The notes under the pieces are model-generated. The model worked only from the letters and a program-made list of their open reading frames with translations. It did no database searches and had not been told where the DNA came from. A program made the translations under genes and the position numbers. A DNA stretch of 64,000 nt from an uncultured Pelagibacteraceae bacterium (GTDB lineage: Bacteria; Pseudomonadota; Alphaproteobacteria; Pelagibacterales; Pelagibacteraceae). Of the stretch, positions 1-64,000 are shown piece after piece (position 1 is the stretch's first letter; the number at the start of each line of letters is the position of its first letter). The DNA is taken from NCBI GenBank assembly GCA_902578525.1, contig CACHDJ010000002.1, positions 8,699 through 72,698 of the forward strand, read 5' to 3'.

Positions 1-971
1 TTGAAAATATAACCAGATTCCATATTATTTAGATCTCCAACAAAACCTGAAATTTTATTTTTAGGTGTATTTTCAAATTTTGATTTAATAATTTTAAAAA
101 CTTCCTCCCAGCTAGCTTCCTCAAATTTATTATTATATTTAATGTAAGGAGAATCTAATCTTTGATTAAGAAGACCATCACAGGCATATCTTGTCTTGTC
201 TGAGATCCATTCTTCGTTAATATCTTCATTGATTATTGGTAAAACTCTTTTTACTTCCCAGCCATAAGTATCAACTCTTATATTTGAGCCAACAGCATCC
301 ATTACATCAATTGTCTCAGTTTTTTTAAGTTCCCACGGTCTAGCTTCAAAAACATATGGTTTAGAAGTAAGCGCTCCGACTGGACAAAGATCAATAACGT
401 TTCCAGATAATTCTGATTGTACAGATTGCTCTAGATAAGTAGTAATTTGCATGTCTTCACCCCTACCTATTGCTCCAATTTCTGGAACTCCAGCAATTTC
501 TGTTGCAAATCTTACGCATCTAGTGCAATGAATACATCTTGTCATTTGAGTTTTAATTAAAGGTCCCATATTTTTTTCAGGAACAGATCTTTTATTTTCT
601 TTAAATCTTGATTTATCAACCCCATAAAACATTGACTGGTCTTGAAGATCGCACTCACCACCTTGATCACAAACTGGACAATCAAGTGGATGATTTGCTA
701 ATAAAAATTCCATTACTCCTTTTCTAGCCTTTTCTACAAATGGAGTATTTGTTTTAATATTCATGCCTTCTGCTGCAGGCATAGCGCATGAAGCAATCGG
801 TTTAGGAGATTTTTCCATTTCTACTAAACACATTCTACAATTTCCAGCTATAGAAAGTTTTTCATGATAACAAAATCTTGGAATTTCGACTCCAGCTTTT
901 TCACAAGCTTGAAGAACTGTTAAACCTTCTTCAACTTCTATATCTATATCATTTACTTTTAATTTAAGCAT
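1..971 (-). CDS. nuoG: NADH-quinone oxidoreductase subunit G (N-terminal part; runs off window)
   Basis: Read manually: ATG at 971, [51 protein letters not shown]...[17 protein letters not shown]; follows nuoF. Confidence 0.97.
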
Positions 972-2292
972 TTTTATCTAATAAATGTTGATCAACTAAA
1001 TAAGGTAAATCTTTTCGATCTTTAACAATCGGATCGAATTTATTTCGTCTTTTAATTTCACTTGAAAAATGTCTAAGTAAACCTTGAACTGGCCAAGAGG
1101 AACCCTCTCCAAAAGCACAAATTGTATGACCAGCTATTTGATTTGTGACATCTCCCAACATATCAATTTCGTCTCTAGATGCCTCTCCCTTTGCCATTCG
1201 TTCTAACATTCTCCACATCCATCCAGAACCTTCTCTACATGGAGTGCACTGTCCACAGCTTTCATGTTTATAAAATCTGGCAATTCTTGCCATACATTTA
1301 ATTATGTCTTGGTCTTTATTTATTACAACAACACCAGCTGTCCCTAATCCACTTTTTTCATCCATTAAAGAGTCAAAATCCATATTTAGAGTTTCACATT
1401 TATCCTTAGGTATTAATGGCATAGATGAACCACCAGGAATTACGGCTTGTAAGTTATCCCAACCACCAATTACTCCTCCTGCATGTACCTCAATTAACTC
1501 TTTTAATGAAATGCTCATTTCTTCTTCAACATTACATGGATTATTTACATTTCCAGAAATACAAAAAATCTTAGTACCTGTATTTTTTTCTCTGCCAAGA
1601 GATGCAAACCATTTACCACCTTTTCTTAGAATTGTTGGAACTACAGCAATAGTTTCAACGTTGTTTATAATTGTTGGACAACCATAAAGACCTATTAAAG
1701 CCGGAAAAGGTGGTTTCAATCTTGGCAGACCCTTTTTGCCTTCTATACTCTCAAGTAATGCTGTTTCTTCACCACAAATGTATGCACCAGCTCCATAATG
1801 AATATAGATATCTAAATCCCAACCAGTTGATGCAGCGTTTTTACCAAGCAATTTTTTTTCATAAGCTTCATCAATTGCACTTTGAAGTTTTTGACCTTCA
1901 ATGAAATATTCTCCTCTAATATAAATATAGCAAACATGTGCTTGAACAGCATATGAAGCAATTAAACATCCCTCAATTAATTTATGAGGCTCAAATCTTA
2001 AAATATCTCTATCTTTACAAGTACCAGGTTCTGATTCGTCAGCATTAATTACTAAATAATGAGGTCTTGAACCAAGTTCTTTTGGAGCAAAAGACCATTT
2101 TAATCCAGTAGGGAATCCAGCTCCTCCTCTGCCTCTAAGTTGTGATGTTTTAATTTCTTCAATTATCCAATTTCTACCTTTATCAGTTATTTCTTTTGTA
2201 TTAACCCAATCACCTCTTTTTTGTGATGAAGCTACGTCAAAACCTTTATCGTTATATAAATTTTGGAAAATTCTATCTTGATCTTTAAGCAT
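964..2292 (-). CDS. nuoF: NADH-quinone oxidoreductase subunit F
   Basis: [54 protein letters not shown] motifs. Confidence 0.98.
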
Positions 2293-2893
2293 TTTTTAAA
2301 TCCATTAGTGTTTTTCTACTATTCTCAGGCGCATTATTAACCCGTCCCCTATATGATCCTGGTTTTGGCGACTCTCCTTTCAAAATTTTTTCTAAAATTT
2401 CTAATGTCTTTTTCTTGTCAAGATCTTCATAATAATCGTCATTAATTTGCATCATAGGTGCGTTAACACATGCTCCTAAACATTCAACTTCCATCCAAGA
2501 ACATTTATTATCTTTTGATAATTCTAATTCATTTTCAGAAATTTTTTCCTTACAGGCCTCAACTAATTGATTTGCACCTCTAATCATACAAGGGGTGGTA
2601 GTACAAACCTGAATAAAATGTTTTCCAACTGGAGATAAATTATACATACTATAAAATGTAGCTACTTCATATACTTGTATGTAAGGCATATTTAAAAACT
2701 TTCCAATATACTTCATAGCAGCTAGAGGTATCCAATTATCATTTTGTCTTTGGGCTATATAAAGTAAAGCCATTACTGCACTTTGCTGTTTATCTTTAGG
2801 ATAATTAGAAATAATTTTATTAACTGCTTCCAATGAGGAAGAATTAAATTCAAAACTTTCGGGCTGTTCTTTTGCAGGTCTTCTTAAACTCAT
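2285..2893 (-). CDS. nuoE: NADH-quinone oxidoreductase subunit E
   Basis: [11 protein letters not shown] and [11 protein letters not shown] 2Fe-2S motifs; operon order. Confidence 0.97.
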
Positions 2894-4065
2894 CTATCTA
2901 CTTCTCCAAAAACTATATCTAAAGATCCTAATACTGCAGGAACATCAGCCAACATATGCCCCTTTATTAAATAATCCATTGACTGTAAGTGTGAAAATCC
3001 TGGTGCCCTAATTTTACATTTATATGGTTTATTTGATCCATCAGATATTAAATAAACACCAAACTCACCTTTTGGAGCCTCTACTGAAGTGTATATTTCA
3101 TCCTTAGGAACCCTGTATCCTTCGGTAAATAGTTTAAAATGATGAATTAATGCTTCCATAGATTGTTTTAATTCTTTTTTAGGGGGAGGGCTTATTTTTC
3201 CATCTTGTGATTTGATGGGTCCCTTTTCAATTTTTAATAAACATTGTTTAATGATTGAAACACTTTCTTTCATTTCTTCGATTCTACATAAGTATCGATC
3301 GTAACAATCTCCATTTTTACCTACAGGAATCTTAAATTCTAATTGATCATAACAATCATAAGGTTGCGCCTTTCTTAAATCCCATGGAACACCCGATCCT
3401 CTCATCATAACTCCAGTAAATGAATAATCAAGTGCATCACTTTTAGTCACAATACCTATGTCAACATTCCTTTGTTTAAAAATTCTATTATCAGTTAATA
3501 GATTTTCTAAATCATTAATAATTTTCGGAAAAGTTTCACAAAACTTCCCTATATCTTCTTCAAGACCAGCAGGTAAATCTTGATGAACTCCCCCTGCTCT
3601 GAAATAATTAGCATGTAATCTTGAACCTGAAGCTCTTTCATAGAAAGTCATTAATGTTTCTCGTTCTTCAAATCCCCAAAGAGATGGAGTAAGTGCTCCA
3701 ACGTCGAGTGCTTGAGTTGTTACATTTAAAATATGACTTAATATTCTCCCAATTTCACAAAAAATAACCCTGATGTATTGAGCTCTTATAGGGACGTCTA
3801 TCTTTAAGATTTTCTCTATGGCAAGAGCAAAAGCATGCTCTTGATTCATTGGAGCAACATAGTCTAGTCTATCAAAATAAGGAACAGCTTGCATATATGT
3901 TTTGTTTTCAATTAATTTTTCTGTACCACGATGAAGTAAACCAATGTGTGGATCTGCTTTTTCTACAACTTCTCCATCCAGCTCTAAAATTAGCCTCAAA
4001 ACACCATGAGCTGCCGGATGCTGAGGACCAAAATTTAAGTTTAAATTTTTAATTTTTTTTGTCAT
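2890..4065 (-). CDS. nuoD: NADH-quinone oxidoreductase subunit D
   Basis: [15 protein letters not shown]...DIVFGEVDR; start trimmed to ATG 4065 (MTKKIK). Confidence 0.97.
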
Positions 4066-4654
4066 TAATTTCTGTTTGTTTTTTGATATACTTTGTACCT
4101 TCCCATGGACTTTCATAATCAAAATTTCTATAATTTTGCTCTAGTTTAACTGGTTCACTGATAACTTTTTTTTCATCTTCGCTATACCTAACCTCGGAAT
4201 GACCAGTAAGAGGGAAATCTTTTCTTAATGGATGACCTTTAAATCCATAATCAGTTAAAATTCTTCTTAAGTCTGGATGATCTTTAAAATTTACACCATA
4301 CATATCAAAAACTTCTCTTTCCATCCAATTTGCAGCAGGAAAAATTGATGTTAGTGAATTTATAACTTCGTTTTCATTTACAAAATAACTTAAAATCATT
4401 CTTTGATTAAATTCATGACTTAAAAATAAGTAAACTAATTTAAATCTCTGACTTTGATCGGGATAGTCTACAACTGTAATATCTATTAATTGCCTAAATT
4501 TTATATCTTTATCGGTCTTTAAAAATAAAGTTACATCTATCAAATCTTCTTTATCAATTTCTATGTATAATTGATTATGATTTATTTCAGACTTATTTAT
4601 TTTTGTATTTAATTCTGAATTAATTTTTTTTTCAAGTTCAGTTAAGCTATTCAT
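4049..4654 (-). CDS. nuoC: NADH-quinone oxidoreductase subunit C
   Basis: [38 protein letters not shown]. Confidence 0.97.
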
Positions 4655-4656
4655 AC

Positions 4657-5172
4657 CTACCTATTTATAGAACCTTTATTTCTGATTTTTTTTTGTAGCT
4701 GAAGAATTCCATAAAGTAATGCTTCTGCCGAAGGAGGACAGCCAGGAACATATACATCGACTGGAACTATTCGATCACAGCCTCTTACAACTGAATATGA
4801 ATAATGATAATAACCTCCTCCATTTGCGCAACTTCCCATCGATATTACATATCTTGGTTCAGGCATTTGATCATAAACTTTTCTTAATGCTGGGGCCATC
4901 TTATTAGTTAAAGTACCAGCTACAATCATAACATCTGATTGTCTTGGGGAACCTCTGGGAGCAGCGCCAAATCTCTCAATGTCATATCTTGGCATAGCAG
5001 TTTGCATCATTTCAACCGCACAACATGCCAAACCAAAAGTCATCCAATGTAAAGAGCCTGATCGAGACCAATTAATTAGATTATCTAAAGATGTAGTTAT
5101 AAAACCATTCTCACTAAAATCTTTAGCTAGTTGTTTAAACTCCTCAGGTACTTGATTTAACTTATTGTTCAT
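4657..5172 (-). CDS. nuoB: NADH-quinone oxidoreductase subunit B
   Basis: [26 protein letters not shown]. Confidence 0.98.
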
Positions 5173-5184
5173 TTAAATTTATTA

Positions 5185-5553
5185 TTATTCCCAGTCTAGA
5201 GCACCTTTTTTCCACTCATAAATAAAACCTACTGTAAGTATGAATAAGAAAATCATCATTGAGCTGAAACCTAAAGTTCCAATATTTCCTAACGTGATAG
5301 CCCACGGAAAAAGAAAAGCTATCTCTAAATCAAAGATTATAAAAAGTATAGCTACTAAATAAAATCTAACATCAAATTCCATTCTAGAGTCCTCAAAAGG
5401 TTCAAAACCACATTCATATGCAGATAATTTTTCAGGATCAGGATTTTTTGGTGATAAGATAAAATTTATCACAATAAACGCACAACTCAATCCTAGGGCT
5501 AATACTAGAAATAAAATTATTGGCAAATAATCTTTTAAAAATTCCGCTGTCAT
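5185..5553 (-). CDS. nuoA: NADH-quinone oxidoreductase subunit A
   Basis: [32 protein letters not shown]. Confidence 0.98.
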
Positions 5554-5671
5554 TGAGGAATATATATCATTTTTTACAAGTAGATGAAGTGGTGATAGGT
5601 CACATTATTCAAAATATACTCTATAAATGATAACGATTATCAATATTAATTTAATTAATTAAGTTATTAAG

Positions 5672-5748
5672 TGGCGGGAGTGAAGGGACTCGAACCCTCG
5701 ACCTATCGCGTGACAGGCGATCGCTCTAACCAACTGAGCTACACCCCC
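5672..5748 (-). tRNA. tRNA-Asp(GTC)
   Basis: GGGGGTGTAGCTCAGTTGGTTAGAGCGATCGCCTGTCACGCGAT...GGTTCGAGTCCCTTCACTCCCGCCA; cloverleaf, encoded CCA. Confidence 0.97.
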
Positions 5749-5762
5749 ACTTTTATTAATTT

Positions 5763-5838
5763 TGGTGGGCAGTAAAGGACTCGAACCTTTGACCCCCTCG
5801 GTGTAAACGAGATGCTCTACCAGCTGAGCTAACCGCCC
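5763..5838 (-). tRNA. tRNA-Val(TAC)
   Basis: GGGCGGTTAGCTCAGCTGGTAGAGCATCTCGTTTACACCGAG...GGTTCGAGTCCTTTACTGCCCACCA. Confidence 0.97.
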
Positions 5839-5887
5839 CAAAATATCGGTACTAATACATCAAGGATAAAGTAATGTAAATTAATTA

Positions 5888-8266
5888 TTATTGAATACTA
5901 GCTTGAGATTTATCATCTTTTTTAGTCAAATCAACTTCAACCCATTCTGTTCTTTTTAGTTCTTTGGTCAAAGCTATTTTTAAAACTTGATCAGCATGCT
6001 CCACAGGAGTAATTTTTATTTCATCAACAATTTTTTTTGGCATATCAACTAAATCTTTCTCGTTCTCTTTTGGAATTATAACTTGTTTTATGCCAGCTCT
6101 GTGTGCTGCTAATAGTTTTTCTTTTAGTCCCCCAATAGGTAAAACTTGTCCTGTAATAGTAACTTCACCTGTCATTGCTACGTCTTTTCTTACAGAAATA
6201 TTTGTTAAAGATGAAACAATTGATGTTACCATTCCTATACCTGCAGAAGGTCCATCTTTTGGAGTAGCTCCCTCAGGGACATGAATATGAAAATCTTTTT
6301 TTTCAAACAAAGGAGGAATAATTCCATACTCTAAACATTTTGATCTTACAAAAGATTTTGCTGCCTTAACGGACTCTTGCATAACATCACCTAATTTACC
6401 AGTAATTTGCATTCTACCTTTACCTGGCATTGTAACAGTTTCAATTTTTAAAATTTCTCCACCATACTCTGTCCATGCTAGACCAGTAACTATACCTACC
6501 TTATTGTCTGTCTCAAGTTCCCCAAATTTATATTTGGCTACTCCTAAAAAATCTGAGAGATTTTTTTTATTTATTCCAACCTCTTTTTGCTCTCCTGAAA
6601 CTACTTTTTTAACAACTTTTCTAGCTAGCTTAGAAATCTCTCGTTCTAAATTTCTTACCCCAGATTCTTTAGTGTAACTTCTAATTATTTCTTTAATAAT
6701 ATCTTCATCTAGGTTCATTTCTTTTTCTTTAACCCCGTTATCTTTTATTTGCTTAGGTAATAAGAATTTATTAGCTATACTAATCTTTTCATCCTCTGTA
6801 TAACCTGCAAGTCTTATAACTTCCATTCTATCTAGCAACGGAGGAAGAATATTAAGAGTGTTTGCTGTAGTTACGAACATTACATCTGATAAATCATAAT
6901 CTACTTCTAAATAATGATCATTAAATGTAGTGTTTTGTTCAGGATCTAAAGCTTCTAATAATGCTGAGGACGGATCACCTCGATAATCATTTCCTATTTT
7001 ATCTATTTCATCTAATAAAATTAATGGATTTTTTGTTCCAGCTTTTTTCATCATCTGAATAATTTTACCAGGAAGAGAACCTATATAAGTTCTTCTATGA
7101 CCTCTTATCTCAGCTTCATCTCTCATTCCTCCAACAGACATTCTAACAAATTCTCTGTTAGTAGCTTTGGCAATGGATTTTCCTAAAGAAGTTTTTCCAA
7201 CACCTGGGGGGCCAACTAAACACAAAATAGGACCTTTAATTTTTTCCATTCTTTTTTGAACGGCTAAAAATTCTACGATTCTTTCTTTTACTTTTTCTAA
7301 ACCATAATGATCTTTATCAAGAACATCCAATGCTTTGACTAAATCTATAGTTGTTTGACTTTTTTTGTACCATGGCAAATCTATCATCCAATCTAAATAA
7401 TTTCTTACAACTGTCGCCTCTGCAGACATTGGACTCATATTTTTTAATTTTTTTAATTCTTGTAAGCATTTTTTTTCAACTTCTTTAGGCATTTTAGATT
7501 TTAAAATAGATTTATTCAGACTTGTATTTTCGTCTTTACCATCCTCTATCTCGCCTAACTCTTTCTGAATAGCTTTAAGTTGCTCATTCAAATAATATTC
7601 TCTTTGAGTTTTTTCCATTTGAGTTTTAACTCTACCTCTAATTCTTTTTTCAACACCTATGATGCTAGTTTCATTTTCCATTATTTTAATAATTGCGTTT
7701 AATCTTTTTTTCACATCTGATGACTCAAAAATTTGTTGTTTTTCTGATATTGTAGCATTTATGTGGGATGCAATATTATCAGCAATTTGTGATGGTTCTT
7801 TTAATTGCTTAATAGCATTGATTGTTTCTGTAGAAACTTTTTTATTAATTGAAGTTAATTTTTCTAATCTTCTTACAGCTGTTACAGCTAATGGATATAG
7901 ATCTTCATCTTTATCAAAAATGTCTTTTTGATGAGTATACTCACAAGTTATAAACTTTTCATTGTCTTTAAAATCTAAAATTTTTACTCTTTTAATGCCC
8001 TCTACTAAAACTTTTACAGTACCATCTGGTAATTTTAGTAGTTGAAGAATACTTCCTTCACAACCGTACATAAATACATCTGTTTTTTTCGGATCATCTA
8101 TTTCTGAATTTTTTTGGGTTACTAAAATAATTTTCTTATCTTTTTTCATTACTTCATTTAGGGCAGATATAGATTTATCTCTTCCAACAAATAGAGGTAT
8201 GACCATACTTGGAAATACAACAATATCTCTCAATGGTAATAGTGGTAATGAAATTTTTACATCCAT
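5888..8266 (-). CDS. lon: Lon protease
   Basis: LPLRDIVVFP N-domain, GPPGVGKTS Walker A, PKDGPSAG catalytic Ser. Confidence 0.98.
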   Translation of the reverse strand: MDVKISLPLLPLRDIVVFPSMVIPLFVGRDKSISALNEVMKKDKKIILVTQKNSEIDDPKKTDVFMYGCEGSILQLLKLPDGTVKVLVEGIKRVKILDFKDNEKFITCEYTHQKDIFDKDEDLYPLAVTAVRRLEKLTSINKKVSTETINAIKQLKEPSQIADNIASHINATISEKQQIFESSDVKKRLNAIIKIMENETSIIGVEKRIRGRVKTQMEKTQREYYLNEQLKAIQKELGEIEDGKDENTSLNKSILKSKMPKEVEKKCLQELKKLKNMSPMSAEATVVRNYLDWMIDLPWYKKSQTTIDLVKALDVLDKDHYGLEKVKERIVEFLAVQKRMEKIKGPILCLVGPPGVGKTSLGKSIAKATNREFVRMSVGGMRDEAEIRGHRRTYIGSLPGKIIQMMKKAGTKNPLILLDEIDKIGNDYRGDPSSALLEALDPEQNTTFNDHYLEVDYDLSDVMFVTTANTLNILPPLLDRMEVIRLAGYTEDEKISIANKFLLPKQIKDNGVKEKEMNLDEDIIKEIIRSYTKESGVRNLEREISKLARKVVKKVVSGEQKEVGINKKNLSDFLGVAKYKFGELETDNKVGIVTGLAWTEYGGEILKIETVTMPGKGRMQITGKLGDVMQESVKAAKSFVRSKCLEYGIIPPLFEKKDFHIHVPEGATPKDGPSAGIGMVTSIVSSLTNISVRKDVAMTGEVTITGQVLPIGGLKEKLLAAHRAGIKQVIIPKENEKDLVDMPKKIVDEIKITPVEHADQVLKIALTKELKRTEWVEVDLTKKDDKSQASIQ

Positions 8267-8326
8267 TAATTGAATATGGATATTATATTTAATATTGCAA
8301 TAGCTTTTTATTACTTATTAAGGATA

Positions 8327-9595
8327 TTAAGCCGCTGATGTTTTGCCAGTTTTTGAACTATCCTCATTTTTAGAGTGGACCAATATAGGTTGAGTTTGTC
8401 CTTTTACTGAAGAGGCATCAACAATAACTTCCTCTATATTTTCTTGGCTTGGTAAATCATACATTGTTTTTAATAAAATATTTTCCAATATTGACCTTAA
8501 ACCTCTAGCTCCTGTCTTTTTACTAATTGCTTTCTGAGCTATCTCTTTTAAAGCATTATCTTTAAAAGTTAATTTTGCCCCATCAAGTCTAAATAATTCT
8601 TGATATTGTTTGGTCAATGAATTTTTAGGTTCTTGTAAAATTTTGATTAAAGATTTTTCATCTAAATCTTCTAAAGTAGCAATCATTGGTAATCTTCCAA
8701 TAAATTCTGGAATTAAACCATATTTTAATAGATCCTCAGGTTCTAAACTTTTCATCCATTCGCCTGTTTTTTTATCTTGAGTATTTTTTACATCCGCTCC
8801 AAAACCTATTGAGGTTCCTTTATCTCTTTGAGAAATTATTTTATCTAATCCTGCAAATGCACCTCCACAAATAAAAAGAATATTAGTTGTATCTACTTGT
8901 AAAAACTCTTGTTGTGGGTGTTTTCTTCCTCCTTGAGGCGGAACGCTAGCAATTGTACCTTCCATAATTTTTAACAAAGCTTGTTGGACGCCTTCACCAG
9001 AAACATCTCTTGTAATTGAGGGATTTTCTGATTTTCTACTTATTTTATCGACTTCATCAATATACACTATTCCCCTTTGGGCTTTTTCAACATTATAATC
9101 AGCAGACTGAAGTAATTTTAAAATTATATTTTCGACATCTTCACCAACGTATCCAGCTTCAGTTAATGTCGTAGCGTCTGCCATAGTAAAGGGAACATCC
9201 AAGATTCTTGCAAGAGTTTGTGCTAGTAAAGTTTTTCCACAGCCAGTTGGTCCAACTAATAATATATTAGATTTTGCCAATTCAACATTTTTGCTTGTTT
9301 TATTTTCATAATTTAATCTTTTATAATGATTATGAACTGCAACTGATAAAACTTTTTTCGCATGAGCTTGGCCGATTACATAATCATCTAAAACTGTTCG
9401 AATTTCTTTAGGAGAAGGAAGACCATCTTCATGTTTAACAAATGTATCTTTATTCTCTTCTTTGATAATATCCATACATAATTCAACACACTCATCACAA
9501 ATAAATACTGTTGGTCCAGCAATTAATTTTCTAACTTCGTGTTGGCTTTTTCCGCAGAAAGAGCAATAAAGAATATTTTTATTATTTGTGTTCAT
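8327..9595 (-). CDS. clpX: ATP-dependent Clp protease ATP-binding subunit ClpX
   Basis: CSFCGKSQ zinc finger, [11 protein letters not shown] loop. Confidence 0.98.
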
Positions 9596-9684
9596 AATTT
9601 TTAAAACGAATCAGTTTAACTATCTTATTATATGAAACTCATTGATATCAAGTTTCAAATTAACCAGTTTCAATATGTGGTATC

Positions 9685-10293
9685 TTATGATCTTTTTTCT
9701 ACTACTTCGTCAATTAAACCAAAAGATTTTGCTACCTCAGCAGTCATGAAATTATCTCTTTCTAAAGCACTTTTAATTTCCTCAACTGTTTTTTTTGTAT
9801 GTTTAGAATATATTTCATTTAATCTTTTCTTTAAAGATAGCACTTCATTTGCATGAATTTCTATATCTGTAGCTTGGCCTTGAAAGCCAGCTGATGGCTG
9901 ATGCACCATTATTCTAGAGTTGGGAAGAGAAAATCTTTTTCCTTTTGCGCCTGCTGCAAGTAAAAAAGATCCCATAGATGCAGCTTGGCCAATACAAAGT
10001 GTAGAAATTTCAGGTTTAATATATTGCATTGTATCATAAATACCTAAGCCAGCTGTTACTAAACCACCTGGACTATTAATATACAAATATATTTCTTTTT
10101 TTGGATCCTCTGCCTCCAAAAATAATAACTGAGCTGTTACGAGCGAAGCCACATTATCATTGATTTGACCAGTTAAAAAAATAATTCTTTCTTTTAATAA
10201 TCTTGAATAAATATCATACGCTCTTTCACCTTTATTAGATTGCTCAACAACCATAGGAACTAAATTATTCATATGTTCTGAAATTTTATCCAT
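9685..10293 (-). CDS. clpP: Clp protease proteolytic subunit
   Basis: [26 protein letters not shown]; start taken at ATG 10293 (alternative 10272). Confidence 0.97.
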
Positions 10294-10327
10294 AAATTTT
10301 GATTCGGATTGTTTATACAACTTCAGA

Positions 10328-11761
10328 TTACTTTTTACTAACTTTTTTTGTTTTTTTGACCGCTGATTTAGTTTTTATGGGTTTTGGCTTAGTTTTAATG
10401 TCTGTAGATTTTTTTGTCTCAACCTTTTTTTCAGGCTTTCTTTGATCTTTAAGTTCTTGATCAAGCTGTTGTTTTTGAGAGTCTTTTAAAATTTTTTCTG
10501 CTTCATTTTTTGAAATTTCTTTTTTGTTTGATTTAGCTTTTTCTTTAATCAAATTTATTATTTTTTCTTCATAAACTGTTCCTCTTAGGCTAGCAACTGC
10601 AGAAGGGTTTTTTTGATAAAAATCCATCACCATTTTTTCTTGTCCAGGCATCATTCTTAATTGTTTTTGAATTTCACCTTGCAATTCTTGTTCAGTAACT
10701 TTTATTTTATTTTGTTCTCCAAATTCATTTAATATTAAGCCAGTTTTAATTCTTTTTTTTGCGATCTCATCAAAATTTTTTTTACTTTTTTTTGCATCTT
10801 CTTCTGACATGCCTTGAGATAAAATCTTAACTTCCTCTTCAATTAAATTTTCAGGTATTTGATCGACCTTGAATTTTTCTATTTCTTTTAAAATTTGATT
10901 TTTAGATAAACGATCTAAGGAATTTTTATATTCATCATTAATTTGATTAGATATTAATTTTTTTAAATCATCTAAATCTTTCGCACCTAAATTTTTTGCA
11001 AAATCATCATTTATTTTAACTTCTTCTGGTTTTTTTACTGAAATAATTTTACAATTAAATTTAGATTTTTTATTAGCAAATTCTTTTTCAGGAAAATTTT
11101 CAGGTAACGTAGCTTCAACTACTTTTAAGTCACCTTTTTTAACTCCAATTAATTGTTTATCAAATCCTTTTAAAAATAAATCTTTTCCTAGAGTTAATTG
11201 AGTGTTCTTTCCCTCACCTCCTTTAAAAGGTTTATCATCAACTGTTGCATCATAATCCAAAATAACTAAATCTCCTTCGTTCGCTTTTGAATCTGATGAA
11301 GCTTCTTTAAAATTTGGTTGATTTTTTGCTATTTCTTTAATTCTCTTATCAGTTTCCGAAGGATCAATTTTAACACTGTATTCATCAAATTTTATATCTT
11401 TAATTGATTTAGTATCTATTTTAGGAAGTTCAGTTACTGAAATAATATATTCTAAATCTTTATCTTCGCCATAAATTTTAAGATCAAGTTTTGGTTGTCC
11501 TGCTGGTTTAATTTTATTTTCATCCAATGCTTTAGTAGAGGTATCTTTTAAGACTTTATCCAAAACCTCACTAAAAACTGCCTTTCCAAATTGTTTTTTT
11601 AAAATTTCTTTAGGAACTTTACCTGGCCTAAAACCTTTTATATTAACTGTGCCTTTGATCTCTTCATATTTTTCATCCATGTAAGAGTTCATAGTCTTCT
11701 TATCTATGAAAACTTTAATATCTTTATTTAAACCTTTTTTGTTTTCTACAGTTACTTTCAT
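10328..11761 (-). CDS. tig: Trigger factor
   Basis: GFRPGKVP ribosome-binding motif, FKBP domain, tig-clpP-clpX-lon synteny. Confidence 0.96.
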
Positions 11762-11771
11762 AAATTAATTA

Positions 11772-11856
11772 TGGTAGGGCGAAAAGGACTCGAACCTTCA
11801 CATGTTGCCATATTGGTTCCTAAGACCAACGCGTCTACCAATTCCGCCATCGCCCC
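11772..11856 (-). tRNA. tRNA-Leu(TAG)
   Basis: GGGGCGATGGCGGAATTGGTAGACGCGTTGGTCTTAGGAACCAA + long variable arm + GGTTCGAGTCC...ACCA; 85 nt; upstream of tig. Confidence 0.96.
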
Positions 11857-11943
11857 ACAAATTTTAAGTTTTATATATGATAGAAACTATTTGTCCAACT
11901 ACAATTATTGTAATTTATATTAATTTTCCTTTATAATATTAAT

Positions 11944-12195
11944 ATGATTATTTCACCATGTATAAGTATTTGTAAAACAGATCCAAGCACGGGATATTGC
12001 TACGGTTGTGGTAGAAATAATGAAGAAAAAAAAATTTGGAAGCTTGAAGATACAACTGATGAGTGGAAAAAAGAAAACCTTAAAATTATTAAAAATAGAC
12101 TAAAAGGTTGGCAATTAGAAAGTTTTGAAGAGTCCTATACATATAAAATTGAAAATGGTATTTCTTTATTCAAAAAAAATTTAAAAAATGAATAA
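11944..12195 (+). CDS. DUF1289-family Cys-rich small protein
   Basis: SPCISICK...YCYGCGR..EE..W pattern. Confidence 0.8.
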   Translation: MIISPCISICKTDPSTGYCYGCGRNNEEKKIWKLEDTTDEWKKENLKIIKNRLKGWQLESFEESYTYKIENGISLFKKNLKNE

Positions 12196-12361
12196 AACTA
12201 CAATAGTTATAATAATCTATATAATTGGACTTATTTTTGGAGCTTTAGTTCTTAATATTTGGAGCGCAGATACAAATGTTTTTAAAGGTCTTTTGGGTTT
12301 AGGCTGGACAGCTTTACTTTTGATAGGTTTATTTTTCGCCGAAAAACATGAAAAAAATTAA
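12188..12361 (+). CDS. Small 2-TM membrane protein, 57 aa (not in ORF track)
   Basis: MNKTTIVIIIYIIGLIFGALVLNIWSADTNVFKGLLGLGWTALLLIGLFFAEKHEKN; overlaps both neighbours as in an operon. Confidence 0.7.
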   Translation: MNKTTIVIIIYIIGLIFGALVLNIWSADTNVFKGLLGLGWTALLLIGLFFAEKHEKN

Positions 12362-12770
12362 ATTTTTAGTTTCTCTTTTATTAATAATTTTACCCTTACA
12401 AAAACTTCAATCAGAGATAATAATTATGAGTGCATGTGATGACAAGCAAGATGAATTTTTAAAAAATGAATATATCCTTAATTTGAATGAATTAATAATG
12501 ACCAGAAATTATGTATATAAAGAAAAGACTTATCAAAAACATAAATTAACTGACTTAAGTGTAAAAAAATCTAATTCTTACGTCAGAAATATATATGAAA
12601 AAGATGGAAAAATTTTTACTCATAAACATGGTTATCCTCAGTTTTATACACAAATTTTATTTGAGAGAGGTAATCAAGAAATTTTTATTAAAACTGTTCT
12701 AAATGATGAAGAGGGTGTCTCGAAAATTTCAAATTGTAAAAAAATAGAAAAATTTGAAAAAGAAAGTTAA
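12348..12770 (+). CDS. Hypothetical exported protein
   Basis: Signal-peptide-like N-terminus, two Cys. Confidence 0.65.
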   Translation: MKKIKFLVSLLLIILPLQKLQSEIIIMSACDDKQDEFLKNEYILNLNELIMTRNYVYKEKTYQKHKLTDLSVKKSNSYVRNIYEKDGKIFTHKHGYPQFYTQILFERGNQEIFIKTVLNDEEGVSKISNCKKIEKFEKES

Positions 12771-12892
12771 TTTTTTTTCTTATTTTTTATAAAAAATTTT
12801 TTTTTTGTTCTAAAACGACTATTAGTAATATTGCTTCTATGCTTAGCGTAAGCTTGTTTTTGTGCCTGTCTCATTGCTTTTTTTGATGACAT
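12767..12892 (-). CDS. Small basic protein, 41 aa (not in ORF track)
   Basis: MSSKKAMRQAQKQAYAKHRSNITNSRFRTKKKFFIKNKKKN; starts 5 nt after the upstream stop and fills the gap. Confidence 0.5.
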   Translation of the reverse strand: MSSKKAMRQAQKQAYAKHRSNITNSRFRTKKKFFIKNKKKN

Positions 12893-12897
12893 AATTT

Positions 12898-13455
12898 TTA
12901 GTAATCTATTTGAATACTTCCTATTGTTTTAAAATATCTATCCGCAATTACAATTTCCCCTGAACTTGCTTGATAATTTAAAGCAGCAGATATTACTACA
13001 TAATGTGTAACTAGTACTAAATTTTTATCACTATTCCAATTATTTATATACTCTTTAAGGTTTTCCATTTGTATTCTTTTATTTTTTATAAATTTTTCAC
13101 CATAAAAAGAATTAAGGAAATTTTTTGTTTCAAATTTATTAAACCCAATTAAAGCTGTTTCTTTACATCTACACCATTCACTTGAAATTACTAAATCTAT
13201 TTGAATATTATTATGCTTAAAAAAATTACCAATCTTTTTAGCTTGTTTTCTTCCAGCATCATTTAAATTTCTTTGAGTTGAGCAATCTTTAATCTCAAAA
13301 TTATTTGGATCTCCATTTCCTGGTGCATAAGCATGTCTTATAAAAATAAGATTACCTCCTTTTTTTAGATTTTCTAAAGCTTGATCTTCTGAATCTGCTT
13401 TAATTCCATTTGTTAAAGATAAAAATATAATTAATATAACCTTAAATAATTTCAT
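12898..13455 (-). CDS. Histidine phosphatase family protein (exported)
   Basis: FIRHA, SSEWCRCKETA, LVTH motifs; signal peptide. Confidence 0.85.
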   Translation of the reverse strand: MKLFKVILIIFLSLTNGIKADSEDQALENLKKGGNLIFIRHAYAPGNGDPNNFEIKDCSTQRNLNDAGRKQAKKIGNFFKHNNIQIDLVISSEWCRCKETALIGFNKFETKNFLNSFYGEKFIKNKRIQMENLKEYINNWNSDKNLVLVTHYVVISAALNYQASSGEIVIADRYFKTIGSIQIDY

Positions 13456-13457
13456 TA

Positions 13458-14138
13458 ATGAATATTAAGTTTAAAAAACTAAATAAAACAATAGTTAGAT
13501 GTAAAAAATGTCCTCGTTTAACAAATTTTGTAAAAAAAATATCGTTAGAAAAAAGGAAACAAAATATTAATGAAACATATTGGGGAAAACCTGTTACAGG
13601 TTTTGGTGACATAAAAGCAAAACTTATGATCATAGGCCTAGCACCTGCTGCACATGGAGGCACAAGAACAGGTAGGGCTTTTACGGGAGATAAGTCAGGT
13701 GACTTTCTATTTAAAAGTCTTCATTCAGTTAAAATATCTAATCAAAATTTTTCTAAAAATACTAATGACGGATTAAAGTTAAAATCTACCTTTATAACTA
13801 ATATATTAAAATGTGTACCACCTGGTGATAAACCAAAGAATAATGAACTTTCAATGTGTTCAAATTATTTTATAAAAGAATTAGATTATTTAAAAAATCT
13901 AAAAGTAATTGTGGCTCTTGGTAAAGTTGCTTTTGATAATTGTTTAAAAATTTATAAAAAAAGATTTAAGATTATTAGAAAATTCAAGTTTAAACATAAT
14001 AAAAAGTATTTATTACCAGATGGCAGAACATTAATAGCTTGTTACCACCCAAGTCCTAGAAATGTAAATACAAAAGTTGTAACTTCTAAAATGGTCAATC
14101 AGTTATTTAGAAAAGCAAAAAAAATTGCTAAGTTTTGA
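13458..14138 (+). CDS. Uracil-DNA glycosylase, family 5 (UdgB-like)
   Basis: CxxCPRL, GLAPAAHGG.RTGR.FTGD.SG, YHPSPRN. Confidence 0.9.
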   Translation: MNIKFKKLNKTIVRCKKCPRLTNFVKKISLEKRKQNINETYWGKPVTGFGDIKAKLMIIGLAPAAHGGTRTGRAFTGDKSGDFLFKSLHSVKISNQNFSKNTNDGLKLKSTFITNILKCVPPGDKPKNNELSMCSNYFIKELDYLKNLKVIVALGKVAFDNCLKIYKKRFKIIRKFKFKHNKKYLLPDGRTLIACYHPSPRNVNTKVVTSKMVNQLFRKAKKIAKF

Positions 14139-14550
14139 TCGTATCGCAAAAAAATGGTTTGAATTTATTATAAATTTCATCTGGTATTTTCACAGGTTTG
14201 CCATCTATATTTACAAAAACTAAATGAATTTGAGCCTCTGCAATTATTTCCTCTTCTTTTGTAATTATTTGATTCATAAAAAAAGAAGTCTTAGTAATTG
14301 ACTTTACAAATGATCTAATAGTCAATTCATCTTCAAGAAAAGCTGATTTTTTATATTCAATATTACAAGATTTAACAATTATTAAAATTTTAAATTTTTC
14401 TTGGATCTTTTTATTACTAAACCCAATTGAAAATAAAGCTTCAGTTCTAGCTCTCTCTAGAAACTTTAAATAATTTGCATAATAAACTACTCCTCCTGAA
14501 TCTGTATCCTCATAATAAATTTTTAATTTATGAAAGAAATTTTCATGCAT
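14128..14550 (-). CDS. ybgC: YbgC/FadM family acyl-CoA thioesterase
   Basis: YYEDTDSGGVVYYANYLKFLERARTE. Confidence 0.85.
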   Translation of the reverse strand: MHENFFHKLKIYYEDTDSGGVVYYANYLKFLERARTEALFSIGFSNKKIQEKFKILIIVKSCNIEYKKSAFLEDELTIRSFVKSITKTSFFMNQIITKEEEIIAEAQIHLVFVNIDGKPVKIPDEIYNKFKPFFCDTIKT

Positions 14551-14607
14551 ATTAGAATTATATCAAATTATTAATTATTTTACAGAAACTAGAGTATAAG
14601 TATCTAT

Positions 14608-14748
14608 ATGAATATTTTCGTAATATGGCTGGTAATGGTCATTGCATGGAACTATGGGTTCCCTCAAGCAAGTCCTTTAGAAGATGTAGTTGTGGCAGTA
14701 ATTTTATCTTTCATGAGTAATATTTTAAAAAAATATATTAAAATTTAA
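14608..14748 (+). CDS. Small membrane protein, 46 aa (not in ORF track)
   Basis: MNIFVIWLVMVIAWNYGFPQASPLEDVVVAVILSFMSNILKKYIKI; abuts the stop of the convergent gene. Confidence 0.65.
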   Translation: MNIFVIWLVMVIAWNYGFPQASPLEDVVVAVILSFMSNILKKYIKI

Positions 14749-15399
14749 TTACTCAGCAGAAAAGTAGATATTCTTATAATAAGCTATCGCTTTCATTTTT
14801 GAATTATCAGTATCAGACATTATAGCTAAACCATCTAGTTCATTTACGTCTAAATCATGAAATTTTTTAAAATCTTCTTTTACGTTAGATTTCACAGTAA
14901 CCCACTCATTAAGATTATTGATTGTAGTTGCCAAAACATTATCAATAGATTTTTTTGTATACGGGCTAGGAAAATTGACTCCTATTTGATTATTACTTGA
15001 AAAAACATAATTAATCGCTCTATTTGAGAGTGGTGTAGCACCTGTTTTTTTTATAGCAAAAACTCTAGCAGCAAAATCATGTCCTTTTTTAGTGTTTTCT
15101 TTAATACCTGCTAAATCTTTTTCAATTTTCCATGTAATATTTATAAATGGTGTTTTATTTAGATCAATTTTGATTTCTTTTCCTAATCCTGAAGCAGCAT
15201 TGTCAGCTACTGCTTTAAAAAAGTTGCCATTATCATTTGATCCAACTGTATAAACGGTTTTATTATCTGCCCCTCTAACCTTTCTCACCTTTAGCTCAGC
15301 AAGTTCGGCCTCTGTAAATTCAAATACTTTTAATTCTTTGGCAAAGGAAGGGTTATTAAAAATAAAACAAATTATAAAAATTCTAATTAAAAAGTTCAT
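14749..15399 (-). CDS. DUF3047-like exported protein
   Basis: Signal peptide, W.WK..., HDFAARVF, INYVFSS, AIMSDTDN. Confidence 0.75.
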   Translation of the reverse strand: MNFLIRIFIICFIFNNPSFAKELKVFEFTEAELAELKVRKVRGADNKTVYTVGSNDNGNFFKAVADNAASGLGKEIKIDLNKTPFINITWKIEKDLAGIKENTKKGHDFAARVFAIKKTGATPLSNRAINYVFSSNNQIGVNFPSPYTKKSIDNVLATTINNLNEWVTVKSNVKEDFKKFHDLDVNELDGLAIMSDTDNSKMKAIAYYKNIYFSAE

Positions 15400-15485
15400 A
15401 AAAATTTTTTAAAAAAAATTGTTAATACATTATTTTGACAAGATTTAAACATCCAAAAATCAACTTTTATCTCTATAACATAATT

Positions 15486-15623
15486 ATGAAGACAATCTCA
15501 ATATTTATACTCCTTATTTATTGGTCAATAATGATTTTTGCACCAGTTATGCCTAATGATGTGAAATTAAGTAGAGCTAAAGTAACCAATATAAAAGTTG
15601 TTGAACAGAAACCTAGAAGTTAA
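15486..15623 (+). CDS. Small membrane/exported protein, 45 aa
   Basis: MKTISIFILLIYWSIMIFAPVMPNDVK...; ATG at 15486. Confidence 0.5.
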   Translation: MKTISIFILLIYWSIMIFAPVMPNDVKLSRAKVTNIKVVEQKPRS

Positions 15624-16372
15624 TAAGTCGAACGACCACCACTTATATCAAAAACAGCTGCAGTAGAGAAAGTATTTTCCTCAGAAGAAAGCCAACACAC
15701 CAGTGAGGTAAATTCCTCGACTTCAAGAAATCTACCTCTTGGTACCTTAGATAACATTCTTTGAACGTGTTCTTTAGTCATTTGGTCCAAAATTCTTGTT
15801 TTAGCACCAGCAGGTGTTACAACATTTACTGCTATATTTTTATCAGCAAGCTCTTTACCTAGAGATTTTGTTAGACCAATAGCTCCAGCTTTACCCACGC
15901 TATATGCACTTGCATTGGCATTCCCATCTTTTCCTGCAACTGATGCAACATTTACAATTCTACCATAATTATTCTTGATCATATTAGGAACTATAGTTCT
16001 GCAACAATTGAATGTTCCCATCAAATTTATATTTACAACTTTTTTCCACACTTCAACATCATATTCCCAAAGTGATGCTGTAGGACCAGTAATACCAGCA
16101 TTATTAATTAAAATATCAATATTAGTATTTTTTAAAATTTCATTGGTACAGTTCACAACTTCTTCATAGTTGGATACATCAACAATATTTGAGCTTAGAT
16201 TAGAATGATCTAAATCTTTGATAGCTTTTTCTAACATTTTTGAGTCTAAATCCCAAATTATTACTTTAGCTCCTGATTTTAAAAATCGTTTTACAATATC
16301 AAGCCCGAAACCTTGGGCTCCTCCTGTAACAACAGCTGTTCTATTTTTAAAATCAAAATTAATTTTATCCAT
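15620..16372 (-). CDS. Short-chain dehydrogenase/reductase
   Basis: TGGAQGFG, NNAG, YSVGK (YxxxK); start trimmed to 16372. Confidence 0.9.
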   Translation of the reverse strand: MDKINFDFKNRTAVVTGGAQGFGLDIVKRFLKSGAKVIIWDLDSKMLEKAIKDLDHSNLSSNIVDVSNYEEVVNCTNEILKNTNIDILINNAGITGPTASLWEYDVEVWKKVVNINLMGTFNCCRTIVPNMIKNNYGRIVNVASVAGKDGNANASAYSVGKAGAIGLTKSLGKELADKNIAVNVVTPAGAKTRILDQMTKEHVQRMLSKVPRGRFLEVEEFTSLVCWLSSEENTFSTAAVFDISGGRSTY

Positions 16373-16377
16373 TTTAA

Positions 16378-17835
16378 TTATTTTTTTTCTAATAAGTAAT
16401 AAACAAAACCGGAAACTAAAGTTCCAATTATCCAAGCATAAGATTGTAAAAACATTAAATCATAATTCCATATAGTTGAGGATGAAAAAATAAACCCAAT
16501 TATAATTGAATAAATTGCCTTGATGTGCCAGCCATTTGAATAATTAAAAGAACTTTCAAATGAAAACTTGTGAATATCTTTAATTTCAATTTTCGACCGG
16601 TTAATCAAATGATAATTAACAATCATCACTCCACTTATAGGGCCAAAAAAAGAACCAAAAGTATCAATAAATGAAAGAATTCCAATTTGACTTAATAAAG
16701 TTGGCCAAAGTATCCCTATAATAAATCCAAAAAAACCAATCGTATAACTGACTTTTTTTAAGTTTAATTTATTTGGAACAAAATTAATTAAAGAATATTG
16801 TGAAGGTATAAAGTTAGCAATTAAATTGGTAGAAGCTGAAGCTATAATAATAAAGAACAAAGTAATAACTGTTATCTGCAAATTATCAAATTTACCAATT
16901 ATATCTGTAGGGTTAGTAAATATTTTGTTAATATCTTCAAACTTTTGATTTAAAAAAAGATCAGAACCAGCAACTATAAAAACTGCAAAAAAAGAAAAAA
17001 CTAATAAATTTAACAATAAACTTAAATTACCATTTTTAAGTTGTTTTTCATTTTTCACATAACGAGAAAAATCTCCAAAACTAATTAAGATTATAGAAAA
17101 GTAAGCAAAAATTGTACCAGCTACCGAAACTAATGGAATAAAATTGTTATAATCTAAAAAATTATCAAAATTAAGTATTTCAGTGAAAGCTTTAGATGTT
17201 AATCTTACATCTGTTAATAAAATTACGAAAAAAAAGAATATCATTCCCGAATAAACAACTATTGCTGAAAAATTTATAATTTTTCTGTTAGCAAGCATTC
17301 CTTTGCTAAAAATATAAATTTGAATTGCTATACATAAAATTAGCGAGGACCAATCAATAATATTTAGACCCAACAAAAACATTAAAAAGATATCTTGATC
17401 TAGAATAGTGTTATCAATCGTAAAAAATAAAATTCTTATTAAATAACTTATTGCTTTAGATAAAAAATATGTTTGGATACCAAACATAAAAATTCCAACC
17501 AAACTTCTTAAAAAGCCAAAGTATTTAGCACCTTTAAAACCTAAGGAAATCCTTAGTAATGTTGCAAAAGGAAGTCCATATTTTTGTGATGGTTTTCCTA
17601 TTAAATTCGAAAAAAAATAAACAAGAATAGATCCTAAAATAGACCCAAAGAAAACTGCAAAAAAATTTAAATTATAAATAACGTATAACGATGCTATCAA
17701 AGAAAAACCAATTATAGTTTGAACATTAACACCCCAAAAACAAAATAAATCTTTCCAGTTCCAATTTTTTGAGTTGGGATTTACTGAAACCAATTCCCAG
17801 TTAATTACGTTTTCACTGATTTTATTCTGACTCAC
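16378..17835 (-). CDS. NCS1-family nucleobase:cation symporter-like permease
   Basis: 12-TM pattern, KYGLPF..LLR.S.G..GA, DFSRY, TNLIANF; GTG start. Confidence 0.8.
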   Translation of the reverse strand: MSQNKISENVINWELVSVNPNSKNWNWKDLFCFWGVNVQTIIGFSLIASLYVIYNLNFFAVFFGSILGSILVYFFSNLIGKPSQKYGLPFATLLRISLGFKGAKYFGFLRSLVGIFMFGIQTYFLSKAISYLIRILFFTIDNTILDQDIFLMFLLGLNIIDWSSLILCIAIQIYIFSKGMLANRKIINFSAIVVYSGMIFFFFVILLTDVRLTSKAFTEILNFDNFLDYNNFIPLVSVAGTIFAYFSIILISFGDFSRYVKNEKQLKNGNLSLLLNLLVFSFFAVFIVAGSDLFLNQKFEDINKIFTNPTDIIGKFDNLQITVITLFFIIIASASTNLIANFIPSQYSLINFVPNKLNLKKVSYTIGFFGFIIGILWPTLLSQIGILSFIDTFGSFFGPISGVMIVNYHLINRSKIEIKDIHKFSFESSFNYSNGWHIKAIYSIIIGFIFSSSTIWNYDLMFLQSYAWIIGTLVSGFVYYLLEKK

Positions 17836-17861
17836 TATTTAAGATACTAAACTAATATTTT

Positions 17862-19196
17862 TTACTGTCCATATAAGAGAGTTGGCAACCAAAGTGCAAT
17901 TTGAGGGAATATAATAATTAGGACTAAACCTATAACTTGTAAGACCATAAATTGCATCATTCCATAATATATATCTTTAAGATCCCACTCAGGTACCACA
18001 CCTTTTAAAAAATAAGCTGATAAAGCTACAGGTGGTGACAGCCAGGCGGTTTGTAAATTTACTGCCACTAATATTGCAAACCAAGTTAAATTAAATCCAA
18101 GAGCCTCTACTAATGGTAAAATTATTGGAATTATAATCATAACGATTGGAACCCATTCAAGTGGCCAACCTAACAAAAAAATCATTACCATTATCATTGC
18201 AAGTATTAGATATTTATTCATTTCTAAACCTAATAAAAATTCTGTAAGCAAAGTTGGTGTTCCTAATCTAGCAAAAACTGCTCCAAAGAAATTTGACGCA
18301 GCAACTAGAACCATAATTAAAGCAGTAATTTCTAAAGTTTTAACTAAGGCTTCTTGAAGTTTTGAAAGCGATAACTTTTTATAAGCTAGAGATAATAAAA
18401 GAGCTCCCATAGCACCACATCCAGCAGCTTCGGTAGGTGTAGCAAATCCAAATAAAATACTTCCTAAAGCTGCAAATACTAATGCTGCAGGAGGTACTAG
18501 TCCAAGAAAGAATTCTATCCAAACTTCTTTCATGCTAGCTGCTCTCATATCTTCTGGTAAAACTGGCCCTAGTTTTGGATTGATCATACATCTAATTGTT
18601 GTGTAAGCAGCATATAAGGAAGCAAGAAGAATTCCTGGGAAAATTGCAGCTGCAAATAAATCAATAACTGGTATTTCCATAATTGGCCCCATAACAACAA
18701 GCATAATACTTGGTGGAATTAATATCCCCAATGTCCCACCCGCAGTAATAGTGCCGGCAGCAAGTTTTACATCATAGCCAGACCTGTTCATTGACTTTGC
18801 TGCCATTATTCCAAGTATTGTAACTGAGGCACCAACTATTCCTGTAGCTGCTGCAAAGATTACTGAAACAAATAAAACTGCGTAATATAGAGATCCCTTA
18901 ACTTTTGCTAACATCATTTGAAAAGCTGAAAATAATCTTTCCATAAGACCAGCTTGTTCCATCATGATTCCCATAAAGACAAAAAGTGGTACGGCTGCAA
19001 GTGTCTGTTCGGTCATGACCATAGAGAATTGAAGGGTCATTAAATAAAATACTAATTTTCCAAACCCTAGATATCCAAAAACAAATCCTAAAAAAATTAA
19101 AGTAAATGAAATTGGAAACCCAACAAATATTGCAAAAAGCATTACACCAACAAGAATAAATCCTAATATCGCTGGATCTATTAACTCAGCAATCAT
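17862..19196 (-). CDS. TRAP transporter large permease (DctM)
   Basis: LAAVPLFVFMG, GGTLGILIPPS, ATPTEAA. Confidence 0.95.
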   Translation of the reverse strand: MIAELIDPAILGFILVGVMLFAIFVGFPISFTLIFLGFVFGYLGFGKLVFYLMTLQFSMVMTEQTLAAVPLFVFMGIMMEQAGLMERLFSAFQMMLAKVKGSLYYAVLFVSVIFAAATGIVGASVTILGIMAAKSMNRSGYDVKLAAGTITAGGTLGILIPPSIMLVVMGPIMEIPVIDLFAAAIFPGILLASLYAAYTTIRCMINPKLGPVLPEDMRAASMKEVWIEFFLGLVPPAALVFAALGSILFGFATPTEAAGCGAMGALLLSLAYKKLSLSKLQEALVKTLEITALIMVLVAASNFFGAVFARLGTPTLLTEFLLGLEMNKYLILAMIMVMIFLLGWPLEWVPIVMIIIPIILPLVEALGFNLTWFAILVAVNLQTAWLSPPVALSAYFLKGVVPEWDLKDIYYGMMQFMVLQVIGLVLIIIFPQIALWLPTLLYGQ

Positions 19197-19807
19197 TTAG
19201 TATCTCCAGGCCATTCACCTTTTCTAGCTGCCCAATAACTTTTAAATAATTCAGAAACACCTTGAATAAGTAAAAAAATTATACCAATAAGTAAGCATGT
19301 TTTTATTGGCCACATATAGGGCATCCAAGTGGTATCCATGCCTCTCTCACCTCTTTGAATTGACTCTCCTACATATCCAATAGTCATATAAAGAAAAACA
19401 ATTAGACCAGGGAAATAAAATAAAAGATATAACCAAAAATCTATTAGTCCTTGGTTTTTAGTTTTAAAATTTCTATATAAAAAATCTGCTCTAATATGAA
19501 CTCCTCTAGAAAGAGCATAACCAGCTCCCAACATAAAAAGAGCTCCATATAAAAAACGACTAATATCATAAGCCCAAATAGTTGGAGCTAAAAATAATTT
19601 TCTTGCAAGTACCTCATAAGTCATTGCAAAAATAAGTGGCATTAATATCCAGCAAACAATATTGCCGATCCACTTACTGAATTTATCAATATTTATAATT
19701 GTTTTTGCCATCCATAATGGCATATCATCTGGCATTTTTCCCGAACCACCTCGCCTCTCGGCAATCATTTCATCTGAAATATCTAATTTACTTGGTTCTT
19801 CTGCCAT
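19193..19807 (-). CDS. TRAP transporter small permease (DctQ)
   Basis: 4 TM helices, HIRADFLY motif, operon position. Confidence 0.92.
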   Translation of the reverse strand: MAEEPSKLDISDEMIAERRGGSGKMPDDMPLWMAKTIINIDKFSKWIGNIVCWILMPLIFAMTYEVLARKLFLAPTIWAYDISRFLYGALFMLGAGYALSRGVHIRADFLYRNFKTKNQGLIDFWLYLLFYFPGLIVFLYMTIGYVGESIQRGERGMDTTWMPYMWPIKTCLLIGIIFLLIQGVSELFKSYWAARKGEWPGDTK

Positions 19808-19825
19808 AAAAATTTAGTCAAAAAA

Positions 19826-19856
19826 ATTAGAGCGGACTGTAAAAGTCCGCTCTAAT
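19826..19856 (-). terminator. Intra-operon stem-loop after dctP (terminator or stabiliser)
   Basis: 13-bp perfect IR ATTAGAGCGGACT-N5-AGTCCGCTCTAAT followed by a U tract on the - strand. Confidence 0.8.
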
Positions 19857-19878
19857 AAAATCAAGATTTAATTACTGA

Positions 19879-20973
19879 TTACTTTAATGTTGCTGCGTGA
19901 GCCATTCCCAGCTTCGCATTTGACATTTGAGCACCACTCCAGAAAGGAACAGCTATATCAGCAAAGTTTTTCATTGAAGTATAAACTTCGTTGAAAAATT
20001 TGTTTTCTGCAGCATTCTTATTTAAAGAAGCTTTTGCAGCAGCCATATATTCTGTGAAATAATCTGAAGGCGTATCTTCTAAGATTACTCCATGTTTAGT
20101 AGTTAACTCTCTTAATGCTTTACCATTCTCATAGATTCTGTAACTCAAAGATTTAGCTAATGAAGCATTAGCAGCAACTTCAAGAGACTTCTTCTCATGA
20201 GCACTCATAGCATTATAAGTTTTTCCAGTAATATAAAAGTCAGCATTAACCACTACTTGGTGTAAACCTTGTAGGTAGTAGTGCTTTAAAACTTTCTGGA
20301 AACCAAACGTTAAGTCTGGTTTTGGACAACACCATTCAGCGGCATCAATAGTACCTGCTTCAAGAGCTGGTAGAATATCTCCACCACCCATAGCAACAGA
20401 TGCTATACCAATGTCTTTATAAGTCTGTCCTGGTATCCCTGGAGGAGTTCTGAATTTATATTTTCTAAAATCAGCCATATCTTTAATTGGTTTTGGAAAC
20501 CAACCTAAAGCTTCAGGTCCAACTGGTTGAATCATAAATCCTTTAATATCTCTTCCCATTTCTTTCCAAAGTTGGTCGTATAATTCTTTACCACCACCAT
20601 ATTGGAACCAAGATAAAAAAGCGATATTGTCAATACCAACTCCACCACCAGCTACTGGCGAACCAAATAACATTGCAGCAGGATGGTCTCCTGACCAATA
20701 GTGTGTCCATGCGAATCCACAATCTATCAATCCTTTGTCTACTGCATCTAAAGTTTCTTTAACTCCAACAACAGCACCCGCGGGTAATATTTCAAACTTT
20801 AATGATCCACCTGTTAAAGTTGTAACAGTGTCAGTAAAATCCTTTAACATCTTAACTTCATCAGCTTTAGTGTTCAGAACTGTCTGACATTTTAGTGTTT
20901 TTGCAGCATTAGCACTAGATGTAAATCCAATAACTAAAATAGTTGCAAATAACATTGAAATGATTTTTTTCAT
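19879..20973 (-). CDS. TRAP substrate-binding protein (DctP; TakP/lactate-binding-like subgroup)
   Basis: Signal peptide, EILPAGAVVG, YWSG, FRTPPG (conserved Arg), GTIDAAEW. Confidence 0.92.
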   Translation of the reverse strand: MKKIISMLFATILVIGFTSSANAAKTLKCQTVLNTKADEVKMLKDFTDTVTTLTGGSLKFEILPAGAVVGVKETLDAVDKGLIDCGFAWTHYWSGDHPAAMLFGSPVAGGGVGIDNIAFLSWFQYGGGKELYDQLWKEMGRDIKGFMIQPVGPEALGWFPKPIKDMADFRKYKFRTPPGIPGQTYKDIGIASVAMGGGDILPALEAGTIDAAEWCCPKPDLTFGFQKVLKHYYLQGLHQVVVNADFYITGKTYNAMSAHEKKSLEVAANASLAKSLSYRIYENGKALRELTTKHGVILEDTPSDYFTEYMAAAKASLNKNAAENKFFNEVYTSMKNFADIAVPFWSGAQMSNAKLGMAHAATLK

Positions 20974-21106
20974 TATTTTTCCTCTTGTTAGTTAATTATA
21001 ACGAAGGCAGTCAATCAGAAAAATATAGGGGAGACAAGTGACAATTGTGTACTATGAGTGTAAACATTAACAAATTAGATTAATTAAAAAAACTATTCAA
21101 CTATAG

Positions 21107-22717
21107 ATGGAAAATTTTGATTATATAATAATTGGTGCAGGGTCAGCAGGATGTGTATTAGCTAATAGACTTTCAACAAATCCAAAAAATAAAGTTTTGC
21201 TTTTAGAGGCCGGGGGGAAAGATAATTATCCATGGATACATATTCCTGTTGGATATTATAAAACTATGCATAATCCTAAAGTTGATTGGTGTTTTCATAC
21301 TGAAAAAGATGAAACAATGAATAATAGGTCAATAAGGTATCCTAGAGGAAAAACATTAGGTGGAAGTTCATCGATTAATGGACTTCTATGGATAAGAGGT
21401 CAAAGTAATGATTATGATAATTGGCGTCAACAAGGTAATCCAGGATGGGGTTGGGATGATGTACTTCCTTATTTTATAAAATCTGAAAACAATGAGCTAG
21501 GTAAAAGTCAATTCCATAATGATAGTGGTCCAATAATGGTCGCTAATAAGAAGATTAAATTAAAGATGTTAGAGGAATTTATCAATGCTGCTGAAGAAAG
21601 TGGAATACCAAAAGTTAATGATTTTAACACCGGCGACAATTTTGGTGTTGGCTATTATCAATTTACTACAAGTCACAGTCATAGAGGTTTAAAATTAAGA
21701 TGTAGCGCTGCAAAAGGGTATTTAAATCCTATTAAGAAAAGATCTAATTTAAAAATTGTTACCCATGCTCATGTTGAAAAAATAAATTTTGATGGAAAAA
21801 AAGCAATAAGTTTAAATTACTTTAATAACGGAAAATCAATCGAGGTTAAAACAAATAAAGAAATAATTTTATCTGCTGGATCAATCGGATCACCTCACAT
21901 TCTACAAATTTCGGGAATTGGTGATAGTGAGAAACTTAAGAAATTTGGAATTAATACAATTAATCAATTAAAAGGTGTTGGTAAAAATTTACAGGATCAT
22001 TTAATGTTTAGACCAGTTTATAAAGTAAAAAATCTTAAATCTTTAAATAAAAAAATAAATAGTCTTTTTGGAAATTTTTTAATTGCCTTAGAATACATCT
22101 TTAATCAAAGTGGTCCCATGACTATGGGAGCAAGCCAAGTTTGTGGTTTTGCTAAAAGTGATAATTCAAGAGAAACCCCTAATTTACAGTTTCATGTTCA
22201 ACCAATCAGTACAGATATTTTAGGAGCTTCAAAGTTGCATGATTTTGAAGGTATTACTCCAACTGTTGCAAATGTTAGACCTACTAGTAGAGGTGAAATA
22301 AATATAATTAGTAATAATATTAAAGATTACCCTAAAATTAAGATGAACTATCTCTCAACTGATGATGATAGATATGTTGCTGCTCAAGGACTTAAACTTG
22401 TCAGAAAAATAATGTTAGAAACTGAGACATTCAAAAGATATGAACCCGAAGAGTATAGACCTGGATTACATGTTACAGATGATGAAGAGTTAGTTAAAGC
22501 AGGGAGTGATTATACTCAAACTATTTTTCACCCTGTTGGAACTTGTAAAATGGGAAGAGATGAAAATTCTGTAGTAGATGAGAAGTTAAAAGTTCATGGA
22601 ATAGAAAATCTTAGAGTTATAGATGCTTCTATAATGCCTAATATCACATCTGGAAATACAAATGCACCGACGATAATGATTGCAGAGAAAGGTGCAGATA
22701 TGATACTAGAAAATTAA
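21107..22717 (+). CDS. GMC flavoprotein oxidoreductase (choline/isethionate dehydrogenase-like)
   Basis: IIIGAGSAGC, PRGKTLGGSSSING, FHPVGTCKMG, GNTNAPTIMIAEK. Confidence 0.92.
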   Translation: MENFDYIIIGAGSAGCVLANRLSTNPKNKVLLLEAGGKDNYPWIHIPVGYYKTMHNPKVDWCFHTEKDETMNNRSIRYPRGKTLGGSSSINGLLWIRGQSNDYDNWRQQGNPGWGWDDVLPYFIKSENNELGKSQFHNDSGPIMVANKKIKLKMLEEFINAAEESGIPKVNDFNTGDNFGVGYYQFTTSHSHRGLKLRCSAAKGYLNPIKKRSNLKIVTHAHVEKINFDGKKAISLNYFNNGKSIEVKTNKEIILSAGSIGSPHILQISGIGDSEKLKKFGINTINQLKGVGKNLQDHLMFRPVYKVKNLKSLNKKINSLFGNFLIALEYIFNQSGPMTMGASQVCGFAKSDNSRETPNLQFHVQPISTDILGASKLHDFEGITPTVANVRPTSRGEINIISNNIKDYPKIKMNYLSTDDDRYVAAQGLKLVRKIMLETETFKRYEPEEYRPGLHVTDDEELVKAGSDYTQTIFHPVGTCKMGRDENSVVDEKLKVHGIENLRVIDASIMPNITSGNTNAPTIMIAEKGADMILEN

Positions 22718-23310
22718 TGTTTGCAGACTTATTTACACCAGAACAATTAACTATCTTAACTCAAATTATTTTAATTGATTTAGTTCTTGCTGGTGACAAT
22801 GCAATTATTATTGGTATGGTTGCATCAAAATTTCCATTGAATCAAAGAAGAAAAATTATTTTTTGGGGAATAGGTGGAGCAGTAATTTTAAGAATAATTT
22901 TAACTTTACTAACTGCTTACTTGCTTCAAATTACCGGATTAAGGCTTCTTGGTGGAATTCTTCTTCTTTATATAGTTTATAAACTTTATACTGATGTAAT
23001 CAAAGGTTCTGATCATAATGAAGATATCAAAGTTGATAATTCAAGTTTTCTAAAAGCTATTTGGACAATTTTATTAGCAGACTTTACAATGAGTTTAGAT
23101 AACGTTTTAGGAGTTGCTGGAGCAGCAGGAGATCATTACAGCTTGTTAGTATTTGGTTTAGTTTTATCGATTGCATTAATGGCTTTTGCAGCAACACTAA
23201 TTTCAAATTGGATAAAAAAATATAAATGGATTGCCTGGGCAGGATTATTTGCAATATTAATTGTTGCTATTGAATTGATTTATACTGATATTCAAATATT
23301 ATTTTTATAA
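22717..23310 (+). CDS. TerC-family (YjbE-like) membrane protein
   Basis: IDLVLAGDNA, ADFTMSLDNVL. Confidence 0.9.
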   Translation: MFADLFTPEQLTILTQIILIDLVLAGDNAIIIGMVASKFPLNQRRKIIFWGIGGAVILRIILTLLTAYLLQITGLRLLGGILLLYIVYKLYTDVIKGSDHNEDIKVDNSSFLKAIWTILLADFTMSLDNVLGVAGAAGDHYSLLVFGLVLSIALMAFAATLISNWIKKYKWIAWAGLFAILIVAIELIYTDIQILFL

Positions 23311-24077
23311 TGTACTTAAAAAATTATAATTTAAAAAATAAAACAGCTGTTGTTACCGGTGCTGGAAAAGGACTTGGTAGAGCTTGTGCAATTGCTTTGG
23401 CAGAGGCTGGTGCAAATTTGGTTATAATTAGCCGAACACAAAAAGATTTAAACGAAGTTTCAAAAAAAATTAAAAAATATAAATCTAAATGTAAATCGTA
23501 TGTATGTGACATCACAAATTATAATGAAATTAAAAAGATTGTGAATAATCAACCAAAAATAGATATTTTAATTAATAATGCTGGAAATAATATCCCTGAA
23601 CATTTTACAAAAGTAAAAACAAAAAACATGGAATATCTTGTTAAGATTAACACGGTTGCTACTTTTAATCTTGCTCAACTATGTGCTCTCAAAATGATAA
23701 AAGCAAAAAATAGAAAAAAAATTGGGGGCTCGATAGTAAATATGTCTTCTCAGATGGGCCATGTTGGTGGACCGATAAGAAGTGTATATAACATGACAAA
23801 ATTTGGCTTAGAAGGACTTACAAAAGGTATGTCTATCGATCTTGCAAAATATAATATCAGAGTAAATACAGTGTGCCCTACGTTTGTAGTAACCCCTATG
23901 ACTAGTAAATTTTTAAAAAGTAAAAAATTTAAAAGTGAAGTTTTAGGGAATATACCACTTGGGAGATTTGCTGAACTATCTGATGTAGCCACTGCTGCAG
24001 TTTTTCTTGCATCCGATGCAGCTTCAATGATTACTGGAACTTCTTTATTAGTAGATGGTGGATGGACTGCAAAATAA
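23310..24077 (+). CDS. Short-chain dehydrogenase/reductase
   Basis: TGAGKGLG, NNAG, SSQMGHVG, YNMTK. Confidence 0.92.
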   Translation: MYLKNYNLKNKTAVVTGAGKGLGRACAIALAEAGANLVIISRTQKDLNEVSKKIKKYKSKCKSYVCDITNYNEIKKIVNNQPKIDILINNAGNNIPEHFTKVKTKNMEYLVKINTVATFNLAQLCALKMIKAKNRKKIGGSIVNMSSQMGHVGGPIRSVYNMTKFGLEGLTKGMSIDLAKYNIRVNTVCPTFVVTPMTSKFLKSKKFKSEVLGNIPLGRFAELSDVATAAVFLASDAASMITGTSLLVDGGWTAK

Positions 24078-24865
24078 TAAATAAATTATTTTTAGTAATA
24101 ATTATTTTTACTTCAACCCAGTTAAAAGCTGTAGAATTCAAAGGTAAATTTTTACAAGGTCATTATATTATCGGACTCACTGATCCAACAGCCCAAATTA
24201 TTATTGGTAAAAAAGAAGTAAAGGTTTCAAAAGATGGATATTTTGTTTTTGGAATTGACCGTGATAGAAAGTATGATTTAATAATAACTAAAATTATAGA
24301 TGGTAAAAAAGAAAAAATAATTAAAAAAGTTTTAAAAAGAAAATATAATATCCAACGAATTGATGGTTTAGAAGAAAGCAAAGTAACTCCTCCTGAGTCA
24401 GTATATAAAAGAATTAAAGAAGAAAATAACAGAATTGGAAAAGCACGATCAATTAATTCAGATTTACCTTTTTTTAAAAATCAATTTACCATGCCAGTAG
24501 AAGGAATTATTAGTGGTGTTTACGGAAGTCAAAGAATTTTAAATGGAAAACCACGATGGCCACATTATGGGATAGACATAGCTGCAAAACAAGGAACTAT
24601 GGTAAAATCCTCCGGGTCAGGAGTGATTACAATGGCTGAGGAAGATCTCTATTATACTGGTGGAACAATTATAATGGATCATGGTCATGGTATATCAACA
24701 ATTTATTCACACCTGGAGACAGTTATAGTTTCGGTTGGCGATATGATTAATCAAGGCGATATTATTGGAACTGTCGGATCTACAGGTAGATCAACTGGAC
24801 CTCACTTAGATTTTAGAGTAAATTGGTTCCAAACAAGACTGGACCCTATGTCGGTATTGAATTAG
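24062..24865 (+). CDS. M23 family metallopeptidase
   Basis: HYGIDIA, YSHL, STGPHLDF. Confidence 0.9.
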   Translation: MDCKIINKLFLVIIIFTSTQLKAVEFKGKFLQGHYIIGLTDPTAQIIIGKKEVKVSKDGYFVFGIDRDRKYDLIITKIIDGKKEKIIKKVLKRKYNIQRIDGLEESKVTPPESVYKRIKEENNRIGKARSINSDLPFFKNQFTMPVEGIISGVYGSQRILNGKPRWPHYGIDIAAKQGTMVKSSGSGVITMAEEDLYYTGGTIIMDHGHGISTIYSHLETVIVSVGDMINQGDIIGTVGSTGRSTGPHLDFRVNWFQTRLDPMSVLN

Positions 24866-24868
24866 AAA

Positions 24869-25642
24869 ATGAAATCATTACTAGAAAAAACTTCTGATAA
24901 ACTTGTAAATGCTTTTTTAAAAAATAAAATAATTTCACCTATTCCTTCTAAATTTACAAAAAAACTTAAAGAAGCTCAAAAATTAAGAAAGCTTTGTGAA
25001 AGCAAAATTAAATTACCAATAATTGGTTTTAAAGCAGCCGGAACAGGAATTCCCTTAATTAAAAAATTTAAAGAAAAAGAACCCTTTTATGCATCGGTTT
25101 ATAAAAAAAACTTATTAAAAAGTGGCAAGACCGTAAAAATTACCAAATCGACTTTAGGAATTGAACTTGAAGTTTGTTATAAAATTAAGAGATCTTTCTT
25201 CTTTTCAAAAGGTTCAATTACTAAGAAAAATTTAACAAAATTTATTTCTCATATGGCTCCGTGTATCGAAATAGTCGGCTATAGGCAAAAAAAAAGGGGG
25301 ATAACTTCTTTTGGAGATTTATGTAGTGATTTTGGTGCCAATGTTAAATTTTTAGTAGGAACAAAAAAGAAATACAAAAGGATAAATATTGGTAATTTAA
25401 AAACGAATATTTCAAACAAAAAGATAAATCAAAGCGTAAATGGAAATACAGGTACTGTCTATATAAATCCATTAAATTCATTAAGATTTGTATTAAACAA
25501 AGTTAAAAAAGATAAAATTAATTTAAACAAAGATTTTTGGGTATTTACTGGTTCGTCAGTAGGTGTTGTACCAATTATGAGTAAAGGTCTTTATATTGGT
25601 AGTGTTAATAAACTTGGATCTGTTAAAGTAATAATAAGATAA
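24869..25642 (+). CDS. FAH-superfamily protein, 2-keto-4-pentenoate hydratase-like (divergent)
   Basis: IGFKAAGT, IELEVCY, PCIEIVGYR, SDFGAN, VFTGS. Confidence 0.7.
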   Translation: MKSLLEKTSDKLVNAFLKNKIISPIPSKFTKKLKEAQKLRKLCESKIKLPIIGFKAAGTGIPLIKKFKEKEPFYASVYKKNLLKSGKTVKITKSTLGIELEVCYKIKRSFFFSKGSITKKNLTKFISHMAPCIEIVGYRQKKRGITSFGDLCSDFGANVKFLVGTKKKYKRINIGNLKTNISNKKINQSVNGNTGTVYINPLNSLRFVLNKVKKDKINLNKDFWVFTGSSVGVVPIMSKGLYIGSVNKLGSVKVIIR

Positions 25643-25664
25643 TAGTTTTTATTTTTTAAAAATC

Positions 25665-27449
25665 CTAAGAAGATAAAGATGGCTGCTTTTTCATATCCGT
25701 TTTGTTAATACCAGCTACTTTAACTGGTTTCTTCATAGCATCTCTTCTGAAAGGTTCGCCAAGCTCTTGATTTAAAATTACTTCAATAAAAGTTGTAATC
25801 CCTTTTTTTTGATCTTCACAAGATTTTTTAATAGCTGCTGTAGTTTCTTCCATTGTTCGAACTGTTACACCTTTTAAACCACAAGCATCTGCCACCTTTG
25901 CATAACTTAATTCTGGGTCAAGCTCAGTACCAATAAAATTATTATCATACCATAGAGTAGTATTTCTTTTTTCAGCTCCCCATTGATAATTTCTAAAAAT
26001 AACCATTGAAATTGCAGGCCACTCTTCTCTAGCACACGAACTCATTTCATTCATACTAATACCAAAAGCACCGTCACCTGCAAAACCAATCACTGGAGTA
26101 TCAGGGCAACCAATTTTCGCTCCCAGAATTGAGGGAAAACCATAACCACAAGGACCGAATAATCCTGGTGCTAAATATTTTCTTCCTTTTTCAAATGTTG
26201 GGTAAGCATTTCCAATTGCACAATTGTTTCCGATATCACTTGAAATGATTACATCATCAGGCATTCCTGCTTGAATAGCTCTCCAAGCTTGTCTTGGTGA
26301 CATTCTATCAGCATCTCTTTTTCTTGCCTCTTCATTCCAAACTGTACCTTTGTCATCTTCTTCATGATCTAGGCTTGATAATTTTTGTAACCAAGCAGAT
26401 TTAGTTTGATGAATAATATCTTTTCTTTTTTGTCTATCTGCATCTCCTGCTGTTGGTGCAAGTTGGGCTAATAATTGTTGAGCAACTAGTTTAGCATCTC
26501 CACAAATTCCAACTGTAACTTTTTTAGTTAAACCAATTCTATCAGAATTCATATCGACTTGGATAATGCTCGCATCTTTTGGCCAATAATCCATTCCATA
26601 GCCTGGCAAAGTAGAGAAAGGGTTAAGTCTTGTACCTAAAGCTAATACAACATCAGCTTGTTGAATTAATTCCATTGCTGCTTTTGAACCATTATATCCC
26701 AGTGGACCAGCTGCTAAAGGGTGGCTTCCAGGAAAACTATCATTATGTTGATAACCAGAACAAACTGGTGCATCTAATTTTTCAGCAAGTTTTTTACAAT
26801 CTTCTATCGCTCCACCTATTACAACTCCTGCACCAGATAGTATTACAGGGAATTTAGCTTTAGATAATAAATCGGCTGCCTTATTAATTGCTTCAACCCC
26901 ACCTGCTTGTCTTTCAAGTCTTACGATTGGAGGCAAATCTATATCAATAACTTGAGTCCAATAATCTCTTGGTACGTTTATTTGAGCAGGAGCAGATCCT
27001 CTAATAGCTTTTTCAATAACTCTATTTAAAACTTCAGCCATTCTTGAAGGATCTCTAACTTCCTCTTGGTAACAAACCATATCTTTAAATAAATTCATTT
27101 GCTCAACTTCTTGAAAACCACCTTGGCCCATAGTTTTATTTGCAGCTTGTGGGGTAACTAATAAAAGTGGAGTATGGTTCCAATATGCAGTTTTAATTGG
27201 TGTAACTAATCCAGTAATTCCTGGTCCATTTTGAGCAATGACCATAGACATTTTTCCAGTAGCTCTAGTATAGCCATCAGCAATTAATCCACCATTAGTT
27301 TCATGAGCAACATCCCAAAAAGTAATTCCTGCATCTGGAAAGATATCTGAGATTGGCATAAATGCTGAGCCAATAATTCCAAATGAGTGTTCTATACCAT
27401 GCATTTGTAAAACTTTTACAAAAGCTTCTTCTGTTGTCATTTTTGTCAT
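25665..27449 (-). CDS. xsc: Sulfoacetaldehyde acetyltransferase (TPP-dependent)
   Basis: MTTEEAFVKVLQMHGIEH.FGIIGSAFMP, GDGAFG TPP motif, WGAEKRN, ELGEPFRRDAMKKP. Confidence 0.93.
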   Translation of the reverse strand: MTKMTTEEAFVKVLQMHGIEHSFGIIGSAFMPISDIFPDAGITFWDVAHETNGGLIADGYTRATGKMSMVIAQNGPGITGLVTPIKTAYWNHTPLLLVTPQAANKTMGQGGFQEVEQMNLFKDMVCYQEEVRDPSRMAEVLNRVIEKAIRGSAPAQINVPRDYWTQVIDIDLPPIVRLERQAGGVEAINKAADLLSKAKFPVILSGAGVVIGGAIEDCKKLAEKLDAPVCSGYQHNDSFPGSHPLAAGPLGYNGSKAAMELIQQADVVLALGTRLNPFSTLPGYGMDYWPKDASIIQVDMNSDRIGLTKKVTVGICGDAKLVAQQLLAQLAPTAGDADRQKRKDIIHQTKSAWLQKLSSLDHEEDDKGTVWNEEARKRDADRMSPRQAWRAIQAGMPDDVIISSDIGNNCAIGNAYPTFEKGRKYLAPGLFGPCGYGFPSILGAKIGCPDTPVIGFAGDGAFGISMNEMSSCAREEWPAISMVIFRNYQWGAEKRNTTLWYDNNFIGTELDPELSYAKVADACGLKGVTVRTMEETTAAIKKSCEDQKKGITTFIEVILNQELGEPFRRDAMKKPVKVAGINKTDMKKQPSLSS

Positions 27450-27557
27450 AAAATCAGAACCTCTTTAAAGTAAAATTTATTAAAATTCGTTTGTTAATTT
27501 TTCCGATTAATATATAAGATTTTACGAATTTCAAACAAACAATTCGACACAAGAAAT

Positions 27558-27842
27558 ATGGCAACTGACATTATAATTCATGATAAAAAAGATAATGTTG
27601 GCGTAGTTGTTATTGAAAAAATTACTCCAAAACAAGACTGTAAATGCTGGGTAATGGAGGATGATAGTTCAGCTAATATTCAATCTTTAGATGAAATCCC
27701 TTTAGGACATAAAATTGCGATGACAGACCTCAATGAAGGTGACACTGTTCTTAAATATGGTCATGACATTGGAAAAGTGGTTAAATCTATTAAAAAAGGT
27801 CAACATGTACATGTTCACAATGTAAAAACAAAGAAGTGGTAA
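27558..27842 (+). CDS. suyA: (R)-sulfolactate sulfo-lyase small subunit (SAF/UxaA N-domain)
   Basis: [34 protein letters not shown]; context with xsc. Confidence 0.85.
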
Positions 27843-27846
27843 TAAT

Positions 27847-29013
27847 ATGGAAATCCCAAAAAGTTTTTTAGGTTATAAAAGAGAAAATGGAAGAGCTGGT
27901 ACTAGAAATCATGTAATTATTCTTCCAGTTGACGATATCTCGAACGCGTGTGCTGAAGCAGTCGCAAATAATATTAAAGGAACAATAGCTCTTCCCCACT
28001 CATATGGAAGATTACAATTTGGAGCAGATCTAGAATTACATTTCAGAACAATGATAGGAACAGGATGCAATCCAAATGTAGCTGCTGTTATAGTAATTGG
28101 AATTGAACCCAAATGGACAAAAAGAATTGTTGATGGAATTGCAAAAACAGGAAAGCCAGTAGAAGGTTTTCATATTGAGCGTACTGGAGACATTGGCACT
28201 ACAATGAAGGCTTCTAAAAAAGCACAAGAATTTGTTATGTGGGCTTCTGAAAAACAAAGAGAAGAATGTCCTATAAGTGATCTTTGGATATCGGTTAAAT
28301 GTGGAGAGTCAGATACAACATCTGGTTTAGCATCTAACCCAACAGTTGGAAATCTTATGGATAAACTTGAGCCTTTAGGAGTGCATTTATGTTTTGGTGA
28401 AACATCAGAATTGACAGGTGCTGAAAAAGTTTGTGCAACAAGAGGTGCTACAAAAGAAGCATCAGATAAATTTATGAAAACTTGGAATGACTATAACGAT
28501 TTTATCTTAAAAGAAGCAACAGATGATTTATCAGAAAGTCAACCAACTGCAGGAAATATCGCAGGAGGCTTAACTACTATTGAAGAAAAAGCTTTCGGAA
28601 ACTTTCAAAAAATTGGAAACTGTAAATTTATAGATGTATTAGAACCAGCTGAAGAACCTAAAAAAGGAAAAGGTTTATACTTCATGGACACTTCATCAGC
28701 AGCAGCAGAGTGTGTTACTCTTCAGGCAGCCGCAGGATTCAATATTCATTTATTTCCAACTGGACAAGGTAATATTGTTGGAAATCCCATTGAACCAGTT
28801 ATCAAATTAACAGCAAATCCTCTAACTGTTAAAGGAATGGGTGAACATATAGATTGTGATGTTTCAAAAATTCTATCAAGAGAGATGAACTTATCTGAAG
28901 CAGGAGATGAGCTTATAAAGACAACTCTGAGAGTAGCTAATGGAAGATTAACTTGTGCCGAAGCTTTAGGTCATAAAGAATTTGTTATGACTAAACTTTA
29001 TAGAAGCGCTTAA
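27847..29013 (+). CDS. suyB: (R)-sulfolactate sulfo-lyase large subunit (UxaA family)
   Basis: [48 protein letters not shown]. Confidence 0.87.
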
Positions 29014-29027
29014 TCATTTTTTATATA

Positions 29028-30101
29028 ATGGTAAAAAAAAATTACTTGGTAGTTATACCAGGAATCATTCTTGCATTTGTTCTTTACACGCTTTCTCAAG
29101 GTTTTAATAATATCATTGGTATTGAACTTCTTGGATATAATAAAAGCCCTATTTCTACTGCTATGATAGCAATTCTTATAGGAATTATATTTGGAAATAT
29201 TTTTAAAGTAAGAAACACTTTTCAAAAAGGTTTAGATTTTACAAGAGAATATATTTTAAAGCTTGGAATTATTTGTCTTGGTATTCAATTAAAACCATTT
29301 GAATTTTTAGAATTTGGAAAGATAGCAATTCCATTAATAGTAATTTGTATAATAAGTGTCTTAATTATTATTAAACTTTTGATAATAAAACTTAAAATAC
29401 CAACACGAATGGCTTACTTAATATCTATAGGGAGCACTGTTTGTGGAACAACAGCTATCATTGCAACTGCACCTGTGATTAAGGCAAGTAAAAATGAAAT
29501 ATCGTATGCTATAGCTAACATTACCCTATTTGGAATTTTATCAATGCTAATATATCCTTATTTTGCTAATTTTTATTTTGAGGGAAATCCTCTTTTTGCA
29601 GGTCTATTTTTAGGAACTTCAATACACGAAACATCTCAAGTTGCTGCTGCAGGACTTATTTATGATCAGCAATTTAATAGTCCGGAAACACTTAATATAG
29701 CTACTGTAACTAAACTTATAAGAAATACATTCTTGATTATAATGATCCCTCTATTTGCCTTTCTATACAACAGAGGTAAGACTAAAGATAAGGAATATTC
29801 AATAATAAATATTTTCCCATATTTTGTTTTAGGATTTGTAGGAATGATTATTTTAAGAAATGTGGGAGATCAGGCATTTATTCCTTATAATAACTATAAT
29901 TGGAATGAAATAATTGATTTGATAAAGATAATATCTAAAATTTGTCTGACAATGGCTATGGCTGCTATTGGTTTGTCAACAAATCTTAAAGATATTAAAA
30001 GTATGGGACATAAACCATTTGTTGTTGGGTTTGTTGCTATGGCAACTGTTGGAATTATTTGTATTTTAACAATTGAAGTGTTTCAAGAAATATTTATTTA
30101 G
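29028..30101 (+). CDS. YeiH / putative sulfate exporter family (SuyZ/TauZ-like)
   Basis: GSTVCGTTAIIAT, GTSIHETSQV, KLIRN; directly after suyB. Confidence 0.85.
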   Translation: MVKKNYLVVIPGIILAFVLYTLSQGFNNIIGIELLGYNKSPISTAMIAILIGIIFGNIFKVRNTFQKGLDFTREYILKLGIICLGIQLKPFEFLEFGKIAIPLIVICIISVLIIIKLLIIKLKIPTRMAYLISIGSTVCGTTAIIATAPVIKASKNEISYAIANITLFGILSMLIYPYFANFYFEGNPLFAGLFLGTSIHETSQVAAAGLIYDQQFNSPETLNIATVTKLIRNTFLIIMIPLFAFLYNRGKTKDKEYSIINIFPYFVLGFVGMIILRNVGDQAFIPYNNYNWNEIIDLIKIISKICLTMAMAAIGLSTNLKDIKSMGHKPFVVGFVAMATVGIICILTIEVFQEIFI

Positions 30102-31188
30102 ATTGTTTTACAGTTTTATTAAAATACTTTTTTCTAAACCTTGAAATAGATCTTCTTATAAAAGCAGCTGAAATACCCAAAAACACTGCAAACAAAATTG
30201 AAAATAATCCATAGAAAAAAGGCATATCTTCTGAAAATTCTTTAATAAATTTTGAAAAAAAGTTCAGATCTTGGTTTAAAGCTTTTACTATCTCTTTCTG
30301 AGCTTGCTCTGCAAAAAATGTGTCATAAGCTATAACTATTCCTACAACTAACAATAAAATTGCTAATAATGCTTTTAAGCCTGAACTATTTATCTGTTCT
30401 CCAATTTTTTGACCCACTTGGACTCCAACAATTGATCCGACGATAAGCATTAGAACTAACATCAAATCTATTGATCCATAATTAATTGAATGTAAAAAAG
30501 TAACAATCACGCTTACAAAAATAGTTACAAACAAAGATGTTCCCGGCACTAATTTTGTGGGCATTTTGATAATATAAATCATTGCAGGAACAAGGATAAA
30601 AGCACCTCCAATTCCCATTATAGCTGCTATAAAACCAACTAATAATCCAATTAATATTGGAGTAAAAACACTTTCATATAATTTGGATTTAGGAAATCTC
30701 ATTCTTAATGGAAGACCGTGTATCCAATAATGAACGTGTAATTTTTTTTTTACTTCAAGGTTTCTTTTTGCTCTATCTATTTCTCCTAAACTTTCTACTA
30801 ACATTAAAGTTCCAATAATTGCTAAGATGTACATATAAGCAAGTGATATAACGGTATCTATTTTGCCAATACCTTTAAAATATGTGAATGTATAAATACC
30901 TAGAACTGTTCCAATAGCACCACCTATAACAATCATAAAGCCCATTTTATAATCTAAAGTATTTTTAAGATAATGAGTTGTAGATCCAGATACAGAAGTT
31001 GCTAAAATATTATTAGCTTCATTCGCAACAGCATATGCGGGGGGAACTCCCATAAAAATTAAAAAAGGTGTCATTAAAAAACCTCCACCAACACCAAACA
31101 ATCCTGAAAGGACTCCAACTATTGCGCTTAATAAAAGTATTTCAACAGGATTAACAAATACTTGGGCTATAGGTAAAAATACTTCCAT
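30094..31188 (-). CDS. TauE/SafE sulfite exporter family protein
   Basis: Duplicated SGLFGVGGGFLMTP / GIGGAFILVP motifs. Confidence 0.88.
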   Translation of the reverse strand: MEVFLPIAQVFVNPVEILLLSAIVGVLSGLFGVGGGFLMTPFLIFMGVPPAYAVANEANNILATSVSGSTTHYLKNTLDYKMGFMIVIGGAIGTVLGIYTFTYFKGIGKIDTVISLAYMYILAIIGTLMLVESLGEIDRAKRNLEVKKKLHVHYWIHGLPLRMRFPKSKLYESVFTPILIGLLVGFIAAIMGIGGAFILVPAMIYIIKMPTKLVPGTSLFVTIFVSVIVTFLHSINYGSIDLMLVLMLIVGSIVGVQVGQKIGEQINSSGLKALLAILLLVVGIVIAYDTFFAEQAQKEIVKALNQDLNFFSKFIKEFSEDMPFFYGLFSILFAVFLGISAAFIRRSISRFRKKYFNKTVKQSK

Positions 31189-31264
31189 AAAAAAATATAT
31201 ATATTAATATTGATTATTACTCATATATATAGATGTCAATAACGATATAGATAAATAATTTTAA

Positions 31265-32239
31265 ATGAAAAAAATTCTCATAACTGGAGCAAATGGTTAT
31301 ATAGGTAAGTGTCTTTATTATTTTCTTAAAAAAAAATTCAAAATAATAGGAATTGATAAAGAAAAATCATCAGAAAAAAAAATTACTCAATGTAATATTC
31401 TTAATAAAAAAAAGTTAAATAACTTTATAAAAAAAGAAAAACCTGAGCTAATCATTCACTTAGCTGCTCAATCATTAGTGGATGAGACTATAAATAAAAA
31501 GAAATATTACGATAATAATGATAAAGCAACAAAAAGTTTATTAGAAATAGCAAAAAAAAATAATATTAAAAAGATTATTTTTTCAAGCACTGCATCTATT
31601 TATCAACAAAGTTCAAAACCATTAAAAGAAAATTCAAAAATTAGAGCTCTAAGTACTTATGCAAAAACAAAACGACTATGTGAAAAAAAAATTCAAAGTG
31701 AAAAAAATTTAAAATTTATTATATTGAGATTTTTTAATGTATGCTCAGCTTTACGAAGTCCAATTATTGGAGAGCTACATAATCCTGAAACACATTTAAT
31801 CCCAACCATTGTTTATAAAGCAATGTATAATAAAAAAATTTATATTTATGGAAGCGATTTTAATACGTTTGATGGAACTTGTATTAGAGATTATATACAC
31901 ATCAAAGATATTTGTTTGGCAATAGAAAAATCAATTAAATATTTATTCAAAAATAATAGATCTAATATCTTTAATATTGGTAACTATAAAGGTTTATCAA
32001 ATAAAGAAATTATTAGTTGTGTGAGAAAAAAAATAAAAAATAATTTAAATTTGAAATATGTAAACAGAAGAAAAGGTGATGTATCAAAACTTATTTGTAA
32101 TTCAAATAAAGCAAAAAAAATACTTAATTGGAAAGCAAATAATTCAAATATTAAGAAAATTATAGATGATGAAATGAAGTGGATTTTTAAATTTAATAAA
32201 ATGGGTATTAAACGAAAATTTAAAAACTATTTATTGTAA
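31265..32239 (+). CDS. NAD-dependent epimerase, GalE-like
   Basis: TGANGYIG, FSSTA, YAKTK, LRFFNV, ETHLIP, DGTCIRDYIH. Confidence 0.85.
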   Translation: MKKILITGANGYIGKCLYYFLKKKFKIIGIDKEKSSEKKITQCNILNKKKLNNFIKKEKPELIIHLAAQSLVDETINKKKYYDNNDKATKSLLEIAKKNNIKKIIFSSTASIYQQSSKPLKENSKIRALSTYAKTKRLCEKKIQSEKNLKFIILRFFNVCSALRSPIIGELHNPETHLIPTIVYKAMYNKKIYIYGSDFNTFDGTCIRDYIHIKDICLAIEKSIKYLFKNNRSNIFNIGNYKGLSNKEIISCVRKKIKNNLNLKYVNRRKGDVSKLICNSNKAKKILNWKANNSNIKKIIDDEMKWIFKFNKMGIKRKFKNYLL

Positions 32240-32258
32240 AAGTGTTCGTGTATTGAAT

Positions 32259-32384
32259 TTAGTCTAATGAAATTAAGGTACCAACAATAATAACTCCCCA
32301 ATAAGCAGACAAAACTACAGCCACTCCTGTCTTAAGTTTATTCTTTTTAATTTCTGAAGGAAGTTTTTTTATAATCTCTGACAT
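32259..32384 (-). CDS. Small single-TM protein, 41 aa (not in ORF track)
   Basis: MSEIIKKLPSEIKKNKLKTGVAVVLSAYWGVIIVGTLISLD. Confidence 0.55.
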   Translation of the reverse strand: MSEIIKKLPSEIKKNKLKTGVAVVLSAYWGVIIVGTLISLD

Positions 32385-32449
32385 TCAATTTATGAATATA
32401 CCCAGTAGAAAAATTGTCAAACTATAATTTGATATAAAGATTTTTTTTA

Positions 32450-32800
32450 TCAGTAAATTGTTGCTCCAAACACCTTGGTCTCTCCATCCTCAACTCCCAA
32501 GACCAATCTACCTAAAAACTCTCCTGGTATTTCATTATTAGTTACTTTGATTAGAACTGTTATATGCTCACCTCTTCTCAAAGTTCCGAAGGGTTCATAA
32601 GTTTCTTTTAAATTAGTGATAAGTTTATTGTTAGCCCATTGTTTGCCAAGCTCAACTTCATTGGCTCCAAATAACATTTGTGTAGAAAAATCCTTTGTAA
32701 AACCACCATAATCTTTAATGTTTGAAGACCTAACTAGATTTTCCCAAAATGGTTTGCCAATTTTAAATATTTCTTCATCGGATTTAGATAGTAGATCCAT
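32450..32800 (-). CDS. Hypothetical protein directly downstream of aprA
   Basis: 116-aa ORF 25 nt after the aprA stop; balanced composition. Confidence 0.75.
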   Translation of the reverse strand: MDLLSKSDEEIFKIGKPFWENLVRSSNIKDYGGFTKDFSTQMLFGANEVELGKQWANNKLITNLKETYEPFGTLRRGEHITVLIKVTNNEIPGEFLGRLVLGVEDGETKVFGATIY

Positions 32801-32825
32801 AAATATTTAATCTTTTAATAATATT

Positions 32826-34685
32826 TTAAGAAGCTTTTTTCTTCTCGTTTTCATCTACAATATGATAGACGGGGACTTTCTCCATTGTAAACTTGCCAGT
32901 TTTGGGATCTCTTCTAGAAACAGTTAAACAATGCCAATTGTCATCATCTAATTTCATGTGATCTCCCCTATAGTAATATCCTGGCCATCTAGTTTCTTCT
33001 CTAAACATGGTGTGTTCCGTTACACATTGTGAAGTAAGGGCTCTATGCTTTAATTCCCATGCTCTCATAAGTTGATGATAATCTTCTGCACCTACATTTT
33101 CTAGATCTTCTTCTAACCAAGCTAATAATTCTAAACCTCTTTTAAGCATGTTTTCATTTGTCATGTAGTTTGTAGCTATACCACCAACATATTCGTCCAT
33201 GATTCTTTGAAGTCTTTGCAGACCTTGAATTGGGGATATATAACTTGGGGAAACTGTTCCACCAGTAATTTCATTTTGAGCTATCGTATAAGTATCTAAT
33301 GGTTTGTAAACTTTAGCTTTGAAATCGTCACATTGTTTATCTGTAACATTAATACCTTCAGCTTTTTGATCTTCAATATATTTTACAGCTGCTTTTGCTG
33401 CTAATCGACCTTCTGTAAATGATCCTGACGAAAATTTATGTGCACTTCCACCAACTGTATCTCCAGCACCAAATAACCCATCAATAGTTAACATTCTGTT
33501 ATAGCCCCAAAAGTATTCTGGTGGTGACAAATCTTCTGGTCCACTAACCCAGGCTCCTGAACATGTTGCGTGTGAACCCATCACGTATGGTTCTGATGTA
33601 GTTAACTCTGGATTTGTATATTTTGGATCAATATTTTGAGATGCCCAAACTACGGCTTGCCCGACAGTCATTCCTAGAAAATTTTCCCAACCTACTGTTT
33701 CTAAATGAGGATCTTGAAACGCTTCTGTTGTAACCATTTGAATTGGTCCACCGCCAGCAATTGTTTCTTGAATAAATGCATGGTTTCTTAAACATGTTGG
33801 AGTTGGGTGATGATCGATATATTCACCAACTAGCTCCTTAGTTTGATCGTACCATTTTTTCTCATAGTTTTCGCCATTTGCATTTTGAGTGTAAGTTTTT
33901 AGATGTAAAAAATATGCTCCAACTGGCCCATAGCCGTCTTTAAATCTACATAAAACAATTCTATTTTCCATTTGAGTCATTTTTGCACCTGCAGCAATAG
34001 GTAAAGCATAAGCCGAACCGTTACTCCAAGGTGCATACCAAGTTCTTCCCATGCCTTCACCAACTGCCCTTGGCTTGAATATATGAGATGCTCCTCCTGC
34101 AGCAACAATCACAGTTTTAGATCTAAACACATGAAAATCTCCTGTTCTCATATTAAATCCTACAGCTCCGCCCACTCTGTTTTCTTTTGCCTCATCCATT
34201 AAAAGATGAGTAATCATTATTCTATTATAAATTTTATCAGCTGATTTTTTTGCAGCTTCTGCAACGATGGGCTTATAGCTTTCACCATGAATCATAATTT
34301 GCCACTTGCCTTCTCTTAAATATCTTCCAGTTTTTTCATTTTTCATCATTGGCAAACCCCACTCATCAAACATATGAACTGTTGAGTCTACATGACGAGC
34401 CATGTCATATCCTAAATCCTCTCTAACCATTCCCATCAAATCATTACGAGCATATCTAACATGATCCTCTGGCTGATTTTCATCCCATTGCATTCCCATA
34501 TAGCAATTAATTGCATATAATCCCTGTGCAACAGCTCCACTTCTGTCGATATTTGCCTTTTCAACACAAACAATTTTTAAATCTCTTCCCCAATGTCTAG
34601 CTTCAAAAGTAGCACCAGTTCCTGCCATACCACCACCGACTACTAATACATCACATTCTTCAAAATGAGTTTTATGCTTAGCCAT
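32826..34685 (-). CDS. aprA: Adenylylsulfate reductase alpha subunit
   Basis: GGGMAG, RSGAVAQGL, WQIMIHGESYK, HKFSSGS, ETRWPGYYYR. Confidence 0.97.
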   Translation of the reverse strand: MAKHKTHFEECDVLVVGGGMAGTGATFEARHWGRDLKIVCVEKANIDRSGAVAQGLYAINCYMGMQWDENQPEDHVRYARNDLMGMVREDLGYDMARHVDSTVHMFDEWGLPMMKNEKTGRYLREGKWQIMIHGESYKPIVAEAAKKSADKIYNRIMITHLLMDEAKENRVGGAVGFNMRTGDFHVFRSKTVIVAAGGASHIFKPRAVGEGMGRTWYAPWSNGSAYALPIAAGAKMTQMENRIVLCRFKDGYGPVGAYFLHLKTYTQNANGENYEKKWYDQTKELVGEYIDHHPTPTCLRNHAFIQETIAGGGPIQMVTTEAFQDPHLETVGWENFLGMTVGQAVVWASQNIDPKYTNPELTTSEPYVMGSHATCSGAWVSGPEDLSPPEYFWGYNRMLTIDGLFGAGDTVGGSAHKFSSGSFTEGRLAAKAAVKYIEDQKAEGINVTDKQCDDFKAKVYKPLDTYTIAQNEITGGTVSPSYISPIQGLQRLQRIMDEYVGGIATNYMTNENMLKRGLELLAWLEEDLENVGAEDYHQLMRAWELKHRALTSQCVTEHTMFREETRWPGYYYRGDHMKLDDDNWHCLTVSRRDPKTGKFTMEKVPVYHIVDENEKKKAS

Positions 34686-35155
34686 TAATAGTAAACACCT
34701 TTTTTAAAAGAGTCTTTTGGAACAGAAGGTAGTTCTCCATTAGTATTTAAACCTTCTGGCTCAGTATAAAGTCTTTGAGAATTGATTTCACCTTGATTAG
34801 GTTTATCACCTTCAGCAAGTTTTGGAATAAATTTTCCCCAAGGTTTTGTTGTAATTGGAGATACAAAATTTTTTTCAGTCCCATTTCTAAATTTAATTTT
34901 CCAGGAAATTGTTCCTTTTTCTTCTTCTCTTCTTACTCTAACACTATGACCCATTGGTGCAAAGTCTGCATAACCTCTAACATCAATAGCATGATTTGGG
35001 CAAGCCTTGACGCAAGAATAACATTCCCAGCAAAAATTTGGTTCAATATTTTTAGCACGTCTAATATTTTCATCTATGTGCATAATATCTGACGGGCAAA
35101 TATCTACACAATGACCGCAGCCATCACATCTGGTCATGTATACAAAAGTTGACAT
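34685..35155 (-). CDS. aprB: Adenylylsulfate reductase beta subunit
   Basis: CDGCGHCVDICP, CWECYSCVKACP, RGYADF. Confidence 0.96.
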   Translation of the reverse strand: MSTFVYMTRCDGCGHCVDICPSDIMHIDENIRRAKNIEPNFCWECYSCVKACPNHAIDVRGYADFAPMGHSVRVRREEEKGTISWKIKFRNGTEKNFVSPITTKPWGKFIPKLAEGDKPNQGEINSQRLYTEPEGLNTNGELPSVPKDSFKKGVYY

Positions 35156-35187
35156 AATTTTAATTTTCTCCTTTTTTTAATAACATA

Positions 35188-35982
35188 TTAATAGTGTTTT
35201 GGCTCTTCTCTTTTTATACCCAGGCCAAATTGCTCAGGCGCGTCTGCTGGGGGTGGAAGATTGTCCCTTGATCCATCAGCTTCAGCTAAATTTTTTTGTA
35301 TAGCTGCACCAGGTTTGTAAAACATATGAGCAAATTTAGACCAGTAAACTCCGCCAAATAAAATTAGGTTAGAAGCAACAAATAAAGTTAAGAATAAATA
35401 TGATAACCCCATTTGACCATTAAATTGAGTATAAGACCAAGCTAATCCAAAAGTTGAACAAGCAAGTAACGCTAACACAAACAAATCTGCTTTAATAATT
35501 CTATACCAAGGATGGGCTTCAGCAGATACATCAACTCTTAAAAAAAACCAAAACCAGTATCCTCCAATACAAGTTAAAATAGCACCTATGTGCCAAAGCA
35601 TAGACCATGTTTCAGAATTTGCTTTCCCAGCCCCAGTAAAGCAGAAAACTAATACTGCTGAAGATATCCAAAATAAAATTGTTCCATACATTCCTAGGAC
35701 ATGAGCAAGTCTTCTTTTGCCAAAGCCTAGCTCTGATGTTGTTCCTATATCGACAACTGTTGTCTTTGCTATTATTGAGGTTTTTTCTCCAATACCTAAT
35801 TCTTTTGTAGCCGCTAACTTTGCTTTCTTTGCATTATTAAAAAAATATGTAAGATTTTTATGATGTATCATTTGAATTATTGTTCCAACAGCAATTAAAA
35901 TTATCATTGCAATTATAAAATATTGCATTGCTAAGGGTGAAACTAATTCTGATAAAATTGAAAAAGGATTTGTTGAAAGCAT
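35188..35982 (-). CDS. aprM: APS reductase membrane anchor
   Basis: Multi-TM, WFWFFLRVDV, WSKFAHMFYKP; upstream of aprB. Confidence 0.88.
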   Translation of the reverse strand: MLSTNPFSILSELVSPLAMQYFIIAMIILIAVGTIIQMIHHKNLTYFFNNAKKAKLAATKELGIGEKTSIIAKTTVVDIGTTSELGFGKRRLAHVLGMYGTILFWISSAVLVFCFTGAGKANSETWSMLWHIGAILTCIGGYWFWFFLRVDVSAEAHPWYRIIKADLFVLALLACSTFGLAWSYTQFNGQMGLSYLFLTLFVASNLILFGGVYWSKFAHMFYKPGAAIQKNLAEADGSRDNLPPPADAPEQFGLGIKREEPKHY

Positions 35983-36138
35983 ATTTTTTACCCTTGAAAT
36001 AAATTCAATTAATTTTAAGTTTTCTAATCTAGTTGATTATATAGTTCAACCAAAACTATTGGTCAATTTGTCATTAATAACAACTTAAAGTTAAGGTTTG
36101 TTATGTTGTTTTTTAGGTATTTTGGGTGTCTGAAGCTA

Positions 36139-36912
36139 TCAAAATCTATACTGATTGCAGTTAATAATCGCTGAGCTGTAATATTTTAAAAATTTTTTGA
36201 ATTGATTTAAACTTTTTCTTTTCCAACCAATCTTCTTAACTGTTTTAACAGAGGCTATGCCTTTGCCAGAACCAATTAATAATATTTCATCAAAATTATA
36301 TAATTCATTAATTAAAATATCTTTTTTAAAAATTTTTTTAACTTTAGATTTAAAAAATTTATAAGTGATTCCTTCATAATAATCTTTTTTAGGTGAATAT
36401 ATTTTATTATTTTTTATAAATAAAAGATTAGAAGTTCCAGACTCTAAAATTTTTTTCTTAGAAATAAGAGCAATATCTGATTTTGAATTATCCATTTTTT
36501 TTAAATGAAATAAAATTTTCTTATATTTCAAATTTTTATATTGAGGTTTTTCACGTTTCAAATTTACAAATTCTAAACTAAAATTTAGTTTAGGAGCTAC
36601 TCTTTTTCTTAAAGATATTGAAATAATTTTATTGTTTAGAGCAACTCTAAGTAAATGATTATAATTTTTTTTTTTACTTAAATTTTTATTGATAATTGTA
36701 ATTATATCTTTTTTAAGATATCTTTTTTTAATCCCAAATATTTGGAGCGATCTAATAAGATTTTTAATATGATTTTCAAAAAATAAAATCTTTGGTGGTT
36801 TACCAAAAATCCACATTGTTGTGAAAATACCATGATTGCCCCATAAATCTTTAAAATCTACTTCCTCTAAATCTTTAAGCAGATAGGATCTTTTTAATAA
36901 GTAAGTTGCCAT
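36139..36912 (-). CDS. Class IV PLP enzyme (aminodeoxychorismate lyase-like)
   Basis: GIFTTM, ESGTSNL, GIT; follows pabB/pabA-like genes. Confidence 0.75.
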   Translation of the reverse strand: MATYLLKRSYLLKDLEEVDFKDLWGNHGIFTTMWIFGKPPKILFFENHIKNLIRSLQIFGIKKRYLKKDIITIINKNLSKKKNYNHLLRVALNNKIISISLRKRVAPKLNFSLEFVNLKREKPQYKNLKYKKILFHLKKMDNSKSDIALISKKKILESGTSNLLFIKNNKIYSPKKDYYEGITYKFFKSKVKKIFKKDILINELYNFDEILLIGSGKGIASVKTVKKIGWKRKSLNQFKKFLKYYSSAIINCNQYRF

Positions 36913-37432
36913 TGTAAGTTAAAAATGACTCCGGGTGAAATTGAAATCCATAAATTTTATCTTTATTATTTTCAAAAGTCATTGCTACTTTTGATTCTAA
37001 ACATCTCATAGTTATCTCAAAATCTTTAGCTTTAAAAGGTTCTTTTAATTTTAAAGAGTGATAGCGACCTACTTTAAATTTTTTACCTTTTCTAAATAAA
37101 GATTTACTATTAGTAACTTGTATATTTGATTGAAAACCATGATAAATTTTTTTTTGTTCAACTATCTTAGCTCCTTCACAAAACAATATTTGCTGAAAAC
37201 CAAGACAAATACCAATAATCTTCTTTTTTCCTTTAAAACTTTTATATATTTTTGATGTTAATGGATAATTTTTTGGATTTCCTGGTCCAGGGGAAAAAAT
37301 AATAACTGAAGCCTTTTCAAGTTTATTTCTATCTAATTCATTGTAATTATTACACTCAACTTTGTCAAATAATGAAAATTGATGAACAACATTATGAGTA
37401 AATGAATCTTTATGGTCAATTATATAAATCAT
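36875..37432 (-). CDS. pabA: Aminodeoxychorismate/anthranilate synthase component II
   Basis: IDHKDSFT, SPGPG, GICLGFQ, RYHSL, QFHPES. Confidence 0.82.
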   Translation of the reverse strand: MIYIIDHKDSFTHNVVHQFSLFDKVECNNYNELDRNKLEKASVIIFSPGPGNPKNYPLTSKIYKSFKGKKKIIGICLGFQQILFCEGAKIVEQKKIYHGFQSNIQVTNSKSLFRKGKKFKVGRYHSLKLKEPFKAKDFEITMRCLESKVAMTFENNKDKIYGFQFHPESFLTYNGNLLIKKILSA

Positions 37433-38583
37433 TTAAAAAGATCAATTAATGCCTTTGCTTTAATATAATTTTCACTAAATTCATGATTAGCGTTGCTGTC
37501 AACAACTACACCTGAGGCTACAGAAATTTCAGAAATATTTTTAAAGTTTAAAATTGATCTTATAATAATATTAAATCTCATATCGCCATTAAATTTTATA
37601 TATCCAAAACTACCAGTATAAATATTTCTATTTTCTTTTTCTTGATTATTTAAAAGATTTAGGGTGTTTATTTTTGGACACCCAATAACAGATCCCCCTG
37701 GCATCATAGCCTTAATAATATCTATATTTTTAATATTTTTCTCTAACTTACCTTTAATCAAGCTAACATAATGAAAAAGATCTTTATACTCCTCTACAAC
37801 TTTAGATCTTGATAATTTAACTGAGCCAACCTTGCATATTCGAGATAAATCATTTCTTTCCATATCAACGATCATATTATGTTCTTTGGTTTCCTTAAGG
37901 TTTTTTCTAAAATAATTTAAAGCCTTTGCTTTATTCATATTTTTATTTTTTTTTACGGTTCCTGCTATAGGCTTTGTAGATATCAAAAAACCTTTTTTAG
38001 TTATTAAATTTTCTGGAGAACAGCTAATTACAGAATAGTTTTTATCCTTAATCATAAAAGCTTCAGGAGCTAAATTTGTTTTAGATAATCTACAAAAAAA
38101 ATCTAAAGGATTTATCTTTGATTTTGTTTTATACTTAGTACAAATCTTAATTTGATAAGTCTCACCACGTTTAATTTTTTTTTTAAAACTATCAAAAATT
38201 TTTACATAAGAATTTTTATCAATATTTATCTTAAAATTATCATGTTTAGAATTATATTTATTTTGATAATTAAGTTTATTACTAAGCTTTATTATTTTTT
38301 CAGGTTTATAAAAAATACCCTTAGGAAAATTAATATTTTTTTGCCTAGGTACTTTAATTTTAACTAGATTATTTAACAACTCATATCCCAAGAAACCTAT
38401 AAATAAATCCGTATTTTTTGATTTTCTTTTATATTTTGTGCTAAAAAAACTTTTAATATTTTTACTGTTTAAAATAATTTTTTTTGAGAAATTTGTATAT
38501 AAATCAAATCCCCTTTTGGATTTATAAATTATGTAAGGCTCTCCTGAATGATGCAAATCTGCTAATTGATTTTTTTTATTCAA
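37429..38583 (-). CDS. pabB: Chorismate-binding enzyme (PabB-like)
   Basis: SPE, TKPIAGT, EHNMIVDMERNDL, PGGSVIGCPK, NIIIRS. Confidence 0.82.
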   Translation of the reverse strand: MNKKNQLADLHHSGEPYIIYKSKRGFDLYTNFSKKIILNSKNIKSFFSTKYKRKSKNTDLFIGFLGYELLNNLVKIKVPRQKNINFPKGIFYKPEKIIKLSNKLNYQNKYNSKHDNFKINIDKNSYVKIFDSFKKKIKRGETYQIKICTKYKTKSKINPLDFFCRLSKTNLAPEAFMIKDKNYSVISCSPENLITKKGFLISTKPIAGTVKKNKNMNKAKALNYFRKNLKETKEHNMIVDMERNDLSRICKVGSVKLSRSKVVEEYKDLFHYVSLIKGKLEKNIKNIDIIKAMMPGGSVIGCPKINTLNLLNNQEKENRNIYTGSFGYIKFNGDMRFNIIIRSILNFKNISEISVASGVVVDSNANHEFSENYIKAKALIDLFK

Positions 38584-38584
38584 T

Positions 38585-39805
38585 TTATTCTGTTTTAAGT
38601 CTTAAAACTGGTTCTTCCTTAATCGGTAAATGTATTATTGCTGCAAAAACAGATAAAGCAATTGCTAAATACCACGCATAGTCATACGATCCGTAAAGAT
38701 CATGAAACAAGCCCCCTAAATATGCACCAAAAAATGATCCTATTTGATGACTTAGAAAAACAATTCCATATAAAAGACCTAAATATTTAGTTCCAAACAT
38801 ATGTGCTACAATTCCACTTGTAGCTGGAACAGTTGAAAGCCACAAAAAACCAAAACTAGCTCCAAATAAAAAAGCACTTAAATTACTCGCAGGTGTAAAT
38901 ATAAAAAGAATGATGGAAATTCCTCTAAGAAAATAAATTCCACTTAGAATAATCTTTTTACTCATTTTTGCTGAAAGATAACCGCTTAACAAAGACCCAA
39001 AAATATTGAATAAACCTATTAATGAAAGAATGGCGGCTGCAGTCCAGTTTTCTAATCCTCTATCAATGACATATTTAGGTACGTGAGTTCCAACTAAAGT
39101 TATATGAAAACCACAAACAAAAAACCCAAACACAAGTAAAATGTAACTTTTAGTTTTGAAAGCCTCTATGAGTGCCTCTTTTAATGATTGATCTGACAAT
39201 TTCTCGGCACTTTCGGACTCGGATGGAGATCTACAAAAGTATGCAGCAATTAAACCGGTTATTAAGAAAAGAGAAAAAATGAATAAGGTATAATTCCAAC
39301 CAAATTCAACTAAAGAATAATTTGTAAAAATTGGAGAAAGAAAATAACCAAAGGAGCCAACAGCAGTTACAAAACTCATTGCGATTGTTCTGGTAGAAAG
39401 TGGAAAATGCTTGCCAACAATTGACATAGGAATACTTATTGCTGTTCCACCCAGTCCAATTCCAATTAATAAACCCATATGGATTTGAAAGAAAATTCCA
39501 GTATTTGGGCCAGTGTATAAAAAATATGTACCTAAAGTATAAAATATAAATGCAGAAATTATTGCTATATGACCACCATATTTATCTGCTATTGCTCCAA
39601 AAATAGGTCCGGTTAAACCCCACATTAACATTTGTATACCAATAGCCAAACCAAAGGCAGTGTTACTAATATTCAAGCTTTCATTAAAATCCATAAAGAA
39701 CATGCCAAAAGTTTGTCTTACACCAAGTGAAATCAGTACTACAAAACATGCAGCTAATAATGTAATAACTGCCGTTTTAGATCGAAAGAAATTTTCCGAA
39801 GTCAT
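38585..39805 (-). CDS. MFS transporter
   Basis: 12 TM, GAIADKYG, CGFHITLV, WLSTVP, HQIGSF. Confidence 0.9.
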   Translation of the reverse strand: MTSENFFRSKTAVITLLAACFVVLISLGVRQTFGMFFMDFNESLNISNTAFGLAIGIQMLMWGLTGPIFGAIADKYGGHIAIISAFIFYTLGTYFLYTGPNTGIFFQIHMGLLIGIGLGGTAISIPMSIVGKHFPLSTRTIAMSFVTAVGSFGYFLSPIFTNYSLVEFGWNYTLFIFSLFLITGLIAAYFCRSPSESESAEKLSDQSLKEALIEAFKTKSYILLVFGFFVCGFHITLVGTHVPKYVIDRGLENWTAAAILSLIGLFNIFGSLLSGYLSAKMSKKIILSGIYFLRGISIILFIFTPASNLSAFLFGASFGFLWLSTVPATSGIVAHMFGTKYLGLLYGIVFLSHQIGSFFGAYLGGLFHDLYGSYDYAWYLAIALSVFAAIIHLPIKEEPVLRLKTE

Positions 39806-40977
39806 TTAAGGTGTCTTAATGCTTGTTTTATGTCTGCTATTAAGTCAATTGGATCTTCTAGACCAATATGAAATCGTACAAGATGTTCATCTTTTGCTAA
39901 ATTCATATACTTTCTTTTACCAGTTTCCCTAAATTCTTGATGAAGAGCTAAACTTTCAAAGCCGCCCCAACTGTAACCATAACCAAAGAGTTTTAAAGAA
40001 TTTACAAATTTTCTTACAGAATTTATATTTTTTGATTTTATTTTTAGACCCATCAAACCAGAAGCACCTGAATAGTATTTTTTCCACATCCTAAAATTAT
40101 AGGAATTTTTTTTATAAGGATAAAGTAACTTAATTTTTTTATTCTTGGATAAAAAAGCTGCAACTTTTTTTGCATTTTCCCTATGTCTATCTAATCTAAC
40201 ATCCAATGTTCTTAATCCTCTAGTAATTAAATATGCATCATCTGGTGCTAATCTTAAACCAGTAATTTTTTCTGCAATTTTTACCTTATTAAAAACTTTT
40301 TTACTTACTGCTAAACTTCCACCCATTACATCTGAATGTCCTGAATAATATTTAGTTGCAGACACAATCGACATATCGAAACCAAATTTAATTGGTTTAA
40401 AATAATATGGTGTCGCCCAAGTATTATCTATTGCTGTAATAATTTTATTTTTCTTAGCTATAGTTATTATTTTTCCTAAATCTTGAAATTCAAATGAGTT
40501 ACTTCCTGGATTCTCAACAAAAATTAATTTTGTTTTTTTTGTTATATTATTTTGTAATGTTTTCAAATTATGTGGATCATAAAAGACTGTTTTTATTTCA
40601 AATTCCTTTAAAAAATCTTGAGTTAACAATCTTGTAGGACTGTATACCGGATCAGCAACCAAAATTTCATCTCCAGGTCTAACAACACTAAATATTGCTA
40701 AAAATACAGATCCAAAACCTGTAGGTGTTGTAAAAACATGATAACTTTCTTCTAATTTTGTTAAAATTTTTTGTAATATATGAGTCGTAGATGTTCCCTG
40801 TCTTCCATAATCATAATGACCGCCAGTAGGATTTTTTTGTGATTTTGCTTGAGTATTTCTTAGATGTTTCATCGACTTAAAGATAATCGTTGAAGCCCTT
40901 ACAACAGGAGGGTTTACTGACTGGTTATGAAAGTCTTTTGCTGTATGTTTTAAAAATGTTTTAAAAGAATTTGACAT
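39802..40977 (-). CDS. metC: Cystathionine beta-lyase
   Basis: VNPPVVRAST, YGRQGT, DNTWAT, SATKYYSGHSD, GYSWGGFESL. Confidence 0.9.
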   Translation of the reverse strand: MSNSFKTFLKHTAKDFHNQSVNPPVVRASTIIFKSMKHLRNTQAKSQKNPTGGHYDYGRQGTSTTHILQKILTKLEESYHVFTTPTGFGSVFLAIFSVVRPGDEILVADPVYSPTRLLTQDFLKEFEIKTVFYDPHNLKTLQNNITKKTKLIFVENPGSNSFEFQDLGKIITIAKKNKIITAIDNTWATPYYFKPIKFGFDMSIVSATKYYSGHSDVMGGSLAVSKKVFNKVKIAEKITGLRLAPDDAYLITRGLRTLDVRLDRHRENAKKVAAFLSKNKKIKLLYPYKKNSYNFRMWKKYYSGASGLMGLKIKSKNINSVRKFVNSLKLFGYGYSWGGFESLALHQEFRETGKRKYMNLAKDEHLVRFHIGLEDPIDLIADIKQALRHLK

Positions 40978-40985
40978 AAAAAAAA

Positions 40986-41020
40986 TTGATAACTCCTTAG
41001 GACAATGCTATATCCCGCTG
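40986..41020 (+). promoter_or_regulatory. Putative sigma70 promoter for the 27-aa basic ORF
   Basis: TTGATA(40986-91)-N17-TATATC(41009-14) preceded by TGC and followed by GC-rich CCGC. Confidence 0.5.
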
Positions 41021-41053
41021 ATAATTTCAATTAAATTATAATTAAAGGATAAA

Positions 41054-41137
41054 ATGGGTTACCCAAAAAAACATAGAGGCCGAAGAAAACAGGGGTCTAA
41101 AAAAAGAAGAGCAAAAAGAAAAAATAAGAAGAAGTAA
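41054..41137 (+). CDS. Tiny K/R-rich protein, 27 aa (not in ORF track)
   Basis: MGYPKKHRGRRKQGSKKRRAKRKNKKK; SD-like AAAGGA just upstream; stop 5 nt before the next ATG. Confidence 0.72.
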   Translation: MGYPKKHRGRRKQGSKKRRAKRKNKKK

Positions 41138-41142
41138 CTCTA

Positions 41143-41853
41143 ATGGAGCAAATCAATAAGGTTAAGTCCATTAGTATATGGATTTTTATTGTGCCTTTTT
41201 TTGCAGTAAATGCCTGTTTAATTCTTACAACTCAATTTCACGAATTAAATTTAATACCTCATCAACATAAAATTTCTTATCCCTTTCCATATATAGATGG
41301 GGGAGTTTCAATTAGTAGAACTGCAAGATATTTTCCGACTTATTTAATTTTTAAACCAGCGATGTTTTTGACTTCTTATCTTTTAATCATCTACTGGTTA
41401 AACAATAGAAGAATTATAGATTATTTCGATACTGAGAATAAATACAAAAATAAAATTGTATATTTCGGTATTGCTTCCGCAATCGCATTAATATTTCACT
41501 CTATATTTCTTGGAGTGAAATTTGATAATGATATATATAAATTATTTAGAAGAGTAATTATGTTTGTATTTATTATCTTTGAAATAGTTGCCCAAGCTTA
41601 TTTAGTAGCAGCGTTATATTCAATAAAAAATAAAATTTTTCAACACATTAATAAGAATATTTTAAAACTTAAATTTTTTTTAGTAAGCACACTTATCGTT
41701 GTTGCTATTATAAGTATTCCAATAATTAGTTTACCTGGAGATGATTTTTATGGAATAAATCTAAAATATTTAAAACATGCTTTGGAATGGGATTATTTTA
41801 TAGGAGTGATATCTTTTTATCTTTTAACTTTTATGATGTGGAAAAAAAGTTAA
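41143..41853 (+). CDS. Hypothetical multi-TM membrane protein
   Basis: About 6 TM, PYIDGGVSISRTAR, LEW near the C-terminus. Confidence 0.75.
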   Translation: MEQINKVKSISIWIFIVPFFAVNACLILTTQFHELNLIPHQHKISYPFPYIDGGVSISRTARYFPTYLIFKPAMFLTSYLLIIYWLNNRRIIDYFDTENKYKNKIVYFGIASAIALIFHSIFLGVKFDNDIYKLFRRVIMFVFIIFEIVAQAYLVAALYSIKNKIFQHINKNILKLKFFLVSTLIVVAIISIPIISLPGDDFYGINLKYLKHALEWDYFIGVISFYLLTFMMWKKS

Positions 41854-42972
41854 TTAGTTTATAATCCATCCGCCACCCAAAACTTTGTATCCTAGATGGT
41901 CTAAATTATAAAAAACACATGCTTGGCCAGGGGAAATTCCATCTTCAAATTCTTTAAGAGTAACCTCAGCAGAGTTATTTTCTTTTAAATCTATTTTAGC
42001 ATTTAATAGTTTCCCTGTAGATCTTATTTTTACTAGAACTTCCTTTTTCAAATCATTTTTTTTTACCAACAAATTTAAATTATTTATATTAATTTTTTTT
42101 TTACCAAGTTTGTCTCTAGGGCCCACTATAATTTCATTTTTGACAGAGTCTATTTTAAGAACATATAAAGGTTCTGTATCAGAAACTTTAATTCCTTTTC
42201 TTTGACCAATAGTAAAATTAATAATTCCTTCATGAACACCCACTACCTTACCTTCTAAATTTTTTATATTTCCTTTTTTAAAAGATTCGGGTCTAAATTT
42301 TCTAATTACTGATGCATAGTCTCCATTAGGAACAAAACATATATCTTGGCTATCTGGTTTATCAGCAACGTTTAAGTTTAATTCCTTCGCTATCAACCTT
42401 GTTTCATCTTTGACCATTCCTCCAAGAGGAAACCTCAAATAATTCAATTGTTCTCTAGTAGTATTAAATAAAAAATAACTTTGATCACGATTTTCATCAA
42501 CAGCACGATACATGTTGGTTTCATTGCCAGACGTGATACTTTTTACATAATGTCCAGTAACTAAAGCATCCGCTTTAAGCTCTTTAGCAACATAAAATAA
42601 ATCTTTGAATTTCACAGTTTGATTACACTGAACGCAAGGTATTGGGGTTTCACCCTTCAAATAACTCTCCACAAAATTATCAATTACTCCTTGTTTAAAT
42701 TTGTCCTGATAATATAAAATTCTATGTTCTATACCAAGTTTGTTTGCAACTCTTTTTGCATCCATAATATCTTGACCAGAGCAACACTGTTTCGAGGAAG
42801 CAACTTCTTTACCATCATCATAAAGTTTTAAAGTTATTCCAATAACTTTAAAACCCTCTTTTTTCATAATACCTGCAACGGTGGATGAATCTACACCCCC
42901 TGACATTGCAACAACGACTGTGGTATCTGATGGCTTTTTCTTAAAGCCGATAGAATTTAAATCTTTATTCAT
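41854..42972 (-). CDS. mnmA: tRNA 2-thiouridylase
   Basis: [49 protein letters not shown]. Confidence 0.97.
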
Positions 42973-43013
42973 TAGGTGGTATTTATACTTATTTACAATA
43001 TAAGTTAAATTAA

Positions 43014-43184
43014 ATGATTTTAAATTATGAACCAGGTGACAAAGTCACTAATCCTCAAAAAAAAGAATGGGGTATTGGACAAGTTCAATCTATAATTAAT
43101 GATAAAGTAACAATTAATTTTGAAAATGCTGGAAAAAAAGTGATTAATGCCAAACATGTAGAGCTCAAAAAAATAGGAAAATAA
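43014..43184 (+). CDS. DUF3553-like small protein, 56 aa (not in ORF track)
   Basis: [56 protein letters not shown]. Confidence 0.8.
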
Positions 43185-43186
43185 AA

Positions 43187-43951
43187 TTGAATTTAAAGAA
43201 TATTGTAAAAAATTTAATAGAAAGTTTTTTAACTGCAGGAGATTTAGCCCTAGAATTAAGAGAAAAAGGATTAACAAAAAAAATAAAATCAGACAATACG
43301 CCTGTAAGTAATGGCGACCTAGAAGTAAATAAATTTATTTCAAAGAAGATTAAAGAAATTACTCCTGACTTACCTATTATTTCAGAAGAAACATCTGAAA
43401 ATAAAAATAATTTAAGTCTAAAAGATTTTTGGCTTATCGATCCAATAGATGGAACTTATGATTATATTAATAACCTTGAAGAATTTACAATTAATGCTGG
43501 CCTAATTATTAACAGTAAACCAGTTGCTGGTTTAATTAATGCTCCTGCAAAAAAAAGAATGTTTTATTCATATGAGAAAGGTAATGCTTTTGAATTTAGT
43601 AAAGGTCAAACGGTAAATCTAAGCAATATACCTTCAAGGAAATCAGAAAACTTAAAATTTATTTCATATTCAAATAAAACGAAACCTGAAATTCAAAAAA
43701 TTTATGATGAGCTAGGTGTAAAAGAAAATATCAGGATGAAAAGCTCACTTAAATTTTGTGTAGTTGCTACTGGTGAATATGATGGTTATGTCGCTGAACC
43801 AAGAGCTTACGAATGGGATATAGCAGCAGGCCATGCGATTTTAGAACATTCAGGTGGAACAGTAACAGATTTTGAGGGAAACGAAATTTTATATGGTAAA
43901 AAAAATTTAAGAAATCCAAGTCTTATTTTAAAAAATAAAAATATTTTATAA
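43187..43951 (+). CDS. cysQ: 3'(2'),5'-bisphosphate nucleotidase
   Basis: KSDNTPV, ISEE, WLIDPIDGT, SSLKFC, EWDIAAG. Confidence 0.88.
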   Translation: MNLKNIVKNLIESFLTAGDLALELREKGLTKKIKSDNTPVSNGDLEVNKFISKKIKEITPDLPIISEETSENKNNLSLKDFWLIDPIDGTYDYINNLEEFTINAGLIINSKPVAGLINAPAKKRMFYSYEKGNAFEFSKGQTVNLSNIPSRKSENLKFISYSNKTKPEIQKIYDELGVKENIRMKSSLKFCVVATGEYDGYVAEPRAYEWDIAAGHAILEHSGGTVTDFEGNEILYGKKNLRNPSLILKNKNIL

Positions 43952-44094
43952 TGGATGAACAAATTAGAATAATACTAATAATCATTATTTCTGTTTCAAT
44001 TTTTGGGTTATTAGTTTTTGTGTTTGTAAAAAATTACTTAAAAGATAAAATAAATCATCTTGTTAAAGAGGACAAAAAAAATAAACTAAAGTAA
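43951..44094 (+). CDS. Small single-TM protein, 47 aa (not in ORF track)
   Basis: MDEQIRIILIIIISVSIFGLLVFVFVKNYLKDKINHLVKEDKKNKLK; ATG overlaps the cysQ stop. Confidence 0.6.
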   Translation: MDEQIRIILIIIISVSIFGLLVFVFVKNYLKDKINHLVKEDKKNKLK

Positions 44095-44649
44095 ATTTAT
44101 TATTTTTAAATATTCATTTTTTTCAATATCCATTACTTTTTTGGAGGTTTCAAAATCAAAACCATTTCTAGCAAGTAAGGAAATATCTTTTTTATAAAAT
44201 AAAGATCTATTGTCTTCTGTTCTTGCTGGGCCAATTCTTTTTTTTTTACATAATTTTATTGCTGAAAAAAAGTCTTGATCAGAATTATCTTCTCTTATTT
44301 TATTGACTGTCTCTTTAATAAATTCATCTTTAATTCCTTTTCCAAATAAATAACTTCTAATTTTATTAATTGAGTTTCCTCTTTGAATCATACTTTTAGC
44401 CTTACTTTCTGAATAAAATTTATCATTTATAAATTTATTTTTCTCTAAATCAGACAAAACGATATCAATTAAATTTGAAACATCTTGTTTTTTAACATTT
44501 GGTGAAGAAGTTTTTAAATATTTTTTTAAAAGATACGTTTTAAGCTGTTGTTTTGATGGTGCATATTTCTCAACATAAGTGAAGGCAAAATTTCTCATTT
44601 CATCGACCGTTACTTCTAATGATTTTTTTCTATTTCTTATAGGAATCAT
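44086..44649 (-). CDS. recX: RecX family regulator
   Basis: INDKFYSE, RG.S..KIRSYLFGKGI, KKRIGP, LARNGF. Confidence 0.8.
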   Translation of the reverse strand: MIPIRNRKKSLEVTVDEMRNFAFTYVEKYAPSKQQLKTYLLKKYLKTSSPNVKKQDVSNLIDIVLSDLEKNKFINDKFYSESKAKSMIQRGNSINKIRSYLFGKGIKDEFIKETVNKIREDNSDQDFFSAIKLCKKKRIGPARTEDNRSLFYKKDISLLARNGFDFETSKKVMDIEKNEYLKIINLL

Positions 44650-44677
44650 GCTTAGAATTAATATAATATATTTTAAA

Positions 44678-45151
44678 ATGATCGAAGAAATTTATAATTA
44701 TTTTAGCATTGAAATGCTTTACTATTGGGTAAATTTAGGAGTTATCCCTTTTTGGTTACTGCTAATTTTTTTTCCACAATCTAATCTTTCTAGATATTTT
44801 GTATCTTCAATATTTCCATTTTTTGTATTAAGTGGTGCTTATATTTTTGTTTTATATAAATCTTACCTTAACTCATTTGATTTTGTTAATAATTTTAGTC
44901 TATATCTTGGGATAGACAGCTTATCAGAATTATTTGATGATAAATTTTACTTAATGATGTTTTGGATACATTTTATATCAATAAACCTCTTTACTGGCGG
45001 CTGGATAGTAAAAGACTCTCAAAAGTTTTATATGAATAAGTTTCTAGTGGCTATACCATTGATTATTACTTATTTTATTGGTCCAATTGGTTTATTTTTT
45101 TATTGGATAATAAAAATTTTTTACGCCAAAAAAATAAGCTTACATGACTAA
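44678..45151 (+). CDS. ABA4-like / DUF4281 membrane protein
   Basis: PFWLLLIFFP, WIHFISINLFTG, GPIGL; start trimmed to 44678. Confidence 0.78.
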   Translation: MIEEIYNYFSIEMLYYWVNLGVIPFWLLLIFFPQSNLSRYFVSSIFPFFVLSGAYIFVLYKSYLNSFDFVNNFSLYLGIDSLSELFDDKFYLMMFWIHFISINLFTGGWIVKDSQKFYMNKFLVAIPLIITYFIGPIGLFFYWIIKIFYAKKISLHD

Positions 45152-45728
45152 GTCATTGGACTTTTACTTTGACTTTATCAGTCCATATTCATTTTTGGCT
45201 TATAAAAAATTAAAATCACTCAAACAAAATCATAAAATTGTTATTAACTATAAACCTATCTTGTTAGGTGGCCTACATAAACTGGGGGGTATAATTGCTC
45301 CAGCTTTTAACGAGCGCAAAATGAAAAATATGAAAAATGATTGTGAATTAGTTGCAACAAAAAATAATATTCAATTTAAGTGGAATGAGAGATTTCCTAT
45401 AAATTCTTTAAATTTAATGAGAGGATATTTAGCAATTGATATTAATTTAAAAGATAAGTTTTTTGATGTGTGCTTCGATGCCTATTGGAAGGAAAATATT
45501 GATATATCCAAAGAAGAGAATGTTGAAAATATTTTAAAAAATTGCGAAATTGATAAAAATTTTTTTTTAAAAGAAATTCAAAATCCAATAATTAAAGACA
45601 AATTAAAAGAATTAACAGAAGCAGCATTTAAAAAAGATATTTTCGGGGCTCCAACATTTATAGTTGGTAATAAAATTTTCTGGGGTCAGGATAGATTAGA
45701 TTATGCTTTAGAAGAATATTATTCTTAA
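45144..45728 (+). CDS. DsbA/HCCA-isomerase (GST-kappa-like) family protein
   Basis: FYFDFISPYS, PILLGG, FGAPTF, FWGQDRL. Confidence 0.88.
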   Translation: MTKSLDFYFDFISPYSFLAYKKLKSLKQNHKIVINYKPILLGGLHKLGGIIAPAFNERKMKNMKNDCELVATKNNIQFKWNERFPINSLNLMRGYLAIDINLKDKFFDVCFDAYWKENIDISKEENVENILKNCEIDKNFFLKEIQNPIIKDKLKELTEAAFKKDIFGAPTFIVGNKIFWGQDRLDYALEEYYS

Positions 45729-46108
45729 ATGATTTTAAACTTACTCTGTTTAATAGCACCAAATCCACCATCTATATGAGATACTTTTTCATAGCCCATA
45801 TCCTTAAGTGATTTTGCTGCTAGTGCTGATCTTAATCCACCAGCACAAAACAAAACCATCTCTTTATTTAAGTCAAGTTTTCCCTCTTTAAAATACATGC
45901 TCTCAGGGTCCAACCAAAATTCCAACATTCCTCTGGGTATATGGTTTGCTCCTTCAACTTGACCTTCTTTTTGAAGTTCTCTGATATCTCTAATATCAAT
46001 TAAATTACACTGATGATCATTTACTAATTTATATGCATTATCAGTAGAAATTGTCTTTACTTCTTTTAGTGCTTCAGAAACTAGAGTTTGAGATGATTTA
46101 ATTGCCAT
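45725..46108 (-). CDS. Rhodanese-domain protein
   Basis: IDIRDIRE, HIPRGMLEFW, FCAGGLRS, GGF. Confidence 0.9.
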   Translation of the reverse strand: MAIKSSQTLVSEALKEVKTISTDNAYKLVNDHQCNLIDIRDIRELQKEGQVEGANHIPRGMLEFWLDPESMYFKEGKLDLNKEMVLFCAGGLRSALAAKSLKDMGYEKVSHIDGGFGAIKQSKFKII

Positions 46109-46145
46109 AATATTGTAACTATTTATATCATAAATTTAAAATAAT

Positions 46146-47114
46146 ATGAAAAAACTTTTCATTAAACTTGCTAAAATATTGGGATTTGAAATTATTGATC
46201 AAAACAACTTTTCATCTCCTACTTTAAATAAAAAACTAAACGAAGATCTCTCAATTCTTAATGAAAAATCTATAATCCTACCATTAGGTGAAGTAAAAAT
46301 TTCAAGAAAAGTAAAATCAATTTTAATTATAATTAGGATGAATACTGAAATAGAAATCTGGGATCAAAATAAAAAAAGATTATTTGAACAACCAAAAATA
46401 GAATATTCTTATCGTTCAATTAATTCACTTATTAATTCAATTAATTCTTGTAGTAATAAATACCCAAATCTTAAAATAAAATCTATAATAATTGATGATA
46501 ATTCAAAAGAGGAAAACTTAAATAAAATTAAGAAATTAATAGAAGGTAAAAATATTGATATTTTGTCTATTGATTATGAAAAATATAAAAATAAAATTTT
46601 AGAACAAAAATCAAAAGATACTTTTTCTAATTTAGCTAGCTTATTGAATAGTTTTGAAATTGCTAAAAATCAAGGTGAAGATTTAATTTTTTTTGTGGAA
46701 GATGATTATCTTCATTTTGAAACAATGTTAGAGGAAATGATAGCTTCTTATGAGAGAATAGCCTCACAGATTGATAAAGATATTTTTATGTGTCCTTCAG
46801 ATTATCCCTATCTTTATATGGACAATGAAAAAACAAATATACTAATAGGTAATAAAAGACATTGGCGTACAATTAATAAAACGCTTTGTACTTTTATGAC
46901 TAGCAAAAATTTACTTGATAAATATTGGAAAAATTTCGAAAAAACTTGCTTAGATCGAAACGACCCTTTTGAAAAAAATATCAATGAAATTTATGAAAAG
47001 GAAATATGTATTTCCCCAATTAAAAGTTTATCTCTTCATTTAACTAATGTTAATTCTAGTTACGGTTTATCACCTTTTATTGATTACAAAAAATTGTGGG
47101 ACGAAAATAAATAA
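46146..47114 (+). CDS. Putative GT-A fold glycosyltransferase
   Basis: IIIDDNS and IFFVEDDYLH motifs. Confidence 0.6.
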   Translation: MKKLFIKLAKILGFEIIDQNNFSSPTLNKKLNEDLSILNEKSIILPLGEVKISRKVKSILIIIRMNTEIEIWDQNKKRLFEQPKIEYSYRSINSLINSINSCSNKYPNLKIKSIIIDDNSKEENLNKIKKLIEGKNIDILSIDYEKYKNKILEQKSKDTFSNLASLLNSFEIAKNQGEDLIFFVEDDYLHFETMLEEMIASYERIASQIDKDIFMCPSDYPYLYMDNEKTNILIGNKRHWRTINKTLCTFMTSKNLLDKYWKNFEKTCLDRNDPFEKNINEIYEKEICISPIKSLSLHLTNVNSSYGLSPFIDYKKLWDENK

Positions 47115-47141
47115 AAAAAGCCCCCGAGGGCGGGGGCTTTT
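47113..47141. terminator. Bidirectional intrinsic terminator between convergent genes
   Basis: AAAAAAAGCCCCCG-AGGG-CGGGGGCTTTT. Confidence 0.88.
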
Positions 47142-47232
47142 GTTGTTTTACTAACTAACTAACTTAAAGAGAGTTTAAGGGACTTTCCATTGAGAATCGC
47201 GGAGATACTAAGAACGAAAAGCCCCCTTATTG
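47113..47232 (-). ncRNA. Candidate structured RNA in the amtB 3' region
   Basis: GC-enriched ~120 nt; ~16-bp stem 47229-47213/47191-47176, GUUA repeats, then terminator. Confidence 0.4.
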
Positions 47233-47239
47233 TTAACAA

Positions 47240-48541
47240 TTAGTCTCGTATTGCATATGCAATTACACCTGTTTCAGTAACGTCAGTACCTTTAGTTTCT
47301 CCTTCTTTACTTAATCTGATACCGATAGTTGCTTTCATAATGCTCCATACAATTAATGCAGCCACAAAAACAAATATGTTTATTGAAAGTACTCCAATTA
47401 ATTGCGTACCAAATGTTGTATCTGGATTTGTTATTGGCACAGCCAAAGTCCCCCAAATACCTGCAAATAAGTGAGCTGGTATTGCACCTACTACATCATC
47501 AATTTTTAATGAAAATAATAGTTTAGTTCCATAAACTACTATCACACCACCAACTGCACCAATTAAAATTGCTGCTAAAGGTGAAGGCATTAAAGGTTCT
47601 GCAGTAATAGCTACAAGTCCACCAATACATCCATTAAGCATCTGTACAACATCAGTTTTACCAAATCCTAATCTAGTAACAGTCCCAGCAGCCATTACAC
47701 CACCAGCACCTGCTAAAAATGTATTCATAAATATTGTAGATACAGCTATTGCATCATCAGCAGTGCCCATAGCAAGTTGCGAACCACCATTAAATCCAAA
47801 CCAACCTAACCATAGAATAAACACCCCAAGCGTTACAAGCGGAATTGAAGATGCTGCAAATGGTTTCAGTGGCGCAGGGGCACCAGACTTAGTAAATCTT
47901 CCCAGTCTTGGTCCTAATAATATTGCACCAGCTAAAGCCGCAGCTCCACCAGTTGAGTGAACTAAAGTTGATCCAGCAAAATCGGAGAAGCCGATAGAAG
48001 CTAACCAGCCTCCACCCCACTGCCATCCCATTACTATTGGATATAAAATTCCAGATAAAATTGCTGCAAATAAGAAAAAAGGCCATAGCTTAATTCTTTC
48101 AGCTAAAGTTCCTGAAACAATTGATACTGTAGTGGCACAAAAAACCATTTGGAAATACCAATCTGAACCATCTGAGTAACCTGTGTCTACGGCACTAGAA
48201 TCGGACCAAGGAATAAAACTTCCTATATATCCACCTTCTGGAATGCCATAAGCAAGATTGTAACCAAACATCCAGAACATAATTCCGGAAATCGATATTA
48301 AACCTATATTTTTTGCACAAATTACGGATACACTTTTTGATGTAACCATGCCTGATTCTAACATTGCAAACCCACAAGCCATAAAAAATACAAGGAATCC
48401 GCAAATCAAAAACAGCAAAGTGTTAAAGATAAAACCTACTTCAGCAGAAACTGTGGTATCTGCCATACCCGCACTACTCATGTTTAATAAAAATATTAAA
48501 CTTATGAGCGGTACACTAATTTTATTTATTAATTTAGTCAT
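47240..48541 (-). CDS. amtB: Ammonium transporter
   Basis: GFAMLESG, DFAGSTLVH, WLGWFGFNGGS, IDDVVGAIPAH; GGAGG SD. Confidence 0.97.
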   Translation of the reverse strand: MTKLINKISVPLISLIFLLNMSSAGMADTTVSAEVGFIFNTLLFLICGFLVFFMACGFAMLESGMVTSKSVSVICAKNIGLISISGIMFWMFGYNLAYGIPEGGYIGSFIPWSDSSAVDTGYSDGSDWYFQMVFCATTVSIVSGTLAERIKLWPFFLFAAILSGILYPIVMGWQWGGGWLASIGFSDFAGSTLVHSTGGAAALAGAILLGPRLGRFTKSGAPAPLKPFAASSIPLVTLGVFILWLGWFGFNGGSQLAMGTADDAIAVSTIFMNTFLAGAGGVMAAGTVTRLGFGKTDVVQMLNGCIGGLVAITAEPLMPSPLAAILIGAVGGVIVVYGTKLLFSLKIDDVVGAIPAHLFAGIWGTLAVPITNPDTTFGTQLIGVLSINIFVFVAALIVWSIMKATIGIRLSKEGETKGTDVTETGVIAYAIRD

Positions 48542-48615
48542 TAAACCTCCCTTATTATTAAAATAGATTTATATTTTTATGATATGAAATAACTAACGTT
48601 GATTAGGAAAATTGG

Positions 48616-48634
48616 GTATGCATTATTTGCATAC
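48616..48634. promoter_or_regulatory. Palindromic candidate operator upstream of amtB
   Basis: GTATGCA-TTATT-TGCATAC perfect 7-bp IR. Confidence 0.45.
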
Positions 48635-48637
48635 AGC

Positions 48638-48675
48638 AACAGCCTTAATGCTTATTTTAAAACATTAAGGCTGTT
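48638..48675 (-). terminator. Stem-loop after the HU gene
   Basis: 13-bp IR AACAGCCTTAATG-N12-CATTAAGGCTGTT; no clear U tract. Confidence 0.6.
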
Positions 48676-48682
48676 AGAAAGA

Positions 48683-48958
48683 TTATTTATTAAATACTTC
48701 TTTTAAAGCTTTTGCTGGTAAGAATTTAACCTTTTGTGATGCAGCAATTTGAATTTGCTCACCAGTTCTAGGATTTCTTCCAACTCGAGCTTTTCTTTTA
48801 GCTACTTTGTAGGTTCCAAATCCAGCAATTTTGACTGAGTCATCTCCTTTTAAAGCATCTAAAATAGTGTTGGTAATTGTGTCAAAAGTTCTTTCAGCAT
48901 CTGCTTTGCTAAGATTTAAAGCTCCTGAAAGTTTAACAATTAGTTGTTTTTTGTTCAT
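48683..48958 (-). CDS. hup: DNA-binding protein HU
   Basis: MNKKQLI, GFGTY, ARVGRNPRTGE, KFLPAKALKE. Confidence 0.95.
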   Translation of the reverse strand: MNKKQLIVKLSGALNLSKADAERTFDTITNTILDALKGDDSVKIAGFGTYKVAKRKARVGRNPRTGEQIQIAASQKVKFLPAKALKEVFNK

Positions 48959-49114
48959 TTTAGCTCCGGTTTTATTAGGTTATTTCCATTTTTGCCAAAA
49001 GTGTTGACAAATCAAGACTTTTTTTAGTGTCTGATTAAAAGTTATACACAATATGTTGTAAAATACTAAATAAGTGTTGATTTTACTGGTTTTTTATAAA
49101 AAAAATTTTTTAAC

Positions 49115-50227
49115 TTATTTAAATAAACCTAGGTCCTTAAGATCATTAAAGGTTGTGAAAAACATCAGTGATAGCAATAAAAACAACCCGATTCGAAAAA
49201 AACCCTCCTGAGTTTTTTGAGACAAAGGACGTCCTAAAACTTTTTCGAAGGCATAAAACATCAAATGTCCTCCATCTAACATTGGAATAGGAAATAAATT
49301 TACCAAACCAAGACTAATAGAAATGTATGCCATCATACTAATAAAAGCCAAAACTCCAAATTCAGCAACTTGACCTGAAATTTTTGCAATTCTAATTGGA
49401 CCGCCTAATTGAGATGTATCAGCTTTACCAAAAATCATTGCGCCTAAATATTTTAAAGATGAAATACTTACATAATATACCTCGTGAGCTGCATGATAAA
49501 TTGCTTGAGCAGGACCTAATTTTACATGGTTAATTTCATTATTATAAGCACCTAGTTTTATTCCTACCATTCTCTTATTAATCTTATTCCCAAGATTATC
49601 TTCACTTAAAACTGTAATGGGTTTAATCTTTAATAATAATTCATCATAGGAACGTTTTACTTTAAAATCTATAACATCAGAAGTTGACATTGTAATATAT
49701 TTTGAAACATCCATTATACTTTTAACTTTGTTTTCATCTATTTCTAAAATAATATCATTTTGTTTTAATCCACCAATCATTGCAGGGCTATCTTTTTGAA
49801 CTTCATTAATTACGGCAGGTGTAAAATCTTTTCCAACAAATGAATAAATTGAAAAAAATATCACTAAAGCTAATAAAAAATTAGCCAATGGTCCTCCAAA
49901 AACTATTAAAACTCTTTGATATAAAGGCTTTAAGACAAATAATTTTTGGCGATCCTCCTCATTGTATTTTTCCAGTAATTTCTGTTGATCTGCTTGTGAA
50001 AATACATTTCGATCACCGAAAAATTTGACATAGCCGCCTAATGGAATCCAACAAATTTTCCATCTTGTTCCAGATTTATCATTCCATCCAAAAATTTCTT
50101 GACCAAAACCAATTGAAAAATCAGTAACACCAACTCCATATTTTTTCGCAAAATAATAATGTCCATATTCATGAATAAAAACTACTACTAATATTAAAAC
50201 GATAAATGGTAATATATAACTTAACAT
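49115..50227 (-). CDS. rseP: RIP metalloprotease RseP
   Basis: HEYGH, IPLGGYVKF, PDZ region, NLFPIPMLDGGH. Confidence 0.95.
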   Translation of the reverse strand: MLSYILPFIVLILVVVFIHEYGHYYFAKKYGVGVTDFSIGFGQEIFGWNDKSGTRWKICWIPLGGYVKFFGDRNVFSQADQQKLLEKYNEEDRQKLFVLKPLYQRVLIVFGGPLANFLLALVIFFSIYSFVGKDFTPAVINEVQKDSPAMIGGLKQNDIILEIDENKVKSIMDVSKYITMSTSDVIDFKVKRSYDELLLKIKPITVLSEDNLGNKINKRMVGIKLGAYNNEINHVKLGPAQAIYHAAHEVYYVSISSLKYLGAMIFGKADTSQLGGPIRIAKISGQVAEFGVLAFISMMAYISISLGLVNLFPIPMLDGGHLMFYAFEKVLGRPLSQKTQEGFFRIGLFLLLSLMFFTTFNDLKDLGLFK

Positions 50228-50236
50228 TTCTTTAAA

Positions 50237-51037
50237 TTAGGCAACTTTTAAATAATCTAACCAATTTTTTAGTTCTAACATTCTTGATTCTTTTTCAGAA
50301 ACTTTTATCTCATTTTCAATAAAATTGATATGTTTTTGAATTTCTTTTTCATCTTTAAAACATTTTCTTACATTTATTAATTTATCTTTTCTAAATTTTA
50401 TTAATGTTATCATTTTATGATATGTAATTTCTGGGTGATATTGTAATCCCCAAATATCACTTACACCTGTTTTAAAATTAATACTTTGAATCTTATTAAT
50501 CTTATTTGATGCTAAGTGAACTGCACCTTCGGGCAAAGAGACAACTTCATCAAAATTAAAAGCAGGCGAATTAAATTCCCTATTTTTTGATTTATATAAA
50601 GGATGATTAATTCCATTTTCATTTATTTTTATATTATTAGCGATACCAATATGAGCACCATTATTTGATTTTTTTACTGTTCCTCCTGCTGCAGTGACAG
50701 CAACTTGCATACCCCAACAAATAGCTAAAATTTTTTTTATATTTTTAAAACATTCTCTCATAAAAGAAATTTGTCTTTTAATTTCTATACAATCATTATA
50801 AATATTCAAACTACTGCCACCCCATATTAATCCATGATATTTTTTAATCTTAGGTAATACTTTGTCAAAATTTTTTTCTGAGCACGGATTAAAAACATCA
50901 ATATTTAAATCTTTAGTGTAATATGAGAGACTTTCTTTTAAACTCTCAGCATGTGTTGGTATTCCGTTTTGTTTAAAACTTTCATTTTCTGTTTGTATGT
51001 TTCCCTCAACAATTAATAAATTTAATTTTTTCATCAA
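50237..51037 (-). CDS. Class I glutamine amidotransferase-like protein
   Basis: ICWGMQ (nucleophile Cys), QYHPE (His-Glu). Confidence 0.85.
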   Translation of the reverse strand: MMKKLNLLIVEGNIQTENESFKQNGIPTHAESLKESLSYYTKDLNIDVFNPCSEKNFDKVLPKIKKYHGLIWGGSSLNIYNDCIEIKRQISFMRECFKNIKKILAICWGMQVAVTAAGGTVKKSNNGAHIGIANNIKINENGINHPLYKSKNREFNSPAFNFDEVVSLPEGAVHLASNKINKIQSINFKTGVSDIWGLQYHPEITYHKMITLIKFRKDKLINVRKCFKDEKEIQKHINFIENEIKVSEKESRMLELKNWLDYLKVA

Positions 51038-52197
51038 AATAATTTTCCTGACATACTATATTGATACAATTTTCTTATATCATTTATAGTTAATTTTTTA
51101 GGATTACCGTTTGTCGAGGGATCATTTAAAGCCATTCCGCATAACCTTTCAAGTTGCATATCTTTCTCATCAATAACTTCTGACAGCTTATGGGGTATTT
51201 CTAATTCTTTTCTTAAATATAAAATCCAATTTAGAAATCCATCGAAAGATTTATCATCTATTTCAATATATTGACATATTTTATTTATTTTACCTTTGAT
51301 TTCATCTCTATTAAAAGTCAAAACATATGGCATAAATATTGCATTAGATAAACCATGATGTAAGTTATTTAGTGCATTAACAGGATGACTCAAAGAATGT
51401 ATTCCACCTAAACCTTTTTGAAAAGCTGTTGAACCCATACTTGATGCTGTTAACATATTCATTCTTGCTTCAATGTTAGATCCATTTTTAAAAGCTTCTA
51501 AAAGCCATTTCTTAATTAATCTAATTCCTTCTAGAGCTATCCCATCAGCCATGGGATGAAATCCAGGTGCACAATATGCTTCAAGATTATGAGCTAACGC
51601 ATCCATTCCAGTTGCTGCAGTCATTTTTTTAGGTAAGTTTTTTGTTAAAATAGGATCTAAAATTACAATTGATGGTAAAAATTTAGGATGAAATATAATT
51701 TTTTTAACTCCTATTTCTTCGTTTAAGATTACAGAGGCTCGTCCAGTCTCAGATCCTGTTCCAGCCGTAGTTGGTACTGCAACAATAGGTGCAATTTTGT
51801 CTGAATTAGCTTTAGTCCAATTATCTCCTGAATCTTCAAATTCCCATAATGATAATGTCTGACCTGCCATGAAAGCAATAGCCTTGCCCACATCCAAACC
51901 ACTTCCACCTCCAAAAGCTATTACACCGTCACATTTATTTTTTTTAAAAAATTCAACTCCGCTATTAACATTATCTCCGGTTGGATTTCCAACTACCTTT
52001 GAAAATAGTTTAACTGAAAAACCTTCTGTATTTAAATTTAAGATAACATCTCTAACTAAGTCATTTTTTGCCAAACCATTGTCAGTTACTAATAATGGTT
52101 TATTAATCTTTAACTTTTTACAAGCTATACCTAGATCTTTAACTCTATTTTCTCCAATCCACATTTCTGTCGGATAATTCCAATTAACTTTTTGCAT
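51034..52197 (-). CDS. Iron-containing alcohol dehydrogenase
   Basis: GGGSGLD, PTTAGTGSE, DALAHNLE, HSLSH, HHG. Confidence 0.92.
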   Translation of the reverse strand: MQKVNWNYPTEMWIGENRVKDLGIACKKLKINKPLLVTDNGLAKNDLVRDVILNLNTEGFSVKLFSKVVGNPTGDNVNSGVEFFKKNKCDGVIAFGGGSGLDVGKAIAFMAGQTLSLWEFEDSGDNWTKANSDKIAPIVAVPTTAGTGSETGRASVILNEEIGVKKIIFHPKFLPSIVILDPILTKNLPKKMTAATGMDALAHNLEAYCAPGFHPMADGIALEGIRLIKKWLLEAFKNGSNIEARMNMLTASSMGSTAFQKGLGGIHSLSHPVNALNNLHHGLSNAIFMPYVLTFNRDEIKGKINKICQYIEIDDKSFDGFLNWILYLRKELEIPHKLSEVIDEKDMQLERLCGMALNDPSTNGNPKKLTINDIRKLYQYSMSGKLF

Positions 52198-52211
52198 TTG
52201 GCTTTAAAATA

Positions 52212-53300
52212 TTATTCTATAATTTCTTTTATTTCAGTAATTTGACCTATCTTAAAGATCATTGCATCTTCTTTTTTAAATCCGTATTTTTCAGCACTTT
52301 TTTTAAATCTGATTGGAGGTTCCATTATGGGCTCTAGAGATAAAACAAAAGTTCCCCAATGCATTCCTATCAATTTTTTACTATTTAAGTCTTTTCCTAC
52401 ACTTAGTGCTTCTTCTGGGTTGGTATGATAAACCGATTTATCTTTATAAGGCATTATTGGATAAAAATTATATGCACCAATATTAATGAAAGTTAAGTCG
52501 ATAGGGCCATATTTGTTACCAAGATCTTTATAGATATTACCAACACCTGTATCACAAGCAAAAAAGATTTTTTTTCCATCATACTCAATTAAAAAATTGC
52601 CCCACAAAGTTTTGTTTGTATCGGTTAAACTTCTTTTAGACCAATGAACTGCTGGAAGAAATGTAACCTTTAATTTTTCATTTATTATTATTTGATCATA
52701 CCAATCCATTTCGTTTACATCTTTATAACCATTTTTTGTAAAGTACTTACCCAACTTTAATGGTAGTAAAACTTTTGTATCCTTAAATGGAAATCTTCTT
52801 ATAGTCGTCATATCTTGATGATCATAATGATTATGTGTTAATAAAAATAAATCTATTTTAGGAATTTCTTTAAGTTTCAAAGAAGGTTCTGTAAATCTTT
52901 TTGGACCAAATATGAGAGGTCCAGCATTTTTAGAAAAAACAGGATCAGTAATAATAGTAGTTTCTCCTAACTTAATTATAAATGTAGCATGCCCAATCCA
53001 AGCAATATAATCTTCATCTTTTAGTTTATCCAAATCTGATAATACTTTTTCTTTACTTATAACGTGTTCCATAGGAATTGTCATATCGAGTTTTTTTTTC
53101 TCTTGATTAAAAATTTTATATGACCACTTAACGTTTTCGTCTCTTTTAGGGGATCCTTCTGGATTTCTAAAAGTGCCATCCTCTAAGTGATGATAAGGTT
53201 TTTTATCCATTGCTATTAGTAAACAATTATTATTAAAAATTAAAATAAAAAAGATTACAAAATTAAAGTATTTTATATTCGAAATTTTGAGTAGTTTCAT
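52212..53300 (-). CDS. MBL-fold metallo-hydrolase (NAPE-PLD/RomA-like), probably exported
   Basis: WIGHAT, TDPVFS, THNHYDH, PAVHWS, HWGTF; start uncertain. Confidence 0.88.
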   Translation of the reverse strand: MKLLKISNIKYFNFVIFFILIFNNNCLLIAMDKKPYHHLEDGTFRNPEGSPKRDENVKWSYKIFNQEKKKLDMTIPMEHVISKEKVLSDLDKLKDEDYIAWIGHATFIIKLGETTIITDPVFSKNAGPLIFGPKRFTEPSLKLKEIPKIDLFLLTHNHYDHQDMTTIRRFPFKDTKVLLPLKLGKYFTKNGYKDVNEMDWYDQIIINEKLKVTFLPAVHWSKRSLTDTNKTLWGNFLIEYDGKKIFFACDTGVGNIYKDLGNKYGPIDLTFINIGAYNFYPIMPYKDKSVYHTNPEEALSVGKDLNSKKLIGMHWGTFVLSLEPIMEPPIRFKKSAEKYGFKKEDAMIFKIGQITEIKEIIE

Positions 53301-53886
53301 TTATTTGCAAAAGTTTAGCACCATTTCTACTATGAAATTTTTTTGCCATTTCTGTAAGCGGTGAAAGTGTCACTAATCTATTCAAATGATTAGATTTTTT
53401 AATTTTTTTAAAAACTTCTTTAACAATTAATTTTCCCCCACCTTTTTTTTTGGACCAAACAGTGTATGCAATGGCAATCTTACCAATATTTTGATCTCTT
53501 TGGGCACTTTGTAGATATGCATCATGACTAAATTTATCTAATTCATCAATATCTTTTGGAATTTGGTTAGTATAAGCAAAGCACATAACTGCATGAATTT
53601 CTCCACCATACTTAACTCCATAAATTTTTCTTCCATAACTTCTTCTAAAAACATTATCTAACTCTGGTCTTACTGGGTCTTCATTTGTGTTACACTTTTT
53701 AAGCTCAACTAATTCAGCTCCTTTAATCCAATCAAATAAGCTATTAATATTCCTTCCAAGAATTTGCTTGTTTTTTCTTATTCTAGCTTTAAATCTAGGT
53801 TTAAATTTTTTTGTATTTTTTGAACTGTTACTATCTAGATATTTAGCTACTAGTTTTTCCCTTACATTTTTGAATATTTGTTTCAT
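53263..53886 (-). CDS. GNAT-fold protein with malonyl-CoA decarboxylase-like motifs
   Basis: AIAYTVWS, GGGKLIVKEV, VTLSP, FHSRNGA, NFEY. Confidence 0.65.
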   Translation of the reverse strand: MKQIFKNVREKLVAKYLDSNSSKNTKKFKPRFKARIRKNKQILGRNINSLFDWIKGAELVELKKCNTNEDPVRPELDNVFRRSYGRKIYGVKYGGEIHAVMCFAYTNQIPKDIDELDKFSHDAYLQSAQRDQNIGKIAIAYTVWSKKKGGGKLIVKEVFKKIKKSNHLNRLVTLSPLTEMAKKFHSRNGAKLLQINETTQNFEYKIL

Positions 53887-53976
53887 CCGAAATATTTAAT
53901 TTGCCAATAATTACTTATTAAAAATCGGACATCATATGATCATTTAGCAAATAAGCTATGACAATTTTTCATAAAA

Positions 53977-54141
53977 TTAGTAATACAATAATGCAAATAT
54001 AGCACCTAAAATAAGTAATAATATTACTATAATAACACTATTAATTTTTATGTTGAATTTTTTGTAAATTATTTCACTTATTTTTTCCCAAAATAAAACA
54101 ATTAAAAAGAAAATTACCGCTGGGATTATAAATTTAATCAT
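53977..54141 (-). CDS. Small 2-TM protein, 54 aa (not in ORF track)
   Basis: MIKFIIPAVIFFLIVLFWEKISEIIYKKFNIKINSVIIVILLLILGAIFALLYY; 3 nt after the regulator stop. Confidence 0.6.
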   Translation of the reverse strand: MIKFIIPAVIFFLIVLFWEKISEIIYKKFNIKINSVIIVILLLILGAIFALLYY

Positions 54142-54144
54142 TTT

Positions 54145-55575
54145 TTAATTTTCATCACCGACATAGACTGATACTCCTCTAGTATTGATATCAACATCAA
54201 ATTTTTTATGTAAAGGAGGAAATGCTCTTTGAGAACAGTCTAATCTATCGCAGGTTCTACATGATACACCAATTGGAATTTCTGTTGATTTATCACTCAC
54301 ATTAATATTCTCTGTGTATACAAAATCTTTTGCATATTTAGCATCACAACCAAGTCCGATTGATAAAATACTTTTTGATTGGCCAAATCTTCCAATTCCT
54401 TTTTCAACAGTCCTTGCAATACATACATATTTTTCACCATTTGTCATTTTACTTACTGCAGCCTGAATAACTCCGGGCCTAGTAAAAGCTGAATAAACAT
54501 TCCATCTTGGACATGCCCCACCATATCTGGGTATTTCAATTCCTGATAAAGAAAATCTTTTTGAAATATTTCCAGCCATATCTACTCTTAAAAAGTGAAA
54601 TGGTATTCCTGGCAACTTTGGATCTTGTAAACATGTAACTCTATGAGCGACTTGCTCAAAAGATGTAGCAAAAGTATTTTGCAATAATTCTAAATCATAC
54701 TTAAGTTTTTTACATTCAGAATGAAAAAGTTTATAAGGCATCAAAATAGCAGCACCACAATAATTAAGTAATGCAACTTTCGATAATTTTTTAGACTCCT
54801 CTGATGGAAAAGTGAAATTAGATAGATAATCTTCTATTTCTTTGCTTGCTCCCTCTTGAGCAATTTGAGCTGCCGCATGAAGCTTTTTTGTTTCTAAAGA
54901 GCTATAATCACTCAATAATAATTCTTTTTTATTTTTATAATAAATTTTTGAAAATGGCTTATTTTCCTCAGGTATTACATCTTTGACTTTTATTCCATAT
55001 TCAGATTTTAAATAATCGCAAAGAGCAATATATCTTGTTCGATTATTTTTTTGAACTTTTTCAAAAACTTTATTCGCAAAATCTTCAAGTTTTGGAAAAT
55101 AATTTTTGTTTTCTTGAAGAAAATCAGAAATAACTTCACCTGGAAAAGAGTTTTTTCTATTATCAACAATTTTACCCGAAATTTTTTCAATTTTATTAAC
55201 TAACTCATGATCTTTTTTCTTAAGAATGTCCCCTAATCTTACAATTGCTTTTCCTATTTTTGGATTTGTTCCAACTAGATCTTTTACTTCAGGTCCAAGA
55301 ATATCCAGGTCTTCAAATAGTTTATCATCTAAAATCTCAGATAATGTATTTTCCAAGTTAATATCTGTTTTTGATGTTAATTGGGAAAGTTCAATATTTA
55401 ACTTTTCACAAATTTTAAGTAAAAGATCTCCATCGATTTTTCTTTTACCTCCCTCTATAAGATTTAAATAGCTTGGAGATATCCCCAAATCCTCTGCAAT
55501 TTTGTTAGCTTGAAGGCCTAGTTGTCTTCGAAAAGCTTTAATTTTTGGCCCTATTTTTAAATCTAATTGACTCAT
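54145..55575 (-). CDS. ScfR-family short-chain fatty acyl-CoA regulator (RamB/PccR/PrpR-like; XRE HTH)
   Basis: LGISPSYLNLIE HTH, SFEQVAHR, RVDMAGNISKR, GACPRW, IGVSCRTCDRLDCSQRAFP; divergent from aceA. Confidence 0.92.
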   Translation of the reverse strand: MSQLDLKIGPKIKAFRRQLGLQANKIAEDLGISPSYLNLIEGGKRKIDGDLLLKICEKLNIELSQLTSKTDINLENTLSEILDDKLFEDLDILGPEVKDLVGTNPKIGKAIVRLGDILKKKDHELVNKIEKISGKIVDNRKNSFPGEVISDFLQENKNYFPKLEDFANKVFEKVQKNNRTRYIALCDYLKSEYGIKVKDVIPEENKPFSKIYYKNKKELLLSDYSSLETKKLHAAAQIAQEGASKEIEDYLSNFTFPSEESKKLSKVALLNYCGAAILMPYKLFHSECKKLKYDLELLQNTFATSFEQVAHRVTCLQDPKLPGIPFHFLRVDMAGNISKRFSLSGIEIPRYGGACPRWNVYSAFTRPGVIQAAVSKMTNGEKYVCIARTVEKGIGRFGQSKSILSIGLGCDAKYAKDFVYTENINVSDKSTEIPIGVSCRTCDRLDCSQRAFPPLHKKFDVDINTRGVSVYVGDEN

Positions 55576-55583
55576 GTTTTCTA

Positions 55584-55687
55584 TTTGTAAATTTTGTAAA
55601 TTTATTTTTACATTTTTTTTCTCTAATTTACAAGGTTTTTAAACTTTTTTATGGATTTTGTAAATCCTGTAAATTATAAAATTTACA
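55584..55687. promoter_or_regulatory. Array of TTTGTAAA/TTTACA boxes, putative ScfR operators
   Basis: TGTAAA at 55586, 55595, 55659, 55668; TTTACA at 55607, 55627, 55682. Confidence 0.65.
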
Positions 55688-55848
55688 TGGACGAAAAATT
55701 AAAAAACATTGAAAATGAAGCTCAAATCATACGTCACGAAGATATAGTGAAACACAACAGTAGAGGGATCTATATGAGAGATGATCACTGTGATTGGGGT
55801 TCAAGTGGAATGAACGATCTTGCTGAAACACTAAACGACAGCAATTAA
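55687..55848 (+). CDS. Small acidic protein upstream of aceA, 53 aa
   Basis: MDEKLKNIENEAQIIRHEDIVKHNSRGIYMRDDHCDWGSSGMNDLAETLNDSN; start 55687 preferred over 55651. Confidence 0.65.
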   Translation: MDEKLKNIENEAQIIRHEDIVKHNSRGIYMRDDHCDWGSSGMNDLAETLNDSN

Positions 55849-55916
55849 TTCATTTAACTAAGTTCAATTTTCTTCAACACTTTTCTAACAACTTAACGAA
55901 AAGGATATTAAAATAA

Positions 55917-57191
55917 ATGGGCGCTGAAAAAATCTCTTATGATCTAAAAAGATTTGCAGGAATAAAAAGGGACTATACTCCTGAAGAAGTTGAAAGATTG
56001 AGAGGTTCTATTAAAATTGAGTATTCAATGTGTAAACATCAATCAACAAAATTGTGGAATCTTTTAAATTCAGAACCTTACGTTAATACTTTAGGCTCTC
56101 TATCAGGAAATCATGCAGTACAACATGCCAAAGCTGGATTAAAAGCTATATATTTAAGTGGGTGGCAAGTTGCGGCTGATGCTAATAGTGCTGGAGAAAT
56201 GTATCCAGACCAATCTTTATATCCTTATGACAGTGCACCTAAATTAGTTGAATCAATGAATAATGCTTTGATTAGAGCTGATCAAATTCAACATATGGAA
56301 ATAAAAGATGGCGAAATGAAAGATAAGAATAAAGTAGATTATATGCTTCCTATTATTGCTGATGGTGAAGCTGGTTTTGGTGGACCTTTGAATGTATTTG
56401 AATTAGCAAAAAAATTTATTAAAGCAGGCGCTGCGGGTGTTCATTTTGAAGATCAATTAGCAAGTGAAAAAAAATGTGGTCACATGGGTGGTAAAGTTCT
56501 TGTACCAACGAGCACAATGATCAAAAATTTAAAAGCAGCTAGATTAGCTGCTGACATTGCAGATGTACCTTTAATCATATTAGCTAGAACAGATGCTAAT
56601 GCTGCAAAACTAATAACCAACGATCATGATGAAAATGATAAACCTTTTATGACAGGTGAGAGATCTCCAGAAGGATTTTATTATGTTAAAGCAGGAATTG
56701 AACAGGCAATTTCTAGAGGATTAGCTTACGCTCCATATTCAGATTTGATCTGGTGTGAGACTGCAACTCCAAATCTTGAGGAAGCAAAAAAATTTGCTGA
56801 TGCTATTCATGAGAAATTTCCAGGTAAACTTTTAGCTTATAATTGTTCTCCTTCATTCAATTGGAAAAAACATTTATCTGACGCACAGATTTCCTCATTT
56901 CAGCAAGAAATAAGTAAAATGGGTTACAAGTTTCAATTCATAACTCTTGCTGGATTTCATACTCAAAATATTGCAATTTTTGAATTAGCAGAAAAATATA
57001 AAAAAGAAGGTATGTCTGCTTATTCAAAGATTCAAGAACAAGAATTTGCTCGTGAAAAAGATGGTTATACAAGTGTTAAACATCAAAGAGAAGTTGGTAC
57101 TTCATATTTTGATGCAGTTTCAAATACTATTAGTAGCGGAAAAAGTTCAACCACCGCAATGGATGGTTCAACTGAGTCTGAACAATTCTAA
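55917..57191 (+). CDS. aceA: Isocitrate lyase
   Basis: [38 protein letters not shown]. Confidence 0.98.
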
Positions 57192-57222
57192 TAAAATAAT
57201 TCCTCTTTAATATTAGATTAGT

Positions 57223-57254
57223 GAATAACTAACCCAGAAATGGGTTGGTTATTT
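57223..57254 (+). terminator. Stem-loop after aceA
   Basis: GAATAACTAACCCA-GAAA-TGGGTTGGTTATTT; GNRA loop. Confidence 0.7.
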
Positions 57255-57293
57255 AAATGTTTGTAATCTTTATTCTGTGTGATATTAGCCCCT

Positions 57294-58433
57294 ATGGTTA
57301 ATAAAAATTTTGGTTTTGGAACTCAAATAAGAAAATCACCTTACTTTGAAGCAACAGTTAAATGGGGAGCGACAGGTTTTTCAGTTTATAATCACATGTA
57401 TATTCCTAGGGATTTTGGAAATCCAGAGCAGAATTTTTGGAACTTGATTGAGAAAGCAATTCTCTGTGATGTTGCCGTTGAAAGACAAGTAGAAATTACT
57501 GGCCCAGATGCATATGAATTTACACAGTTACTAACGCCTAGAGATCTCTCAAAATTAGATATAGGCCAATGTAAATACGTATTAATCACTAATAGTGAGG
57601 GGGGGATTTTAAATGATCCAGTGCTTTTAAGGCTAGGAGAAAATCATTTTTGGCTCTCTCTTGCAGACAGTGATATTTTATTATGGGCTCAAGGTGTTGC
57701 TGTAAATTCTGGATTAAATGTTAAAATTATTGAACCCGATGTATCTCCTTTGCAAATCCAGGGGCCTGTTTCAGATAAAGTTATGGTTAAATTATTTGAT
57801 GAAGGCATCAAAGATCTTAAATATTATTGGTTTAAAGAATATGAGCTTGATGGAATTCCATTAATTATTTCGAGAACTGGATGGTCAAGCGAATTTGGAT
57901 ATGAAATATTTTTGAGAGATGGTTCTAAAGGAAATGAACTTTACGAAAAAATTATGGAGGCTGGAAAAGAATATGGTTTACAGCCTGGTCATACTTCTTC
58001 CATAAGAAGAATTGAAGGTGGAATGCTTTCTTATCACGCTGATGCAGATATATATACAAATCCTTTTGAATTAGGTTTGGACAGATTGGTTAATTTAGAT
58101 AGTAAAATTAACTTTATTGGAAAAGAAGCATTAAAAAAAATAAAACAAGAAGGAATTAAAAGAAAGCAAGTTGGTTTAGAATTAGATTGTAAACCATTGA
58201 AAGGCCCTAATACAACTTTTTGGTCAATTCAAAAGGATAATAAAAAAATTGGTAAAGTTACATCAGCAATATATTCACCTAGACTAAAAAAAAATATAGC
58301 ACTTGCAATGGTAGAAATTAATCATTCAACAATTGGAAATAATTTAAAAGTTATTGTTAATGATAATGAGATCAATTCTAAAGTAATTGAAAAACCTTTT
58401 TACGATCCTAAAAAAAAAATTGCTTCATCCTAA
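57294..58433 (+). CDS. GcvT-family aminomethyltransferase/demethylase (DmdA-related paralog)
   Basis: VYNHMYIP, DVAVERQVEITG, NDPVLL, SRTGWS, RRIEGGMLSY; ATG 57294 or GTG 57279. Confidence 0.88.
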   Translation: MVNKNFGFGTQIRKSPYFEATVKWGATGFSVYNHMYIPRDFGNPEQNFWNLIEKAILCDVAVERQVEITGPDAYEFTQLLTPRDLSKLDIGQCKYVLITNSEGGILNDPVLLRLGENHFWLSLADSDILLWAQGVAVNSGLNVKIIEPDVSPLQIQGPVSDKVMVKLFDEGIKDLKYYWFKEYELDGIPLIISRTGWSSEFGYEIFLRDGSKGNELYEKIMEAGKEYGLQPGHTSSIRRIEGGMLSYHADADIYTNPFELGLDRLVNLDSKINFIGKEALKKIKQEGIKRKQVGLELDCKPLKGPNTTFWSIQKDNKKIGKVTSAIYSPRLKKNIALAMVEINHSTIGNNLKVIVNDNEINSKVIEKPFYDPKKKIASS

Positions 58434-59197
58434 GATTTAATATTATATCCGTTCCGAAGGAGAGTGGTTACAGCAGTTATACAAATTACTAAAAATAGTA
58501 TCATTGAGCTTACACTTATCCAAATATTAAAATCTGAAACTCCATAAAATGCATATCTTAAACCATTAATTAAATAAACTACTGGGTTAAAATAGGTTAC
58601 AGTTTGCCAAAAAGGAGGTAGCATATCTAGTGAATATAAACTTCCACCCAAAAATACCATTGGAGTAATAACTAATGTTGGAATAACTGATAATTGCTCA
58701 AAATTAGAACTCATTAACCCAATTAAAAATCCAAATAAAGCGAATGTAAATGCAACTAATATTAGCAAGCAAATCATTAATAAAGGTTTTTCAACATAAA
58801 CTTCTACAAAAAATGTTGATGTGAAAAAGATTACCACACCAACAATTAAAGTCTTAGTAGCTCCTGCACCTACAAAAGCTAGGACGGTTTCAAAGGTTGA
58901 TATTGGAGCTGCTAAAATTTCATAAATTGTTCCATTGAATTTTGGAAAAAATATTCCAAAAGAAGTGTTACTTATAGATTGTGTTAAAAGAGTTAACATT
59001 AACAGCCCAGGTACAATATAAGATCCATAACTTATACCATCTATATTTTCTACATATCCTCCAATAACTGAACCAAAAACAATAAAATATAAAGATGTAG
59101 ACAATACTGGAGATATAAGTGATTGTAACAGTGTTCTTCTGAAACGATCCATTTCATGTAAATAAATTGCTTTTGTGCCCTGAAAATTAAATTTCAT
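58430..59197 (-). CDS. ABC-2 transporter permease (YadH-like)
   Basis: SPVLSTSLYFIVFG, IVPGLLM, FLGG, NPVVYLING. Confidence 0.9.
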   Translation of the reverse strand: MKFNFQGTKAIYLHEMDRFRRTLLQSLISPVLSTSLYFIVFGSVIGGYVENIDGISYGSYIVPGLLMLTLLTQSISNTSFGIFFPKFNGTIYEILAAPISTFETVLAFVGAGATKTLIVGVVIFFTSTFFVEVYVEKPLLMICLLILVAFTFALFGFLIGLMSSNFEQLSVIPTLVITPMVFLGGSLYSLDMLPPFWQTVTYFNPVVYLINGLRYAFYGVSDFNIWISVSSMILFLVICITAVTTLLRNGYNIKS

Positions 59198-60119
59198 TAT
59201 TCTCTCTTACTAAATTGACAAATATTTTTTCTAGCGTGCTTTGTTCAGTTTTTAAATCTCTAAGTTTTAAACCTGAGTCCTTCAAATCTTGTAATAAATT
59301 GGTAATTCCAGTCTGCTTTTTAACACTATATATATAATCTAATGACATTTTATTTTTTCCTAACTTAAGATTATATCTATCAAGGGATTTTGGTATATTT
59401 TCAATTTTTTCTTGAAGTTCAACAGTTAACGTTTTGTGTCCCATTTCATCTAAAAGTTCTTTAGTTTTTTCAACTACTATAATTTCACCTTGATTAATAA
59501 CCCCCACTCGATCAGCGATTGCTTCCGCTTCTTCAATATAATGTGTTGTTAGAATTATTGTTACACCTGTGTTCCTTAAAGATTCAACTACTTTCCACAT
59601 ATCTTGTCTCAACTCTACATCAACTCCAGCTGTAGGTTCATCCAAAAATAATATCTTTGGTTCATGAGATAAGGCCTTTGCAATCAAAACTCTTCGTTTC
59701 ATACCTCCAGATAATTGTCGAAGTTTAAGATCTTTTTTATCCCATAAACTTAATTGTTTTAAAATCTTTTCTATATGTTTTGGGTTAGGTTTTTTTCCAT
59801 AAAGTCCTCGAGAGTATGAGACATTATTAAAAACAGTTTCAAATTGTTCTAAAGTTAATTCTTGAGGAACTAGCCCAATTCTTGATCGAGTTTCTCTATA
59901 GTCTTTAATTATGTCATAATTTTCAACTGATACATTGCCAGAAGAAGAAGTTACAATACCACAGATAATATTTATTAGTGTTGTTTTACCGGCACCGTTA
60001 GGACCAAGCATTGCAAAAATTTCACCCTTTTTGATATTCAAATTTATTTTTTTTAAAGCAGTGAAACCATTGTCATAAATTTTTGAAAGATCATTAATTA
60101 CTATTTGATTATCTGTCAT
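59187..60119 (-). CDS. ABC transporter ATPase (YadG-like)
   Basis: GPNGAGKTT, LSGGMKRR, LDEPTAGVD. Confidence 0.93.
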   Translation of the reverse strand: MTDNQIVINDLSKIYDNGFTALKKINLNIKKGEIFAMLGPNGAGKTTLINIICGIVTSSSGNVSVENYDIIKDYRETRSRIGLVPQELTLEQFETVFNNVSYSRGLYGKKPNPKHIEKILKQLSLWDKKDLKLRQLSGGMKRRVLIAKALSHEPKILFLDEPTAGVDVELRQDMWKVVESLRNTGVTIILTTHYIEEAEAIADRVGVINQGEIIVVEKTKELLDEMGHKTLTVELQEKIENIPKSLDRYNLKLGKNKMSLDYIYSVKKQTGITNLLQDLKDSGLKLRDLKTEQSTLEKIFVNLVRENNEI

Positions 60120-60166
60120 TAAAGCAGATATATAACTATTAATTCTATTAATACAATCGAGTAATG

Positions 60167-61609
60167 CTAAAACTTTTTAGCTTTAAAAATGAAGTATGGT
60201 AGAAAAGTTGCTACTATAAAAGATAAAAACAATAAAGATTGTGAAACAAAAGGAGCAAATAATTCCTTTGGTATAAAAATTCCAACTAATAAACTTTTTG
60301 AAAAATCAGGTGCGGGAAACAATAAGAAACCTCCGACAAGTCCAATTATTATTGAAATATATGCTGTCTTTTCATTAATATTCTTATTATAAAAACTATA
60401 GAAGACAGTTAAAACAAAAGCACAACAAAATAAGTCAGCTAATAAAAATAAGTATAAAATATCAAATCCTTTTGAAGCGACAATAAAAGAAATAATACTT
60501 AAAAAAACAATTATATATTTAGAAAAATTTAAATAATCTATCTTTTTCTTAAAATTAAACATAGCTTTACCATCGACAACAATTAAACTTGATATTGCGT
60601 TAATTAAAGTATCAACCGTCGAAATAGCTAAAGCTAAACCAAGTATGATTATAATTAAAGACAATAAAGTAGTTTGTTCTTTAAGTAGTAATGAAAAAAA
60701 ACCAAGATCAGGTCTAATATTAGAATCAATTGAAAAAGCAACCATCCCAGAAAACCCCATATAAAAAACAATTGGTATTATTATAAAAAAAGAAATAATT
60801 AAACTTTTCCTTAATACATCAAAATTTTTTGCAGCATAAACACGTTGCCAATTTCCTTGATGGAATAAATTGGTTGCAGCTACTGCGATAAAAAATGTTA
60901 AACCAGCTGTATAACTTGGCACATAAGAACTACTCAAAAGATGAGGATTTTTTTCTTTTATAAAATCAAAAGAAAATTGAGATCCAACAAAAGATTTTAT
61001 ATATATAATTGAAATTAATAATAAAATTCCAATAACAATTATTTGAATATTATCTGTAAAAATTGATGCTTTTAAACCTCCATACAAAGTATAAATCAAT
61101 GTTGATAAAAGTACTATAAAAGCAGTTATCCAAAGTTCTGTTCCAGATATATAGTTAATCAAAACTGCAACAGCGGTGATTTCTGCGCATAGGAAAATAA
61201 ACATATAAAAAATAGTTATTAACAAAATAAGTTTAAATAAATTTTTTCCAAACTTTTTACGCATAAACTCTATTAAAGAAGATCCTTTAGGAAATTCTTT
61301 TCTAATTTTTTTTCCTAAATAAATTAAAAAAAACATTGGGAATGCGGTTCCTAGAGAATAACCAATAATAGACCCAATTCCCCCCCAAGTCGCTGCTGAA
61401 GCCGGACCAAACAATATCCAAGCACCTAATGCAGATGCAGTTAAGCTTGTAGTTAAAGAAAATAATCCAATATTTCTATTAGCAGTTAAATAGTTATTAA
61501 GTCCTTGATTTTTTTTTGAATGATAAATTCCTACCAATGCAAATATTAAACTTATAAGAATTATTAGTATTAGGGATGTAGATTGATTTATAAAATATGT
61601 TTTATCCAT
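60167..61609 (-). CDS. thiV: Sodium:solute symporter, ThiV-like (thiamin-pyrimidine precursor uptake)
   Basis: SSS motifs (YTLYGGLKASIFTD, WQRVYAA, STVDT); TPP-type aptamer directly upstream. Confidence 0.8.
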   Translation of the reverse strand: MDKTYFINQSTSLILIILISLIFALVGIYHSKKNQGLNNYLTANRNIGLFSLTTSLTASALGAWILFGPASAATWGGIGSIIGYSLGTAFPMFFLIYLGKKIRKEFPKGSSLIEFMRKKFGKNLFKLILLITIFYMFIFLCAEITAVAVLINYISGTELWITAFIVLLSTLIYTLYGGLKASIFTDNIQIIVIGILLLISIIYIKSFVGSQFSFDFIKEKNPHLLSSSYVPSYTAGLTFFIAVAATNLFHQGNWQRVYAAKNFDVLRKSLIISFFIIIPIVFYMGFSGMVAFSIDSNIRPDLGFFSLLLKEQTTLLSLIIIILGLALAISTVDTLINAISSLIVVDGKAMFNFKKKIDYLNFSKYIIVFLSIISFIVASKGFDILYLFLLADLFCCAFVLTVFYSFYNKNINEKTAYISIIIGLVGGFLLFPAPDFSKSLLVGIFIPKELFAPFVSQSLLFLSFIVATFLPYFIFKAKKF

Positions 61610-61682
61610 TTTTATCCCTTTCTGAATTACCGGACAGGTTCTTAGGGTTTGATCTCAGTCTGTTAAGACACCCCTTGAAATA
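61610..61682 (-). promoter_or_regulatory. TPP-class riboswitch (variant)
   Basis: UUUCAAGGGGUGUCUUAACAGACUGAGAUCAAACCCUAAGAACCUGUCCGGUAAUUCAGAAAGGGAU: P2 AGGG/CCCU, P3, UGAGA, ACCUG, UAAU loop; TATAAT at 61690-61685. Confidence 0.85.
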
Positions 61683-61685
61683 TAA

Positions 61686-61973
61686 TTATACTTTATTATC
61701 CATGATTTCAATCATACATTTGGTTGCATATTCCCGCCACTCAGATGAGTTTTTACCTTTAAGGCTGTTTAAGTGGTTTCGATTATTTTGAATATCAATT
61801 TTATGTTGAATTTTATCTTTTTCGCGTAAATTTTTTTCCATATTTGTTATATTTAATTCCATTGCATTGATCCAATTATTACCTAGTTCAACACATTTCT
61901 TATCATCTTTTTCATCACAAATTTGCTTAAAAAAATTGAAAATTATATCGTCTGTCTTAACAGTATTGCTCAT
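61686..61973 (-). CDS. Hypothetical protein
   Basis: 95-aa helical ORF, co-oriented with neighbours. Confidence 0.7.
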   Translation of the reverse strand: MSNTVKTDDIIFNFFKQICDEKDDKKCVELGNNWINAMELNITNMEKNLREKDKIQHKIDIQNNRNHLNSLKGKNSSEWREYATKCMIEIMDNKV

Positions 61974-61983
61974 TTAATGTGTG

Positions 61984-62394
61984 TCACAATTTGTTTCCTT
62001 TAATAAAGAAATAAACACCACCAATTATTAAAAAAATTTGTGCACTTGTAAATAATTTTGTATTGATTAACCAGTCTTGATGTGCAATTGCGAAAATATT
62101 AATCATCAAAATAATTATAGTTAAACCAGCTAATCTTGTTAAAATACTTCCATATGGCTCTTTTATAAAAATTGCAAAAATAAGTATTAATCCAGCAGAT
62201 AATTCTGATATAGCAACAAAGCTTGCAAGCGCTGGTGATAAATCAAAATATTCAATAAGCGCCTCGGGTGGTAATGGAAATTTATTAAGTCCATGAATTA
62301 TAAAAGCTATGGCAATACCGAGTCTAAAAAGATGAGGGGCTAGGGCCTCAAAATTTAATAAAGAATTTCCTAATTTTTCAAAATAACGGAGCAT
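61984..62394 (-). CDS. DoxX-family membrane protein
   Basis: RLGIAIAFIIHG..K, EL.AG, TRLAG, AH. Confidence 0.78.
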   Translation of the reverse strand: MLRYFEKLGNSLLNFEALAPHLFRLGIAIAFIIHGLNKFPLPPEALIEYFDLSPALASFVAISELSAGLILIFAIFIKEPYGSILTRLAGLTIIILMINIFAIAHQDWLINTKLFTSAQIFLIIGGVYFFIKGNKL

Positions 62395-62407
62395 AAAATC
62401 ATCTTAA

Positions 62408-63115
62408 TTATTTTTTTAAAATTATACAAATTAAATTATCATTAAATTTTAAAATGTTATTAAATGTCACATTAATTTCTTTAATTCCATTTAAGATCTC
62501 TTTTTCTGTCAAAGGTAATAGGGTTGAAATAAATCTATTTTGAATCATTTTAACATATTTCTTTTTTGTTATTTTCACTCGATATACAAATTTTTTTGAA
62601 ACTTTTCTGTAATTAAATTTAGATAATAATTTTGATATTATTTTATCTCTTTCAAGTGATTTTTTAAGTTTTTTTTTCATCAATCTAAATGATGGTATTT
62701 GATTGTTATGAGGATCTAATGAAAAAACTAATATCACTCCATTAGGACTGAGACTCTTTGTACAACAATCAATTAACTTTTTTACATTATATAAATCAAA
62801 TAAATGGATTGTTTGTTTTACCAAAATTAAATCAAATTTTTTCTTGTTATAATCAAAAAAAGAGAGTGCATCGATTTTTTTAAATCTTATTCTTAAGTCT
62901 CTATCTACATGTTTTTCAACATCTATTCCTAATGGTTTTTTGTTTAGTTTTAATTTAGTTGCTAGACTTCCTAATATTTTACCTCTCCCACAACCAATAT
63001 CTAAAATTTGAGAGTCTTTACTTAGATTAACTTGTTTCAATAAGAAATCATTAAATGATTTAATGTACTTTTTTGATGAAAGCCAAGTTTTATTATCCCA
63101 ATTTCTTAATGACAC
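62408..63115 (-). CDS. Class I SAM-dependent methyltransferase
   Basis: ILDIGCGRG, FDLIL; start estimated at GTG 63115. Confidence 0.82.
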   Translation of the reverse strand: MSLRNWDNKTWLSSKKYIKSFNDFLLKQVNLSKDSQILDIGCGRGKILGSLATKLKLNKKPLGIDVEKHVDRDLRIRFKKIDALSFFDYNKKKFDLILVKQTIHLFDLYNVKKLIDCCTKSLSPNGVILVFSLDPHNNQIPSFRLMKKKLKKSLERDKIISKLLSKFNYRKVSKKFVYRVKITKKKYVKMIQNRFISTLLPLTEKEILNGIKEINVTFNNILKFNDNLICIILKK

Positions 63116-63552
63116 GCGATATTGAATTTTTTTAATCGCCAATAATTATATGGCCAAGGTGTTAGAAAGCCAGCTAATAGCATAATTGGTATAACCCACC
63201 AAGTTAGAATAGCACCACCGGTTAAAAAATAGTCAGTCAAGTTCATTACAACTTCCATACTTATCATTGATATAAAACTCATTCCCATGGCAGTTTTAAA
63301 AGCTTTTGAAAAATTTAAATCTTGTTTCATTAAAATCACTGTTTCTAAAATGATGCTAGTAATTAAACCATTAATAATGGCCAAAGTCATAATTCCTAAA
63401 ACAGGAAATGGTATTTTTGTTAATTGAAAAAATAAAATTGTTCCAAGATCACCGATGGCACATCCTAGCAAACACCACCCAGTATTTTTTGCACTTATTT
63501 TCCAAGTATCTTTGCACGACCAATTAAAGTTGGTTGCAGCAGCGTTTTCCAT
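63106..63552 (-). CDS. DUF4396-like membrane protein
   Basis: WCLLGCAIGD, SMISME, GFLTPWPYNYW. Confidence 0.78.
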   Translation of the reverse strand: MENAAATNFNWSCKDTWKISAKNTGWCLLGCAIGDLGTILFFQLTKIPFPVLGIMTLAIINGLITSIILETVILMKQDLNFSKAFKTAMGMSFISMISMEVVMNLTDYFLTGGAILTWWVIPIMLLAGFLTPWPYNYWRLKKFNIACH

Positions 63553-63556
63553 TTAA

Positions 63557-64000
63557 TTATTTTATATCAACTTTAGCAATCATTCCAACTTGATAGTGGC
63601 CAGGAACATTGCATGCCACCTCAATGTTTGCTGAATTATCAAATTTCCAAATGATAACTCCTTTTTGCTTCGGTTCTAACAAAACACTATTACTATGCGA
63701 ATGACCCAAAGACTTATCTATTTTTGCCATTTTCTTCATTTTTTCTTTATCAATTGAGTCAGCAAAAAGAATTTCATTCTCTACCATTTTTTGCATTTCG
63801 GGCTGATGTTTTAAGTGCATCATTTTATTAGCTATATTAAACTCGTGAACAAGCTCACCTGCATTTTCAACTTCAAATTTAATTGTTTCACCTGATTTAA
63901 TCTTAAATGAACTAGGTTCATAATAATTATCGTACATAATAACTTTTATGACACGAGATACTTCACTTTCATTACCTTTAGAACCAATTTTCATATTCTT
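63557..64000 (-). CDS. Cupredoxin (CopI-like copper-binding protein); start probably beyond window
   Basis: VHEFNI, ACNVPGHYQVGM type-1 Cu site, His/Met-rich insert; frame is open to the window end. Confidence 0.85.
   Translation of the reverse strand, partial: KNMKIGSKGNESEVSRVIKVIMYDNYYEPSSFKIKSGETIKFEVENAGELVHEFNIANKMMHLKHQPEMQKMVENEILFADSIDKEKMKKMAKIDKSLGHSHSNSVLLEPKQKGVIIWKFDNSANIEVACNVPGHYQVGMIAKVDIK

Follow-up and report, generated by a model that had tools for sequence, protein, structure and literature searches.

The window, as we call the whole 64,000-nucleotide stretch of DNA analyzed here, contains an open reading frame of 27 codons located between a divergent metC-like gene and a gene encoding a membrane protein (Table 1). 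Its product comprises 16 lysine and arginine residues (59%) and neither aspartate nor glutamate, and among the 2,919 ATG-initiated ORFs of 20–40 aa in the source genome it is the only one with a net charge of at least 0.5 per residue. A sequence-only reading had drawn attention to this basic, acid-free ORF, to the preceding AAAGGA and to the combination TTGATA-N17-TATATC followed by CCGC, and we find all of these features as described there.

Table 1. Features in and around the locus of the 27-aa protein (positions refer to the window).
Feature	Position	Strand	Remarks
Presumed aprA/aprB-like genes with membrane anchor	32826-35982	-	names assigned by eye
metC (cystathionine beta-lyase-like), divergent	39802-40977	-	other genes in its place in several genera
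Predicted sigma-70 promoter TTGATA (40986-40991)-N17-TATATC (41009-41014)	40986-41014	+	TG at 41006-41007
Overlapping divergent promoter-like site TTGAAA-N17-CATTGT	41002-41030	-	predicted to face metC; pattern in 39/68 upstream regions
CCGC following the -10 element	41015-41018		
Shine-Dalgarno-like AAAGGA	41044-41049	+	4 nt 5' of ATG
27-aa basic protein gene	41054-41137	+	ORF reading, homologue alignment
Frag1/DRAM/Sfk1-like membrane protein gene	41143-41853	+	starts 5 nt after the 27-aa gene
mnmA (tRNA 2-thiouridylase), convergent neighbour in Pelagibacteraceae	41854-42972	-	Pfam/NCBIfam, locus maps

Among 68 distinct homologous upstream regions, a Shine-Dalgarno (SD)-like word is found in 42 and the predicted pair of -35 and -10 elements in 41, which is in line with the earlier proposal that the gene possesses a promoter of its own. 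SD words are rare in the source genome (G000), where they precede 80 of 645 long ORFs at a background of 28. The predicted promoter is absent from the output of a consensus promoter scanner, because its -10 element lacks the final T. The accompanying suggestion of stringent control by a GC-rich discriminator has turned out to be weak, since exact CCGC follows the hexamer in only 5 of the 43 regions that contain TATATC, with at least three G or C among the four subsequent bases in 29, and since the same bases double as spacer of the divergent site facing metC. In the families f32, f188 and f192 and in the genus g2 (L110-L114, L014-L030), the gene is not preceded by an SD sequence and a -10-like hexamer is located near the ATG, which suggests that the corresponding messages might be leaderless or carry a short leader. 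Contigs from RNA runs span the ORF in all four runs examined (of 22 listed), and in one RNA run the bin containing the ORF is the deepest, but such contigs are blind to strand and level and this depth is hence no sign of expression.

The surroundings of the gene are only partly conserved. The ORF precedes the membrane protein gene at all 30 loci inspected, which come from the 30 best-scoring of 88 genomes with a match, and this neighbour is missing from 8 of 11 mapped loci, where the peptide is unchanged and the upstream gene is variable. Linkage to mnmA is constant in Pelagibacteraceae (family f1) and lost outside of the family. Neither in the window nor at the mapped loci did we find a ribosomal-protein operon around the gene.

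In a direct search, the peptide was detected in 225 of 240 genomes of Pelagibacteraceae, a tally that includes the unpublished genome G233, with one match in each carrier except for a single genome containing two. Genomes of this family are low in GC and measure about 1.0–1.5 Mb. All 58 distinct coding sequences, which originate from 69 loci, consist of 27 codons and end with TAA or TAG. With a pN of 0.080 and a pS of 0.50, their dN/dS amounts to about 0.10, and arginine, glycine and serine residues are maintained through synonymous exchanges. The conservation and dN/dS analysis proposed in the sequence-only reading thus speaks in favor of a genuine gene. Across 18 peptide variants, 17 positions are invariant, including the uncharged residues M1, Y3, P4, G9, G14 and S15 as well as H7, and most changes are exchanges between lysine and arginine. 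Over 51 representatives of the family, M1, K6, G9, R10, R11, K12, G14, S15 and R18 remain invariant. The ORF is a core, stand-alone gene of fixed length, which is almost always present in single copy and which is subject to purifying selection.

Beyond Pelagibacteraceae, strong matches were obtained in five of 401 alphaproteobacterial genomes, belonging to the families f32, f188 and f192. These copies, each an ORF of 27 codons in a different neighbourhood, share 78–85% identity with those of Pelagibacteraceae, and conservation of this kind across families would resemble that of ribosomal proteins. The peptide was found in none of 60 genomes of f2, the sister family in the same order, and a broad profile yielded no real match in five of its genomes. 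Weak matches in 16 further genomes of the class (E>0.004) were dismissed as chance, since the six inspected loci were either partial or out of frame with the ATG. In another class, a single genome out of 91 (G789) scored, by way of its own phage-like contig of 3.3 kb.

Relatives of the peptide are abundant in viral sequences, where they occur in two forms. The short form was located at 38 loci among 349 candidates from viral contigs, and a long form of 28–34 residues, distinguished by a three-residue insertion, in 329 of 600 viral candidates, 80 of which were kept. A scan of 185,579 prokaryote genomes for the long form, which short forms would escape, returned three loci with phage-like neighbours where examined. 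The 118 phage-form loci encode 67 distinct peptides, a diversity far above that of the bacterial copies. Since relatives occur in f32, f188 and f192 as well as in hundreds of contigs from viruses, the initial suggestion that the peptide may be lineage-specific is not supported. In protein databases, 464 and 469 clusters match the two forms, and none of the 120 listed for either carries a functional name.

The phage copies reside in different genomic contexts. In one type, the neighbours are T4-like genes (coding for a thioredoxin-type protein, a primase and an exonuclease, together with tRNAs), in another they are clusters of tRNA and tmRNA genes, several with RNA ligase and hydrolase genes, and in one phage group the peptide belongs to the head module, where GroES and capsid genes are its neighbours, in synteny with pelagiphage HTVC023P. 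Of the 26 larger phage records that carry the peptide, 23 also contain tRNA genes. The proximity to tRNAs appears pronounced when compared to random positions (median percentile 0.13, p 0.01, 13 contigs) but is not significant in the fair comparison to short SD-led ORFs (0.26, p 0.09, 12 contigs after removal of the near-duplicate G857), and we thus do not count it as support. The ribosomal protein bS21 is encoded in one of the 26 records (G853:C1:5553-5702), on a contig that carries the peptide as well as a tmRNA and about 50 tRNAs. ArfA-like ribosome-rescue peptides with SD sites were observed in G874 (G874:C1:61500-61592, L428) and similarly in G855 and G871, with PF03889 exceeding its cut-off in G874 only. 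A BLAST search of an isolate phage collection with the low-complexity filter on gave no match, the peptide is absent from four related isolate phage records, and its motif is missing from 10-kb stretches of HTVC023P, HTVC027P and DSL-LC04. At the equivalent position of the head module, related cultured phages contain other lysine-rich ORFs, such as the small K/R-rich hypothetical proteins gp49-gp52 of HTVC027P (L444:1704-2552), which are unrelated to the motif. The idea that the carriers are cyanophages was abandoned, as psbA was found in none of 20 records.

Known tiny ribosomal proteins are obvious candidates for comparison, and the sequence-only reading had noted no clear identity to bTHX, bS22, bL37 or eL41. 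Our searches agree: no family model in Pfam, NCBIfam or PHROGs matches the peptide, a query of the PDB by sequence and three profiles returned no match at E≤10, and Foldseek, whose power is low here, found none with a 30-residue model. In this AlphaFold model of a 30-residue phage form (pLDDT 81, pTM 0.35), the N-terminal half is extended and residues 16–29 are helical. Among the known proteins most similar to it are bS22/mS38 (PF08213, NF047430; PDB 7jil_5, 9i5v_10, 8fmw_V, 8crx_X), stand-alone proteins of about 30 aa that are equally K/R-rich (55–65% in bS22 and eL41; PMC10085706) and often unannotated (PMC10618245, PMC10085706). The best profile alignment places K12-x-G-S-K-K-R-R of the peptide on K-[MI]-x-K-H-K-R-R of bS22, a weak common K-x-x-x-x-K-R-R register. 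Unlike bS22, the peptide contains invariant P4, G9, G14 and S15, lacks the KHK and RHK signatures and has its predicted helix confined to the C-terminal half. A profile of 20 bS22 sequences, serving as positive control, recovered chains from Flavobacterium, Porphyromonas, mycobacteria, Cutibacterium, Borrelia and mitochondria, whereas the profile of 51 members of the peptide family detected no solved bS22/mS38 chain and no PDB chain at all at E≤10. In hhalign, both families align with a probability of 0.8% (E 0.074), and on the bS22 HMM the scores of family members do not rise above those of shuffled versions (median z 0.18; p<0.05 for 1 of 51; 0 of 20 in the reverse direction), which led us to reject homology. 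The bS22 model itself found nothing over its cut-off in 401 alphaproteobacteria and the source genome, and the bS22 pocket of their ribosomes may therefore be free. In a different phylum (that of G788, Verrucomicrobiota according to the title of L212), bS22-type ORFs, several with GTG starts, were found in 51 of 61 genomes (L217-L247); these are likely often unannotated.

The comparison with other families was equally negative. The peptide shares with bTHX (TIGR04560) a basic core of about 26–27 residues and a G-x4-G-S spacing, but lacks both the initial GKGD and the YG further on; the source genome contains no match to TIGR04560, and when run against the HMM of the peptide family, three THX peptides do worse than shuffled sequences (median z -0.57). 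A separate bL34 (PF00468) is present in all four complete carriers, with a shuffle z of -0.68. For bL37, cL38 and eL41, we found no match in PDB, Pfam or NCBIfam, in searches whose sensitivity is cut by low complexity and which lacked control profiles of these families. By sequence comparison, the peptide is thus no detectable bS22, bTHX, bL34 or eL41.

A clue to its role may come from the distribution of uL30, whose loss in SAR11 has been published (10.1101/672428). This protein was found in 231 of 251 genomes of the class, a sample that includes the unpublished G430 and G629, but in none of the carriers G000, G023, G012, G027, G420 and G598, and in five carriers (G000, G012, G420, G727 and G598) it is cleanly deleted from the spc operon, with uS5 directly abutting uL15. 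Within the 251-genome sample, uL30 is lost in four of five carriers versus at most four of 234 informative non-carriers (Fisher ~3e-6, uncorrected for kinship); twelve of 16 non-carriers without uL30 had been dropped as uninformative owing to an unassembled operon, 11 because they also lack uS5 and one because the contig ends there. The sister family f2, which is devoid of the peptide, contains uL30 in three of three genomes. The association is not strict, as both proteins coexist in G576 (f188) and both are missing in G414, G497, G480 and G589. In G480 (L450), a low-complexity ORF of 215 aa occupies the usual place of uL30 between uS5 and uL15. A rough tree of 806 columns, with deeper nodes unresolved, groups f1 and f2 against f32 and f192 with a support of 98, and the pattern is thus not confined to one clade. 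Still, there are only three to four carrier lineages, all streamlined and AT-rich, and shared streamlining could therefore explain the link.

On balance, we lean towards the view that the peptide is a component of the ribosome and represents a hitherto undescribed family of tiny ribosomal proteins that bind rRNA. Presumably translated from an SD-led message, it would combine an extended N-terminal half, kinked by proline and glycine, with a predicted C-terminal Lys/Arg helix. The invariant core G-R-R-K-x-G-S-x-x-R would thread into a cavity of the rRNA and neutralize phosphates in a manner comparable to bS22, bL37 and cL38, and binding would stabilize the ribosomal subunit. As location we tentatively favor the large subunit near 5S rRNA and uL30 over the bS22 pocket, to which we give little credence. 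The former region accommodates other tiny proteins: actinobacterial bL37 and an extension of uL30 in Borrelia fill a pocket between H39-H42, H89 and 5S rRNA (PMC10618245), and cL38 binds 5S rRNA in chloroplasts, where uL30 is missing (PMC5694952). Unlike the case proposed here, bL37 coexists with uL30, and the site of the peptide is deduced purely from gene distribution. Phage copies may supply or tune the ribosomes of the host, as has been proposed for bS21 (PMC6375957), one of the known phage-borne ribosomal proteins, which are likewise small, basic and common to aquatic phages and SAR11-type hosts. In contrast to bS21, to which the peptide shows no homology, the host protein itself is undescribed in this case. 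It is a speculative and rather doubtful extension of this scheme that the peptide makes up for the lost uL30 in the 5S rRNA region of the most abundant bacteria of the ocean, that phages have spread it from lineage to lineage and that the copies in hundreds of phage genomes are unrecognized viral ribosomal proteins, which would fill a pocket that is usually vacant in the ribosomes of the host; if the hosts of these phages contain uL30, a role as replacement would fail to explain the phage copies.

Several alternatives have to be weighed against a ribosomal protein of a new family. An unlikely one is a factor that acts transiently in translation or binds another RNA, such as tRNA, tmRNA or those of stalled ribosomes, in the style of ArfA and perhaps domesticated from a phage. 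It would be consistent with the constant convergent mnmA in Pelagibacteraceae, the phage copies in tRNA and tmRNA clusters, the frequent tRNAs and occasional ArfA-like peptides in carriers and the much larger diversity in phages, but the mnmA link vanishes outside of the family, tRNA proximity does not withstand the fair control and the source genome has a separate match to ArfA. The latter is a 43-aa ORF outside of the window (G000:C5:5104-5235, minus strand; L429) that scores at the cut-off of PF03889 (E 1e-5), with no counterpart found in G023. That the peptide is a diverged or convergent equivalent of bS22, mS38 or eL41, residing in the 30S pocket formed by h27, h44 and h45 and bridging to 23S rRNA, which would be a version of the favored reading with another site, appears rather improbable in light of the missing signatures and the shuffle-level scores and empty profile searches described above. 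Equal size and charge, the alignable register, the apparently free pocket and an SD-poor genome, as described for bS22-bearing taxa (PMC12123416), are compatible with it, as are atlas hits to eL41 (0.89) and to a cluster that is 26% COX24_C (0.87), which as scores below 0.9 are leads only.

We assign a still smaller probability to a protamine-like condenser of DNA in the nucleoid of the cell or the core of the phage capsid, despite the high content of basic residues and the placement in the head module of one phage group. Other phage copies are found in replication or tRNA regions, and the constant length and the invariant tyrosine, proline, histidine, glycine and serine residues would be easier to reconcile with a stereospecific site than with bulk charge, so that the nucleoid peptide considered in the sequence-only reading fits worse than its ribosomal counterpart. 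Finally, the short distance between the stop codon and the ATG of the membrane protein gene in the window would be expected for a leader peptide or uORF, and an incidental frame in a non-coding RNA could be envisaged. This possibility is largely refuted: constraint on the ORF is of the codon type, no match was found in Rfam, the consensus fold amounts to -2.3 kcal/mol without any compensatory changes and, given the absence of the membrane protein gene from most mapped loci and the variable upstream gene, the ORF is no leader peptide.

In the literature searched, peptide strings included, we found no description of the peptide, which may be contained in the list of misannotated ORFs by Meyer 2009 (PMC2704228). 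It is absent from nine supplementary files of PMC12856327, and the protein described in PMC13640635 is a different one of 55 aa. New in our study are the large family of long-form phage relatives, the relation to uL30 and the rejection of homology to bS22 beyond composition. A core gene of SAR11-type bacteria would have escaped annotation, with about 460 database clusters for each form and no function among the 240 entries listed. If the peptide is indeed ribosomal, the known composition of the ocean's commonest ribosome would change, a large family would join the few ribosomal proteins known from phages, and its presence may account for the tolerance of SAR11 towards the loss of uL30 (10.1101/672428).
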